DNA of 64,000 bases from the IMG/VR virus record IMGVR_UViG_3300012000_000001, positions 96,001-160,000 of that record; one strand, written 5' to 3'. A program made the position numbers and the translations under genes. Every line of letters starts with the position of its first letter. The first letter of the stretch is position 1. Shown here piece by piece: positions 1 through 64,000 of this stretch. Under the pieces are notes generated by a model that saw only the letters and a list, made by a program, of their open reading frames with translations, was not told the DNA's origin and searched no databases. Origin of the DNA: a virus.

Positions 1-357
1 TATAATATCTAGATTATCTTGATCATAAATAGACTTCCACTGACTATACAAAGACGAACCTGATTGTGTCCAGTGAGCATCCGAAGTAAAGAGTATTCTT
101 TGGCTAATATTGGGAAACTTATTAGTTAAAATCACACTCGGTATATCAAATAATATAAGCTTACCATAAAAAAATTGGGATTGCTGAAGATGCAACAACG
201 GAACGTTAAACGTATTGATACGATCCGAATAACTATTAAAAACTAAGTGTTCTTGATAAGGTCTATGCTTTATAAAATCAGAAATAGTTGATAAGATATT
301 ATCATAGATTTTGTTATTCAATAACTTAATTAATACAAAGCCTATATCTTCATTCAT
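1..357 (-). CDS. hypothetical protein, 3' end runs off the window
   Basis: Manual translation: ATG at 357 overlapping the stop of the upstream gene; open frame MNEDIGFVLIKLLNNKIYDNIL...DNLDII to position 1. Confidence 0.75.
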   Translation of the reverse strand, partial: MNEDIGFVLIKLLNNKIYDNILSTISDFIKHRPYQEHLVFNSYSDRINTFNVPLLHLQQSQFFYGKLILFDIPSVILTNKFPNISQRILFTSDAHWTQSGSSLYSQWKSIYDQDNLDII

Positions 358-1090
358 AGTTTAGTATTTCTTTCAAAAAGCGACCATATGTAATAGTATC
401 TGACTGAGTTATATTGTCTATAGACTTTTTTTGATAAACATTTTGAGCAATATCTTCTATGGTTATGGGTATACATCCACAAGCAATTGCTTCTGTCCTA
501 TAGTTGAGCCCTATATCTAAATTAATATCTAGATAATATTTATGATTTTGTAGCAATGCTGCCTTATCTGGCTCTGTTACCATACCCAAGTTCTGATAAT
601 GCTTAATACTAGGACAATTAAACATTTTAATAGGTATGTTGGTTTTTGGATATAGCAAATCAGACATGCTATTAATAATACTTGATAAACCTTCCATGAA
701 ACATACTATACCATCGGTTCTATTGGTATTGTCTTTGTTATAAAACAGCTGATCATTGATGAGATACGGAGGTATGATAATATCTGTATCGGCGTATCCT
801 ATAGTTTTAATATTGCTATCATGAATAGCATTTTGCAAACTTGATAAAGCATTATGGTTTAGAACAAAAAAGTATATTTTGGTGGTACCAGAGTAGTCCT
901 GACAAAACTGTACAATTTCATTAGATATTCCATTGGCAGCAAATATACAATAGTCGGGCTTGTGTCTAAAAAAGGTTTGATACAGATTGTTATCTATTGC
1001 TATATCAATAATTCTTATTTTCTCTGATGATATAGACGAACAGTTCTGTAAAAACTTACCAGGACCCTGTTGTATAAGAAGAGATTTCAT
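350..1090 (-). CDS. glycosyltransferase-like protein (GT-B C-terminal-like)
   Basis: C-terminal YRTEAIACGCIPI resembles the GT4 E-A-x-A-C-G-x-P motif; glycosylation-cluster context. Confidence 0.5.
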   Translation of the reverse strand: MKSLLIQQGPGKFLQNCSSISSEKIRIIDIAIDNNLYQTFFRHKPDYCIFAANGISNEIVQFCQDYSGTTKIYFFVLNHNALSSLQNAIHDSNIKTIGYADTDIIIPPYLINDQLFYNKDNTNRTDGIVCFMEGLSSIINSMSDLLYPKTNIPIKMFNCPSIKHYQNLGMVTEPDKAALLQNHKYYLDINLDIGLNYRTEAIACGCIPITIEDIAQNVYQKKSIDNITQSDTITYGRFLKEILNYE

Positions 1091-1758
1091 ATAAATGTTT
1101 TAGCCTTTGGCAAATCCTTAATAGTATTAATTTTCATAACTTTAGTTTTATTTATATAGTGCTTATCAATAATTATATTATTAGCAATCATTTGATTTAA
1201 TAATTCAAACAAATACATTTGACCAATATTTTTTTGTTGTATAATATCATGCAATCCTAGAACAGCTTCGCCATCCAAATACACACATTCGGCCCACGGC
1301 TCAGGCAAATCATAAAAAATGTATTCTGTAGATTTATTAGTGGTAACACATCCTAGATTAAAGTTTTCTTTAGTTTTGTCAAGAAGAAATAATTTGGACT
1401 TACCAGACAACAGGTTTCTTGTAAGTGCATTGTTTTTTAATAAAATGCCATTATTAATAATTAATAAATTTTTTGGAGAATGATCTTGCAAATATAATCT
1501 AATTGATTCTGCTTGATTAGTATCTTTATACATGGGGTTAAAACTATACCCCACGTTCAAAGAATCTAGCATATCATGTATACGATCAGCCTCAAATCCT
1601 GTTGCGACCGTTATGTGTGTTTTAAGATCCAGACTTTTTATAGTATGTATCTGATATTCTAATACCTTGGTATGCTTTTTAATTTCTAATAGGGCTTTGG
1701 AACCTATAGACTTCATACCCTTAGTAATTTCTGGTACTAAAATCAAAACATTCAGCAT
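1087..1758 (-). CDS. sugar nucleotidyltransferase-like protein (NTP_transferase fold), degenerate Gly-rich loop
   Basis: N-terminal VLILVPEITKGMKSIGSKALL, ITVATGFE, NPMYKDTNQAESI and LLIINNGIL follow the LicC/RmlA/GlmU layout. Confidence 0.6.
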   Translation of the reverse strand: MLNVLILVPEITKGMKSIGSKALLEIKKHTKVLEYQIHTIKSLDLKTHITVATGFEADRIHDMLDSLNVGYSFNPMYKDTNQAESIRLYLQDHSPKNLLIINNGILLKNNALTRNLLSGKSKLFLLDKTKENFNLGCVTTNKSTEYIFYDLPEPWAECVYLDGEAVLGLHDIIQQKNIGQMYLFELLNQMIANNIIIDKHYINKTKVMKINTIKDLPKAKTFI

Positions 1759-1761
1759 TTG

Positions 1762-2178
1762 TTAAACAATTATTCTTTCGATGGTTATGGTAATATTATA
1801 TTTATTATAGTTAACATTCATTAATTTAAATGTATTAATATCAATTAAAGATAATACATCTTCTGGTATAATAATGTTGCTTTTGCCTCGTAGCGCATCA
1901 AAGATTTGTGATGATGGTAGTTTAGAATTACTAAAATCTTCGAATAATTTTTTGAAATTAGTAAAACTGACCACCATTTGACCACTTGGTTTTAATTTGG
2001 CTAAACTATTAGCAATAATATCTCGCAAATTTTCCTTATCTAGATATTCTAAACAAGAGCACAAAATATTATCTGCTGAATGATTAACGATCTGATCTAT
2101 ATTATTATAGATGGTTTTTTGATATCCCGCCACACTGGAGAGTGGCTCTGATACACTGACTATGTGATAATTTCTCAT
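1762..2178 (-). CDS. class I SAM methyltransferase-like fragment
   Basis: DNILCSCLEYL...LAKLKPSGQMVV resembles the post-motif-II LKPGG region; no GxGxG motif I. Confidence 0.4.
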   Translation of the reverse strand: MRNYHIVSVSEPLSSVAGYQKTIYNNIDQIVNHSADNILCSCLEYLDKENLRDIIANSLAKLKPSGQMVVSFTNFKKLFEDFSNSKLPSSQIFDALRGKSNIIIPEDVLSLIDINTFKLMNVNYNKYNITITIERIIV

Positions 2179-3050
2179 GCAGTAAAAAACTCCTCAAATT
2201 TAATTTTATTTAATAGATTACTTATACTATTGGTAAACTGATCAAAATTATGGTTTGTCTTAATCCATGATTGGTTTTTGTTAATATCTTCTAAACTTAA
2301 TGAATCATTAATAATTGAGCTTAATACATTATTAATATTTCCATAATCAAATAACTGTGTTATACCAGTTAAATTTTCTGATTGGGCCGTTGAGGTTACT
2401 GTTTTGCAGCCCAGGTATTGGGCTATTAGAATATGAAGATGATTATAAATGTCAATTACCACTTGATATTTAGACATTATTTCGTATAGTCTATCAATAG
2501 ACTGTATATTCTGTAGGCTATCTATTATTTGAGCAGTGGGTATGGACGTTTTAATGTGTTGATATAAACCATTAATATCTGTAGTACCATTTAGATTCAT
2601 TACTAGCACAGATTCGGTTTTTGGTACATTCTCAAATTCAGACCTAACCGGGATACCGTATGGGATAATAAAAGAACGCTGGTCGCTAAAACCCCAAGCG
2701 TTTTTGGTAACCTCGTCAGTAAATATTTTGTATGTATTAGATAATTGATTTCTGACTAGTGCTATGTCTTCTTTTTTAAATTTTAATGGAGGGTTGGCAT
2801 GAAACCATAACAGATCTAATAGGTGGGCATTTGCGACCAATGATTTAGTATTCTGTGTATGTTCAAAAAAATTATTGCTCCAAAATAAATCATAATAGTA
2901 ATGTTGGTATTGATTGCCCATATCATACAAACTATGTTCAGTAAGCCTAACTAATAAGTCAAAAACATGATTAGTTGGAGCATATAAGACATTGGTTCGA
3001 CTGTCTATATTTTTGTATGCTATGTTATATATTGTATTTAGAGTAGACAT
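2175..3050 (-). CDS. putative glycosyltransferase-like protein
   Basis: FIIPYGIP, YQVVIDIY and AQYLGCKTV resemble a degenerate GT-B C-lobe; cluster context. Confidence 0.4.
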   Translation of the reverse strand: MSTLNTIYNIAYKNIDSRTNVLYAPTNHVFDLLVRLTEHSLYDMGNQYQHYYYDLFWSNNFFEHTQNTKSLVANAHLLDLLWFHANPPLKFKKEDIALVRNQLSNTYKIFTDEVTKNAWGFSDQRSFIIPYGIPVRSEFENVPKTESVLVMNLNGTTDINGLYQHIKTSIPTAQIIDSLQNIQSIDRLYEIMSKYQVVIDIYNHLHILIAQYLGCKTVTSTAQSENLTGITQLFDYGNINNVLSSIINDSLSLEDINKNQSWIKTNHNFDQFTNSISNLLNKIKFEEFFTA

Positions 3051-4054
3051 CAGATATACTTATTAATATGTTGTGTTTTAAATAATGAGATTTGATTGGA
3101 AGTATTTTTAGAAACTATATATGCTTTTATAGCAGAGTTTATGCTTTCAGAAGATATTTTTAATGATCCATTATAGCTAATATAATTAGCGTGATTGGTT
3201 AGATTAAAATGATAATCTGTATTAATTTTTAGTATTGAATTGTTGAGACTAGAAGCTAGTTTGGTATTAATGCTATTAGAACCATAGTCTATTGCGTCTA
3301 TATAAGTATTAGCTGATTTATGTGCAATACAGATATTATTTAAATCAGAAGATATAGGCGCTATAATCACTCTACTAAGTGTATGGTTTATACCCATTGC
3401 CTTATAGGCATCTTGAATAAATTTTTCTAATTCTGACTTTTCATTTGCTGTTATATCTAGAGTAAATAATATCAACACCATGTCTTTAGATTTTAGATTA
3501 GCGATAAACGCAACTATAATATCATAAATGACTCTGGCATTTAATTTATAGTTACATACCATGTAGAGCTTAGTATTGCTATTGCCGAACAAACCAATAT
3601 TAAAAGAAGTAGCTGGTGATGCTGTTACAGAAAATGTGTAGTCTATATTCTTGATGTTTTTTTGTAAAAATGGATATGCCTGAGAAAGCCTGACGGCATC
3701 ACTCTTATTGTCGATTAATATAGTTGAAAATTTAGATAAGTTTTGTGCTTCAGTTTGATCTATTAGATCTGGACTCATAATAGGGATCAAGATATTATTT
3801 TGTACGGCGTTTATGGGTCTCGCTTGTTCTAATGGAACATGCTGAATTACCGTATCTAATTTGTCTATTTGATTTTTTTCTTTAGTACTTAGTACATTAT
3901 CAATAGCGTCTATAGCGTATTTACTATCAATAAACAATGGTCTAAGCTGAACATTATTTGATGATCCACTAATTATATTATGGGCTAAAGCCCTAGACCA
4001 TATGCCGTTCAGATCTCTTTGTCTATATGGTCCTATATATAGAATATTTTTCAT
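3050..4054 (-). CDS. putative GT-B (GT4-like) glycosyltransferase, divergent
   Basis: N-terminal KNILYIGPYRQRDLNGIWSR and VIQHVP resemble phage GT4 proteins; the C-terminal acidic motif is eroded. Confidence 0.45.
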   Translation of the reverse strand: MKNILYIGPYRQRDLNGIWSRALAHNIISGSSNNVQLRPLFIDSKYAIDAIDNVLSTKEKNQIDKLDTVIQHVPLEQARPINAVQNNILIPIMSPDLIDQTEAQNLSKFSTILIDNKSDAVRLSQAYPFLQKNIKNIDYTFSVTASPATSFNIGLFGNSNTKLYMVCNYKLNARVIYDIIVAFIANLKSKDMVLILFTLDITANEKSELEKFIQDAYKAMGINHTLSRVIIAPISSDLNNICIAHKSANTYIDAIDYGSNSINTKLASSLNNSILKINTDYHFNLTNHANYISYNGSLKISSESINSAIKAYIVSKNTSNQISLFKTQHINKYI

Positions 4055-5721
4055 TATGTATTACTTTTTAAGTGAGCATATTGTATAAAGTCTTCATCAA
4101 ACTTAGTATTATTTATTTTTACATTATGTGCTTGGTTATTATTGTCGATTAGAGTATTAATATAGTCTAGTACTCCATTAAAATCAAACGCGGCCATAGA
4201 CATAGCACTACTTTGAACAAAGCCGTAATCGGCGTTGTTTAATAATTCTAGCATTTTGTGAGATCCTATGATTCCAGGATCTTTAAAATTATTATTACAA
4301 ATCGCTATTAGCTGATCAAAATATTCTTGTGGCTGTACGTTGGTTTGTGGTTTGACATTTACTTGATATTCTCCATCATTCCAGTCGGCTCTGTAGCTCT
4401 TGGCATTCAAAGAATCTAGATATTGTTCCCATTTTTTAGCAATAATATCCCAATTATAATACTGATGTGCTAATCCTTGTATTTCATGCCTAAGACTTTC
4501 TCTGGTTGGTGCTGGTTTGTTAATAAAGTCTAGAATATAGTTACTAAGGTCTTCATTATCTGGATAGGCTCTTAGGGCCTTAGTTTCTAGTTCCTTAAAT
4601 AATGTACGAACCTTAATTGGATATGCTTTAAGTTTTTTAACTATGTCGCACATTGCACTATAATTAACTGTAGCAATGGGCACTCCGCAAGCCCCTGCTT
4701 CGACTTGTGGCATCCCAAAGCCTTCGCATATTGAATATTGTATGTATAAATCAAATATGTTATAGATGCTGCTTAGTGTTTCTGGTGTAACGCCGTCAGT
4801 AACTGACGGGAATGTCATTGTTTTGCTCATGCATCTCTTGCATACTTTTTGAGCACCGCTAAAAACAGAACATTCAGTCACTTTGCAACTTTTGCAAATA
4901 TACGTAAAAAGTACCTTATTGGCCACTCTATACTGTCTTAGTAGCTCAGGAATATCCCAACCCATATCAGGGTAGCTGGTGTGTAAATAAAGATATAGGT
5001 TATGTCCTATGGGACTATTGTCTGATTGTAGTTTATCTAACGTTTTTCTAAAAACACTAAATAATTCTGGTATAAGCTTTCGTTTTTGGTTCCTCATAAC
5101 AGAACCAATAATAATGGAGTCTTGAGATAAGCCTAGTTGTTGTTTAACTTCGGCACGGTTTTTAATTTTAAATACATTAATATCCACACCGGGAGATGCT
5201 GTATCTATATAGTTGATTTTATTAGATGACTGCTCTTTTAATACCTCTGCGCCCCAGTCAGAATAAGTAAAAATTGCATCCGCACCTAAAAAAGTATCTA
5301 TCCATTCTTCTTGTTGAGGAGAGGAATCGACCGTTGGCATCAATATCCAATGGAAAAATTTTCGTAGTGGAGACATTGCTTGATAGGCACTCATCCAGTA
5401 GTCTCTAACATCAATGACAACATCTGGCTTAAAGTCTAATAAAACTTTCTCAAATCTCCAGCGACCAAATTGATTGTCTACCCTCGACATATACTCTTTA
5501 TGTCTTGGGTCGGTATCTCTCACCGCATTGGCGTAATATTTCCAATGAATAGAAGAATCTCTAGGATCATTGACAAATCCATATGAAGCAAATTCTGCTA
5601 TTTCATACTTATTTGTTTTGTGCAGCCTAGAGAGTAGCTCTTTCGCATAAATACCGAAACCAGAATTAACAAAGCTGGCTTCTGAACACATTAAGACTTT
5701 AAGTTTGTTTTTTGTCATCAT
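4054..5721 (-). CDS. GT4 family glycosyltransferase with Cys-rich insertion
   Basis: SGFGIYAKELL, IIGSVMRNQKRK, SICEGFGMPQVEAGACGVP (E-x7-E); CKSC...CKRC putative Zn finger. Confidence 0.85.
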   Translation of the reverse strand: MMTKNKLKVLMCSEASFVNSGFGIYAKELLSRLHKTNKYEIAEFASYGFVNDPRDSSIHWKYYANAVRDTDPRHKEYMSRVDNQFGRWRFEKVLLDFKPDVVIDVRDYWMSAYQAMSPLRKFFHWILMPTVDSSPQQEEWIDTFLGADAIFTYSDWGAEVLKEQSSNKINYIDTASPGVDINVFKIKNRAEVKQQLGLSQDSIIIGSVMRNQKRKLIPELFSVFRKTLDKLQSDNSPIGHNLYLYLHTSYPDMGWDIPELLRQYRVANKVLFTYICKSCKVTECSVFSGAQKVCKRCMSKTMTFPSVTDGVTPETLSSIYNIFDLYIQYSICEGFGMPQVEAGACGVPIATVNYSAMCDIVKKLKAYPIKVRTLFKELETKALRAYPDNEDLSNYILDFINKPAPTRESLRHEIQGLAHQYYNWDIIAKKWEQYLDSLNAKSYRADWNDGEYQVNVKPQTNVQPQEYFDQLIAICNNNFKDPGIIGSHKMLELLNNADYGFVQSSAMSMAAFDFNGVLDYINTLIDNNNQAHNVKINNTKFDEDFIQYAHLKSNT

Positions 5722-5724
5722 AAG

Positions 5725-5759
5725 AATACGGGGGTCCGCTATTCACAGACCCCCGCATT
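5725..5759 (-). terminator. GC-rich hairpin downstream of ssb (probable intrinsic terminator)
   Basis: Minus-strand AUGCGGGGGUC...GACCCCCGUAU stem; U-tract is weak (UCUU). Confidence 0.55.
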
Positions 5760-5780
5760 TGTCCTAAATTCCTATCAGAA

Positions 5781-6152
5781 TTAAAATGCTACAGGCTCAG
5801 ATGATTCCTGCTTACTGTTCTTGGTAAGGCGGGTAATCTTAGAGAAGTTATTAACCCTAACCTTAAGACTACTATGCTTAACGCCATCCTTTTCCCATGT
5901 GTCATTACGTAATGATCCTTCGACCATTACTAGATCGCCCTTCTTAAAAGATTCAGCGATCATCTCGGCGCCACTATCCCAAGCCTCACAATTAATAAAG
6001 GATGTAATCTTATCCTTGTCTCCACTGGCCTTGGTATACTCGCGTGATACCGCTACAGTAAAATTGACAACAGATGTTTGCTTGCCTCCAGTATTCACAA
6101 CCCTTAGTTCTGGATCACGAGCAAGATTACCCCTTAGCAATGTTATATTCAT
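5781..6152 (-). CDS. ssb: single-stranded DNA-binding protein
   Basis: MNITLLRGNLARDPELR, FINCEAWD, KKGDLVMVEGSLRNDTW and C-terminal PVAF; start set at MNITLL. Confidence 0.95.
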   Translation of the reverse strand: MNITLLRGNLARDPELRVVNTGGKQTSVVNFTVAVSREYTKASGDKDKITSFINCEAWDSGAEMIAESFKKGDLVMVEGSLRNDTWEKDGVKHSSLKVRVNNFSKITRLTKNSKQESSEPVAF

Positions 6153-6192
6153 TTCAAACTCCTTGGTAAAAAAGAAACCACGCAACTATTAC

Positions 6193-6220
6193 ATTATAGT
6201 GAAGAGCCCCTTTCTGTCAA
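6193..6220 (-). promoter_or_regulatory. sigma70-type promoter upstream of ssb
   Basis: TTGACA-N16-TATAAT on the minus strand. Confidence 0.7.
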
Positions 6221-7842
6221 GCCACGGGCTCAAAACACTTTTCTACGATCAGACCATCCTTGCTTTTGCTTTTATTCCCAGAAAATACTAGAATATTTCC
6301 TAAAAATAAATATGAACGATATTTGGAGAATTGTTCTGGAAATAATACTACCGAATCTAATGTTCCATATTGATCTTCTATAGTAACAAATGCCATCTCC
6401 AACCCTGGATTTTTTCCACTCTTAGTTTTTGTCACATTAATATTACTAATTTCTCCAACCAATACAATATTTTCTTTTAATAAAGATGTTTTAAATGTTT
6501 TACAATTGCAATTGGCCATAGTAATATCATAAACATCTAATTTGGAACACGTAATACCCACACCCAAAAGCTCATTTTCTTGATCGGATAACCATTCAAT
6601 TTTATCGATTAAAGAATATGGTGGATGCTCTAGTGATTTGATATAATTAGATACTGTTTCTTTACGGCCACGAATTAGTTTGGTCTCAACAAACAGCCTT
6701 TGCATAATTTCTTTTACACTGCTACCAATCATTGTTTTAGCATATACATTAAATACTGTTTGTTCTTTCTTTGTTAGGCCGGAACAAATATCGTATTCAA
6801 ATAACATTTCTGATCTATTCTTTTTATAGTAATCAAATGCACCACAGCTAATCAATGCCTTGGCGGCGACAGAATTAATATTCATTAGTATGGTGCCTAT
6901 CATTTCTGGCCAAGATACTTCTGATATATTAACGTTTTTTGTTAGTTGTAAAATTTTAGTATATACAGATTTGCCAACTCCCTTTATATCAGTCAGGCCA
7001 AAGTATATTTTTTTATCTTTTAATACAAAAAACTCATTGGTATTTCTAAAATCAGGAATATGAACTTCTATGTCCATTTCCATCGCATTTCTAACTAATT
7101 CTTTAATTTCTTGTTGTGGATCGATTTTGTCTTTAGCAAACCTTAAATATGATGCGAAGAAAACTTTTGGGAAATGTGCCTTGGCATATGCCGACAAATA
7201 TGCATTCATTGCATAACTGATAGAATGACTAGCATTAAATAAATATCTTTGAGATTTTTCAATCCATTCAAAGATTTGTGCGGCCTCTGCTTCTGATAGT
7301 TTTCCTGTTTTTTTAGCTCCTTCTATAAATTGTTTGCGTACCTTTGCCATCTTGTCAGCCTGTTTTTTTCCAATCGCTTTTCTTAAGTCATCCGCTTCTT
7401 TAAGATTAAAACCAGCTAACTCTTTAGCGATAGACATAGCTTGTTCTTGGTAAATCATTTCAGAATAAGTGTCTTTTAAAATTGGTTCTAATGCCGGATG
7501 AAAATAATCAATAGACTCTAAACCATTTTTCTTATCTATATAATGACTACTTACGCTCTTACCGTCACGATGAGCCTCTAGACACCCCGGCCTTAAAATA
7601 CTAATAAGCCCAGATAGCTGTTCAATATTTTGAGGCTTCAATTTTCTGGCCATGGTTTGACCAAGCCTTGATTCTAATTGAAAGCACCCCTTGGTATTTC
7701 CAGCAGAAATAAGCTCCCATGTTTTATAACAATCAAGACTAATATCAGATAACTTAGGAGAAAATTTAATTTTAGGAAATTCTCCACTTTTGTCCAACAC
7801 TTCAAACTTACAACCGCAATCAAATACAAAAAAGTCTGACAT
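6217..7842 (-). CDS. dnaE: DNA polymerase III alpha subunit, C-terminal half (fingers, HhH, OB fold)
   Basis: GCFQLES, LISILRPG, MIYQEQAM, DLRKAIGKK, YLFNASHS, IYFGLTDIKGVG, MAFVTIEDQYG. Confidence 0.92.
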   Translation of the reverse strand: MSDFFVFDCGCKFEVLDKSGEFPKIKFSPKLSDISLDCYKTWELISAGNTKGCFQLESRLGQTMARKLKPQNIEQLSGLISILRPGCLEAHRDGKSVSSHYIDKKNGLESIDYFHPALEPILKDTYSEMIYQEQAMSIAKELAGFNLKEADDLRKAIGKKQADKMAKVRKQFIEGAKKTGKLSEAEAAQIFEWIEKSQRYLFNASHSISYAMNAYLSAYAKAHFPKVFFASYLRFAKDKIDPQQEIKELVRNAMEMDIEVHIPDFRNTNEFFVLKDKKIYFGLTDIKGVGKSVYTKILQLTKNVNISEVSWPEMIGTILMNINSVAAKALISCGAFDYYKKNRSEMLFEYDICSGLTKKEQTVFNVYAKTMIGSSVKEIMQRLFVETKLIRGRKETVSNYIKSLEHPPYSLIDKIEWLSDQENELLGVGITCSKLDVYDITMANCNCKTFKTSLLKENIVLVGEISNINVTKTKSGKNPGLEMAFVTIEDQYGTLDSVVLFPEQFSKYRSYLFLGNILVFSGNKSKSKDGLIVEKCFEPVA

Positions 7843-7843
7843 A

Positions 7844-8542
7844 TTATCTAATACTAAAAGCTGATTTAAACTTTACCTTTGTCGCTATATTTCTATGTAA
7901 TCTTAAAAATCTAATAAGAATATCCGCCGTATCTCTAACATCTTTTAGAGCATCATGAGCGCCTTCTTTATCTATGCCTAAATAGTCTCTCAGGTTATCG
8001 AGTGTATAATTTTTGAGTTCATTATTTCCTTCAAACCAGTAAAATACCAAATTCATTAAATCTATAACATCTCTTGGATAAAATATATCCGACCTACCCT
8101 CTTTGTTAAGATTATCATATTTTTTACTTAGTCTCTCAATAATCCGAAGATCGAATCTGTTTATATTATAACCAGCTGCAATCGGTGCCGTAAAGCATGA
8201 TTTTTTGCCGGTTGAGCGAGAATGATACATATTCAGGTATGATATGAATAACTTCCAGCCATTTTCTTGTTTTTGATAAGATTTCCAGTCACAAAGAATT
8301 TCTTCTTTGGGCTTTGATCTGACCTTGGCATGAAAATCTAGCACATCAGAATCTGCATATGCATATTCAATATTATTCTCTAGCGCTTCTGGTTTAACAG
8401 TTATATTAAATTCAGAGTCTGGAATAATCTCTAATCGATACGGATCAATCATTAGAGCAGCAATCTGAACGGGGCTACAAAGATCCGGATTAGCCCCGTC
8501 CGTTTCTAAGTCAAATACACAAATTTTTTGTAGATTAGCCAT
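7844..8542 (-). CDS. DEDDh 3'-5' exonuclease (DnaQ/epsilon-like)
   Basis: VFDLETDG (ExoI), AGYNINRFD (ExoII), AHDALKDV (ExoIII). Confidence 0.9.
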   Translation of the reverse strand: MANLQKICVFDLETDGANPDLCSPVQIAALMIDPYRLEIIPDSEFNITVKPEALENNIEYAYADSDVLDFHAKVRSKPKEEILCDWKSYQKQENGWKLFISYLNMYHSRSTGKKSCFTAPIAAGYNINRFDLRIIERLSKKYDNLNKEGRSDIFYPRDVIDLMNLVFYWFEGNNELKNYTLDNLRDYLGIDKEGAHDALKDVRDTADILIRFLRLHRNIATKVKFKSAFSIR

Positions 8543-8714
8543 TCACCACTACTACTGTTGAACCTGGAAAAAATGCCTTTTGGTTAGTGTCTGATGCTAC
8601 CTGACAATTAATTGACCTACAGCAACTAACTCTAACCTCTTCTGTTTTAACGTACTCAACACCGTTGACTGTAAACTGTGTGCCAACGGCAACCTCTTCA
8701 AATTTCTTTTCCAT
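8535..8714 (-). CDS. 59-aa hypothetical protein (not in ORF track)
   Basis: Manual translation MEKKFEEVAVGTQFTVNGVEYVKTEEVRVSCCRSINCQVASDTNQKAFFPGSTVVVVNG; GGAGAG RBS; fills the gap exactly. Confidence 0.8.
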   Translation of the reverse strand: MEKKFEEVAVGTQFTVNGVEYVKTEEVRVSCCRSINCQVASDTNQKAFFPGSTVVVVNG

Positions 8715-8716
8715 AA

Positions 8717-10585
8717 TTACTCTCCATATTGTAATATATCTGATATTGTCATAATCTTATCCAACATTGCAACACCTAGAATATCAAATTTGATCAAACC
8801 AAGACCTTCTAAGTCCTGCATTTCCATACCGGCTATGGCTTGTTTATTTCTGGTGTCATATACCATAGGACATACAGAACTCAGATTTTCACTACTAATA
8901 ACTACACCGGCAGCATGTTTTGATTGATTAGATTTAGTACCCTCTAATCGTATTGCCTGCTCAAATCTTTTTGCCAACGGACCTTCGAGCACGTTGTCAT
9001 TAGATATATAGCACCATTCCTTGAGCTTGTCAACATTATTTTCTAATGCCCACTGAATAATAGAAGCTTCACCGGTATCTTCTTTCATTTCTTGAAGCTC
9101 GTCTGCAATTTTGGCTTCGTCTGGAATATTTTTTGTAATCCTATTCATTTCATCAAACGAAATATTGCCATATACTCTTAAAACTTCTTTAAGAGCCCCT
9201 CTACCTTTCATAGTATTGAAAGTAATCATCTGAGAAACCTTATTTGCACCATACTTATTTTTAATATAGTCAATAATATATTCTCGTTTGGTGATAGGTA
9301 CGTCAACATCTATATCTGGCATGGATATGTGATCGACTGTATTTCGCCCCTCATTATAAAATCTTTCGAATAACAAATCATATTTGATAGGATTAATATC
9401 TGTTATACCTATTAGATATGATACCAGACAACCAGCAGCACTACCTCTTCCGGGACCGGGAAGCCAGCCATGGGATTTAACGTGATTCACAATATCCTGA
9501 ACAATTAGAAAGTAGCTGGACAAACCCGCATTTTGTAAAACACTGAGTTCAAATTTAATTCTGTTTAAATAAGTTTCGTGTTCAGTTTCGGGTATTTTAT
9601 TAGATATTTTATCTCGCCAACCATTTCGGCATAGTTGTCTGAGGTATTCGTCTGGTTCTAAATTATTAGGACAATCAAATTTAGGCAAAGCCGGTTTGCT
9701 TAAAATGCTGTATTCTTCACACAAAGAATCAACATAGAGAGTATTCTCAATTTCTTCTTCTGTGTGTAGTGCAAACATTTCTTCTGGAGACAGAATATGA
9801 TAGTTATCTGACTGAAAAAAACAACTTAGAGGAACTTCCTGATTGGCTAAAAGTTTTTTGTTAACGTCTACTAGTGTTGTTTTAAGATTATTACACAACA
9901 ATATACGTTGATCTATAGCATCCTCTTTATTGCAATAGTGTGCGTCTGGAGTGCAGATTACTTTTGTATTGGTTTTCTGTCCAAGAGCACGAACAAAATC
10001 AGTAACCTCTTGCTGCATAGGGTTTAACACCCTATCCATTAGTTGTACCTCAAGGAAAAAATTTTCTGGACCAAAAATTTCTTTCATCTTGGCTACAAAA
10101 TCTATGCCAGTCTTTTCAGCAGTGTTTGAGGATGTTTCAACCAAATCTGGCAACAAAGACCCTAGGTGGCCACAAAATCCTATAATGTTTCCATCTAAGA
10201 AATTTGCTAATTTATCCATACTAATTCTAGGCTTATGATAAAAATTTTCTTCTCTATTAGTTTCAGAAACTATAGAAATAAGCCTACGCCAACCAGCCAA
10301 GTTTTTAGCCAATACTAAAAAATGACTTAAGCCATTATTTTCTTTAGACTTGATAGTAGAATCATCATGAGAAATATATAGTTCACACCCCAAAATAGGT
10401 TTGATGTTTTGAGCCCTAAGTGCTTGAAAAAACTGTAAGGAACCAGATATGGTGCCATGATCAGTAAGGGCACAAGACTTTATGCCTACACTAGCACATC
10501 TTTGTGCTATTTGATGAGGCTTACTAATTCCATCCAATAAACTGTAGTGAGAATGATTATGCAAAGAGGCGTATGTTTTTGTCAT
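8717..10585 (-). CDS. dnaE: DNA polymerase III alpha subunit, N-terminal half (PHP plus palm)
   Basis: LHNHSHYSLLDG, ALTDHG, PDAHY, GPGRGSAAGCLVSY, MPDIDVD, KHAAGVVI, LIKFDILG. Confidence 0.95.
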   Translation of the reverse strand: MTKTYASLHNHSHYSLLDGISKPHQIAQRCASVGIKSCALTDHGTISGSLQFFQALRAQNIKPILGCELYISHDDSTIKSKENNGLSHFLVLAKNLAGWRRLISIVSETNREENFYHKPRISMDKLANFLDGNIIGFCGHLGSLLPDLVETSSNTAEKTGIDFVAKMKEIFGPENFFLEVQLMDRVLNPMQQEVTDFVRALGQKTNTKVICTPDAHYCNKEDAIDQRILLCNNLKTTLVDVNKKLLANQEVPLSCFFQSDNYHILSPEEMFALHTEEEIENTLYVDSLCEEYSILSKPALPKFDCPNNLEPDEYLRQLCRNGWRDKISNKIPETEHETYLNRIKFELSVLQNAGLSSYFLIVQDIVNHVKSHGWLPGPGRGSAAGCLVSYLIGITDINPIKYDLLFERFYNEGRNTVDHISMPDIDVDVPITKREYIIDYIKNKYGANKVSQMITFNTMKGRGALKEVLRVYGNISFDEMNRITKNIPDEAKIADELQEMKEDTGEASIIQWALENNVDKLKEWCYISNDNVLEGPLAKRFEQAIRLEGTKSNQSKHAAGVVISSENLSSVCPMVYDTRNKQAIAGMEMQDLEGLGLIKFDILGVAMLDKIMTISDILQYGE

Positions 10586-11622
10586 ACCGATCCTGGTGCC
10601 TTATAAGATCCAAAAGAGTGATTCGGGTGTTTGTACAGTTCCATTGTAGTGTCGATACCGTAAAGATCAAGGTCGTGCTTTATCTGCTCGCACTTAGTCA
10701 TTTTCTGTCCAATCTGACACACCTGACCGTCCCTATATTCGACTATGGGTTCGATATTGGTGTTTTCAAATGTGGTTTTACCAAAATGACATAGCTTGCT
10801 ACACATCCAGCTTTTGTTTAGTCTTGGCTTCCGTGTGCTTTTAATAGCTTCAAATTTAGCCCGTAGCATATTCTCAGTATCTGCTAAATCAGAATCATGA
10901 AAACAAATGGTGAATGGTCCGCCATCATTAATAAAATATATCGAAAACATAATATGTTTAATATGTGGATATAAGTGCTTGATAGCATAATGATAAATGC
11001 GTAATTGAGGATCTTTTTCTAGTTTTTCTTGTGTTTTTTCTTCCCCGGTTGCCCAATCAAGCCTTCTGCCTGTTTTCCAGTCTATGATCTCTATAGTATC
11101 CTCATTCACTAAAGTAATAAGGTCTATAGTCCCCTTCATTGCTAAATTACCTGCTATCGTTTGAGACCCAACATTATATGAGTATTTAGCCCATGGTTTT
11201 TTAATCTCAAAATCAAAGTGTTGTTCTGGACACAGTATCTGTCTATTTCTTGGATCAAACATTCCATTATTAAATTTTATAGCCTTATAGACCCAGGCAT
11301 GACAATCCTTATAATCTTTAGCCGACCATTTGTGGTGTTGTGTGAGGTCAGTATAGTGCTTATATACTTGTTCAATAATGCTATTTAAGTTATATTTATT
11401 TACATTTATTAAACCAACTACATCATCGTCAATAGACTCCAAATTATCTTGTTGAGCCTTCTTGATGACTGCTAAAATTTCTAAAACCTTATGGGTAATA
11501 GTGCCTTTGTCTGCCTTTTGGCCAGATAGACCACGCCACCCTAAAACATATTCCCCAAAATATTGTTGTTCACACATTGAGTGTGTATTGTAACTGGAAC
11601 TACGAAAATATGTTATAATCAT
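10582..11622 (-). CDS. PD-(D/E)XK exonuclease, Cas4/AddB-like
   Basis: GTIDLI...IIDWKTG, QLRIYHYA; one N-terminal Cys (SMCEQQY) and C-terminal CSKLC...C cluster. Confidence 0.8.
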   Translation of the reverse strand: MIITYFRSSSYNTHSMCEQQYFGEYVLGWRGLSGQKADKGTITHKVLEILAVIKKAQQDNLESIDDDVVGLINVNKYNLNSIIEQVYKHYTDLTQHHKWSAKDYKDCHAWVYKAIKFNNGMFDPRNRQILCPEQHFDFEIKKPWAKYSYNVGSQTIAGNLAMKGTIDLITLVNEDTIEIIDWKTGRRLDWATGEEKTQEKLEKDPQLRIYHYAIKHLYPHIKHIMFSIYFINDGGPFTICFHDSDLADTENMLRAKFEAIKSTRKPRLNKSWMCSKLCHFGKTTFENTNIEPIVEYRDGQVCQIGQKMTKCEQIKHDLDLYGIDTTMELYKHPNHSFGSYKAPGSV

Positions 11623-12350
11623 CTGGTCAATCCTAGGATTTTTTCTATTAATGTTTTTACTTGACTAACCTGATCATATATAGACGACTCAGCATTGTCT
11701 ATCACATGATCAAATTTGGACCAATCATACCTATCTTTATCTAAGATGCATTCGCTTAAATGATCAGAGTTGTGCGGATTCCGAGTAAGTCTTAATACTT
11801 TACCTCCGATATTTTGTATAGCCTCAACTTCGTTTGGAAAACGGCAATCGGTTATAACGGCTAGTTTGGGTTGTTCTCTCACAATTTTAGTAACTGTAGC
11901 TTTAACCCATACGTCAGAATCTAGCTTGCGAAAAATATCGGTCCCGATAATCTGCATAGCGTCTCTAGCAGTTAGCGGCTGATCATTCCATGTCAAGTGT
12001 GTTGGTTGGTTTTTGTCCATATCTGAGCCATAACACTGATCATATGTTAAACCCAAAATATTCATACAAATATCTTGTTTTAACACATCAGCAAAGTTAT
12101 AAATTTTAATTTGACTATTTAGTTTGGCTAATAGAGATTGGGCTTCTGTATCTGTTTTGGGTATAGATAACGGAGAGAACACCCCTTCGTATTGTTTATT
12201 TCCACCAAGGTCCGATATAAGAACCTGCCCATCTTCATCAAAAAATATTTTTTCAGCCAAATTAAGTTTAGCAATATATAACGATAAAATAAAATTACCC
12301 ACCGTTGTTTTCCCAGACTGCTTGCGACCAGAAACACCCAACACTATCAT
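11619..12350 (-). CDS. deoxynucleoside monophosphate kinase-like protein
   Basis: GVSGRKQSGKTT, NFADVLK, ARDAMQIIGTD, VITDCRFPNE. Confidence 0.8.
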   Translation of the reverse strand: MIVLGVSGRKQSGKTTVGNFILSLYIAKLNLAEKIFFDEDGQVLISDLGGNKQYEGVFSPLSIPKTDTEAQSLLAKLNSQIKIYNFADVLKQDICMNILGLTYDQCYGSDMDKNQPTHLTWNDQPLTARDAMQIIGTDIFRKLDSDVWVKATVTKIVREQPKLAVITDCRFPNEVEAIQNIGGKVLRLTRNPHNSDHLSECILDKDRYDWSKFDHVIDNAESSIYDQVSQVKTLIEKILGLTR

Positions 12351-13513
12351 ATAGTATATCCTTTAAGTTGTGGTACTATGCTTTCATGAATCTGTTCTAT
12401 TGTCATATCTGCAATATCATTAGAAGTTAATTGTATATGTTTAATGTTATATGTTCTACAACATTTCTCTTCAATATTTTTAGCAGCTGCCTGACCAGCT
12501 TGGTCATTGTCCATAATAGTAATTATGTTCATTGCGCCCGAAATGTCCAATAACATCTTCTGCTTGTGGCTTAATGATGCGCCGAAGATGGCAACAGCAT
12601 TGTGTATTCCTGCTTCTTCTAGTCTCCATACGTTACCGGGACTCTCTACAAGAATAACGGTATGAGAAGTAGAAATATGGTCTTTTGCAAACCAATAGTT
12701 GTACAGACACTCTTGGGTTTTAAAGTTTTTATTATGTCTCCATTTAGAATATTTCCAAATTTCACTATCTGATGGACAGTCGCTGTCTGGTATATGATAT
12801 CCTGAACATTGGCCGCATTTATCATGTATTGTTCTACCCGTACACCCAATCATATATTGGCCACTATCATCATAGACAGGGACAACCGCTCTAGAGTGCA
12901 TTTCTTTGTTGGGATCAGAGCAGTCTCCTACGTCATACCGTCTCAATACTTCCTCGCTGAACCCTCTATTTAAAAAGTAAGTGGAAGGAATCGACAATGC
13001 TTTAACAACCGATGCTCGGGGCACAGTGCTGATATTGGCCAACCTATCAGAAGGCTGAATATTTTTAATAGCATTAATAAAAGTGGACTTTTCTTTAGCC
13101 TTTTTAGACACCTTTATATTAGCAGGATCCTCTTTGCTAAAATCAATAGCATACCCAAGAGCCTCTGCAAAAGACACTACTGGGTCTCCGGGTTTTACCC
13201 ATCCCTTTTCATGAGATAAGCATCCTCTAATAAATCCTATGATAGAGGACTTGAATGTTTCCTCACATTGATGAGTACGACATTTCCAATTTCCCCTATA
13301 AGAATCTCCTTGATGATATAAATTAAAAGCAGAGTCATTATCCCCACCATGAATGGGACAACTCATAATGATCATTTTGTCTAACATTCTATAAGAAGTT
13401 ATACCAAGATGGCTCAAAAGGTTTTCAATATCATCACAAACAACATCAGATAAATGCTTTAACTGATGCTGATCATACGAAAGGTATTTCTTCTGTTTCT
13501 TCATTGTTTTCAT
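12347..13513 (-). CDS. dnaG: DNA primase (CHC2 zinc finger plus TOPRIM)
   Basis: CPIHGGDNDSAF...C, VILVESPGNV, IMDNDQAG; extra CGQC..H..C insertion. Confidence 0.85.
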   Translation of the reverse strand: MKTMKKQKKYLSYDQHQLKHLSDVVCDDIENLLSHLGITSYRMLDKMIIMSCPIHGGDNDSAFNLYHQGDSYRGNWKCRTHQCEETFKSSIIGFIRGCLSHEKGWVKPGDPVVSFAEALGYAIDFSKEDPANIKVSKKAKEKSTFINAIKNIQPSDRLANISTVPRASVVKALSIPSTYFLNRGFSEEVLRRYDVGDCSDPNKEMHSRAVVPVYDDSGQYMIGCTGRTIHDKCGQCSGYHIPDSDCPSDSEIWKYSKWRHNKNFKTQECLYNYWFAKDHISTSHTVILVESPGNVWRLEEAGIHNAVAIFGASLSHKQKMLLDISGAMNIITIMDNDQAGQAAAKNIEEKCCRTYNIKHIQLTSNDIADMTIEQIHESIVPQLKGYTI

Positions 13514-14945
13514 TGTTGCTAACTATAAACCCATCTTTTTTAGTTTGAACATTATTCATTAATTCTAATCTGGTCTTGCCCTCTGTAATTTTAGCACACC
13601 ACCCCTTCATATGACAGTTGATGTAGTCATTATCGTCTAATCCTCCACCATGGCGACTAATTAACGGAACCAGTTTTCTGTTTCCATGTTCTCCGCCATC
13701 TTCTGCAATCTCTTCGTCTGATTTACGTTTAAAAATAGTAAAGTTGCTGCACAACCATATAATTCTATCGGAACCGCTGGCAGTATCAGTACTTTCTTTA
13801 GATATGCCATCTCTATTTAATTGAATAAAGGCTACAATAGGTACTTTGTATTTAACGGCAAAATTATGTAATGATGTCATCATAAACCCAAGGACTTGGT
13901 ATTCTTTCATATCCTGAGAAATACCAGCAGAGTCCATGAGCTTTAGATAATCATAAAAAATTACACACTCTTTGGCAGTGCCGTCATCATTGAGCCCCAC
14001 TTCTTTAACTATCCACCTCCTCATTAGAGCTAGTTGTTCTTCAAATGATTTTCCTGCAATACTATGGTGGTAAAGTCTACTCTCCTTAAGCTCATTAACA
14101 GCCGCTTTCATCTTGGCTAAAGATCCGGGCGTATCTCCAAATTTGCCTGTTTCTATCTTAGATATTTCTAATTCTGATGACATAGCAAGTATACGATGCA
14201 CATGATCTTCTCTAGTCATTTCGGTATCCATATTCAATACCGGTATTTTTAACTTGCTAGCAATATAATAACCCATATTGTCTGATAGTAGTGTTTTACC
14301 TACTTTGGGTCTAGCTGCTATCACATTAACAGTTCCGCGACGTAATCCTCCACCAATAGACTGGTCATATACAGGAAAACCTGTTGAGATACCAATCTGA
14401 TCAACTTTATTCTCTTGTAAAGACTTAATATAATCATCAATATCTTTACTAATAGCCAACGGAGTAGATTCTCCGTCACTTGATAATGATGAAGCAAAGT
14501 TAAAGATGGAATCTTCTGCAATGCCTATTATAGAAGATATGTTTTCTGAGCCAGTAACATCTAATAGCTGTTCTTGCACACCTTCAAGTTCCTTATGGAG
14601 CAATCTCGCTATTTCGAGTTTCTTAATCTTTGCAGCAAATTTTCTAACATTCTCCAAATTAACTGGGAAGTCAAAAATTGCTTTGAGATGCTGCGCTTCT
14701 TCTTTCTTTGATAGAATATGAGAAAGATCTAGTTCTTGGGCAGAAGAGTATATCGAAGCCAGATCGATTTTAGTTTGTGAATTTTTATCACAGATATTCT
14801 TAATACATTTATAGATTATTTGATTGCTGTCAATAGTAAATGTATCTTCTTTAAGAATATCACAAATATCCAAATAGGCATCCTCACCATACTTTAAGAT
14901 GCCGCTCAATACCGCACGCTCTGCGGAAGGATCACATAAAATCAT
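13473..14945 (-). CDS. dnaB: replicative DNA helicase
   Basis: SAERAVLSG, ISTGF, IAARPKVGKT, FYDYLKLM, FIQLNR. Confidence 0.93.
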   Translation of the reverse strand: MILCDPSAERAVLSGILKYGEDAYLDICDILKEDTFTIDSNQIIYKCIKNICDKNSQTKIDLASIYSSAQELDLSHILSKKEEAQHLKAIFDFPVNLENVRKFAAKIKKLEIARLLHKELEGVQEQLLDVTGSENISSIIGIAEDSIFNFASSLSSDGESTPLAISKDIDDYIKSLQENKVDQIGISTGFPVYDQSIGGGLRRGTVNVIAARPKVGKTLLSDNMGYYIASKLKIPVLNMDTEMTREDHVHRILAMSSELEISKIETGKFGDTPGSLAKMKAAVNELKESRLYHHSIAGKSFEEQLALMRRWIVKEVGLNDDGTAKECVIFYDYLKLMDSAGISQDMKEYQVLGFMMTSLHNFAVKYKVPIVAFIQLNRDGISKESTDTASGSDRIIWLCSNFTIFKRKSDEEIAEDGGEHGNRKLVPLISRHGGGLDDNDYINCHMKGWCAKITEGKTRLELMNNVQTKKDGFIVSNNENNEETEEIPFV

Positions 14946-14954
14946 AAATAGCTT

Positions 14955-15386
14955 TTACCCCGCTTGAGTTGAACAATTATTACACTTATATCTCGATGCG
15001 CCTTCAAAAATAAGTCCTGGACTTACTATTTCGGTTCTCCCACATACTCTACAGGTTACTTCTACTGGTTCAAACTCCCTCATCCTCGCTACAGGAGGAT
15101 GCTTAGCAAGTTTTTTGTCTACTGCTGCATCCTCTTTATGCATATTAAATTCTGGCATATTAGCAAACTTGTTCTCAAATTCATCATCATCTTTTCTTTT
15201 TCTTTGACGACTTTTAGTTTTCAGCTTTGTTGGTGCTGTTTTTGGTTTTCTTGTATTAGGAGCAGTTTCTGGTACGTCATCTGCTTCTGCGGCAGTAACA
15301 GTATCGTCATTTGGCAGAAGACTCTGTAGTAAATTAATTAAAAGCTTAACATTTTCTGGATTGTTTAATACTTCTTTAGGATCCAT
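14955..15386 (-). CDS. hypothetical protein with C-terminal zinc ribbon
   Basis: CRVCG...CNNC at the C-terminus; disordered basic/acidic middle. Confidence 0.65.
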   Translation of the reverse strand: MDPKEVLNNPENVKLLINLLQSLLPNDDTVTAAEADDVPETAPNTRKPKTAPTKLKTKSRQRKRKDDDEFENKFANMPEFNMHKEDAAVDKKLAKHPPVARMREFEPVEVTCRVCGRTEIVSPGLIFEGASRYKCNNCSTQAG

Positions 15387-15867
15387 GGTTCACCTTGGCT
15401 CGTTGAATAGATAACATAATATCAGATAAATTCTTTAAACTATTAGCTATATAAGATAATCTATCAGATCTTTGCTTTGCAAATTTCTTAATATTGTTCA
15501 GAGATTGGGCTTTTTCATTATGCTTAATCGCCTGCAAGGATTTCTCTATATATCCGTAACCCTTATAATTATTAATTTCATCAGCAATGGTTTCTTTAAT
15601 AGATTCATCGGCCCAGTTTTGTCTAGCAATTTCTCTGTTTATTGTTCTTTGAACATGAAAAGCAAACTGTGCCAGCCTATATGATATTTGGGCACAGTCC
15701 TCTGGTGATAACTTTTCTATCTCGTCTCTCGACATAGTAAGATAGTTATTTATTTCCTGTTCGGATACACCATATGTCTGAGTATATTCAGGCAAAGCAA
15801 TGCTCTTTTCATACTCATCCAGTATTTTGTCCCAATGCTGTAAATCTTCTTTTGCTGTTCTAGTCAT
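15376..15867 (-). CDS. helical/coiled-coil hypothetical protein
   Basis: Long ORF in operon frame; helical heptad character. Confidence 0.7.
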   Translation of the reverse strand: MTRTAKEDLQHWDKILDEYEKSIALPEYTQTYGVSEQEINNYLTMSRDEIEKLSPEDCAQISYRLAQFAFHVQRTINREIARQNWADESIKETIADEINNYKGYGYIEKSLQAIKHNEKAQSLNNIKKFAKQRSDRLSYIANSLKNLSDIMLSIQRAKVNHGS

Positions 15868-16270
15868 TCTGAGATATCCTTTTTCCCCATACGTCAGCTT
15901 CTTCCATATATCCGAATACTATATATTTAATACCATTTTTTTCACACCATTCTTGCTTATCATGATCTCTTTTTTGAGCCTTGAGAAAAGACATTATAGA
16001 ATTATGATAGAATGGTATAAATTTATAATGCTGTTCTCCATGCACTTCTATAGCCATCTTTAACAAGGGAATGTAGAAATCCAGATACAGAGTTTCCGAC
16101 CTTCTTAAAGGAACTGGTACTTCCTCTAAGATCTGCATAGTAGGATAGTTCTGTACGATAACTTTCCTGGCCTGCAAATGAAGAGATGACTTGTTCTGTA
16201 GTTTACCCTTTGAGATGCATCCTGTCAAGTGCCAAGCAACCACATTGTTGTCCAAATCGATAATATTCAT
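15860..16270 (-). CDS. PD-(D/E)XK endonuclease (DUF559/Vsr-like)
   Basis: LYLDFYIP...AIEVHGEQHY...RDHDKQEWC. Confidence 0.75.
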   Translation of the reverse strand: MNIIDLDNNVVAWHLTGCISKGKLQNKSSLHLQARKVIVQNYPTMQILEEVPVPLRRSETLYLDFYIPLLKMAIEVHGEQHYKFIPFYHNSIMSFLKAQKRDHDKQEWCEKNGIKYIVFGYMEEADVWGKRISQND

Positions 16271-17289
16271 TTCTTGATTCCAAGAACCTCTTTTACAGCA
16301 TTTTCTACAATAGTATAGGACTCGGGATTTTCTAATAGATAATTTCTAACCTTTTCAGCCCCTTGGAATTTTGGCTTATCTTCAAGAACTGTAATTGTGT
16401 ACCAAGCACCACCCTTGTGAATTATACCAACATCAGAGGCTAAATTAATAATTTCTGTATATTTATCAATACCTTGTCCATATCGAATAAAACTGGTAGT
16501 TGTAGCTCCGGGCGGACCAAGAGCAGAGCATATTACTTGCCATTCTATTTCTTGTCCGATTTGTGTATTATCAGAACCTAGTAGCCAAGGCTTAAAGGTC
16601 TTAGCTCTAAGCTTAATGTCTGTTTGATAAGCAATAGCCTGTCCAGACTTTTCTTTAAATTCAGCACCATAGCCTGTAGGATTACCCATTAAATGAGTAA
16701 TGCCAATAACTATATTTTTATTTACTGGAATAACATTAGCCACCTTGCGGCAAAATTTAGCTAATAACTTGGCACCGTCTGCTCTCTGCATTTTATCCAT
16801 ATCGGAAGTAATTTCAGCCTCTGTACACAATGCAGAATATGAGTCTATAATTAGAATACAACCAGGAACTTCATTAATAATTCTTTCAGCTATCTGTAAG
16901 TACTCTTCTCCATGTAGAATCTTTCCTTGTTGAGATCCAATCACATGAAATCGAGTTAAGTCCAAATTTGGTATACCTTCCAAATCTCTCTTTTTCAATC
17001 TACCTTCGATGTTAAGGTAGTACACTTGCCGACCATCTTTAAAAGATCCGTGAGCGTATTCTTTTTTTTGTGCTGTAGCGGCAAAGTCCAACGAGGATGT
17101 TGTTTTACCACACTTAGGCTGCCCCGTTAATACAACAAAACTACCCTCAGGTATTCCTCCGTTCAGAGCTATATCCAATGCTGGACTAACTGGTATGGTC
17201 AAAACCTTTTTATCTACAAGAGCATTGCCCGATAAAATGATTTCATCACCAAAATTTTTAATCACATCTTCTTTAAGTGTAGTAGCCAT
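16267..17289 (-). CDS. recA: RecA/UvsX-like recombinase
   Basis: SPALDIALNGGIPEG, GQPKCGKTT, NIEGRL, IIDSYSAL, GAWY. Confidence 0.85.
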   Translation of the reverse strand: MATTLKEDVIKNFGDEIILSGNALVDKKVLTIPVSPALDIALNGGIPEGSFVVLTGQPKCGKTTSSLDFAATAQKKEYAHGSFKDGRQVYYLNIEGRLKKRDLEGIPNLDLTRFHVIGSQQGKILHGEEYLQIAERIINEVPGCILIIDSYSALCTEAEITSDMDKMQRADGAKLLAKFCRKVANVIPVNKNIVIGITHLMGNPTGYGAEFKEKSGQAIAYQTDIKLRAKTFKPWLLGSDNTQIGQEIEWQVICSALGPPGATTTSFIRYGQGIDKYTEIINLASDVGIIHKGGAWYTITVLEDKPKFQGAEKVRNYLLENPESYTIVENAVKEVLGIKK

Positions 17290-17705
17290 TATTCTAAGTC
17301 CCGTAGTTTGGAAATGATATTAGGTTTATTTGTAGTTTTTCTGTGAACTACATTTTCTTTACGATCATAATCTGTAGTCAACTCCGTATTCTCCTGCTCC
17401 ACAGACTTCTGATATTGTTCTATAATAACTATCAGATGAGGAGCACGCAAAGAATAAATTTTCGCTGCTTTGTTATCGTTTAGTGCCTTGATAATGGCTC
17501 TAGGATGGTATTTTTGCAATAGTTTATTTGCTGAACTAATTTGATTTCTATAATAGGCGGCCCATTCTTTAGTGACCCAAAACCTATAATGTAAATCAAC
17601 CGAGTTTAATTGTGCTTTGTGTTCACAAATCAACTCGGTAATATACTGAGCAGCAGAAACGTCTTTGCCGTTAGAATACCGTGACGGGTATTTAGCTTTA
17701 TGCAT
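17289..17705 (-). CDS. hypothetical protein
   Basis: ORF in operon frame with TAATG overlap. Confidence 0.7.
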   Translation of the reverse strand: MHKAKYPSRYSNGKDVSAAQYITELICEHKAQLNSVDLHYRFWVTKEWAAYYRNQISSANKLLQKYHPRAIIKALNDNKAAKIYSLRAPHLIVIIEQYQKSVEQENTELTTDYDRKENVVHRKTTNKPNIISKLRDLE

Positions 17706-18028
17706 TACTTATTATTTGGTCGAAAGATATTCTTTTCTTGGTTACGACCCTGACTAACAGATGCTTGTTTTCTGGTTTCATCGCCAATCGATGAAGCATC
17801 CTTTGTCATGATAGCTACATTATTTAGTTTTTTACCAGACGTATGCGTTATCATTAAATTTTTAGGATTTGTTTTAGAAGTTGTTGCTGCAACCTTAGCA
17901 TGATCAGCTAATACAGAACTAACCTGTTTTTCTGTAACGTCTAGTTCTTCAACTATCTGATCTGTAGTATGGCCAGATTGATGTAGCCAAAGTATTGCGT
18001 ATGTGTTGACTTTAGTAAGTTTAGCCAT
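17705..18028 (-). CDS. hypothetical protein, possible N-terminal HTH
   Basis: SGHTTDQIVEELDVTEKQVSSVL has an HTH-like pattern. Confidence 0.55.
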   Translation of the reverse strand: MAKLTKVNTYAILWLHQSGHTTDQIVEELDVTEKQVSSVLADHAKVAATTSKTNPKNLMITHTSGKKLNNVAIMTKDASSIGDETRKQASVSQGRNQEKNIFRPNNK

Positions 18029-18408
18029 CAGATCTTCTCTCTTTCTGCTTTATTAAGCCATAATAAATTTTTTGAACTAAGAAATTGTAAATAATAATTA
18101 AATACAGTTTGATTTACAGCAGTAAAGCGATTAGTTGGGCGACATGTATTGTCTATAATGCTAGTAGACTTATCTTCTCCCACTTGAGATACAGGATTAT
18201 ATAACTTATTATTTGTTGCTAGACGAATCAAATATTGAGGAGGAGCGCTAAACTTGGTAATAACTTTTGCCAAAACCTTATTATTGTCGGTCCTTGTCAT
18301 AGGGTTGCCTTCTGCATCTAAATATTCTTCATCCCCTATTAAGCAATAGAATTTATATTCTGGGGTGTCATTTTTGTTTTTATCGATTGTAAATATAAAA
18401 TTATCCAT
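18028..18408 (-). CDS. hypothetical protein, paralog of 19105..19506
   Basis: Shared motifs by eye alignment (see findings). Confidence 0.75.
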   Translation of the reverse strand: MDNFIFTIDKNKNDTPEYKFYCLIGDEEYLDAEGNPMTRTDNNKVLAKVITKFSAPPQYLIRLATNNKLYNPVSQVGEDKSTSIIDNTCRPTNRFTAVNQTVFNYYLQFLSSKNLLWLNKAEREKI

Positions 18409-18751
18409 TATTAATCTCCGATGCCGAATCTGTGGCTTCTTTATCTGACATCATAATACATTTCTGTAAACGGTCAAAGAACCCCGCCATATACTCATGG
18501 TAGTGTTTGTTTTGAGGAACTGGAACGTGGTAGTTTTGTTTACAAATTTCATTAACGCCTGTTGTGTTACCAGTATCGTCTTGTTCCAGAACCTTGGCAG
18601 TGACAGTAATAACAATTTCATGCCTACACTCTAAAAGCTTTTCATATTCTTGACTAATTTCATTAGCTAGTGAATATTGTTTTAAAACACTATCTAATGC
18701 GTCGTGTATACTCTTCTTTTCTTCATCACTAATATTTGCACTATCACTCAT
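18401..18751 (-). CDS. hypothetical protein
   Basis: ORF in operon frame. Confidence 0.65.
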   Translation of the reverse strand: MSDSANISDEEKKSIHDALDSVLKQYSLANEISQEYEKLLECRHEIVITVTAKVLEQDDTGNTTGVNEICKQNYHVPVPQNKHYHEYMAGFFDRLQKCIMMSDKEATDSASEINNG

Positions 18752-19101
18752 TATTCAGTCCATTTGATTTTCGTTTTAGGTTTCTTCATTTTGGACATAC
18801 CCTTTGGCAGATTAAGGGGTTCGTCTTTATCTTTGTAGTCGTTGTGCTTTGCATGTAGGGCCATTTTTTGATCATCACTTAACATGTCCCTATTTCTATT
18901 TGCCAAATCTCCTATAGTTTTTAATTCACTAGAGTGTTTTTTAATAGCACAAGCAACACTTGTTACGTCGTCCTCATAAGATCGCTCTGTCTGTTTATTA
19001 GAGCAGTGTACGCATCGTGGACTCTCGGTATAATCCGAAAAATGAGCAAACAATTCAAACTTACTGTTGCACTTATTACATTTATAAGTATATATTGGCA
19101 T
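18751..19101 (-). CDS. FmdB-family zinc ribbon protein
   Basis: MPIYTYKCNKC...F...RCVHC, the typical MPxYxYxCxxC N-terminus. Confidence 0.85.
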   Translation of the reverse strand: MPIYTYKCNKCNSKFELFAHFSDYTESPRCVHCSNKQTERSYEDDVTSVACAIKKHSSELKTIGDLANRNRDMLSDDQKMALHAKHNDYKDKDEPLNLPKGMSKMKKPKTKIKWTE

Positions 19102-19104
19102 GAC

Positions 19105-19506
19105 TTATTTCGTATCTCTCTCAACTTCTCTTAACCAAGAAATATTTTGTGTATTTAAAAACTCAACATATTTATCGAATAAAATTTTATTGACTTCTTT
19201 AAATGCCCACTCTGTTTTACAAACCTGATGAATTATGTTATGTTTTTTGTCTTTAAATGCACTGAGATATGGGATAGGATTATATGCTTCTCCTGTTGGA
19301 GAAATTTTAATAAAATACCTATAATGCTGACCCACACTATCAAAATGTTTGGGTTTTTTATTTTGGATGCATTTAGCTGCTATGTGTTTAGAGTTTGGGT
19401 CAGAAACTCTAGCTTTGTTATTCTCGTCTAGAAAATCCTCACTACCCTTTAAACAAAAAAACATTTCAGTAGTAATATCTGGCTTAGTCCTAAAAATATG
19501 TTCCAT
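19105..19506 (-). CDS. hypothetical protein, paralog of 18028..18408
   Basis: Start set at MEHIFRT (TAATG overlap with the HNH stop); shared motifs. Confidence 0.75.
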   Translation of the reverse strand: MEHIFRTKPDITTEMFFCLKGSEDFLDENNKARVSDPNSKHIAAKCIQNKKPKHFDSVGQHYRYFIKISPTGEAYNPIPYLSAFKDKKHNIIHQVCKTEWAFKEVNKILFDKYVEFLNTQNISWLREVERDTK

Positions 19507-20096
19507 TAGTCTTTCCGGTATTGAATAAATGGCTCCCAATCAGACAATATGGGCGTACCACATATAGTAGTTAGTTCCTTGTACCAAGGCAAGTACTCCA
19601 CAGAATATCTAGGCTCGACTGGAGACTGCAACAAAGTCATACCAGCTTCGTTAGGAGTTTTATTGCCCTTTTTATGATTACATTGTCTACAGGCAGTGAC
19701 TATATTATACCAGTTGGTTGATGCTTTACGATTGGGCGAGTATCTGCTTTTAGGTATGATATGATCATATGTTAATTGTGAATTAGAACATTTTTGTCCA
19801 CAATATTGACATGTAAAATTATCACGAATAAAAAGATTGTGTCTAGAAAAATTAATCTTTCTATTGTAGAGATTAAAATATCTGATTGTTTTTGCTACAG
19901 AAGGTACGGGAAATCTTTTGTCATTAGGTCCATGAATAAATTTATCTTTATAATAAGATATTATTTCTATACCATAACTGCTATCATTTTCATACTTCAT
20001 AGACCAAACTATAGCACGTTGCCACGAGATTATCCTCAATGGCGTCATATCTGCATTTAATAATAAGCATTTACTGTGTTCAGCTTTGTTGCTCAT
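19506..20096 (-). CDS. HNH endonuclease (McrA-like)
   Basis: CLLLNAD, RDNFTCQYCG, LTYDHIIPKS, NIVTACRQCNHKKGNKTP. Confidence 0.92.
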   Translation of the reverse strand: MSNKAEHSKCLLLNADMTPLRIISWQRAIVWSMKYENDSSYGIEIISYYKDKFIHGPNDKRFPVPSVAKTIRYFNLYNRKINFSRHNLFIRDNFTCQYCGQKCSNSQLTYDHIIPKSRYSPNRKASTNWYNIVTACRQCNHKKGNKTPNEAGMTLLQSPVEPRYSVEYLPWYKELTTICGTPILSDWEPFIQYRKD

Positions 20097-20811
20097 AACC
20101 ATCTAATCTGGATAAAATCTTAGCAATTATAGGATTGCGTACTATATCACAAGACTCCAGTTTAGCACAGCCTATGCCTTCCAAGCCCTGCAATGCATTA
20201 ATCATACCAGCAAATCCACCTTGCAAATGTCTATTTAAATCTGATTGTCCAGTATCTCCTGTTAATACCATTTTACTATCAGTGCCGGTACGAGTTAATA
20301 ACATTTTAAGCTGCTCGTATGAAGCGTTCTGACACTCATCTGCGACAATAAATGCGTTATGAAAGTTTCTGCCTCTCATCAACCCCAGTGGAACAACCTC
20401 TATTCTATTATTTAGTTTAAGTGTTGTATATTGGGCTGTTGATATGAAGTAATTTATTTCATCAAGAACAGGTAAAAGATACGGATGTAATTTCTCTTCT
20501 GCTGATCCTGGTAAATAACCCATCTTTTCTCCTGCTTCCAATATGGGTCGAGTTATGATAATTTTCTTTACCTTCTCGTCAAGCAGATGCTCTATAGCCA
20601 TACCAATTGCAATATGGGTCTTTCCACTACCCGCTAATCCTTGACAGAAGGTTATGGTATTTTCTGCTATCGTTCTAATATACTCTTTTTGATTTTCACT
20701 GCGAGGTTTTAATCTGTTGCGATAAGTTGAAAACGAATTATTGGGTTCTAGAGAATTGGTTAAATCGACTACTTTGGACTTCTTCTTGGAAGCTTTATTG
20801 TTTTTTCTCAA
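20080..20811 (-). CDS. phoH: PhoH-like ATPase
   Basis: GLAGSGKT, IIITRP, GYLPG, MRGRNF, ADECQNA, GDTGQSD; likely TTG start at 20811 after an AAGGA RBS. Confidence 0.93.
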   Translation of the reverse strand: MRKNNKASKKKSKVVDLTNSLEPNNSFSTYRNRLKPRSENQKEYIRTIAENTITFCQGLAGSGKTHIAIGMAIEHLLDEKVKKIIITRPILEAGEKMGYLPGSAEEKLHPYLLPVLDEINYFISTAQYTTLKLNNRIEVVPLGLMRGRNFHNAFIVADECQNASYEQLKMLLTRTGTDSKMVLTGDTGQSDLNRHLQGGFAGMINALQGLEGIGCAKLESCDIVRNPIIAKILSRLDGYEQQS

Positions 20812-20864
20812 GAGTATTCCTTTATAATGTGGGGGACTTATAATTACCAATTATGCATTAATAA

Positions 20865-20870
20865 TACACC
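20865..20870 (-). promoter_or_regulatory. GGTGTA upstream motif (phoH)
   Basis: Intergenic GGTGTATTATT; recurrent motif. Confidence 0.5.
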
Positions 20871-20885
20871 ATTATGGGTATAATA

Positions 20886-21324
20886 TTATCTACCGCTGGA
20901 ACCAAATCCACCCTCTGATCTTAAAGTATCTTCTAAAGAATCAACTTTTTGAAAATTTAGGCAATGAAAAGTTTCAAAAATAATTTGTGCTATTCTATCA
21001 CCACATGTAATAGTAAATGTGCTATTTTGATCAGTATTATATAGCACTACCCCTATTTCTCCTCTATAGCCCGGATCTATAACTCCTGCTAGAACGTCGA
21101 TTCCGTTTTTAAATGCTAGTCCAGAACGTGGTGCTATGCGGCCATAAATTCCATCTGGTATAGCAAGAGACAACCCGGTTCGCACCAGTTTACGAGAGAG
21201 CGGAAGAATCTCAGTATTTTCTATTGAGTATAAAATCCGCTCCTGCGTCATTATTATTGGCTCTGATTGGAGTCCGAGCCGAAGGGTCAAGCTTAATAAA
21301 TTTGACACTTAGATTGGTATTCAT
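20886..21324 (-). pseudogene. dut: dUTPase interrupted by a one-base frameshift at 21232-21235
   Basis: ATG at 21324 gives MNTNLSVKFIKLDPSARTPIRANNNDAGAD, then stops after FILNRKY; LYSIE...RIAPRSG...GVIDPGYRGE...RIAQ...RSEGGFGSSG continues in the +1 frame. Confidence 0.85.
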
Positions 21325-23523
21325 TTATAATAAACATGCTCCGCCAGCACAGCTAATTTCTTCTATACCTACAGTATTATCTTCTGACTCTGATAACTGT
21401 GTATAGTCAACTTTATTATAACTATTGTATAGGTCACAATAAATTTTCCAATTATAAACATCTTTCATACAATATGTTAAACGACGCAAATCAGAATCAA
21501 AATATTTACCGGCAAAATTCTTCATTTTTGTCATAAACTTTAGTTTACTAGCATCATCTGTTTCTTTGACTTGGTTCATGCTAACATAATCACATGCTGC
21601 CCATAAATTATTATTAAATGCATTTAATCCAAGCTCTATTAAGCCAGAGCACCACAATGCAGCATCTCCGTATTCTTTAACAATTTCTCTACTAGTATAG
21701 ACTGTAGTAAATGGAGCTTGTGGATAATCTTTATCTCCACTTTGAGGAATTAAACTAATTCCAGCAAAGTATTTGCGATTATTATAAATATATTTAGTTA
21801 CCTCTTCCCACTCGTCCGGTTTTACTGTTACAGTATTACTCACATTATGACTAAGGTAGTCCTGTGTACATAGTGATCTATTTTTGCCAGAATAAACCCA
21901 ATTTTTCTGAGTTTCTTTGACGACAGCTAACATCTCAGTAGCAGGTAATTGATTCTTTAACTTGGCACCATCCGGCACCTCGATAGGGAACTTAATAACC
22001 TCGTCTGTATTATTAGCAGACCATGAAGACTTCTCACAAGCTTGAGGGTTGTGTTTCTTGAAGTGTTGATATGGTGCTTCTAAAATATTAGCCTGAACAT
22101 GCCTAATGTATCTTTTAGCGTGATGTGGGTGGATACCTGAGCTTGTTCCCAACATTGAGCTAGAAGTGCCTTCTGGTTTTAAGCAAGTTACTCTGGCCGC
22201 TTGATTTATGCCAATTTTTTCAGATATACTCTTATTGGTATCTACAGCGATCTTTGCCCCATTCTTTAATATTTTCTCTGTAAGAATAATATCATGCTTT
22301 TCCATAATACCAGTTAAGGATACGCCAAGTAAGGCTTCTCTGTCGAAAATTCTCTTACTAGTTGCGCCTAGATAATCTAAATTAGTAAATCCAGCTTGTA
22401 GTGTTCCGATGATGGCAGCGGCTCTGCATCTCTCATAAAAATCTTCTTCATCAGTAACTGACGAACAGTTAATGGTTGAAAGATTGCACCCTTGCCATCC
22501 GCTTTCTCCTGTGGTTTCATCAACTGGCCACATACCTACTTCTACACATGGATTAAAAGTCATTTCTGTTGAATCGCTCCAGATAAATCCTGGCTCGCCA
22601 AATTCTTTGACAGATTCCATCAAAGCGTTGAATTCTTCGAAAGTAGTCGAGTCTTTAAGTAATAGGGCTGAGTTATTGCTTCTTGCTCTTTGAGGGTTAT
22701 CAATATACCAATTGCCCGTTTTAGCCTTAGCCATCTCTTCATCATCCGCACTAAACAGAGCTAAAGAAGCACTGCGTCTAACACCACCAGACAGAACAGC
22801 ATCACTGCTATGCATAATAATATCATATGCGTCAATAGGGCGAAGTTTCTTTTGTCCATTGGCGATACATCTATCTAATAGAGTTCTAATTTTTTCTAGA
22901 CCATTTTGAAGTGGTTCGAAACCGGGTGCCTTGCCAACACCGGAAGATAATTTAGATCCCTTAGTTCTAATATTAGAATAATCAAACACTACATATTGGT
23001 CTTTATATTTTTTAAATGCTTCTTCACTAGGTTTAGTAAAGTATGAACTGAGTAATACTCCTAGAGCATCAGCCCAGCCTTCTATGCTATCTTCAATGAT
23101 ATATTTAACACCAACCTCTGGAGTTTTAGGATTTTGTGATAGTGTCGGTAACTTAGATACATGGTGCTTTTGCACACTAAAGCCCGTACCACTACCGCAC
23201 AATAATAACCAAAAACATTCTTGAAAAAATCTTAATCTGTCGCAATAAGAGCTTGTGCAATTATAAATTTTGGCATGTCTTTTTAGGATTGGCTCGCCGC
23301 CAAATTGTAAAGCTCTTTGTGAGCCTAATACTTTCTTTTTAAACATTAGCTCATATGCCCAGTTAATATCTTCGGAGATATTCTTATCGGCATAGAAACT
23401 ATGCATCATGTTTTTAACACGATCTACAGCTTCTTTCCATGTCTCTCTGCGGTTCTTATCTTCGATCCATCTTGCATACTTACTAACAAACGTGTAATTT
23501 TGTAATTCTTGCAGAGCTGACAT
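21325..23523 (-). CDS. nrdJ: class II (adenosylcobalamin-dependent) ribonucleotide reductase
   Basis: RRETWKEAVDR, IYNCTS, GGVRRSA, NPCVE, GCNLS, TCLKPEGTSS, HNVSNTV, C-terminal SCAGGAC. Confidence 0.9.
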   Translation of the reverse strand: MSALQELQNYTFVSKYARWIEDKNRRETWKEAVDRVKNMMHSFYADKNISEDINWAYELMFKKKVLGSQRALQFGGEPILKRHAKIYNCTSSYCDRLRFFQECFWLLLCGSGTGFSVQKHHVSKLPTLSQNPKTPEVGVKYIIEDSIEGWADALGVLLSSYFTKPSEEAFKKYKDQYVVFDYSNIRTKGSKLSSGVGKAPGFEPLQNGLEKIRTLLDRCIANGQKKLRPIDAYDIIMHSSDAVLSGGVRRSASLALFSADDEEMAKAKTGNWYIDNPQRARSNNSALLLKDSTTFEEFNALMESVKEFGEPGFIWSDSTEMTFNPCVEVGMWPVDETTGESGWQGCNLSTINCSSVTDEEDFYERCRAAAIIGTLQAGFTNLDYLGATSKRIFDREALLGVSLTGIMEKHDIILTEKILKNGAKIAVDTNKSISEKIGINQAARVTCLKPEGTSSSMLGTSSGIHPHHAKRYIRHVQANILEAPYQHFKKHNPQACEKSSWSANNTDEVIKFPIEVPDGAKLKNQLPATEMLAVVKETQKNWVYSGKNRSLCTQDYLSHNVSNTVTVKPDEWEEVTKYIYNNRKYFAGISLIPQSGDKDYPQAPFTTVYTSREIVKEYGDAALWCSGLIELGLNAFNNNLWAACDYVSMNQVKETDDASKLKFMTKMKNFAGKYFDSDLRRLTYCMKDVYNWKIYCDLYNSYNKVDYTQLSESEDNTVGIEEISCAGGACLL

Positions 23524-23663
23524 TATGATCTCCTAGAGTTTAGAATAGCCGCTAATCCGATTATAACAACGGCGTGAAAAGAATAATTTATAGTGTCAAT
23601 ATTATCACTAAAAAAACGTTGATACATATATACTATTGTGGATATGTAAAATGCTATAGACAT
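23523..23663 (-). CDS. 46-aa putative small membrane protein (not in ORF track)
   Basis: MSIAFYISTIVYMYQRFFSDNIDTINYSFHAVVIIGLAAILNSRRS; two hydrophobic segments; TAATG overlap with the nrdJ start. Confidence 0.6.
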   Translation of the reverse strand: MSIAFYISTIVYMYQRFFSDNIDTINYSFHAVVIIGLAAILNSRRS

Positions 23664-23665
23664 GA

Positions 23666-24130
23666 TTATACACCAGGAATGTTTTTGAGCCATGATAAAT
23701 CTGGTTTGACTCGAACGATTTTTATGCCACTCATCTTAACAAATAAATCAAATCTTGCTTTAGCATTTTCGTCAAATAAATGTGTACCGTGATCGTCCGA
23801 CATAACAACAGTAGTCACACCCTCTTGCCACAAGGCCATAATACAATCATTGCAACTTTGACCTGTAACATAAGCTATTCCGTTATCCGGCCTAACAACA
23901 CAATTGCTTAGAGCATTACGTTCGGCATGAATCATCCAAGGATATTTTTCTGGCCTAGTAGTAGGCAGTTTTGTATCGGATAAGCCTCTAGGAAAACCAT
24001 TGTATCCTACACCCAATATTCTATTATTTGTATCTGTGATTACGCAGCCGTGCTGCGTGTGAATGTCGTGACTGCGTTGAGAAATCACACGAGCCAACCC
24101 AAGAAAATAATCAGTCCATTGTGGTCTCAT
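23666..24130 (-). CDS. dCMP deaminase (ComEB-like)
   Basis: HGCVI, GYNGFPRG, IHAERNAL, SCNDC. Confidence 0.92.
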   Translation of the reverse strand: MRPQWTDYFLGLARVISQRSHDIHTQHGCVITDTNNRILGVGYNGFPRGLSDTKLPTTRPEKYPWMIHAERNALSNCVVRPDNGIAYVTGQSCNDCIMALWQEGVTTVVMSDDHGTHLFDENAKARFDLFVKMSGIKIVRVKPDLSWLKNIPGV

Positions 24131-24170
24131 AGTATAGTTGTCTCAAAAGCCGTGTATCGACGATGAGGTT

Positions 24171-24198
24171 ATTATATCACTACAGAACCCAAAGTCAA
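24171..24198 (-). promoter_or_regulatory. sigma70-type promoter upstream of dCMP deaminase
   Basis: TTGACT-N16-TATAAT with TGn extended -10. Confidence 0.7.
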
Positions 24199-24267
24199 CC
24201 ACCATTTCATAGAATCGTCCAATTCAAATAATCGACCGGCGTCTTGCACAAATAAACATTATTACAC

Positions 24268-24921
24268 TTAATAAACTATAGATTGCAATAATTTTTCCAT
24301 AATTTCAAATTTACTTTGATTAGTAGATACGCATGACACTTGAGGTATATGAACTAACGACCCAATTAATGGATAATCAACCACAGCCATTATTGATCTA
24401 TATATCAGTTTATGATAAGATAGCATGACCATATCAGAAGAATGTGCTTTATCATCAATTTTGATATAAAATTCTTTTTGGTGCGCCATGTAAACAAAGT
24501 GATCTATTGCCTTTTGAAAATCTACATCTGTACCGGACACAACACAAGGCACATGGTTTTGGTATATCGTGAGGCCGTCTCTGTTAAACATATCCAGATC
24601 TGTCATACCTAGGTTTAATACATCGTAGTCAATCATTATTCCACCACCGACAACAACCATAGCCACCCACCTCATAAAACAATGATAATCATACGGAATA
24701 GGATTGGCACTCGGTATACTCGCAAATATAGATTTATAAAAATCATATTTAGAATGTTGTCTAGCCATATCTTCTGATAAGACTTTAAAATCCCAACCGT
24801 GCCTATTCCAAGACCTTTGACACAATCCTATGAGTTGTTCTTGATCATAGTTTCTATTATTATTTATATCACTAATTAACTCATAATATGTATGGCATTT
24901 TTTATTCACGATAGTAGCCAA
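24268..24921 (-). CDS. putative GT-A glycosyltransferase
   Basis: SWNRHGWDFKVL, CFMRWVAM, IMIDYDV (DxD). Confidence 0.5.
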   Translation of the reverse strand: MATIVNKKCHTYYELISDINNNRNYDQEQLIGLCQRSWNRHGWDFKVLSEDMARQHSKYDFYKSIFASIPSANPIPYDYHCFMRWVAMVVVGGGIMIDYDVLNLGMTDLDMFNRDGLTIYQNHVPCVVSGTDVDFQKAIDHFVYMAHQKEFYIKIDDKAHSSDMVMLSYHKLIYRSIMAVVDYPLIGSLVHIPQVSCVSTNQSKFEIMEKLLQSIVY

Positions 24922-25691
24922 TGATTGTTAATTTTCATATTAGATATTTTATTTTTACCAGTAACGTAAGTATAATGTAGCATCCAATAATTTTTATTTT
25001 GTTTGTATAAATAATCTACAGATAAATTTGGAAATACAGATTTGGGCAAAGTCAATATTTTCAAATCGCTGGAAAGTAATTGTTTGTTAATGAACGATTG
25101 ATTACCGCTATTTTCCGACATATCTTTGTGATTATAGGTAAATAAATCATCAATAATTTTTTGATAATTTTTAGTATTCATGATCATGAAACCGGTGCAA
25201 TAACTGTAACAATAATGTTTATACACTAATTTAGAGTCTATAATTTCTGTACACTCGTCGTGATTTAATAAGTAGTCCTCGCCATCTTGAAAAATAACAT
25301 CATAATCGCTATTAGCTAAATACGTATTTAATAATGTTATAAAATTATTATTGATCCATATATCTGTATCTATATAAATAATGTTGTCATATATGTTATG
25401 AAACATTTTTAAGATTTTGGTTTTAATATTAAGCTTATAAAATACTAATGTTTTGTAGTCTGTGCTTTGCCACTCTAAAAATTTATCGGTAATCGAATCG
25501 TCACACTCGTCTACCAGCAAAATACAGCCATATTTAGTATATTTACCTAAAGCATTATAGCTAGTTTTGTCTAAGCACACTATAACTAAAGAATTAAGCA
25601 ATATACTGTCTAATTCTATGCACCTCTGTAAAAAATTTTTTACAATATCTAGATACCCATAGTTTGTAATTATAAAATATAAATTTTTCAT
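24906..25691 (-). CDS. nucleotide-diphospho-sugar transferase (GT77-like)
   Basis: VIVCLD, IIYIDTDIW, IFQD, CTGFMIM, NQSFIN, LPKSVFPN, LHYTY. Confidence 0.7.
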   Translation of the reverse strand: MKNLYFIITNYGYLDIVKNFLQRCIELDSILLNSLVIVCLDKTSYNALGKYTKYGCILLVDECDDSITDKFLEWQSTDYKTLVFYKLNIKTKILKMFHNIYDNIIYIDTDIWINNNFITLLNTYLANSDYDVIFQDGEDYLLNHDECTEIIDSKLVYKHYCYSYCTGFMIMNTKNYQKIIDDLFTYNHKDMSENSGNQSFINKQLLSSDLKILTLPKSVFPNLSVDYLYKQNKNYWMLHYTYVTGKNKISNMKINNHWLLS

Positions 25692-26456
25692 TTATAAGAT
25701 GCCTTTAATTTCTGAATCCGTCGGATTGTTTCGCAGCCAATTTATCATTATAGAAAAAGAACTTTCATTAGAACCAATAAAGACTTTGCACTTTTGCAAG
25801 ATGTAAAAGTCTGCTACTGTGTGTAGATCTGTTGTGTATCTCGTAACATTCGATCTGTTATAAGGACCATGAAATTTGGATTTGCCATTGTGTATTGTCT
25901 GATACACATGTAGTCTGTCTTGAAAAATTTTGAACCATTTGTTTTGAGTTTCTGCATTATCTGTAGCTAAAAAAATAGATTCTGTTTTTGATAATAATGT
26001 ATCAATAATACTTTTTTCATCTATGGGCGGATGTCTATTTTTATCTTGTTCCAGTAGAGCTGTTTTGCATCCTGTTCTTAAATGTACTCCGATACACTGA
26101 TTAATATTATTTTCTTTAATATATGACTCAAATAATTGTACTGGCATAGGTTTGTATTTTAATTTTTTATATGCCAATCTAATAATATCTTTAGCATTAA
26201 ATTCTTTCACCATATTAGAAAAAGATTGTGTAATAATTGGATCATTATTAATTGGCTTATCAGTAGGCTGTAAATGATATAAATATCTAAAAGGAAAGAA
26301 AAATTTATCAAATCGTACATTATTATGATTATTTATAATCCATTCTTGCTGTGCTGCTTGTGCTTCTCCAATACTAACTAAAAAATTAGCCGCTAGAGAT
26401 AGTCTTAGTTGGTTAATAAAACCATCAGGACATTTAATTAAAATTGTTTTATTCAT
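25692..26456 (-). CDS. GT-B fucosyltransferase-like protein (NodZ/O-FucT clan)
   Basis: GFINQLR, IGVHLRTG, IFLATDN, DFYILQKCKVFIGSNESSFS. Confidence 0.7.
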   Translation of the reverse strand: MNKTILIKCPDGFINQLRLSLAANFLVSIGEAQAAQQEWIINNHNNVRFDKFFFPFRYLYHLQPTDKPINNDPIITQSFSNMVKEFNAKDIIRLAYKKLKYKPMPVQLFESYIKENNINQCIGVHLRTGCKTALLEQDKNRHPPIDEKSIIDTLLSKTESIFLATDNAETQNKWFKIFQDRLHVYQTIHNGKSKFHGPYNRSNVTRYTTDLHTVADFYILQKCKVFIGSNESSFSIMINWLRNNPTDSEIKGIL

Positions 26457-26727
26457 AATTAATAATATTTAAATTTTTAGTATAAAAAAGTTAATATTTT
26501 TTTAGAGTCGGTAAGAGTATTCGTCTATATTTTTTGGTATCATATAATTTCGCCTAAGATAATATCTATATCATGCATAGAAATAATATTTGTTAATTCT
26601 AAGTTATTTTTATTGCTGAGGTCGGAATATAAATATGCTTTATTTATCTTGATCTGACATTCTATCTATAATTCTGTAAATATATCTATCATATAGTTTC
26701 GATTATAATCATTGATATAACCATCCA

Positions 26728-28758
26728 TTAATGTCCTCTTAAAACCTCATTATTATAACTATTGAATTGTTTGCTAGTTTTTGTTATATTATTTTTTTGT
26801 ATACTATTTTGATAAAATCCCATAGTCTGACCATATAGTAGATAGTGATGATACGCTCTTTGTGCTGGACTATATTCGCTATATCCTTCTGGAGACATAT
26901 AGTAATTTTGAACTATTGGGTATTCTGATAAATAAAAGTAGCTATCGAAATCTTCTGGGGGATTTAAACAGTTTTCTATCTTAATAATAGATAATTCTGT
27001 TATTTTTTTATGAATAATTGCCGGGTTATATTTTTTTATAATATCAGATACTTTTACATTGGTGTCATGTGAATCTTTAGTGCTATAATTATAAATTAAA
27101 TTATTAATGCTATAATTTCGTTTAATAAATTGCCATAACAGCCTATGAGAATCGTCAAAATTAAAATAATCTTCAATAATTTGATAAATAACATAATCAT
27201 AAGGCATATGATCCATGACATTTAGAATATAGCTTGGTAGAAGATTAAAACAAAAATCCATGAACCGTATAAATGTAGAACAGCCGGTGGCATATAAACA
27301 AATCCCGCCATTAAGATGCTGATTTACAATATTGCTGTATGTGGCTTCATTATATCCGTCATATATTGAACCAGATATCCAAAAAGACCCAGAGAATCTA
27401 GTATAATTATATATTCTTTCCAACCATTCATCTGTTAAATAGCAATCACACTCTAAAAATAAAGTAGTATTATATACTGTTAAAAATTTAAATGTTTGAA
27501 AAAAACTATAATTGGGTCCAGATTTATATCCATAGGTTAGGTCGCTATTCGTCTTTGTTGTATTATAAAAATTATATTTATCTGGAATATTAATATCTAT
27601 GATTTCTACTTTTTTAAATAAACTAGATAATAAATTTATATCAATTAAACTATAGTTGTCTGTTGTACAAAAAATCTTAAAATCCAATAGTTTTGCGAAG
27701 TGGGCGTTGATGGGGTTTTGAGCTATTGATTTTTGAATATTCTTTAAAAAATAAGAGTATTGATTGTCTTGTAATTCAGACCCGGTTATAAGTAATGCTA
27801 CGCATTCTAGTTTATTATCATAAGCTGATAAAAAATTATTATTTATATATGGATCAATACTGAAAATAGGATTGTGACTAGGTTTGTCGTTCAACGAATA
27901 GCTGGTGCGTTGTTTGTTTGCTCTATAATCTATATGAATAGCATTAATTTCTGGATATAAATTTACGCAATTAATTTTTTGCTCTATTAACGCTTGTTTA
28001 AGTAGTCGGTCACAGTTACCATAACCTAGTTTAAAATTTAAAATTGAAATATCAGATAGTCTGGGCGAATGTCTATAAATCCAGCAATCGTGAGAATAGA
28101 GTGGATTTGTTGGTGGAGCACTTTCGTCATAGTAATCTTTGCTTGGTATGATTTTTTTAGTTTCATGGTGCAAATCTTTGCGGGTTACCATATAGAAAGT
28201 GTGCTGATCAAATGTTTGATTATTTAATTTATCTATTGTCTCATCTAAATAAATATCAGAATTGATTAGTATTTTGATAGCATTAGCGTAATGTTCATTT
28301 GCATATTTTATCCAATCATAATAAGATAATCGATCTTTTATAAAAGAAATAGAAATTTTTGTAGAATTAAGTTCTTGTTGCAAATCTGAGATGGGGCCGA
28401 TATTTTTAGTGTCTGAGAATATATGAATATGATCAATATAAGAATTATTAATATTTTTTTTTAAACATACAAGTCTATTTTCTTTAGTATTATCATCGCA
28501 ATACCATTGAACAAACAATATCTTAAAATTATCATTGGTGTTCTGATATTTTTGTTGTTGGGCCACTATTTTTGAGGGAATAAAAAAAGCATTGCTCTGC
28601 TTATATACTCTATTTTCATATTGACCATAATGTAAATAATGTGTCCTACAGTGTGCTTCAGTTTTTAATCCGGCTTTCTGTAGATCAGGATGATTTTTTA
28701 AGTAGTATTCCCAATCAAAATCGTTTGGGATATTTTTATTATCGTATCGATTAGCCAT
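26728..28758 (-). CDS. multidomain glycosyltransferase-like protein with terminal FDxxxY repeats
   Basis: FDWEYYLKNHPDL...HYLHYG at the N-terminus and FDSYFYLSEYP...HYLLYG at the C-terminus; NSDIYLD and FLECDCY DxD motifs; start MANRYD. Confidence 0.65.
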   Translation of the reverse strand: MANRYDNKNIPNDFDWEYYLKNHPDLQKAGLKTEAHCRTHYLHYGQYENRVYKQSNAFFIPSKIVAQQQKYQNTNDNFKILFVQWYCDDNTKENRLVCLKKNINNSYIDHIHIFSDTKNIGPISDLQQELNSTKISISFIKDRLSYYDWIKYANEHYANAIKILINSDIYLDETIDKLNNQTFDQHTFYMVTRKDLHHETKKIIPSKDYYDESAPPTNPLYSHDCWIYRHSPRLSDISILNFKLGYGNCDRLLKQALIEQKINCVNLYPEINAIHIDYRANKQRTSYSLNDKPSHNPIFSIDPYINNNFLSAYDNKLECVALLITGSELQDNQYSYFLKNIQKSIAQNPINAHFAKLLDFKIFCTTDNYSLIDINLLSSLFKKVEIIDINIPDKYNFYNTTKTNSDLTYGYKSGPNYSFFQTFKFLTVYNTTLFLECDCYLTDEWLERIYNYTRFSGSFWISGSIYDGYNEATYSNIVNQHLNGGICLYATGCSTFIRFMDFCFNLLPSYILNVMDHMPYDYVIYQIIEDYFNFDDSHRLLWQFIKRNYSINNLIYNYSTKDSHDTNVKVSDIIKKYNPAIIHKKITELSIIKIENCLNPPEDFDSYFYLSEYPIVQNYYMSPEGYSEYSPAQRAYHHYLLYGQTMGFYQNSIQKNNITKTSKQFNSYNNEVLRGH

Positions 28759-29752
28759 GACTAAGTGTCCAATCAATAGTTTTTTTAAGAGACATATCAA
28801 AACAGAGTGGAGGTTCCCAGCCCATTTCTTTAAGTTTTTTACCGTTTAGTGCGTATCTTCTATCATGCCCTGGTCTAGTTTTATGAAAATCTATATATTC
28901 TATCTTATATGGTTTATTTAGAATAGATGCTATAGCTTCTACCATTTCATCGTTTTTTAGTTTTGTATCTCCAACTATATTATAATGCTCACCAGCAATA
29001 CCATGTGTGAATAAAAAAACAGTAGCGTTAGCTGCATTTCTAGCATGTAACCAATGTCTTTCTCCAACATATTCAACTTTACCAAAATCATCTAATTTAG
29101 CATGTATCGGAATGGTTTTATCTTGTAAAATATAATCTATGCTTTTAGATACAAGTTTTTCTTTATGCTGTCTTTCTCCGAATAAGTTCATAGTATAGGT
29201 GGTAATAATAGGCAATTTATATGTAATATGATAACTGATTCCAACAGCTCCTTGACCAGCCTTACTAGCGCTATATGGATTAGACGGTCTCCATCTGTCT
29301 GTTTCTACAAAGTCATAATCCGGTGGGGCTGGACCAAATACTTCATCAGTTAAATAATTGATAAAAATAGCTTCTGGAGAATATTGTCGATACCACTCTA
29401 AGAGATTGACTGTTCCCATTACATTGTCTTCAAAGAATTGCTTAGGATACATAATGCTTCTGTCCACATGACTATTAGCCGCTATATGTGCTATATAGTT
29501 TACTTGTCCTATTTCTTCTATTAAGTGTGGAGGTAATGCAAATTTTAAATCATGATAAACTAATTTAATTCTATTAGCATGCTTCTGAACATGTAGACTA
29601 TCCATTAGTCTTCTTAGATCCCCTACATAGGTCATGCGACATAAACCTATAATATTCCAATTAGTATTGACCAAAATTTCTTCTACCAAATGAGAACCCA
29701 AAAATCCAGCAGCACCAGTAATAAGAATTGTTGGTTTAGAAAATTTTGACAT
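28751..29752 (-). CDS. rfbB: dTDP-glucose 4,6-dehydratase
   Basis: ITGAAGFLG, AANSHVDRSI, TDEVFG, PSNPYSASK, RPGHDRRYA. Confidence 0.88.
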   Translation of the reverse strand: MSKFSKPTILITGAAGFLGSHLVEEILVNTNWNIIGLCRMTYVGDLRRLMDSLHVQKHANRIKLVYHDLKFALPPHLIEEIGQVNYIAHIAANSHVDRSIMYPKQFFEDNVMGTVNLLEWYRQYSPEAIFINYLTDEVFGPAPPDYDFVETDRWRPSNPYSASKAGQGAVGISYHITYKLPIITTYTMNLFGERQHKEKLVSKSIDYILQDKTIPIHAKLDDFGKVEYVGERHWLHARNAANATVFLFTHGIAGEHYNIVGDTKLKNDEMVEAIASILNKPYKIEYIDFHKTRPGHDRRYALNGKKLKEMGWEPPLCFDMSLKKTIDWTLSHG

Positions 29753-29758
29753 TGGGTA

Positions 29759-30685
29759 TTAATGCCCTATATAGCTTCTATTATTTAATTTTTTATAATT
29801 TCTAATGGTAGACTCAGATAGATGATGCCACTCTATAGTAAATGAGTTGGCGTCTCGCTGCAATAGCCGACCGTGTACAGAAAGATCTTCTTCCAAAAAA
29901 ACAAAGTTATCGTATGCCATAGATAAATGTAATTTTTTAGTAGTAGATTTAGTATTTATGATTCTGATATTTGGGTATTTGGTAGACGCAATTTTATATC
30001 CATTATATTGAGAAATATATCCAAATATTCTTTCTATACTATGGCAATATTTTCCTTCTTTATAATCGATCACGTATCCTTTTTCTGTCTCTAGTCTAGG
30101 CTTTAGATAAGATAAAGACTGAGTATTAATAAACTTATGATATAAGTCACTTCTGGCCATAAACATTGTGCCAGCAGCGAACTTTCGTTTGTTAATCGGG
30201 GGTTTGGGCCATTCATAGTATTGTAATATTTCGTTAATTTTGGAGAAATTTAAAAACTCTTTATTATTTAATAGTAAATTAGCATGACTTATTAAGCCTA
30301 TTTTGTTATATTTAGTCATGTATGTATAGTTATAATCAAAATTTTTACCACCGTTTCCTAGCAAGGAATGTAATAAAACGTGTCTCCATTCTATTTTAGA
30401 CATTAATTTACTTTTTTTACTATGTATTTTTATAAAAAAAGATTGCTTGTTCATATTATTAGCAAAATCAGAAAGAAAAGGTAATATATCTCCACCAACA
30501 TTTTTATGATAATTAATTTGAAAGCTAGGAAAGTTATTTTTTACATCTGTCTCTATATTAGAAGCTAGAGACGTTTCTTCACATAATCCAAGATGTAAAA
30601 CTATCCTGTTTTTAATAGGAGACAGTAAGTCATAAAACTCGGGCCACAAATCAATATGATATAGCCATAAATAGACATCAACCAT
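29759..30685 (-). CDS. rhamnan synthesis F (RgpF)-like protein
   Basis: NVGGDILPF, KIHSKKS, WRHVLLHSLLG, AGTMFMAR, HSIERIFG. Confidence 0.75.
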   Translation of the reverse strand: MVDVYLWLYHIDLWPEFYDLLSPIKNRIVLHLGLCEETSLASNIETDVKNNFPSFQINYHKNVGGDILPFLSDFANNMNKQSFFIKIHSKKSKLMSKIEWRHVLLHSLLGNGGKNFDYNYTYMTKYNKIGLISHANLLLNNKEFLNFSKINEILQYYEWPKPPINKRKFAAGTMFMARSDLYHKFINTQSLSYLKPRLETEKGYVIDYKEGKYCHSIERIFGYISQYNGYKIASTKYPNIRIINTKSTTKKLHLSMAYDNFVFLEEDLSVHGRLLQRDANSFTIEWHHLSESTIRNYKKLNNRSYIGH

Positions 30686-30688
30686 AAA

Positions 30689-30946
30689 CTATTTAGGAGT
30701 AGGTGATGTTAGCTTATTGTATACCACTAAAGCGATTACTGAACCCACTACGCCCATAAATAATCCTGCTGGACTCACAGCTTCATACTTACCAAGCAGA
30801 TATAATAGGGCTCCGCCAACATACGACCCTGCTATGCCCAAAGCAACAGTTTGTAAAAATCCAAATCTCTCTTCTCCCGGAACTATGCTTTTTGCAATAC
30901 TGCCAACGAAAATTCCATAAACAGCCCATATTAATATGCTAAACAT
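30689..30946 (-). CDS. GlsB/YeaQ/YmgE family (transglycosylase-associated) membrane protein
   Basis: Three Gly-rich TM helices: GIFVGSIAK, LGIAGSYVGG, GVVGSVIAL. Confidence 0.85.
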   Translation of the reverse strand: MFSILIWAVYGIFVGSIAKSIVPGEERFGFLQTVALGIAGSYVGGALLYLLGKYEAVSPAGLFMGVVGSVIALVVYNKLTSPTPK

Positions 30947-31343
30947 TTGCAGCCTCCGCTAGTGTAATAATCTCCTCCTCCGTAAGAACCTCTCCTGTGT
31001 CTAACAAAGCAGTCAATATAGATAGACCATATTTGGCATAGTCTTCCCTACTCATTTCTTGCCTTAGAATTTTTTTGATACGCATTTTAGTAAACCAGCC
31101 CCTATTAGAACTAAAATACTTGATTTGTTCACCATATAGATTATATTTATCTTGTTGTGTTGACATCCCCACCAGTTTACTCTTATTGCATTCTTGTAAA
31201 ATTCTAATACAAGTTAATATGACGCTTATAATCATTAAAATGGTAATAATAGCAAAACCATGATTACCATCAGTTGGCACTTGGGATTTATTTAATATTT
31301 TAACAGCTATGTCTTTAAGTTTTTCGCTTTGATGATTATTCAT
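30939..31343 (-). CDS. membrane-anchored hypothetical protein
   Basis: TM FAIITILMIISVILTCI. Confidence 0.7.
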   Translation of the reverse strand: MNNHQSEKLKDIAVKILNKSQVPTDGNHGFAIITILMIISVILTCIRILQECNKSKLVGMSTQQDKYNLYGEQIKYFSSNRGWFTKMRIKKILRQEMSREDYAKYGLSILTALLDTGEVLTEEEIITLAEAANV

Positions 31344-31363
31344 AAATTATAAACTCTTTAATG

Positions 31364-31597
31364 TTAGGGTTCGCAATAATTGCAATCTATTTTTTTGATA
31401 CCATCGCCGCTCATATACCAACCCTTGCCTTTACACACAGGACAATCTTTTCTTTTGTGTTTTATTGTTTCGGCCTGTACATGCTTGGCTTTAATAATGC
31501 CCCCAGCTATGACCACTGGAGCAAGCGTTGATCCATAATAATTTTGTTGAAAAAACAAAAAACCAACACACAATAATCCGATAGAAACTTTATTCAT
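31364..31597 (-). CDS. small protein with N-terminal hydrophobic segment and DnaJ-type Zn motif
   Basis: CPVCKGKG...CNYC; start MNKVSI. Confidence 0.7.
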   Translation of the reverse strand: MNKVSIGLLCVGFLFFQQNYYGSTLAPVVIAGGIIKAKHVQAETIKHKRKDCPVCKGKGWYMSGDGIKKIDCNYCEP

Positions 31598-31809
31598 TTT
31601 TTTCTCCACGGTAATGGTATAACATTATCTATTGTATCTATCACCTTTTTAAGTGGTCTTGGTCTGCGTGGAGATGGAACATCGTCAGGAGGAGGAATAT
31701 CTGGTTTGGTTTTGGGAGCAAGTTTTACTAAAATATTAGCTAATTTTTCTATAATAGTAATTATTAAATTGATCAAAGCCCTGAGTTGTAATCTTTCTCT
31801 TAGATTCAT
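31594..31809 (-). CDS. small hypothetical protein with Pro-rich segment
   Basis: ATGA overlaps on both sides. Confidence 0.65.
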   Translation of the reverse strand: MNLRERLQLRALINLIITIIEKLANILVKLAPKTKPDIPPPDDVPSPRRPRPLKKVIDTIDNVIPLPWRKK

Positions 31810-32732
31810 AGATAATCCTCAAAACCGTAAGAAGGAAGCTTTTGTAATGGAAATCCATCAAATCCACTAAAAGCATAAGACCCGTTTTGAGCAAGCATCC
31901 CTGCCGCCACATCGGTGTGTATTAAAAATGACCCGTCGGGTATCGGACCCCATTCTGGATGTCCACCATCATTCCATTTACCCCAACTATTTTGCACTAA
32001 AAATGCTGGTTCTCCATTAGTATCATCGCAGGCTATCCAGGCCATACAATGAGCCCAATTACCAGATGCTCTAGCAAACCCCTTCTTGTCTCTTGTACTA
32101 CTAAATCCATAATTAGAGCATACTGCTAAACCATAGCCATTATGAAGAGCGTCTCGCGCTTCTTCTACTGTTCTAATTAATGATGCTGTTTTAATTTGAT
32201 GATCATTTGCTAAATCTAATACTTTATCTGGTAGACCTCTGCCGCCCCAACCGGCTCCTAAATTACCGTTGTATTTACTAAAGTCTACAATACCGGCATA
32301 ATTTTTTCTTACTACTACTCCACCAACTTTACTAACAAACTCAGCCGCTCTAGCACAACTCATACCCTGACCAGAAAAGCCTCTATATCCATATATAGCT
32401 TCTGTAGCACCTCTAGCTATCCAATCCTCTCTTTCATTATGAACATCTATTTCTACTGCTCTGGAAACATCACAAGCGTTCCGTGTTCCATGAGATACAC
32501 AATCTCCTGTAGTTTGTCGTTCATTATAAGGATTTTTATCAAATTTAAGAACACTTTTGTATGGTGTTGATAATTTTCCCTTACCAGTGCCGCGTATCTT
32601 CCCACTTGCTGCTCCAAATAATGGATACTTGGACTTCTCCATTAGGTTATTGAATACATGCTCTTCCCAAATGCATCCACTAAATCCTTGACGATAATTA
32701 TCGTATAATTCTTTCGGAGTATATCTTGGCAT
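31806..32732 (-). CDS. papain-like (C1-type) cysteine peptidase
   Basis: QTTGDCVSHG (oxyanion Q, catalytic C), WAHCM (H), LVQNSWG (N). Confidence 0.85.
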   Translation of the reverse strand: MPRYTPKELYDNYRQGFSGCIWEEHVFNNLMEKSKYPLFGAASGKIRGTGKGKLSTPYKSVLKFDKNPYNERQTTGDCVSHGTRNACDVSRAVEIDVHNEREDWIARGATEAIYGYRGFSGQGMSCARAAEFVSKVGGVVVRKNYAGIVDFSKYNGNLGAGWGGRGLPDKVLDLANDHQIKTASLIRTVEEARDALHNGYGLAVCSNYGFSSTRDKKGFARASGNWAHCMAWIACDDTNGEPAFLVQNSWGKWNDGGHPEWGPIPDGSFLIHTDVAAGMLAQNGSYAFSGFDGFPLQKLPSYGFEDYL

Positions 32733-33223
32733 TATTTACTACCCTCATTACAAGCCCAAGCTAGTGCATTAAGTGCATCGGCTGTTTTTACCCTTAATTC
32801 TTTAGATAGTACAATATTATCGTCCCCAATTGCAGCAACTATAACCTCTTTGGCTTCTTTGGCAAGATTAGGATATTTATCTTTTATATCCAGTCTTAAC
32901 ATAACTCCAGTGAGACTATTGGCTTGACGAATTTCTTCTGTGTTTTTAATAACCTCATCTTCACCATCCAAAGAGACTAACTTAGCCAAGTCCATATATA
33001 AGTCTCTTAATCTTCTAGCATCAGACTTAGCATCTGATCCTGCATGTTTAAATATGGCCACCACATCATTTGCTTCTGCTTTCAGCTTATCATCAGATGG
33101 TTCGGCTAGCTCTAAGACATCTATGGCTATTGGTTTGTTGTTTATAAAACCCGGTATACTTGGTTTTAATAAACCAATACCAATCAACACTATTGCTATA
33201 TTTAGTATTAAATTTTTGTTCAT
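32732..33223 (-). CDS. membrane-anchored or secreted hypothetical protein
   Basis: N-terminal hydrophobic segment then helical domain. Confidence 0.7.
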   Translation of the reverse strand: MNKNLILNIAIVLIGIGLLKPSIPGFINNKPIAIDVLELAEPSDDKLKAEANDVVAIFKHAGSDAKSDARRLRDLYMDLAKLVSLDGEDEVIKNTEEIRQANSLTGVMLRLDIKDKYPNLAKEAKEVIVAAIGDDNIVLSKELRVKTADALNALAWACNEGSK

Positions 33224-33612
33224 ACTACATCCTTTTTCTGATCATTGCATACATTGGGGCTGAGAAAAGGAAACATTTGATCTGCTACCTTAACAGCTTC
33301 AACACAACCACTTTGTACCGCTAAGTCTCTGGTTTGTTTCCAAGATACAACCAATTTGAAGAATACGTCCTCTGGCGTATCGGCAACTTTCTTAGAAGGA
33401 CCAACAGAAGGTAATGTTACAACTGGTGTTGGTACTGCTCCCGAAGCTGATTTATTACTAACCTTGTCAATTAATCCCGCAATTAATGCCTGAACTGGGC
33501 TTAGTTTATCTTTAAACATAACCCATAGTACCAAACCAATACCAGCATAAAGAGCAAGATCCATTGTGCTTAATTTACTACTAAACTCTTGAAAACTTTC
33601 AGTAAAATTCAT
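33220..33612 (-). CDS. membrane-anchored hypothetical protein
   Basis: TM LALYAGIGLVLWVMF. Confidence 0.7.
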   Translation of the reverse strand: MNFTESFQEFSSKLSTMDLALYAGIGLVLWVMFKDKLSPVQALIAGLIDKVSNKSASGAVPTPVVTLPSVGPSKKVADTPEDVFFKLVVSWKQTRDLAVQSGCVEAVKVADQMFPFLSPNVCNDQKKDVV

Positions 33613-33624
33613 TTGTATATCCTC

Positions 33625-34053
33625 TTATTTATCAGAAATTCGTGGCTTAACATCTATAAAAACATTAACTTTAGCGGCAGGGTCCACAAAAACGCCGGTA
33701 TTTCTAAAGGTAGTTACCATGGCGTCAATTGTTGAACTGACTAAAATCATCAAAAGTGTTTTTACATACTTATGTATAATAGGCTCTAGTAGATTTGGAA
33801 CAAAGGGAACATCAACAACTACAAAAACACTATCATAGAATTTGCTTAATAGCTCCATAGCAATAGCTTTTTTATTTTTTCCAGCTAAATCTGATGCTGT
33901 ATTTTCTATAATTTGAATAACACTAGCTACAGCAAGCTGTAAAATTTTCCATGCTTGGGCTAAAGCTACAACTTTAATTTCATTTAGCGATATTTTTGCT
34001 TGACTTATTAGTTTTTCTACTTCTGGTTTTATTGCTTCTTTGATTGTTTCCAT
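33625..34053 (-). CDS. hydrophobic helical hypothetical protein
   Basis: AGGAG RBS before METIKEA; amphipathic and hydrophobic helices. Confidence 0.65.
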   Translation of the reverse strand: METIKEAIKPEVEKLISQAKISLNEIKVVALAQAWKILQLAVASVIQIIENTASDLAGKNKKAIAMELLSKFYDSVFVVVDVPFVPNLLEPIIHKYVKTLLMILVSSTIDAMVTTFRNTGVFVDPAAKVNVFIDVKPRISDK

Positions 34054-34336
34054 TGTTAGTTCTCCTGTCATTGGTTTTATTTGCCATCTTTCTTTCTTCT
34101 GGATTTGCTGTATCCCACCAAGTTTTTTTTATTTCTTTTCTGCTCTGTATATATTTCCAAAGAATTGCTAATTGACCACCAATTAAAATTATACTTTCCA
34201 CCCCATGACTAACATCTCGTATGAGATCTTCTTTTTGAGTATTGTCTCCAATTAATCCAACAAGATATAAACCACTAAAAACAAAACTAACAACAGTAAA
34301 CCAGAATTCACTTGTGCGATAGCCGGGTTTTACCAT
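33980..34336 (-). CDS. holin-like two-TM membrane protein
   Basis: KPGYRTSEFW, two TM segments, highly basic C-terminal tail; GGAG RBS. Confidence 0.5.
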   Translation of the reverse strand: MVKPGYRTSEFWFTVVSFVFSGLYLVGLIGDNTQKEDLIRDVSHGVESIILIGGQLAILWKYIQSRKEIKKTWWDTANPEERKMANKTNDRRTNNGNNQRSNKTRSRKTNKSSKNIAK

Positions 34337-34359
34337 AGAGTTTCTCCATAATTAATTAT

Positions 34360-34365
34360 TACACC
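34360..34365 (-). promoter_or_regulatory. GGTGTA upstream motif
   Basis: Intergenic GGTGTAATAAT, 24 nt before ATG 34336. Confidence 0.5.
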
Positions 34366-34409
34366 AATATTAGTTAAGCTGATTATCTATATCAATGATT
34401 GTATTTTAT

Positions 34410-34619
34410 TTAACTGGTAACTGTTTCTACAAGTATGCCATTATAGAATTTATCACCATATTTTTGTTGAATATTTTCTATAGTAAGATCACCAGGATAA
34501 CTAGTTTTTGTAATTAATTTAGATGATCCGCCAGTAGGCAGAGTAGAGCATATAGCAGCTATATTATTAATGTCTTTACTATTGTCAATTTTGCTAATAT
34601 CAGTGAATGGCCTGGGCAT
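34410..34619 (-). CDS. small hypothetical protein
   Basis: GGAG RBS; intergenic fit. Confidence 0.7.
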   Translation of the reverse strand: MPRPFTDISKIDNSKDINNIAAICSTLPTGGSSKLITKTSYPGDLTIENIQQKYGDKFYNGILVETVTS

Positions 34620-34639
34620 ATATATTCTCCATTGTAAAA

Positions 34640-34960
34640 TTATTTATGTTCAATACGATCTTCTAAAGCTTCTAATGTTTTACCCAATATCATAATTTGT
34701 ATTTTTAATTCATTCATAACTTCTGTATTTCTTTGTAACGCAGCAGCAAACGCGGCCTGTGTTTCTTTATTGGTATTCAATCGCTCCATAATAAATTGTC
34801 TATCATGAACATACGGACTTTGTGTTTCTATCATAGCTAGAACATCTGCTTTTGTAGTCATGTTGCGACCAAACATTACCCAAAATCCACTCATTGTGAT
34901 GATTATGCCAATGGCTGCACTTGCTATGCTTTCCCAGAAATGAATAAGGTTGTCTGACAT
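34640..34960 (-). CDS. single-TM coiled-coil protein
   Basis: TM IASAAIGIIITMSGFWVMF followed by coiled coil. Confidence 0.7.
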   Translation of the reverse strand: MSDNLIHFWESIASAAIGIIITMSGFWVMFGRNMTTKADVLAMIETQSPYVHDRQFIMERLNTNKETQAAFAAALQRNTEVMNELKIQIMILGKTLEALEDRIEHK

Positions 34961-35017
34961 AATCTAACCTTTAATATGTGATTAATAGAGAAAATAAATA
35001 AAGCTTCTTTATACTAA

Positions 35018-35023
35018 TACACC
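35018..35023 (-). promoter_or_regulatory. GGTGTA upstream motif
   Basis: GGTGTATTAGT immediately after the terminator. Confidence 0.5.
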
Positions 35024-35026
35024 TAT

Positions 35027-35060
35027 AAAAAAAGAACCAGAAATTTGCATTCCTGGTTCT
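35027..35060 (-). terminator. intrinsic terminator
   Basis: AGAACCAGGAA-UGCAAA-UUUCUGGUUCU stem followed by a U-run. Confidence 0.8.
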
Positions 35061-35088
35061 CTTCTTAAGCTATATTTATAGTTAATAA

Positions 35089-35616
35089 TTAGCCATTTTT
35101 AGCTGGATAGTTTTTGCTAACAGCTACAGGGGCACCGGTCTTGAAACGGAGTGTGCCGGGAGCACTTCTGGTTACAGAAGCGGCATTATCTGTTCCGGGT
35201 GTTTCTGTGGTGGCTGTTGGATTAACCGTCCATCTACCTGTATATAGATTAAAATAACCAGCTCTAAAAGCAGTAGCATAACCACTGGACCTGTAGCCTT
35301 CTCTCTTATTAATAGCTCTTAAATTAGCAGGAACATTGGCTCCGCTAAGTAAAACTCTATTACTAACAGTGGCTAAAGTTGTGCTATATCTTACAGCTAC
35401 TGGCTTCCTTTGGTTATAGGCAAAAACACCGCCAGATAGAGCGGCATCTGCATAAGCATCATTTATGACGGTTGAACCAAAGACGCCAACATTAACTGTA
35501 CCTAAAACACTATTTTCTAGTACGCTAGATGCTGTTCCAACATTCTTAGCAGTACCTCTGTTATTGCTAGTGGATGTGCCTGTTACGGCACTACCGTTTT
35601 GTTGCATTGTGGCCAT
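35089..35616 (-). CDS. Ala/Thr/Gly-rich hypothetical protein, possible virion protein
   Basis: Composition; own RBS, upstream motif and downstream terminator. Confidence 0.65.
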   Translation of the reverse strand: MATMQQNGSAVTGTSTSNNRGTAKNVGTASSVLENSVLGTVNVGVFGSTVINDAYADAALSGGVFAYNQRKPVAVRYSTTLATVSNRVLLSGANVPANLRAINKREGYRSSGYATAFRAGYFNLYTGRWTVNPTATTETPGTDNAASVTRSAPGTLRFKTGAPVAVSKNYPAKNG

Positions 35617-35666
35617 TGTTTATCTCCATGAAGATTAAAAAGAAACAAGTATACTTATGTTTCTTA

Positions 35667-35672
35667 TACACC
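35667..35672 (-). promoter_or_regulatory. GGTGTA upstream motif
   Basis: Intergenic GGTGTATAAGA. Confidence 0.5.
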
Positions 35673-35685
35673 TAAAAATTAGTAA

Positions 35686-36327
35686 TTAACTATTTATTAG
35701 TTTTAGGCCGTTTATTGAATTTACTCTTAATCCGTAGAGTTGATTATTTTTGACCAGTTTTATTTGATTACTATTCCATAGATTTCCATTACAAATAATG
35801 TTGATATTAGGTACTTTTTTATTAATTAAAGCTGAAGCAATTATATTATCACTAATATCATCTAAAGAGTAGCCGGTTGATGGATAGACTGTGTTTATAT
35901 TGAAATCATATAAAATTTGAGCAACTTTATATAATAATTCGTAAGAATATTGTCTATATTCTAATATATATCTTAGTTCTACATTTAGATTAGCACATAA
36001 AGAGGATAATTGTCTAATGTCTTCACGAAACTTATCATACTTTCTATTGCATAATAGCTGTGCTGGACAGACAGCTTCTATAATGTCTATATTATTTTTA
36101 AGACAAAAATCAACAGCACTTAGTCTAGACTTTAAATCTAGAACACCCATTGGATAGTCAATGGGGCAAGAAATTTTAACTGCTGGCGATGTTAGAGACT
36201 TTGCCAGTTTTGCATACGGGGGTAGAACTGATATGGCTTGAATATTATACTTAAGAGTTTCTGTTAAATTGTTTTGAATCTCTGTGTCATTTGAAGCTAT
36301 ATCATAGTAAGAATATTCTAATAGCAT
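35686..36327 (-). CDS. DeoC/DERA-fold protein lacking catalytic lysines
   Basis: AISVLP, IDYPMG, LRYILE, YPSTGY align with DeoC ICIYP, NFPHG, LKVIIE, IKTSTG. Confidence 0.75.
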   Translation of the reverse strand: MLLEYSYYDIASNDTEIQNNLTETLKYNIQAISVLPPYAKLAKSLTSPAVKISCPIDYPMGVLDLKSRLSAVDFCLKNNIDIIEAVCPAQLLCNRKYDKFREDIRQLSSLCANLNVELRYILEYRQYSYELLYKVAQILYDFNINTVYPSTGYSLDDISDNIIASALINKKVPNINIICNGNLWNSNQIKLVKNNQLYGLRVNSINGLKLINS

Positions 36328-36332
36328 TTATG

Positions 36333-37001
36333 TTACTTTTTGAGTGAATCTATGTTAGGATATTTTTTACTGCCAAGAATACCATCGGCAAAACCATAAT
36401 ACACGGCTTCTTCGGCCGTTAATATCCAATCGCATTTGTTAGCAAGTTGTGACATTATATGTTTTTTGGCCATCATTTTTTTCCAATTTTTTTCTTTAGC
36501 AATTATACTATCCATACACCTATCTGTAAAAATATCAATCATCTTATCGCTCTCTTTTTCATTCCATTGGACGTTACTAGACGCGGCCTTGCTGTGCTCT
36601 GCATCCAAACTAATAGAACCATAATGTATTAACATGTTCACATTTGGCATCAGTATTCTGGTTTTAAATGCTTGAAAAATTACGCTGCTTGATGATTGTA
36701 CTTTTCCATAGGCTAGTGCTACTGTTTTAGATCTAGAATGTTTTATAGTATCATAAATAGCTAAACAATCCTCCCAGTCACCTCCACACAAATGCATATG
36801 AATTAATATAGGCTCATTAGATGCAAGATTAAGATATCTTAAATTTTTTTCTAAATTCACAGCGGACCTATAGTCAACCCCACCTTCTTCTATGCCTTCT
36901 ATATGAGAATGTAAATAAATTTCTCTATTTTTAGGATCTATGTTGTAACCATGAATTGACTGCAATTCACTATCTAATTCATTAAAGGGTTTGGTGGACA
37001 T
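36333..37001 (-). CDS. ClpP-like (S14) serine protease
   Basis: REIYL, GG, AIYDTI, GKVQSSS (Ser), LIHYG (His), DWILTAEEAVYYGFADGI (Asp). Confidence 0.85.
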   Translation of the reverse strand: MSTKPFNELDSELQSIHGYNIDPKNREIYLHSHIEGIEEGGVDYRSAVNLEKNLRYLNLASNEPILIHMHLCGGDWEDCLAIYDTIKHSRSKTVALAYGKVQSSSSVIFQAFKTRILMPNVNMLIHYGSISLDAEHSKAASSNVQWNEKESDKMIDIFTDRCMDSIIAKEKNWKKMMAKKHIMSQLANKCDWILTAEEAVYYGFADGILGSKKYPNIDSLKK

Positions 37002-37441
37002 TATTCAGATAGCTCCGAGTATACTCTGCGATTAACATCTCTCATAACAGACGAATCATCAAATGCTTTACCTATAGCAATTCGGAATCTATATCTGGTA
37101 AAAATATCTAAAGTTTCAACACCGTCAGTGGTCTCAATCACATCCGCTACTTTCTGCGTGATATCAAAATTAGTATGACCAATCCAAAAATTAAAAATTT
37201 TACCACTCATGGTATTGTCTGTGACAGGTATCATGCCCATAGGAGTGGCTATAACTCTTACACGGTGTGCTTTATGTAATTCTTCTTTCTCTGAATCTGT
37301 TTCTTCATGACTATCGTTGTATTTAGACTTATCCGATTCCGAGTCCTCGTAGTCTCCCAAATATGGGTCATGATCAACATCTTCAATATCATCAGATCCG
37401 AATGGATCGAACCATTTTTGCCAGGATATAAGGTTGGTCAT
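37001..37441 (-). CDS. hypothetical protein with acidic N-terminal region
   Basis: Long ORF, operon frame. Confidence 0.7.
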   Translation of the reverse strand: MTNLISWQKWFDPFGSDDIEDVDHDPYLGDYEDSESDKSKYNDSHEETDSEKEELHKAHRVRVIATPMGMIPVTDNTMSGKIFNFWIGHTNFDITQKVADVIETTDGVETLDIFTRYRFRIAIGKAFDDSSVMRDVNRRVYSELSE

Positions 37442-37488
37442 AGTTGATACTTATTTCTTAGGTAAGAACAGACAGATATACTATACTA

Positions 37489-37494
37489 TACACC
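37489..37494 (-). promoter_or_regulatory. GGTGTA upstream motif
   Basis: Intergenic GGTGTATAGTA. Confidence 0.5.
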
Positions 37495-37532
37495 CACAAT
37501 ATAGTAAGGAAAACTTGGCCAATAAACAAGAG

Positions 37533-37946
37533 CTATTTCAGACTAAACGCTGCTCTTGGCCTGACTACGGGACCATTATCACCTAGGTTTTTTTCGAATT
37601 CGGCTTTTACTAAGCGATAGTAGGTAATTACATTATCGTAGAATAAATGCTCTTTGGTGGTCGTATCTTTTTTCTTTGTTTTATTTGTTATAGTCGTCAA
37701 TAATTTCGGTTCTACTAAAGGATTGGTTATATAAACTAATAACTCAGCAAATTTTTCTGCCTCAAAAGCAATTTCTGTTAATGACAAGTTCTCTAAATTT
37801 GGATGCATCATAATAATATCTACGTTATCATTTGGATGCAGGACTATGCTAAGAGTGTGGATATTATTTATTATGACATTATTATTTATTGATAGTTCCC
37901 CATCTTCTTTATGATTTGACGAGGAGCGAAATAATTTTTTTAGCAT
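37533..37946 (-). CDS. hypothetical protein
   Basis: ORF; start likely MLKKLF. Confidence 0.65.
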   Translation of the reverse strand: MLKKLFRSSSNHKEDGELSINNNVIINNIHTLSIVLHPNDNVDIIMMHPNLENLSLTEIAFEAEKFAELLVYITNPLVEPKLLTTITNKTKKKDTTTKEHLFYDNVITYYRLVKAEFEKNLGDNGPVVRPRAAFSLK

Positions 37947-38265
37947 TCGATGGAAATATGTTTGTATTGACATCTATATTTTTTAGCACTCCGTTGATAG
38001 TTTTTATTTCATAGTTAACAAAACATAAATAATAAATAGTTAATATGTCATCTATTTTAACATCAGTTAATTTGGGCGTAACCCCATCAGATTCTTTCAA
38101 ATACCTACTCAGTAATACTGGTATAGTCTCGTCTATGTTTTGATTCACAGATATTTCAATAGACGGAAAATTGATATCATAGTCTATTGTTGAAAGTATC
38201 TGATATGTATTAAGTGATGGTATAAATATTGGTACAATGAGACTAAGCTGTGCATTTATCATAAG
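37909..38265 (-). CDS. hypothetical protein
   Basis: ORF; start likely MINAQL. Confidence 0.6.
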   Translation of the reverse strand, partial: LMINAQLSLIVPIFIPSLNTYQILSTIDYDINFPSIEISVNQNIDETIPVLLSRYLKESDGVTPKLTDVKIDDILTIYYLCFVNYEIKTINGVLKNIDVNTNIFPSNAKKIISLLVKS

Positions 38266-38842
38266 ATCTAATAATATCCAGTGCTCGTTTAATGTTTTGT
38301 CGAATAGCTTCTCTAGACACTCCAAACTTTTTACCAATATAAGACAACGTATGATTTTCTAGATAATACATTTTAATTTGTATTTTTTGTTTTTCGGACA
38401 AGATACTATTATTCAGCAATTGATCTATGTTTGTACTCAAGCACTCTGATTCTTCCTTAGCAATCAGCACATCTACTGGGTCTGCTGCCTTATTATCGGG
38501 TATAGAGGAATAAAAAGAAGAGTCAGCACCATCTTCGCTGAAGTTTAAGCTAATATTTGTATCAATATGCTTTTTATATTTATTAGTTACATAGGTTTTA
38601 ATAGCCCATATAGCACATTGATTACGATAAGAATATAGAGTTTTCTTTTGTCCGCTTTTACCAGACCTATTAGGATCAAAGCGCCAATCTGCATACATGA
38701 TAGCGGTAGCAACATCTGATACCGCATCTGTATTTTTTAACATTTCTGCCGACAGACCATTATAAAATCTTGGTCCAAATTTCGCAATCGTTTTTTTAGC
38801 TAAATTTATATACGAGTCCAAACTGTCATATGTTCTTTGCAT
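38243..38842 (-). CDS. sigma70-family RNA polymerase sigma factor (regions 2 and 4)
   Basis: ADWRFDPNR...LYSYRNQCAIWAI (region 2); LSEKQK...TLSYIGKKFGVSREAIRQNIKRAL (region 4.2 HTH). Confidence 0.85.
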   Translation of the reverse strand: MQRTYDSLDSYINLAKKTIAKFGPRFYNGLSAEMLKNTDAVSDVATAIMYADWRFDPNRSGKSGQKKTLYSYRNQCAIWAIKTYVTNKYKKHIDTNISLNFSEDGADSSFYSSIPDNKAADPVDVLIAKEESECLSTNIDQLLNNSILSEKQKIQIKMYYLENHTLSYIGKKFGVSREAIRQNIKRALDIIRSYDKCTA

Positions 38843-38876
38843 TATGTGTCCTTTTTAGAATCCTAAAACTTGAAAA

Positions 38877-39482
38877 TTACTTAGTTAACTTTTTCCACTG
38901 ATCAGAATCTGGACGGTCCTTATCTCCAGGTTTTGCTGGTCGATATTTCTTGCCCATGCGTTCTTTCTTTTTACGAATATTTTCCCATAATCCAGGTCGC
39001 TCCGCAGACTTAGTATCGGCAGCGTCTGAGACAAACATGACAAAATCGTGAATAGTACGCATGTAATCCTCAGTAATGGCGATTTTACCCTGTAACCAGC
39101 TCTCTGTCAAGTTCTCTGATACCGATGGGTTTTCCAATGCTGCTAAAATCTCTTGAGCATGAGTCATGATGGCTCTGATAGAGCCGACGCTCATCTCATA
39201 AAAGTCTTTCTTATACTCCATCATTTCTTGCTCAATGGTTTCGACTTCCATGTCTTCTACTTCGAGAAAATCTCCGTCTTCTGCTTTAGTTTTTCGGAGT
39301 TCTTTGAGCTTTCTCTTAATCATTTCTAGTTCTAATTCATCTTCTAAATCTTCTTTGCGCTGTTCAGTAGAAGAATCCTCTGTTTCCATATCGTGTTCAT
39401 ATTCTCCACAGTTACCTCCACAGCCCATGCTTGCTTTAATGCTTTCATTAAGTGAATTTAAAAGATCATGAAATCTGCTCAT
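38877..39482 (-). CDS. modular phage hypothetical protein
   Basis: Acidic N-terminus, central ESWLQGKI...DY helix, basic GLWENIRKK tail. Confidence 0.7.
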   Translation of the reverse strand: MSRFHDLLNSLNESIKASMGCGGNCGEYEHDMETEDSSTEQRKEDLEDELELEMIKRKLKELRKTKAEDGDFLEVEDMEVETIEQEMMEYKKDFYEMSVGSIRAIMTHAQEILAALENPSVSENLTESWLQGKIAITEDYMRTIHDFVMFVSDAADTKSAERPGLWENIRKKKERMGKKYRPAKPGDKDRPDSDQWKKLTK

Positions 39483-39505
39483 TGGTAAAACTCCTTATTC
39501 TTTAT

Positions 39506-40069
39506 TTATACTAAAATGCTTAAAAAGTTTTGTAGACTCATTTGTTCTGCTTGTTTCAGATATGCTTGCATCTCTATGATGCCTTTCTCAGACCCCTGTA
39601 GCAAAGGTATCGTTATATTAGCCGTAAGTTCATCTCCAGCATTTCTAGCAGACGTTATGAGTGCTCTTTCGTTTACAGCAGCTTTAACCACCGAAGCTAA
39701 TATTGCATTTAATATACCTAACATATCATGTCTGGGCCACACTACTTGAGGAGCATTGTAGACCACTGTAGTGTCAAAAAACTCTAGCCTATTTAAAACT
39801 ATTCTGGCATGGTCATGCTCTTCTTCTGCATCTTTCTTGATAATATCTGCTATTTTTTTATAGCCCCACCTATCAAGATGCTCACCTATTGCAGTAAGCA
39901 TTTGTGTTTGTTCCCAGTGAATAACAAGAGCTTCTTTCAGTAATTCAATAACTGAATCTTGAGCCATATTCTTAAAGGTTTCATCTGCTACATATTCAGC
40001 AGCTTTTGTTTTTTCATGATTCATGTTCTGTTGTTCCTTAATTAATTCTTCTAAACTTTTTAAAGACAT
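39506..40069 (-). CDS. bacterioferritin-fold protein with degenerate ferroxidase centre
   Basis: Gap-free alignment to E. coli Bfr (recalled sequence): RWGYKK~NWGLKR, EEEHDHA~DEMKHA, RLEFFD~RILFLE, MSLQNFL~MGLQNYL. Confidence 0.8.
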   Translation of the reverse strand: MSLKSLEELIKEQQNMNHEKTKAAEYVADETFKNMAQDSVIELLKEALVIHWEQTQMLTAIGEHLDRWGYKKIADIIKKDAEEEHDHARIVLNRLEFFDTTVVYNAPQVVWPRHDMLGILNAILASVVKAAVNERALITSARNAGDELTANITIPLLQGSEKGIIEMQAYLKQAEQMSLQNFLSILV

Positions 40070-40085
40070 CGTATAATTACTCCTA

Positions 40086-40622
40086 TCACCATGCTCTGCA
40101 AGACCAATATCTTGCTTTCCACTTTGGTCCCGGATTATCGCAGTTGTGTCTGGCTCTAAAACTTTTTCGTCGTTCTGGGATATTCTTCTTAATTTTCATG
40201 TTTGGATCACCAAAATTAACTTTTACAACATTACCCTTTTCGTTTTTAACATATACGCTAAATTTTTTAGGCCCACCCGGAGTTCTAAAGGGTTTATTTA
40301 AAGTTACTTTACGACCTTGATATTCGGATGATATTGCATATAGATCGAATTCCTCTGTCAGCTCGGCAATATCTACATAATCATTATCATTTGGTATTAC
40401 TAAATTTGATTTTGTTAATTCTTCGCCGTCTTCATCTTGGGTCGCATCAGAGTAATTTAAAATTTCACAGACCTGCTCTATAAGGGATGACTTTGTTTGA
40501 CCAAGACAGATAGCCACTCTTTGTCCTGAGTCTGGATATTCTTTTTGCATTGTTTCATTACTCATGCAACGAGCAACAAAATCTTTAGATTTTTCATCTG
40601 AATTTGGCTTAGGAATTGGCAT
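40086..40622 (-). CDS. two-domain phage hypothetical protein
   Basis: MPIPKP...FVARCM...QRVAIC, then EYQGRKVTLNKP...RRKSFRARHNC...ARYWSC. Confidence 0.75.
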   Translation of the reverse strand: MPIPKPNSDEKSKDFVARCMSNETMQKEYPDSGQRVAICLGQTKSSLIEQVCEILNYSDATQDEDGEELTKSNLVIPNDNDYVDIAELTEEFDLYAISSEYQGRKVTLNKPFRTPGGPKKFSVYVKNEKGNVVKVNFGDPNMKIKKNIPERRKSFRARHNCDNPGPKWKARYWSCRAW

Positions 40623-40624
40623 AA

Positions 40625-41692
40625 TTAATTACCGTTAATATGATTTAAAATGGTTTGTGCTGTATTAGTCCAGGAAAGTTGTCTAGCTGTATTTACACCA
40701 GCATTATTATTAACTATGTTATTATTGACCATATATCGCATGTGGTCTATAAACTGGTCTTTTTCTGAAGCTCCAATTTTAGCCCAATTACCTTGGCCAA
40801 CAAAAGCCTTACCATCATTAGCCTTTTCAGTATTTAGGATATCTACTAAATATGAGTTGTCCGTATTACAAAATTCAGTATGGGCAGAGTAATTAGTCGC
40901 GATAACCGGCTTGTTCATAGCCATACACTCTAATAGCTCCATATTCCAACCCTCTGCTCTAGAAGGAAAAATTCCACAATTAGCTTGAGAAATTAATTTT
41001 GCAATATCTGCGTGATTATTAAAACCTGAAAATATTTTTATATTATCGTGTTTATACATATTTTTCCATTGCTGTATTTCTGTCGGTGAAGAATAGGAAT
41101 TTGTTGTTTCTGAAGCTAAAATCCATAATTCTACATTATTATTATTTGGAAAAGCATTCGTAAATAATTCTAATAAAATATCATGACCTTTACGAACTTC
41201 CCATTTTCCTATGTTGATAAACACATATTTATCTGATGATGGTGAAACATTGTTATATTTGACCGGATCGAATAAAGACAAGTCCACCCCTAGCGGAGCC
41301 ACAAATGTAGGAGTATTAACGTGATTGGATATTATATTTGCTGCCCATTTACTGGTAGCGAAAATTCCATTGGGGACTCTAAGACTATTGATTTCTATAT
41401 CATTAAAAGTGTCTAATTCAAAAAAAGGAAAAGCAAAATATTTTCCACGACCAACGTGTTCTAATAAATCAAATTGGTGCCAAATTTTAAGAAAGGGCGC
41501 ATTGATATCACATAAATATCTTTGCTTTAATATTTGTATTACATAGTCATGATCTGATTGAGACTCGACTGAAGGTTGTCCTATAGGAAAATAAGATATT
41601 GTATTTCCCGATGCGTTTAAAGCCTTAATTATATTAAATGAAGCAATACCGTAGCCGGTACTGTTTATGGGCGCTGCTAAGTTAATATTCAT
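40625..41692 (-). CDS. GT4 family glycosyltransferase
   Basis: TGYGIAS, FINIGKWEVRKG, FPSRAEGWNMELLECMAMNKPVIAT. Confidence 0.88.
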   Translation of the reverse strand: MNINLAAPINSTGYGIASFNIIKALNASGNTISYFPIGQPSVESQSDHDYVIQILKQRYLCDINAPFLKIWHQFDLLEHVGRGKYFAFPFFELDTFNDIEINSLRVPNGIFATSKWAANIISNHVNTPTFVAPLGVDLSLFDPVKYNNVSPSSDKYVFINIGKWEVRKGHDILLELFTNAFPNNNNVELWILASETTNSYSSPTEIQQWKNMYKHDNIKIFSGFNNHADIAKLISQANCGIFPSRAEGWNMELLECMAMNKPVIATNYSAHTEFCNTDNSYLVDILNTEKANDGKAFVGQGNWAKIGASEKDQFIDHMRYMVNNNIVNNNAGVNTARQLSWTNTAQTILNHINGN

Positions 41693-42792
41693 TAAACACC
41701 TAAAATTGGATTGTTGTTATTATGTATTTTATTGACTTTACAGAATTGGCTGCATTTAGCCATGTATTTGATATGAGAGGCTCCTACATAGCAACAACAT
41801 GAGCGGATTCCTCCCAATAACTCTTGCGTAACTTCACCGATTGTTCCTTTGTAATTAACTGTTATTTTTGTTCCTTCGGATGCTCTGTAGTCTTTTGTTC
41901 CATCTTCAAATGTGTCTTGTGAATGATGCGTGCTCATCCCATAATACGTAAATCTGCCCTTGGTTTTTTTATCAGTTCCAACTATTGTTGAATAATCTCC
42001 GCCTAATTCCCACTCTCCTTCGCACGGCTCGCTACCAGCAAAATATCCTCCGAGCATCACAAAGTCACTACCAGCACATAAAGCCTTACATACATCTCCA
42101 ACAGTTCTATGTCCTCCATCAGAACATATTAATCCAAGCTTTTTAGCTCCGTTTTGAAGACCGTGGGCTACATAGGCATTTTCTAAACAACAGGACAATT
42201 GAGGCACTCCGCAGCCTGTCAAGAACCTTGTAGTACAAGCTGACCCTCCTCCTATTCCGGTTTTTACAATATCAACACCACCATATATCAATAATTCCTG
42301 AGTAGATGAGGTATTCGTAACATTACCAGCTATGATAATAGACTCAGAGAATTGATCCCTAACTTTTTTGCAATATTTTACAAACACATCCATGTGTCCA
42401 TTAGGAACATCTATGCAAATATTAGGTTGTTTTCCAAGTTTGTCCTTGAGTTCTAGCAGGTGATTGAGGTCGCTTTTCTTGTATCCAATAGAGACAAAAG
42501 TATAGTCAAGATTATTAGGATGGTCGGTAAAATACTGCAACAAACTATCAACCGAATGATACTTGTGTAAACAGGCTATCATTTTTAGTTTTGCCAGTTC
42601 TTGAGCTAATCCAAATGAGCAGAAACTCATATTCGCACACATAATGGGTATTCCCGTCCATTGTCTGGGAGAATGATAAAAATTAAATGTGCGTTCCAAA
42701 TGAATTTCTGAACGACTAGTCAGTGTTGATCTTTGAGGTACTATTAAAACATCATCAAAATCAAGCTTAAGTTCATCAATAATTTTTTGCAT
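41692..42792 (-). CDS. guaC: GMP reductase
   Basis: LDFDDVLIVP, IDVPNGH, KTGIGGGSACTTR, SDGG, FVMLGG, YGMS, YRASEG. Confidence 0.9.
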   Translation of the reverse strand: MQKIIDELKLDFDDVLIVPQRSTLTSRSEIHLERTFNFYHSPRQWTGIPIMCANMSFCSFGLAQELAKLKMIACLHKYHSVDSLLQYFTDHPNNLDYTFVSIGYKKSDLNHLLELKDKLGKQPNICIDVPNGHMDVFVKYCKKVRDQFSESIIIAGNVTNTSSTQELLIYGGVDIVKTGIGGGSACTTRFLTGCGVPQLSCCLENAYVAHGLQNGAKKLGLICSDGGHRTVGDVCKALCAGSDFVMLGGYFAGSEPCEGEWELGGDYSTIVGTDKKTKGRFTYYGMSTHHSQDTFEDGTKDYRASEGTKITVNYKGTIGEVTQELLGGIRSCCCYVGASHIKYMAKCSQFCKVNKIHNNNNPILGV

Positions 42793-42794
42793 AG

Positions 42795-42998
42795 TTATAT
42801 TTTCTTTAAAAACTCGTCTGTATTATAACACTTCCATGTTTGATGGCTATCAAATCCACATTCGCTAACACAAATTTTGGGTCCGGTGATCATACCCCGG
42901 CCTTTAAAATGATAAAGAGCGGATAAGATTGCAGATATTGGGTCATTACAATCTATAATATATTTTATCTGACCAGATTTAACATAGTATTTGGGCAT
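42795..42998 (-). CDS. small hypothetical protein
   Basis: Operon fit. Confidence 0.65.
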   Translation of the reverse strand: MPKYYVKSGQIKYIIDCNDPISAILSALYHFKGRGMITGPKICVSECGFDSHQTWKCYNTDEFLKKI

Positions 42999-42999
42999 A

Positions 43000-43530
43000 T
43001 TAAACCGAAAAAAAATACCATCGTTTGTATGTGTCTATATTTTCGGAAGTATTAATATGAGACAGATAGTCCTTTATATCACCCCATGAAGAAAAAATGG
43101 TTTGATGAGGAATGGTGCCGAACAACCAGTCTGGGGCATTGATTTTGCCTTGCTCCATATGAATGATTATTGGTTTTTTTTGTCGATTAGCCCAAAAAAT
43201 TTCTTCATATGTGCCGCAAGGATGAATATCTAGATTTAGATTAACTATTAAAAAATCACTAATGTCTACGAGTCTTAAATCCACCCTACGAATAACTTTC
43301 ATCATTTCTGATAATTCGTCATATCGTTCTTTTTGCTTTAGTTTAGTTTTAACAACATGAGAATCTCTATCTTCCATCCCTGTGTTAGTGGGTTTTGTTA
43401 TAGGATTGAAAACTACAACACCCATTTCTTCCAAAAACGGCGTAATATTATCTCTCCAAGTCGCACCCCTGTCAGCAACCCTATCCATCGCACCGGCCAA
43501 ATAAACTCTTTGATTTTGGAGTCTGTTCAT
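43000..43530 (-). CDS. nucleoside 2'-deoxyribosyltransferase-like protein
   Basis: VYLAG, VFNP, VDISDFLI, GTYEEIFWA, KKPII; start likely MNRLQN (in-frame hydrophobic extension to 43650 uncertain). Confidence 0.7.
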   Translation of the reverse strand: MNRLQNQRVYLAGAMDRVADRGATWRDNITPFLEEMGVVVFNPITKPTNTGMEDRDSHVVKTKLKQKERYDELSEMMKVIRRVDLRLVDISDFLIVNLNLDIHPCGTYEEIFWANRQKKPIIIHMEQGKINAPDWLFGTIPHQTIFSSWGDIKDYLSHINTSENIDTYKRWYFFSV

Positions 43531-43679
43531 AAGTTTAGTAAAATTAATTATCGGTAAATAAAAAAGTAAATAAATTTTTTGATGAATATAGCCTACTACA
43601 ACTAGACCTATCACTAAGCCTATATTGACCATCGACCATACCAAATACAATTGCCAAAGCCAAGAACATTAATATAATT

Positions 43680-44414
43680 TCAACCATTTTTAAAATATCC
43701 AATATATTTTTGTCTCATACTATTTACTTCATCAATCATTTGCTGTAGATGCTCTGGATTTGTTGACCTACCAGTAGGATTGTGATAGTAAAGGCCAACC
43801 GGGTGGTTGACCATCTTTATTCTAGCACCTCCGACCGCACAACGCAACCACATATCTCCATCGGAAGCCGTCTTATAGTTTTCATCGAACCAACCAAATC
43901 TATCATGCAAATTCTTTTTCCATAGAGGCATACAGTGAGGACTATTGTTTAGGAATAGATTATTAAATGAGTGTGGCAAACAAGGATAGATCGAATCATA
44001 TGTATTGTCTTCATATTTTTCATTAGCAATATTAGATATATAAGTGATTCCATATGCAATATCCAGTAAATCATCTCTTTCAAAAGCTTTAAGTAAAATT
44101 TCTGTACTGTGTATGTTTTTTCGATCATCTATATTCCAGTTGCCAATTATAGGAGCTGTACATAATTGAATAGCTTTATTCCAACCAGCATACAGTCCAG
44201 GATCTGAATCTAGTCTATAATATTTGATATTCTCATATCTTTTTACTAATGGTTCGATATATCTGTGTTCTGATTCTGGAGAATTACAATCTAAAAAAAT
44301 AAATTCAATATTTTCAAAAATAGACTGTCTGAGAACATCGTATAGGTAGCCGTCAATAAATTTTTCTCCTTTATAGAGAGAACAAAATAATGAACACTTA
44401 TAATTATCGGTCAT
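43680..44414 (-). CDS. GT2 family glycosyltransferase
   Basis: SLYKG, FLDCNS, GLYAGWN, WNIDD, FGWFDENY...DGDMWLR. Confidence 0.85.
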   Translation of the reverse strand: MTDNYKCSLFCSLYKGEKFIDGYLYDVLRQSIFENIEFIFLDCNSPESEHRYIEPLVKRYENIKYYRLDSDPGLYAGWNKAIQLCTAPIIGNWNIDDRKNIHSTEILLKAFERDDLLDIAYGITYISNIANEKYEDNTYDSIYPCLPHSFNNLFLNNSPHCMPLWKKNLHDRFGWFDENYKTASDGDMWLRCAVGGARIKMVNHPVGLYYHNPTGRSTNPEHLQQMIDEVNSMRQKYIGYFKNG

Positions 44415-45057
44415 GCTTTCTTCCTTGCCAGTGGGTGCCTATTAAACCACAATGTACAGCATATACATCTGGTAGATAAATTTTTTTGTTTGGTTTATTT
44501 TGCCAGTATTTTGATACAAACATCATATCATGCTGTGAAACATCAATATTCTCTGGCAAAGGATATATTTTGTTTTGTAATTCGGGCATTATGATATTCT
44601 TATGAAAGAATTGAAAATACCCAAAAAAACCAATATTTTCTACGGTATTATCCCCATTAGGATAGTCCGTATGGTTATTGTAAATTTTACGCGGACAAGA
44701 GACTATGTTGCTTTCGTTAATTAACTTATCATCTAACAAAGACTTTATACGATTAATAGGATCTGTAAAAATAATATCTGCATCTGTAAATAAAATCCAA
44801 TCATCATCTTGAAATCTTTCTGGATGGGTTAATAAAAATTCATTGGTTGCTGCGGCTCTATTAAGAGGGTTGTTATTTTTAAAAAATGTATCTGTTTGGT
44901 ATAAAAAGATATTATTGTTTAAACAAAATTTTTCTGTATCTTTATCTGAGGTTGATGATAAAATACTTAAATTATGAATAATATCTTTATTGTAGGAGTA
45001 GACAAATTCTAGGTAATCTACAAAATTAATACAAGTAATTATTGTATGATATTTCAT
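44404..45057 (-). CDS. GT-A glycosyltransferase-like protein
   Basis: TCINFVDYL, NRAAATN, WILFTDADII, GYFQFFH. Confidence 0.6.
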   Translation of the reverse strand: MKYHTIITCINFVDYLEFVYSYNKDIIHNLSILSSTSDKDTEKFCLNNNIFLYQTDTFFKNNNPLNRAAATNEFLLTHPERFQDDDWILFTDADIIFTDPINRIKSLLDDKLINESNIVSCPRKIYNNHTDYPNGDNTVENIGFFGYFQFFHKNIIMPELQNKIYPLPENIDVSQHDMMFVSKYWQNKPNKKIYLPDVYAVHCGLIGTHWQGRKHDR

Positions 45058-45632
45058 TATTTCACCTCATAGATCCAACAATATTCTTGAGTTTTAATAT
45101 TGTGAACACCTAGTATTTCGTTAACAGCAGTATTAACTCCAGGCCATCCGTGATTATAGTCATGTCCAGCCAATATTCCACCCTTCTTAACTTTAGGTAG
45201 CCATGCTAATATATCTTCATGAACACAGCTATATTCGTGACAAGCATCTATAAAAACTATATCAACAGATTCGTTCTCAAATAATTTTGATGCTTCTATT
45301 GAGTTAGATTTTATATTACGAATATATTGGCTTACGCTTGATGTATTATTAAGATAAGTAGAGTATAGCTCACTAATATTAGTGTTAAAATGCGGGGATG
45401 ATTTATCAATGTTTTCAGCTGATCCTTCCCAAGTATCTATGGCATAGAATTCTATGGTTTTATTAGAATTAGCTATCTCTACTGCCATATATGCTGTACT
45501 TTGTCCTTTATAACTGCCTATTTCTACTATTGATCCGCCATCATTTAGTCTATGAACAAAAGATGTGTATAGCATAGGAAACGTGAACCAGTTCTCTGGA
45601 AATTTATTGCGATCATAATAAAAATGATTTAT
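45057..45632 (-). CDS. class I SAM methyltransferase (Methyltransf_24-like), probable ATA start
   Basis: VEIGSYKG, AIDTW, SIEAS, VFIDACHEY, KKGGILAGHDY; frame stays open to an ATA at 45632 lying 8 nt after AAGGAG. Confidence 0.8.
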   Translation of the reverse strand: MNHFYYDRNKFPENWFTFPMLYTSFVHRLNDGGSIVEIGSYKGQSTAYMAVEIANSNKTIEFYAIDTWEGSAENIDKSSPHFNTNISELYSTYLNNTSSVSQYIRNIKSNSIEASKLFENESVDIVFIDACHEYSCVHEDILAWLPKVKKGGILAGHDYNHGWPGVNTAVNEILGVHNIKTQEYCWIYEVK

Positions 45633-46402
45633 ATTATGGTCTCCTTAAATACGTTTGCGTCTAATTGATTAGAGTCAAAATTATGCCATAAAGAGTTATA
45701 CAGTTCTGGCGTGAAGTGTATATTTTTAATATCACTCCAATGCTCTATAGTATAAATAGGTAATTGGTGTTTCTCTTTGAGATATCTAATATTATATGTG
45801 TTTTCTGCAATCGGTATTGCTTTTAAATATAAGGATTCCCAAATTCTATGGGAGTCTATTCCGTTCCCGAGTGGACATACATTAAAATAAGTCTTAGCTA
45901 GTTTTGTTGTATATTCATGAAAAGATATATTGTTTTCAAAATATTGTGAATCTATATTTTGTAAACACAAACTTCGCTGTTTTAGATTTGTGTGTACATT
46001 AAAGTTAGCATATAATATAAACTCTTTATTATAATTAATATTGAAGGTGTTTTGTAATATATCTACATCACCGTGTGGCCATTCGATATTGGCTATACCT
46101 ATTGGTATGGGAACTAATTTAGAATGAGCATAGTCAACGTTTTGAGCATACCACGTTTTTAGATAAGAATACTCTAAATAGTGTTTATGATTATGGTTGA
46201 TACCATGATCACTATTGTGAGTAATTAAATTAAATTCATAATTAGGTAATTGATTACTATTAAAAAATAAATGAATATAGTCTGTTTTAACAAAAAATGT
46301 TGGACAATTATTACTTTTTACAGATTGGTTTTCTCGAAAGCCATGTTCATCTAAGACATAGTCACAGATCGATTTGAAAAAATGCCCAGTAATAAAATTC
46401 AT
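45629..46402 (-). CDS. exostosin/GT47-like glycosyltransferase
   Basis: PIPIGI, LYANF, NVCPLGNGIDSHRIWESLYLKAIPI. Confidence 0.65.
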   Translation of the reverse strand: MNFITGHFFKSICDYVLDEHGFRENQSVKSNNCPTFFVKTDYIHLFFNSNQLPNYEFNLITHNSDHGINHNHKHYLEYSYLKTWYAQNVDYAHSKLVPIPIGIANIEWPHGDVDILQNTFNINYNKEFILYANFNVHTNLKQRSLCLQNIDSQYFENNISFHEYTTKLAKTYFNVCPLGNGIDSHRIWESLYLKAIPIAENTYNIRYLKEKHQLPIYTIEHWSDIKNIHFTPELYNSLWHNFDSNQLDANVFKETII

Positions 46403-47250
46403 AGAATCTCTGCAAAATTTTTGGAATGTATGTGGGCATTGTAAATGGGTACAAATTGATTGTTATAATGAATAAATAATTTTTTATTAATTAAATGAAT
46501 ATTAAATTGTGAAAAATTCACTACACAAGTTTCATTAATAAAGCCTTTTGTATTATTGGGCTGAGTAGAGTCTAGAATATCTATTCCATATAAATATTGG
46601 CCTATGGCAGCACCGTCGAATACCCCAGCAAAGTCCTGATGCATATTTCCAAAATTGATATTTAATTGAGGATCAACCAAATCGAATGTAATAATAGGTA
46701 GATTAGTAACAACATCTCTATGTTTCTGAAAATATAATGCCAAATTTCTCATATCGTCTAGATTGTTATTTGTATAAACAAAATTTGCTATTCTATTCGA
46801 AGCAATAGTGTTTCTATACCATATGATAGAGGGCACGCATCTAAACGAATGATCCAATACTATTGCCGTATCATATTGAGATTTTTCTAATATATCGGTA
46901 GAATTTTGCAGGTTAGAGAGGGTGGCGATGTCGTTTTCTATATGCCAAAAAGAATACAGTTTTTCTTTTCTAGCATAGTTATCTATTAAAATAAATCTGG
47001 AAGAGGTTCTGGGAAAAAATCCATCTCTAAAAGATGTATCATAATTATTAATACTATATGTTGCATATCGTTCGTCTGTTATAGAATCTAAATCTATTAA
47101 AATTACGTCGGGACTGAGTATTAGATGATGAAACTTTGTTTCTAAGATCAGATGAACACGAAAGCCTTCTCTGTGGGCTAGGGCTATACAGTCGTTTATA
47201 TGGAAAGGAAACTGTGATCCACTATGAACCAAAATTAAATCTGTAGCCAT
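46399..47250 (-). CDS. GT-A-like hypothetical glycosylation protein
   Basis: SRFILI, HIENDI, FDGAAIGQYLYG, HIHSK. Confidence 0.5.
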   Translation of the reverse strand: MATDLILVHSGSQFPFHINDCIALAHREGFRVHLILETKFHHLILSPDVILIDLDSITDERYATYSINNYDTSFRDGFFPRTSSRFILIDNYARKEKLYSFWHIENDIATLSNLQNSTDILEKSQYDTAIVLDHSFRCVPSIIWYRNTIASNRIANFVYTNNNLDDMRNLALYFQKHRDVVTNLPIITFDLVDPQLNINFGNMHQDFAGVFDGAAIGQYLYGIDILDSTQPNNTKGFINETCVVNFSQFNIHLINKKLFIHYNNQFVPIYNAHIHSKNFAEIL

Positions 47251-48087
47251 TTAAAACGTATCCGTTATTCGGTTGTTGAGATATAGCTTTTGATGAAAGT
47301 ATTTGATATCATTAAAAAAATACAGATTACTAGAAGACAATAAAGAATTTAATCCTATATAACGAATACTGGCATCGCCCCATCGATACATATATATGCC
47401 ACCAGAATTATCAATAAAATTATAAAAGTTTTGATAATCTTCTCCTCTAAACCAATCCATATCAAAAATTTCAAAATTAGTATAAAAAACTCTGTTTTTA
47501 TGAAATTGTAGGTTTTGAGATTTAAATATGTCGTCTTTATGAATATTTTTAAAATACTGTTCACTTAGTTCCCAGAGATTACAGACTACCCCAGGATGAT
47601 CATGTTGAATATTAATATAACCATATATAGCTTTTTCATTGTTCATTCTATCAAAAACATTATATGGTATTTCGTCTAATATAAATGAATCTGTATCTAG
47701 TCTCCATATGTATCTATATTGCATAAGTCTTGATTGCTTAAAAATTTCTCCAGCAAAAAATCTACACATATGCCTATAGCCAAGAGAAAACCCTTGAGCC
47801 GCTGGGAAGTCTGGGTGGGGAAAATACTCTGGGATTTGTGCAATTATTTCTGATGAATAATTTGGAGTACTAAAAGTAATTGGCTCAAAATATATAGAAA
47901 TATTTTGTAAACTATTCTTTAATAAAGCTAATTCTGAAAAGGGAAAATCTGGCTCATAGAAACAAATAATATCACATGAATGTTTAAGATAATAATTATT
48001 TATTAATAATGGAATAGATTTTCTAAAATTAAGAATATCTTTGCTATTATTATTAAGCAAGTAGACTATTGCTGAGGGGCATCCCAT
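47251..48087 (-). CDS. GT15 (Kre2/Mnt1-like) alpha-1,2-mannosyltransferase
   Basis: GYRHMCRFF, YIWRLDTD, YTNFEI, SGGIYMYRWGDA. Confidence 0.85.
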   Translation of the reverse strand: MGCPSAIVYLLNNNSKDILNFRKSIPLLINNYYLKHSCDIICFYEPDFPFSELALLKNSLQNISIYFEPITFSTPNYSSEIIAQIPEYFPHPDFPAAQGFSLGYRHMCRFFAGEIFKQSRLMQYRYIWRLDTDSFILDEIPYNVFDRMNNEKAIYGYINIQHDHPGVVCNLWELSEQYFKNIHKDDIFKSQNLQFHKNRVFYTNFEIFDMDWFRGEDYQNFYNFIDNSGGIYMYRWGDASIRYIGLNSLLSSSNLYFFNDIKYFHQKLYLNNRITDTF

Positions 48088-48088
48088 A

Positions 48089-48658
48089 TTATTCTCTATG
48101 TTTAGGTGGATAATTATATACTATGACGTTGAACTGTCCCCATATGTCATTAATGAGATCAGACACGAATGGCCAATTACCACCAGCTAGTCCGCTACCA
48201 AATTTTGGACAATGTATTTCAATTTTCTCTGTTTTATTTACATAACCGGTTTTAGTAGCTATATACTGAGATAACGAATTCATAGACTTAACTAGAGCTA
48301 GATAGTTTAAAGGTCTCATGTTATTTTGACTCTTAATACCATTTTGGGCTATCATATTAACAAAAAATAACTTATGTCTAAATTTATTGTCTTCATATAC
48401 TTTTAGTATTTGACTATAGCCCAAATTATTTTTTAGAAAATGCTTACCAAGTAAATGATAGTCTTGCTTGACTGTTGGGTATTTTTCGGCGATTTGAGCT
48501 GCAAATCCTGCACCAAATAAGTCTATATTGTTACATACATGCGGCACAAAGACTGTACAGCCATTATTTCCGCAGGTTACGCGGTCTCTAATAACATCAA
48601 ATAAGTTGTGATTTGAAGAAATATAATTGGGTAAGGTTTTATTAATTTTGGTTGACAT
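48089..48658 (-). CDS. macro domain protein (ADP-ribose binding/hydrolase)
   Basis: HVCNN...FGAGFA, VNMIAQ, PKFGSGLAGGNW. Confidence 0.8.
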   Translation of the reverse strand: MSTKINKTLPNYISSNHNLFDVIRDRVTCGNNGCTVFVPHVCNNIDLFGAGFAAQIAEKYPTVKQDYHLLGKHFLKNNLGYSQILKVYEDNKFRHKLFFVNMIAQNGIKSQNNMRPLNYLALVKSMNSLSQYIATKTGYVNKTEKIEIHCPKFGSGLAGGNWPFVSDLINDIWGQFNVIVYNYPPKHRE

Positions 48659-48662
48659 TATA

Positions 48663-48914
48663 TTACCTTTGAATTTTTGGCCATTTGCCCATAGGACACT
48701 CTTGATCGGCCCAGGCTAATTTATTTAAAAACTTTTTTTGTTGACTGATAAAACACCCACAAATATTACATTGACTTTTAATTTTATTAAATTCTTCGCA
48801 ACCTAAGCATATATTGTGTCTATAAAGAATTTCCTGTTTGGTGCTTTTAGGAAAACCACCATAAATATGAAATAATAAAGACTTAATAAATGTTTTTAGT
48901 CTAATTAACCACAT
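48663..48914 (-). CDS. small Cys-rich phage protein
   Basis: ICLGC...QCNICGCF...CPMGKW. Confidence 0.7.
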   Translation of the reverse strand: MWLIRLKTFIKSLLFHIYGGFPKSTKQEILYRHNICLGCEEFNKIKSQCNICGCFISQQKKFLNKLAWADQECPMGKWPKIQR

Positions 48915-49134
48915 CTTTTTTTCTTTCTTTTATGGCAACAATATTAGATTCTTTATCTACGGTAAAAATATCTATAGGGTCTATCATCGTATCCGGAGCC
49001 ACCCAATGAGTAGTGCCGTCTATTAACGAGACACATAAGCGAGAACCATTCTGCTTATAGTCTGTGGTGACTATGTATTGTTTACCATTATATTGATAAC
49101 AATCACCAATTAATAATTCTTCTATATATTTCAT
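48901..49134 (-). CDS. small beta-rich hypothetical protein
   Basis: IEELLIGDCYQYNGKQY resembles the 8535..8714 protein. Confidence 0.65.
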   Translation of the reverse strand: MKYIEELLIGDCYQYNGKQYIVTTDYKQNGSRLCVSLIDGTTHWVAPDTMIDPIDIFTVDKESNIVAIKERKKDVVN

Positions 49135-49139
49135 ATTAA

Positions 49140-49334
49140 TCAATGATTGTAATATCTATCCCAGTCTTCCCACTCTTCGTCTTGGTAGTTCGCTTTTTTT
49201 CTTTTGATTTGATTATTAATATCTTTTGCAGAAAAATCGGAATCCTCGTAACTTTTTTTGTTACGCTTATTCTTATTTTTTTCTCTCTTAGAGCTTTTTC
49301 TGTCGTTATCGAAAAATTCGTTGTTGTGTTTCAT
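49140..49334 (-). CDS. small basic/acidic disordered protein
   Basis: Lys-rich core, acidic aromatic tail; first gene after the promoter. Confidence 0.65.
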   Translation of the reverse strand: MKHNNEFFDNDRKSSKREKNKNKRNKKSYEDSDFSAKDINNQIKRKKANYQDEEWEDWDRYYNH

Positions 49335-49366
49335 TTAAGTGATAGTCGCCAAAAGTATCTGATGGT

Positions 49367-49394
49367 ATAGTAATGCACCAAGTGGACGTGTCAA
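49367..49394 (-). promoter_or_regulatory. sigma70-type promoter (leftward)
   Basis: TTGACA-N16-TACTAT. Confidence 0.6.
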
Positions 49395-49419
49395 CTCTTT
49401 TTTTAGCATGGTACGCAAC

Positions 49420-49448
49420 TTGACCAACCCTCCAGACTGGATTAATAT
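49420..49448 (+). promoter_or_regulatory. sigma70-type promoter (rightward) for the plus-strand block
   Basis: TTGACC-N17-TAATAT, back-to-back with the leftward promoter. Confidence 0.5.
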
Positions 49449-49503
49449 TATGCAGGCCGGTGGACAATATCTATTATTCTTACTTACACCTCCTCTCTAC
49501 CAC

Positions 49504-51165
49504 ATGCTTAAAACAACTATCGTTACTGGAATATGGGATCTTGGTAGAGATTCTCTAGGTGAGGGCTGGAGTAGGTCTTTCGAACACTACAAAGATAAGT
49601 TCTCACAACTGCTACAATCTTTAAAAGATGTTCAGCTAATAGTATTTATAGACCCGAAGCATGAAGATATAGTCTGGAAATATAGATCTCCAACTAATAC
49701 TGTTGTTTATCATCATTCAGCAGATAATTTTGATAACAATTTTTTCCCATTCAGGCCACAAATAGAAAAAATAAGAACAAATGAGCAGTGGTTGTCTCAA
49801 GCTGGATGGTTAAAGGATAGTACGCAAGCTAAATTACCACTTTACAATCCGATGGTAATGAGTAAAATGTTCCTTCTGCATAATGCGAAAATATTCAATC
49901 CATTTAATAGTGAATATATGTATTGGCTAGATGGTGGAATATGCAATACTGTTCACCCTGGATATTTTAGCCATGACAACGTAATAGAAAAAATACAAAA
50001 TTTAACTAAAAAGTTTCTATTTATATGTTTCCCATATGAAACTAATAGCGAGATACATGGATTCGATATCTCTAAAATGAGAGAATATTCGAAAAATGAT
50101 AATGTTAATCGGGTTGCTCGCGGTGGGTTTTTCGGTGGGCATATAGATTATATTTCTGAAGCCAATAATTTATACTACTCTCTTTTAGCGGATACCCTAT
50201 CTAATGGACTAATGGGTACTGAAGAAAGTATTTTTACTATTATGACCTATTTACAACCAGAAGTATATCAATACGAAAGCATTAATGGTGATGGGTTAAT
50301 TTCTACATTTTTTGAAAAAGTCAAAAATCGTGAAACAACAATAGAGCAGGCTCAGCAAAGTAATCCTAGAAAAAAGCATACCAATAGCGATACTGTGCTC
50401 TACATTAATGCTTTTAATTCACCAGAACAATTGCAAATGGTTTTGGATAGTTTTGAAAAATATGACAATTCATTTATTGCCCAAACTAAAAAGATATTAA
50501 TTAACAATACAACAAATAATGAATTATTTCCGCAATACGACGCTATATGCTCAAAATATTCATTTGCAGAACATATAAAAAAGGGAAATCTTGGAGTATG
50601 TAGGGCAAGACAATTTGCAGCCGAGCATTTCGCCGATTTGGGTTCCAAATATATGATATTTTTTGAAGACGATATGTTGCTGGATTATTCTAGGGCTAAA
50701 TGTGATTTTGGTTTCTGCAAACCAGCCCAAAATCTACTGCACTCTTTAATTCGTATAATGGATAATGAAGAATATGATTTTCTTAAATTTAGCTTTAGTG
50801 AGTTTTATGGACACAACGGAGAACAGTGGAGTTGGCATAATGTTCCATCTGATTTGAGGGTTAAATATTTTGGTGGAACGACTAAAAGACCTCTAACCAA
50901 GTTCACAGTGATAAAATCTTATAATGGTCTTCCATATGCTGAAGGAGAGATTTACTATTCTAACTGGCCCCATATTATAGATCAAGAAGGTAATCAAAAG
51001 CTGTTTTTAGACACTAAATGGGATAGACCATTTGAACAAACTTGGATGAGTCACATATATACCCTAACAGTTAATGGTGTTGTTAAGCCCGCTATATTAC
51101 TAGCTAGTCCAATTACACATAATAGAGTACATTTTTATGAAGCGACAGAACGTAAAGAAAACTAA
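49504..51165 (+). CDS. HtrL/YibB-like domain fused to a GT-A glycosyltransferase domain
   Basis: TTIVTGIWDLGR...RSFEHY, MSKMFLL, YWLDGG, GGFFGG, TEESI; C-terminal AFNSP, GVCRAR, IFFEDD; start MLKTTI. Confidence 0.75.
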   Translation: MLKTTIVTGIWDLGRDSLGEGWSRSFEHYKDKFSQLLQSLKDVQLIVFIDPKHEDIVWKYRSPTNTVVYHHSADNFDNNFFPFRPQIEKIRTNEQWLSQAGWLKDSTQAKLPLYNPMVMSKMFLLHNAKIFNPFNSEYMYWLDGGICNTVHPGYFSHDNVIEKIQNLTKKFLFICFPYETNSEIHGFDISKMREYSKNDNVNRVARGGFFGGHIDYISEANNLYYSLLADTLSNGLMGTEESIFTIMTYLQPEVYQYESINGDGLISTFFEKVKNRETTIEQAQQSNPRKKHTNSDTVLYINAFNSPEQLQMVLDSFEKYDNSFIAQTKKILINNTTNNELFPQYDAICSKYSFAEHIKKGNLGVCRARQFAAEHFADLGSKYMIFFEDDMLLDYSRAKCDFGFCKPAQNLLHSLIRIMDNEEYDFLKFSFSEFYGHNGEQWSWHNVPSDLRVKYFGGTTKRPLTKFTVIKSYNGLPYAEGEIYYSNWPHIIDQEGNQKLFLDTKWDRPFEQTWMSHIYTLTVNGVVKPAILLASPITHNRVHFYEATERKEN

Positions 51166-52450
51166 GGTTATCAAACCGAAGTCCAAATTAAATAACCAAG
51201 AAACTATATTTGTGCAAATAGCGGCTTATAGAGACCCTCAACTATTACCGACTCTAAGGGATTTATTTAACAAAGCCAAATATCCACAAAATATTACCGT
51301 GGGCATATGCTGGCAACATTGTTCTTCCGATGAGTGGGACACACTTGAAGAGTTTCGTGATGATCCAAGAGTTAAAATTATTGATATAGATTATAAAACT
51401 AGCCAAGGAGTATGTTGGGCTAGAAATTTAGTTCAGTCTTTATACAATAATGAAACATATACATTACAATTAGACAGCCATCATAGGTTTGTACAAAATT
51501 GGGATGCCACACTTATAGATATGCTAAAATATCTACAAAATAAGGGTCACCAAAAACCATTAATCACAGCCTATATACCAAGTTTTGATCCAGATAATGA
51601 CCCAGCAAGCAGGGTACAAGAACCATGGAAAATGAACTTTGATAGGTTCATACCAGAAGGAGCGGTTTTCTTTCTTCCTGCATCATTTGATGAGTGGGAT
51701 GATAAAACGCAACCTCTACCAGCTAGATTTTATAGTGCCCATTTTGCCTTTAGTGTTGGCGCTTTTTGTACAGAAGTTCCACATGATCCAGAATATTACT
51801 TTCATGGAGAGGAAATAAGCATAGCTGCTAGAGCATATACTCATGGATATGATCTTTTTCATCCTCATAAAGTGGTGTGTTGGCACGAATATACGCGAAA
51901 AGGTAGAACAAAACAATGGGATGATGATAAGAAATGGTTTGAGAAAAATAATCTTTGTCATCTTAAAAATCGTAAATTGTTTGAAATGGATGGAGAAAAA
52001 AGAGATATAGATTTTGGAAAATATGGATTCGGTTCAGTGAGAACTTTAAGAGACTATGAAAAATATAGCGGCTTATCCTTTGGAAAAAGAGCAATCCAAA
52101 AAAGAGTTCAGGAACATAAAGCTCCCCCAGATCCAGAAACCTCAAATTTATCAGACGAAGAATTTGATAAAAAATTAATGAAAATTTTCAAACATTGTAT
52201 AGATATTCAGTACGGACAAGTTCCAGAAAATGATTATGATTTTTGGGCCGTTGCTTTTAAAGATCAAAACGGAGTAGATATTTATCGGCAAGATGCTGAT
52301 AAAGATGAAATATTGCGAATGAAGAATGATCCCGATGGTTATTGTAAAGTATGGAGAGAATTTCAAACAGAAATTAAGCCATCTAGCTGGATTGTTTGGC
52401 CACATAGTATTAGTAAAGGATGGGCTGATCCAATTATTGGTGGCCTATAA
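51137..52450 (+). CDS. GT60-like polypeptide/hydroxyproline alpha-GlcNAc transferase
   Basis: IFVQIAAYRD, GVCWAR, LQLDSHHRF (DSH), AHFAFS, VPHDP, FHGEEI...RAYTHGYDLFHP, WHEY. Confidence 0.85.
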   Translation: MKRQNVKKTKVIKPKSKLNNQETIFVQIAAYRDPQLLPTLRDLFNKAKYPQNITVGICWQHCSSDEWDTLEEFRDDPRVKIIDIDYKTSQGVCWARNLVQSLYNNETYTLQLDSHHRFVQNWDATLIDMLKYLQNKGHQKPLITAYIPSFDPDNDPASRVQEPWKMNFDRFIPEGAVFFLPASFDEWDDKTQPLPARFYSAHFAFSVGAFCTEVPHDPEYYFHGEEISIAARAYTHGYDLFHPHKVVCWHEYTRKGRTKQWDDDKKWFEKNNLCHLKNRKLFEMDGEKRDIDFGKYGFGSVRTLRDYEKYSGLSFGKRAIQKRVQEHKAPPDPETSNLSDEEFDKKLMKIFKHCIDIQYGQVPENDYDFWAVAFKDQNGVDIYRQDADKDEILRMKNDPDGYCKVWREFQTEIKPSSWIVWPHSISKGWADPIIGGL

Positions 52451-52456
52451 TAGACT

Positions 52457-53236
52457 ATGATACTATGGCATAACAAGCCTCTGTGCTCGGCTGGTTTTGT
52501 TATTAATTTAGCTTCAAGACCAGACAGAAAAGCATCAGCCATTAAGGAACTAGAACAATCTGGTATTAGTGGATTTGAATTCTATAATGCTACAACCTTA
52601 TCGGATCCAGACTGGCAAGCGTATGGATGTACTCAAAGTCATCTAGATTTGTTTAAAATACAAATAGAAAATAATATTGATTATTTATTAATATTAGAAG
52701 ATGATATACATACATCTTATACTTATAGCACGCTTAATAAGATTACAAAAATAGATAAACAAATTAAGTATGCTCATAATTGTATTGATAGCTTTCATCA
52801 TCTGAAACCCGATTTGCTATGGCTTGGCTCCAGAGTGGAACAAGATGTAGATTATTATGATGACTATATATCTTTTTCTAATAAAACTTTAACAGCCCAT
52901 GCGTATATCAGTTCTTTGTCGTTGGCAAAGTTCTGTGTTGAAAACTTTAAATATAACGAGCATGGTCACCTGTCTTATAGATATCCTATAGACTTTTTCT
53001 TATCACAACTTAAAATTAAAACAGATCATCAAATTATCAACAATATAAATAATAAAGCATTTGTCACCAATAATCTAGTTACTTCAGTTAGCAACTGTTT
53101 AATTTTTAATCAAAAACCCGGCTATTCTAATATTATTCATAAAGATATTGATTATGGGATATGGATAGCTGGTTGCCATGAACACTATTGTTTTAATCCG
53201 TTAAAAAATAAGATTAATTACCATGAATACATTTGA
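52457..53236 (+). CDS. GT25 family glycosyltransferase
   Basis: VINLASRPDR, GCTQSH, LILEDD, TAHAYI. Confidence 0.85.
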   Translation: MILWHNKPLCSAGFVINLASRPDRKASAIKELEQSGISGFEFYNATTLSDPDWQAYGCTQSHLDLFKIQIENNIDYLLILEDDIHTSYTYSTLNKITKIDKQIKYAHNCIDSFHHLKPDLLWLGSRVEQDVDYYDDYISFSNKTLTAHAYISSLSLAKFCVENFKYNEHGHLSYRYPIDFFLSQLKIKTDHQIINNINNKAFVTNNLVTSVSNCLIFNQKPGYSNIIHKDIDYGIWIAGCHEHYCFNPLKNKINYHEYI

Positions 53237-53918
53237 TATTATTAAACATTGGGATGATAATTTAGTACAGTCTCATATTATGTCTGAATTAAATTATCTT
53301 ATAAATTACTTTAAAAAGAGAAGCACGACTAACATCAGATATTTGGATATTGGAGCCAATTGTGGAAGATATTGGAATGTTTTATCTCAGCATTTTACCG
53401 TTGATTATGCTATAATGGTCGAACCCTCAACAGAACTCCACAAGTATTTGTTGCATAAATTTAGAGATACTAATTTTTCTATATATAATTTTGTACTATC
53501 TGATCACGATAGTATGGTTAGTCTAGCAGATATTGATTTTAGTTTTTATACACAATTAGACAATAATATTAATTTAGGATTATCTAAATCTTACTTATCA
53601 GATAATAATAATAAAACACAATTATCAGCTGAAAATTTCTTTAATGACTATATATATTTTAATAATATTTATAAATTAGATCTCATTAAAATAGACACAG
53701 AAAATCGTGACTACCACATATTGAAATCAATGACAAATGTACTCTCTAAATTAGAATCTAAACCTATAATTTGTTTTGAAAACAATTATCATAACGACAT
53801 GACACAAGACGAGGCTCAGGCTATATTAAACAATTTTACTAGTATCAATTTATATGAGCCAATTAATATTGCAGATATCAACTGGAGTAGTGTATTTTTA
53901 TGCCCAATTCAAGCTTAA
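53223..53918 (+). CDS. FkbM family methyltransferase
   Basis: LDIGANCG, VEP, LIKIDTENRDYHIL, ICFE. Confidence 0.85.
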   Translation: MNTFDIIKHWDDNLVQSHIMSELNYLINYFKKRSTTNIRYLDIGANCGRYWNVLSQHFTVDYAIMVEPSTELHKYLLHKFRDTNFSIYNFVLSDHDSMVSLADIDFSFYTQLDNNINLGLSKSYLSDNNNKTQLSAENFFNDYIYFNNIYKLDLIKIDTENRDYHILKSMTNVLSKLESKPIICFENNYHNDMTQDEAQAILNNFTSINLYEPINIADINWSSVFLCPIQA

Positions 53919-54604
53919 TATTACTTAATAGTATTTTATACAATTTTAAAATTAATAAAAAATATTGGACTTATGATAACTTAACTGGAGAAGACTATGA
54001 TACTAGACGATCTAAGCCAGCTCCATACATAAGAACAGCAATAAATATAGCTAAATTATTAAATATGACAACAGTAGTCGAAATAGGCTCAACTAGATTT
54101 GCTGTAACTCAACCATGCGTTGATTATTTTGATGATACTAATTCAGACCCATATATTTCGCCACCTTGTTGCTGCGATGGTCATGCTACTTATTTTTGGG
54201 CTAGGGCAGGCTTTATAACTCATACGGTGGACATAGACACCAACTGTTTAAATGGTGTGCAGTGGTCATACGGAAATTTAAACCAACCACAACCATCAAA
54301 TCTAAAATTACATATTCCAGAGGACGGTATATCGTTTTTGAATAATTTTTCAGATAAAATAGATGTATTATATCTAGACGGATGGGATAAAGGAACTATG
54401 AATTATGCAGAAAAGCATTTGGAGGCTTTCCAAGCAGCTAAAAATAAATTATCTAATATTCATTTAATTCTTATAGATGATACAGATTATCTTACTAAAG
54501 AGGGGGGGAAAGACCAGCTGTTATCTCCATTTTTAATTGAACAAAATTATTATTTATTGTTTAATGGCAGACAAACTCTTTTTATCAATAGGTTTCCAAC
54601 ATGA
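53900..54604 (+). CDS. class I SAM methyltransferase-like protein
   Basis: VVEIGS, TVDID, DGISFL, IDVLYLD, ILIDD. Confidence 0.65.
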   Translation: MPNSSLILLNSILYNFKINKKYWTYDNLTGEDYDTRRSKPAPYIRTAINIAKLLNMTTVVEIGSTRFAVTQPCVDYFDDTNSDPYISPPCCCDGHATYFWARAGFITHTVDIDTNCLNGVQWSYGNLNQPQPSNLKLHIPEDGISFLNNFSDKIDVLYLDGWDKGTMNYAEKHLEAFQAAKNKLSNIHLILIDDTDYLTKEGGKDQLLSPFLIEQNYYLLFNGRQTLFINRFPT

Positions 54605-55371
54605 ATATTATTGTAACTTTAACAACCGTACCCAATAGACTACTAGAGCATCATGGTTCTTGTTCAGCCAGATTAGCCATAACCACATTATTGGAACAGT
54701 CTTATCAGTCGTATGAGGTCCACTTTAATATTCCACTATATTATCGTAATAACCCAATTATTTTACCCGAATGGATCGATGAGTATGCTAAAAAATATAA
54801 TCATCTAAAAGTTTTTAGAACCGATGACTATGGTCCCATTACTAAAATATTCCCAACCCTAGAGAGGGTTACTGATCTAGAAACCATGATTATTGTTGCC
54901 GACGATGATTTGTATTATATGGACGGTATGATATCCTCCCATGTAGAAGCCAGATCTAGATATCCTGAAGCCGCTTTGGGTTTTGCTGGATTATCCTCAA
55001 TAGACGGATCGTGCCATTTCTGTACAACTATACAAAAGGACACAAGAGTTAAAATTTTAGAAGGATACAAAACAGTATCGTATTTAAGAAAATTTTTCGA
55101 CACAGAAGAACTTAAGAGTCAGTTTATGGACAAGTCTTGGAGAGATGACGAGACATTATCTGCTTACATGGGATATAAGAATATTCCAAAAATAGTTCTT
55201 GCTTACTCAGGAGATACGGACTATAATCCTAGAGTAGAGTCTTTTCCTGTGATTGGTCATGTTCCTACACAACAGGGTGGTTGCCATGTATTTAGAAATT
55301 GTGATGAAGCACAAAAGAGATCAGATGATAATATACAAAAATTTTATAAGCTTGGTTATCTAGAAAGATAA
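54601..55371 (+). CDS. GT-A glycosyltransferase-like protein
   Basis: VTLTTVPNRL, DYGPITK, IVADDDLYY. Confidence 0.7.
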   Translation: MNIIVTLTTVPNRLLEHHGSCSARLAITTLLEQSYQSYEVHFNIPLYYRNNPIILPEWIDEYAKKYNHLKVFRTDDYGPITKIFPTLERVTDLETMIIVADDDLYYMDGMISSHVEARSRYPEAALGFAGLSSIDGSCHFCTTIQKDTRVKILEGYKTVSYLRKFFDTEELKSQFMDKSWRDDETLSAYMGYKNIPKIVLAYSGDTDYNPRVESFPVIGHVPTQQGGCHVFRNCDEAQKRSDDNIQKFYKLGYLER

Positions 55372-55375
55372 TATC

Positions 55376-55759
55376 ATGAAGTATGTAGCCGTAATACTAG
55401 TATTGGGATTATTTGTTTGTAAAAATTCTGCTAATGCCCAGCAGTGGCCTAATCCAGAAAATGCCAGACTAACTAATACCATGACAAATTTTATGAACCA
55501 GTTTGGCGGAGGAGGACTCCCGATTCCTGTTCCAGTGCCTGTGGACTATAATTATTACTCTGACTATCAAAATGGATACCAACAGCATCTTCAAAATAGC
55601 GTGACACAAGTTGAAGTATATTTTAGACGCAGACAATTTAATATGTATTATCGACAATTAGAAGAGTTGCAGAAACAAGAGATCAAAGATCTAAAAAGAT
55701 CTAAGCAACTAACTATTCCGGAACTTAATCGTATTTTTAATAGAGAGTCATCATTTTAG
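55376..55759 (+). CDS. secreted hypothetical protein
   Basis: Signal peptide MKYVAVILVLGLFVCKNSANA. Confidence 0.7.
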   Translation: MKYVAVILVLGLFVCKNSANAQQWPNPENARLTNTMTNFMNQFGGGGLPIPVPVPVDYNYYSDYQNGYQQHLQNSVTQVEVYFRRRQFNMYYRQLEELQKQEIKDLKRSKQLTIPELNRIFNRESSF

Positions 55760-56688
55760 AATACGGGATTGATAATACCATAGCCCTCAAATTTTCTAAT
55801 TCCTTTATATCTAGAATCTTTTAGAGATATAGTATTTTGCTTGAAAGCATCAATATAGTCTTCAAATGTATTTAGTTTATATTTTTTGTGTTTAAGATTA
55901 TAACTTAGTAATAATGCAGCACAACCAACAGCAAACGGATTGCTCATACTTGTGCCGCTCATGCTTGCATATCTATTTCCTGGCACACATCCGATAATAT
56001 CATGACCCGGAGCCAGAAAGTCCAGATCTTCACCACTGCAAGTAAAAGATGTGCGATTTAAATTTTCGTCTATAGCCCCAATAGATATAGTATTTTTATA
56101 TTTAGCAGGGTACATTATCTCAGAGTTTTCTCCACTGTTCCCAGCCGCACAAAAAACTATACAACCTTTACTATTAGCATAGCTAATTGCGTTTTCTATA
56201 GACTTGGCTGGATTTGGAGAACCTAAACTCATAGTAATAAAATTTACTCCATCATAGTCAGCCGCCCAATAAATTGCATCAGCTACGGCACTCATAGATC
56301 CAGATCCATCATCTCCCAGAGCTTTTACTGGTACGATTTTTGCAGCGGGTGCCACACCAACCATTCCGAATCCATTATCTGATGCTGCTATTGTGGATGA
56401 TACGTGAGTACCGTGACCCGCACCGTCTATTGGGTCTCTTCCACTATTAACAAAGTTTTTACCGGGTAATAAATTATCTACCAAGTCTTTGTGCTTAAGG
56501 TCGCAGCCAGTGTCTATTACTGCCACGATAACCCCATCACCCTTACTTTTACTCCATAATTTTGGAATATTAAATTTCTTTAATTCCCATCCTTCTGATT
56601 GAGAATCGTCAACAGATAAACCATATACATCTTCTTTAATATATGGTAATAAGCTAATATTGTCTTTATTAAATCTTTTTCTTATCAT
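55756..56688 (-). CDS. subtilisin-family (S8) serine protease
   Basis: VAVIDTG, HGTHV, AAGN, SGTSMS; start MIRKRF. Confidence 0.95.
   Translation of the reverse strand: MIRKRFNKDNISLLPYIKEDVYGLSVDDSQSEGWELKKFNIPKLWSKSKGDGVIVAVIDTGCDLKHKDLVDNLLPGKNFVNSGRDPIDGAGHGTHVSSTIAASDNGFGMVGVAPAAKIVPVKALGDDGSGSMSAVADAIYWAADYDGVNFITMSLGSPNPAKSIENAISYANSKGCIVFCAAGNSGENSEIMYPAKYKNTISIGAIDENLNRTSFTCSGEDLDFLAPGHDIIGCVPGNRYASMSGTSMSNPFAVGCAALLLSYNLKHKKYKLNTFEDYIDAFKQNTISLKDSRYKGIRKFEGYGIINPVF

Positions 56689-64000: not shown

Follow-up and report, generated by a model that had tools for sequence, protein, structure and literature searches.

A DnaE-type DNA polymerase encoded as two genes without an intein, with an exonuclease gene between them, in a large freshwater phage

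Introduction

Single-chain DnaE polymerases (Taq, 2HPI/3E0D; E. coli, 2HNH/5FKU) carry PHP, palm, fingers, HhH and OB domains in this order, together with a triad of catalytic Asp residues. In the E. coli Pol III core (alpha, epsilon and theta), alpha is accompanied by a DEDDh exonuclease from a separate gene and by the product of a small accessory gene. The PHP metal site of E. coli alpha is not intact. The state of this site in Pol III alpha subunits is covered in PMC3919608. In PolC, also of the C family, the PHP site is intact and a DEDDh exonuclease domain is inserted into PHP itself, on one polypeptide.

Several replicases are encoded by two genes. In cyanobacteria and in environmental phage-like loci, dnaE occurs as two genes (PMC2677866); split-intein halves are ligated into one chain, and in the 'fractured' metagenomic genes a free-standing endonuclease gene lies between the parts. 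Among B-family enzymes, gp43A/43B of Aeromonas phages 25 and 44RR (PMC2988022) and DNAP-N/DNAP-C of PhiKZ (PMC13648687) are intein-less two-gene replicases that assemble non-covalently. The phage 25 halves co-purify and are active, with a different gene occupying the break (PMC2988022), and the PhiKZ parts form a stable 1:1 complex (PMC13648687). T4-like jumbo phages distribute a 'minimal' Pol III alpha of the C family over two proteins without inteins; it comprises a nucleotidyltransferase core with none of the remaining Pol III alpha domains, is broken within the catalytic module, has its two genes far apart and accompanies a family B replicase (PMC7824862). Lastly, the region gp20, gp19 and gp18 of the cultured Rossellomorea phage phiT1 (PV767480) includes two CDSs annotated 'DNA polymerase III subunit alpha'. 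In the literature we found no paper describing the arrangement reported below.

Results

Gene organisation of the locus

The window analysed here is a stretch of 64,000 nucleotides from a 197-kb record of an uncultured freshwater phage, rated complete (100 %) by CheckV. It contains a cassette of four genes on the minus strand, in the order DnaE-N, a 59-aa ORF (s59), a DEDDh exonuclease and DnaE-C. A preliminary sequence-only reading had listed these elements and all of them were recovered. The features of the region are as follows:

5781..6185, minus strand: SSB, downstream neighbour of the cassette (Pfam SSB 1.7e-25, match begins at residue 12)
6193..6220, minus strand: sigma-70 consensus TTGACA, 16 nt, TATAAT (12/12 positions match; pattern match only)
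6217..7842, minus strand: DnaE-C, 541 aa, remaining fingers, HhH domain and OB fold (Pfam)
7744..7842, minus strand: head of the C-half, residues 1-33, conserved Cys9-Gly-Cys11, with Cys38 just past it (alignment of relatives)
7844..8542, minus strand: DEDDh 3'-5' exonuclease, 232 aa (RNase_T 1.2e-10; phrog_192 'DNA polymerase exonuclease subunit' 1.1e-21)
8535..8714, minus strand: s59, conserved 59-aa ORF, predicted six-stranded SH3-like beta-barrel
8717..10585, minus strand: DnaE-N, 622 aa, PHP, complete palm and first ~18 residues of the fingers (Pfam)
8720..8761, minus strand: tail of the N-half, residues 609-622, DKIMTISDILQYGE, past the point where the alignment to Taq alpha ends
10582..11622, minus strand: PD-(D/E)XK nuclease, upstream neighbour of the cassette (Pfam PDDEXK_1 2e-14)

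The cassette is tightly packed, with 2 nt between the N-half and s59, an 8-nt overlap between s59 and the exonuclease and 1 nt between the exonuclease and the C-half, and no terminator is predicted between the four genes. The PD-(D/E)XK nuclease lies upstream of DnaE-N in 80/80 related loci, and ssb comes after DnaE-C in each of them that extends that far. The true start of ssb is probably the ATG at 6152. The sigma-70 consensus overlaps the DnaE-C stop and lies upstream of ssb.

The whole record has one match to PF07733, and neither PolA nor PolB was recognised in it; the split DnaE is the sole recognisable DNA polymerase of the phage. We detected no tau-binding C-terminal region in the polymerase and no clamp or clamp loader in the genome.

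The two halves

DnaE-N matches PHP (PF02811, 5.6e-34), uninterrupted over residues 8-181, and DNA_pol3_alpha (PF07733, positions 1-260 of 260, 1.2e-74). The PDIDVD motif occupies residues 423-428 and KFDILG residues 599-604, leaving 18 residues before the C-terminus. The catalytic residues D424, D426 and D601 do not vary among 69 relatives. The nine ligands of the PHP metal site (H9, H11, D18, H43, E68, H88, H140, D214 and H216) are all intact and conserved in these relatives, in contrast to E. coli alpha. DnaE-C covers positions 21-166 of 166 of DNA_pol3_finger (PF17657, 3.5e-44) and matches HHH_6 (PF14579, 4.9e-09); its OB fold is weak (24.8 bits, cut-off 27). Over 56-69 non-identical relatives the polymerase Asp residues are conserved, as are the PHP ligands and, in DnaE-C, the finger motif FQLES, which indicates purifying selection on both halves.

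The domain order and the catalytic Asp triad are thus those of single-chain DnaE and of the E. coli core, but the domains are found on two chains. We also considered PolC, which resembles the phage set in its C-family affiliation, intact PHP site and DEDDh exonuclease. This assignment was rejected, as the PolC NCBIfam models reach 107-115 bits where their cut-offs require 873-1043, and the PHP domain is uninterrupted; the phage exonuclease is a separate protein, with its gene between palm and fingers.

The break site

The break corresponds to about residues 576-586 of E. coli alpha, in a surface linker at the palm/fingers junction, and the stop (8717-8719) and restart (7842) are kept in all split relatives. 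The DnaE-N alignment reaches residue 625 of Taq alpha and 563 of E. coli alpha. DnaE-C starts with MSDFFVFDCGCKF; the DnaE alignment resumes at its residue 31-34, equivalent to Taq residue 648 and E. coli residue 586. Against NF004226 (1146 positions) the halves cover 4-569 and 583-1052, and nothing is missing where they meet. It is probably the tail of the N-half that contributes the first helix of the fingers in trans, because the palm model finishes at residue 604, the C-half lacks positions 1-20 of the finger model and, in P0009, a relative with a contiguous gene, the finger model begins 3 residues beyond the end of the palm model; the helix assignment is itself deduced from these models.

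In the head of the C-half, C9 is conserved in 52/56 relatives and C11 and C38 in 53/56. Junction alignments show that the head is absent from the contiguous L086 and L098 and also from L070, L094/L095 and phiT1.

Absence of a rejoining device

No Hint or intein domain was found in either half (Pfam, no Hint-family match at E < 0.01), and the same search does detect Hint in the relatives L085, P0007, P0024 and P0010. The extensions at the junction are 14 (N-half) and 33 (C-half) residues long, with nothing resembling an intein end at either side, and they are too short for the split inteins of Dassa et al., whose N-parts measure 88-105 aa (PMC2677866). There is no homing endonuclease between the halves, the intervening ORFs being the SH3-like microprotein and the exonuclease. 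Together with the gene order conserved in 80 loci, these results bear out the proposal of the sequence-only reading that the DnaE is split without an intein. The site is also other than that of cyanobacterial split-intein DnaE, as it had supposed, and differs from that of the 'fractured' genes.

We considered it very improbable that the halves are covalently joined, be it by unrecognised protein splicing, by RNA splicing or trans-splicing, or by translational bypass of the 875-nt insert. Split inteins do occur in related environmental DnaE genes (PMC2677866), including L085, P0007 and P0024 among the present relatives, but neither junction end here shows a Hint match. The insert consists of two protein-coding genes with conservation at the amino-acid level and confident predicted folds. 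No Rfam intron matches the region, over 5700-11274 a metatranscriptome contig of 10.8 kb is colinear with the DNA, and RNA contigs bridging both junctions show no splice joints, although a rare spliced form could escape them and RNA libraries can carry DNA. Splicing across the insert, raised as a possible objection, thus found no backing. Finally, in the relative L093 metabolic genes fill the 6 kb past the N-half, which puts the C-half at a distance of at least 6 kb, so the halves behave as independent genes.

Conservation among relatives

We found 229 relatives in IMG/VR. The gene order is kept in 80/80 related loci examined, as far as the contigs reach (57-95 % identity). Representative clusters that extend across the region number 144 (37-67 % identity); 137 of them stop at the same site, and the N-half stop lies 0-7 residues from the common site in nearly all split lineages (maximum 16). 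With one order common to 80 loci and N-half stops clustering at one site, the pattern is far beyond chance. In L085, both kinds of break occur together, as a Pfam-detectable split intein with an endonuclease is found elsewhere in the same gene.

That the split arose in sequencing or assembly, or that it marks a pseudogene broken only recently, has a practically negligible probability, and we found no points in favour of either. The arrangement recurs identically in contigs of independent studies (X4, with a contig of 66 kb, shows 0 differences and X8 shows 4 SNPs) and in loci from many metagenomes. Catalytic residues are invariant in both halves, and no other polymerase could be recognised in the genome. 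Contiguous relatives, which could have pointed to an artefact, do exist (L086, L098, P0009, P0030 and P0093), but they form separate lineages at 50 % identity or less, and more than 100 independent assemblies are split.

Phage phiT1 is broken at the same linker: its N-part ends ...KFDLLGLKTLKVIQNSVDQINQGVAV and its C-part restarts MFDILDIPLDD..., with a 49-aa ORF between. Its halves are only 33 % and 29 % identical to those of our phage, the exonuclease between the halves is absent and the small ORF has no detectable relation to s59.

The exonuclease

The exonuclease carries the motifs FDLETDG, GYNINRFD and HDALKD, and its D11, E13, D131, H196 and D201 occur without exception in 62 relatives. 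It contains a helical insert of ~40 residues. The AF2 model has a pLDDT of 90.7, dropping to 57-70 in the C-terminal tail, where the pattern K-x-K-F-x-x-x-F shows invariant K222 and F225 and a nearly invariant F229. A conserved tail of low pLDDT is typical of a docking peptide and suggests a protein partner. The best folds (Foldseek E 1e-8 to 1e-6) are the PolC exonuclease domain 2p1j at the top, then ExoI, RNase T and DnaQ domains. The genome contains no second match to RNase_T. As regards the epsilon family, the best NCBIfam model, NF005927, gives 15.6 bits against a cut-off of 186. The protein is not an epsilon equivalog like that of the E. coli core; on these scores it is a generic DEDDh protein, resembling epsilon only at the superfamily level.

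The microprotein

In an alignment of 38 s59 sequences, G11, F14, K23, C31 and C32 are invariant. The AF2 model (pLDDT 94.5) places Cys31-Cys32 in a hairpin loop. The nearest PDB folds, EF-P/eIF5A domain I, reach only E 0.14; searches of Pfam, PHROG and NCBIfam gave no match, and the nearest ESM Atlas clusters are virus-only. We tested s59 as a theta (HolE)-like subunit and rejected it, since there is no family match and the model is an all-beta SH3-like barrel. The fold of theta is helical.

Discussion

The replicative polymerase of this phage would be a DnaE-type Pol III alpha built from two polypeptides. The alphaN chain would provide the PHP domain, the first finger helix and the palm in full, including the catalytic Asp triad; the duplex-binding HhH domain would come from alphaC, together with the OB fold and what remains of the fingers. 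Both chains would rebuild a single active site non-covalently, in a natural fragment complementation at a surface linker, and four tightly packed genes with no predicted terminator between them would probably deliver the parts together. Non-covalent assembly of the halves is very probable and is the best reading because a complete record contains no other recognisable polymerase and no splicing device was detected. The B-family enzymes of the Aeromonas phages and PhiKZ offer precedents, and phage 25 also has a different gene in the break; the present enzyme differs in its C-family affiliation, its palm/fingers split and its much larger and older clade. The jumbo-phage enzymes share the C-family module on two intein-less proteins, but here a full-length DnaE is encoded by adjacent genes as sole polymerase.

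Overall, we regard a two-chain polymerase with the exonuclease and the microprotein as partners as the probable explanation. Within it, the exonuclease would most likely act as a second, epsilon-like 3'-5' exonuclease beside the intact PHP site, perhaps docking via its conserved flexible tail, and the SH3-like microprotein would probably be a small accessory of exonuclease or polymerase. Taken separately, the case for the exonuclease as a bound proofreading subunit appears evenly balanced, and that for the microprotein as a subunit is tentative. A coupling of exonuclease and polymerase is suggested solely by synteny and tight gene packing.

It is possible, if somewhat doubtful, that the two-chain polymerase assembles non-covalently while the exonuclease and microprotein form an independent cassette that landed in a permissive dnaE linker and serves another purpose, for example in recombination or repair, in the processing of ends or in salvaging nucleotides, as do other DEDDh nucleases that phages encode as free-standing proteins. 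The PHP domain would then proofread, as it may do by itself because all nine metal ligands are retained. In DnaE1 enzymes with an intact PHP domain, it is this domain that proofreads (PMC5636811), which would make a DEDDh subunit dispensable. The superfamily-level resemblance to epsilon favours an independent cassette, as do the unsplit relatives, where the exonuclease lies outside dnaE, elsewhere in the module: in L086 it is placed after ssb, and in L098 a homologous microprotein of ~80 aa (E 3e-13) sits directly upstream of it, away from dnaE. The same split without the exonuclease in phiT1 points the same way, and so, as weak evidence, does the fact that we found no exonuclease-DnaE fusion. 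On the other side, the exonuclease always lies inside the replication module, never more than a few genes from dnaE in the lineages seen, and stays directly upstream of the C-half even where other genes have been inserted behind the N-half (L085, L101). Its conserved tail also suggests a protein partner, and in mycobacteria intact PHP and DnaQ are both able to proofread (PMC11348249).

The heterodimer with an epsilon-like subunit proposed from the sequence alone therefore stands in part. The conserved intein-less split makes non-covalent assembly most likely. The epsilon-like role agrees with the DEDDh motifs and fold, but it is not upheld by the generic score, the intact PHP site, the position outside unsplit dnaE and the absence from phiT1.

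Newly described here are the head of roughly 30 aa with Cys-Gly-Cys on DnaE-C, the conserved C-terminal tail on the exonuclease, and s59 as a predicted SH3-like barrel with an invariant Cys-Cys. The two-gene polymerase is common to a very large group of aquatic phage relatives.

Organisation of the locus

The DNA analysed here comprises bases 96001-160000 of a 197,026-bp IMG/VR virus record that CheckV rates as complete. Its DnaE is encoded in two parts, DnaE-N (alphaN, the N-half) and DnaE-C (alphaC, the C-half), which enclose two further genes. Together they form a cassette of four tightly packed minus-strand genes between a PD-(D/E)XK nuclease gene and ssb:

10582-11622, minus strand: PD-(D/E)XK nuclease gene, flanking the cassette
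8717-10585, minus strand: DnaE-N, 622 aa
8535-8714, minus strand: s59, a 59-aa ORF
7844-8542, minus strand: exonuclease, 232 aa
6217-7842, minus strand: DnaE-C, 541 aa
5781-6185, minus strand: ssb, flanking the cassette on the other side

The sequence-only reading had described a split DnaE with an exonuclease gene at the split, and gene coordinates, Pfam domains and coverage of the NCBIfam DnaE model NF004226 showed this description of the locus to be right in every detail. The junctions within the cassette are, in order, GGAGAG-TAA-TT-ATG, a ATGGCTAA overlap and TAA-T-ATG. We found no terminator-like site within the four genes, and promoter-like matches were no more frequent there than in the shuffled background.

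Regarding the surroundings, a perfect sigma-70 consensus (TTGACA-16 nt-TATAAT, 12/12) lies at 6193-6220 on the minus strand, a short way upstream of ssb, where it overlaps the stop codon of DnaE-C. In the listed ssb ORF the Pfam match begins only at residue 12, which makes the ATG at 6152 the probable true start. The minus-strand block of replication genes also contains phoH (20080-20850), a class II (B12) ribonucleotide reductase-like gene (21325-23523) and an IMPDH/GMP-reductase-family gene (41692-42792). Two further minus-strand genes, at 61461-62462 and 62890-63780, encode a full-length actin homologue of the Volactin family (PF25216, 3.6e-64) and a RuvB-like AAA+ protein.

Position of the break and conservation of the polymerase

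According to Pfam, the N-half contains PHP and the entire palm model, and the C-half contains finger-model positions 21-166, HHH_6 and a weak OB. NF004226 is covered from position 4 to 569 by the N-half and from 583 to 1052 by the C-half. The N-half alignment ends at Taq alpha 625 (E. coli alpha 563) with about 13 further residues beyond, and the C-half enters the alignment at its own residue 31-34, equivalent to E. coli 586 and Taq 648. These limits place the break at approximately E. coli 576-586, about 20 residues past the third catalytic Asp and, by the published domain limits, just inside the fingers. As the finger model starts 3 residues past the palm model in the unsplit relative P0009, the N-half tail of 14-18 residues is probably the first finger helix, which would be given in trans. 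The split forms are about 25-30 residues longer than unsplit relatives, and nearly all of the excess is in the C-half head (MSDFFVFDCGCKF...). We also considered the conserved RSEMLF of alphaC as a clamp-binding motif and rejected it, as it aligns with the structural helix after GAFD in other DnaE proteins.

Across 56-69 non-identical relatives, the polymerase Asp residues D424, D426 and D601, all nine PHP metal ligands (H9, H11, D18, H43, E68, H88, H140, D214 and H216) and the FQLES finger motif are conserved or invariant. The genome contains one PF07733 match; no family A or B polymerase was found in it, and no beta clamp or clamp loader was recognisable. Judged from the sequences, selection acts on each DnaE half and the phage needs this enzyme. 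With palm and fingers on separate chains, neither chain could polymerise alone.

No sign of rejoining

C-family polymerases are bacterial replicases, and to our knowledge an intein rejoins the halves in the sole natural split so far described for full-length DnaE. Split-intein DnaE is known from cyanobacteria and from 'fractured genes' (PMC2677866). We searched both halves with a library that does find inteins in relatives and obtained no Hint or intein match in either. The junction extensions are only 14 and 33 aa, shorter than the split-intein parts of environmental DnaE genes (PMC2677866), and the earlier suggestion of an intein-less split is thereby borne out.

Splicing of the RNA across the split, raised in the sequence-only reading as another way of joining the halves, was not observed either. 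Rfam identified no intron at the locus, and two genes conserved at the protein level, each with a confident fold model (pLDDT 94.5 and 90.7), take up the whole 875-nt insert. One metatranscriptome run yielded a 10.8-kb contig colinear with 5700-11274, and a second RNA run yielded contigs across both junctions (7814-8304 and 8493-8849). No spliced joint was seen in the contigs of either run, keeping in mind that contigs conceal rare forms and RNA libraries may contain DNA. Moreover, at the related locus L093 a 75-aa ORF comes after the N-half, and the next 6 kb or more hold metabolic genes and no C-half, which indicates that the halves are independent genes. A scan for the C-half gave no match on that contig. 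The genes in place of the exonuclease and C-half (L093:7917-12972) encode a glyoxalase, an aldehyde dehydrogenase, a DDAH-like enzyme, a class-III aminotransferase and a UDP-glucose dehydrogenase. We consider covalent rejoining of the halves very unlikely.

The best reading of the arrangement, which we hold to be likely, is a predicted polymerase of non-covalently associated alphaN and alphaC, both encoded in a four-gene cassette that is translationally packed. The alphaN palm and the alphaC fingers would give one polymerase from two chains without a covalent join.

Distribution of the split

Other lake studies yielded DNA contigs colinear with the locus, one of 66 kb with 0 differences and another with 4 SNPs, so the possibility of an assembly artefact, also raised at the outset, is very unlikely. 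A scan of viral contigs confirmed 229 relatives, of which 80 were kept (57-95% identity). The order PD-(D/E)XK, N-half, small ORF, exonuclease, C-half, SSB was found in 80/80 kept loci, as far as the contigs reach. In nearly all split lineages the N-half stops 0-7 residues from a common position (maximum 16). We surveyed the split site further by searching 1.84 billion representative proteins exhaustively and taking the best 150; 144 of these span the break region. The same site ends 137 of the 144 (37-67% identity), and contiguous relatives exist as well (4 proteins). Of the remaining spanning representatives, 2 terminate past the fingers with part of an intein, and 1 is fused to a cpYpsA SLOG domain. 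The fused protein, P0140 (762 aa), is a split-type N-half with a C-terminal circularly permuted YpsA SLOG domain (PF12694, 1.6e-35).

Searches with blastn against cultured phages gave no match, and the best cultured-phage matches have at most 35% identity. Two related loci (L125 and L126, 64-67% identity) are on contigs binned in the MAGs 'bacterium WB4_3_0875' and 'Alphaproteobacteria bacterium LLD_269'. Mis-binning of phage contigs is the probable explanation, and at most they give a faint hint of the host. Some PHROG families cover DnaE only in part, phrog_13169 and phrog_7513 approximately the first 415 residues and phrog_12219 from about residue 422, so cultured phages may also have DnaE genes broken at other sites. 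Another family, phrog_11165, matches DnaE without PHP.

The split is present as plain annotation in the cultured Rossellomorea phage phiT1 (33% identity), where the break between two CDSs annotated 'DNA polymerase III subunit alpha' falls in the same linker; a 49-aa ORF not detectably related to s59 separates the halves, and no exonuclease is present there. The DnaE genes of the other cultured or faecal phages checked are contiguous. A minimal split Pol III module has been reported in T4-like jumbo phages (PMC7824862), and intein-less splits in B-family phage polymerases (PMC2988022, PMC13648687). The literature searched yielded no account of full-length DnaE split without an intein, nor one of this cassette.

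The exonuclease and the small elements

The DEDDh residues of the exonuclease (D11, E13, D131, H196 and D201) are invariant in relatives, and the genome contains no other gene of the RNase_T type. The best fold matches of its model were the PolC exonuclease domain (2p1j), ExoI, RNase T and DnaQ domains. The protein had been called epsilon-like, which agrees with the invariant residues and the DnaQ-type fold; membership in the epsilon family did not hold, as the best epsilon model score was 15.6 bits against a cut-off of 186 and the protein is no epsilon equivalog by sequence. Its final dozen residues have low model confidence and carry a conserved K-x-K-F-x-x-x-F motif, still present in homologues at 35-42% identity; this tail looks like a candidate docking peptide. 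No exonuclease fused to a longer protein was found, in itself weak evidence. Synteny, the tail motif and its being the sole such gene in the genome suggest that it may be a second 3'-5' exonuclease partnering the polymerase beside the intact PHP site, as in mycobacteria (PMC11348249), and we put the chances of this at about even.

No family match was found for s59, and its nearest ESM Atlas clusters are virus-only. Its invariant residues are G11, F14, K23, C31 and C32. The model is a six-stranded SH3-like barrel with the Cys-Cys in a hairpin loop (residues 29-33), and the closest solved folds are EF-P/eIF5A domain I, at an E value of 0.14 only. The C-half head contains a conserved Cys-Gly-Cys, and Cys38 is also conserved. 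A putative metal site shared by the s59 Cys-Cys and the head cysteines is an attractive idea, but a strict clasp was rejected, as there are exceptions in both directions: s59 is present and the head absent in L070, the head is present and s59 has no detectable match in L085, and L094 and L095 have a Cys-Cys microprotein and no head.

Variant loci and history of the split

Two related loci, L086 and L098, encode unsplit DnaE (1134 and 1144 aa; about 49% identity in the N region) without the head. The exonuclease is two genes downstream of dnaE in L086 and two genes upstream in L098. Directly upstream of the L098 exonuclease is an 83-aa ORF with homology to the microproteins encoded after the N-half in L095 (E 3e-13) and L093 (E 5e-16), which shows that the microprotein-exonuclease pair exists independently of the split. 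This speaks for the main rival to a partnership of exonuclease and polymerase, in which the pair would be an independent cassette inserted by chance in a dnaE linker that tolerates it, and PHP would proofread (PMC5636811).

In this part of L098 (L098:3908-5998) the microprotein has lost the Cys-Cys and the later Cys, and a 357-aa HTH protein with repeated HNH-like motifs is encoded between exonuclease and dnaE. Homology of s59 with the phiT1 49-aa ORF or the microproteins of about 80 aa was unsupported, a common Cys-Cys being all that was seen. The order in L095 is N-half, 82-aa ORF, exonuclease, C-half. In L101 the s59 homologue is separated from the exonuclease by an inserted RCC1-repeat gene of 849 aa (8059-10608). 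DnaE of L085 is in three pieces, with a split intein and a TnsA-like endonuclease in the palm and an intein-less break at the usual site. Its first piece consists of PHP, the palm start and a Hint N-part, followed by the free-standing TnsA/Endo I-like endonuclease and a second piece with the remaining palm (L085:5226-8356); intein-type and intein-less splits thus occur in one gene.

In the N-region trees the unsplit forms make two separate well-supported groups within a mostly split clade, and at least 3 changes of split state are required. A single split without reversal was disfavoured (delta lnL 105, p-AU 0.034), for a group chosen after the tree was seen.

A joint reading, which we regard as improbable, would combine a movable microprotein-exonuclease cassette at one dnaE linker with a four-protein replicase core clamped by the added parts. 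The cassette would have entered or left this specific linker several times, and the changes on the tree and the pair outside the unsplit dnaE of L098 are in favour of this component. The microprotein Cys-Cys hairpin, the alphaC Cys-Gly-Cys head and the exonuclease tail would then clamp both polymerase halves and the exonuclease together, possibly via a shared metal site. If true, a DEDDh proofreader would sit where palm and fingers meet, in an architecture unlike alpha-epsilon-theta or PolC.

Implications

Regarding annotation, split dnaE genes are easily mistaken for two polymerases or a broken gene. The locus adds two new small elements, the SH3-like Cys-Cys microprotein and the Cys-Gly-Cys head, and offers a natural fragment-complementation site in Pol III alpha. 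The four-gene cassette is also tractable for the question of how proofreading is divided between a DEDDh exonuclease and an intact PHP site. An abundant and diverse aquatic phage group appears dependent on a DnaE with a two-chain active site, to which one chain brings the palm Asp triad and the other the fingers that bind the nucleotide.
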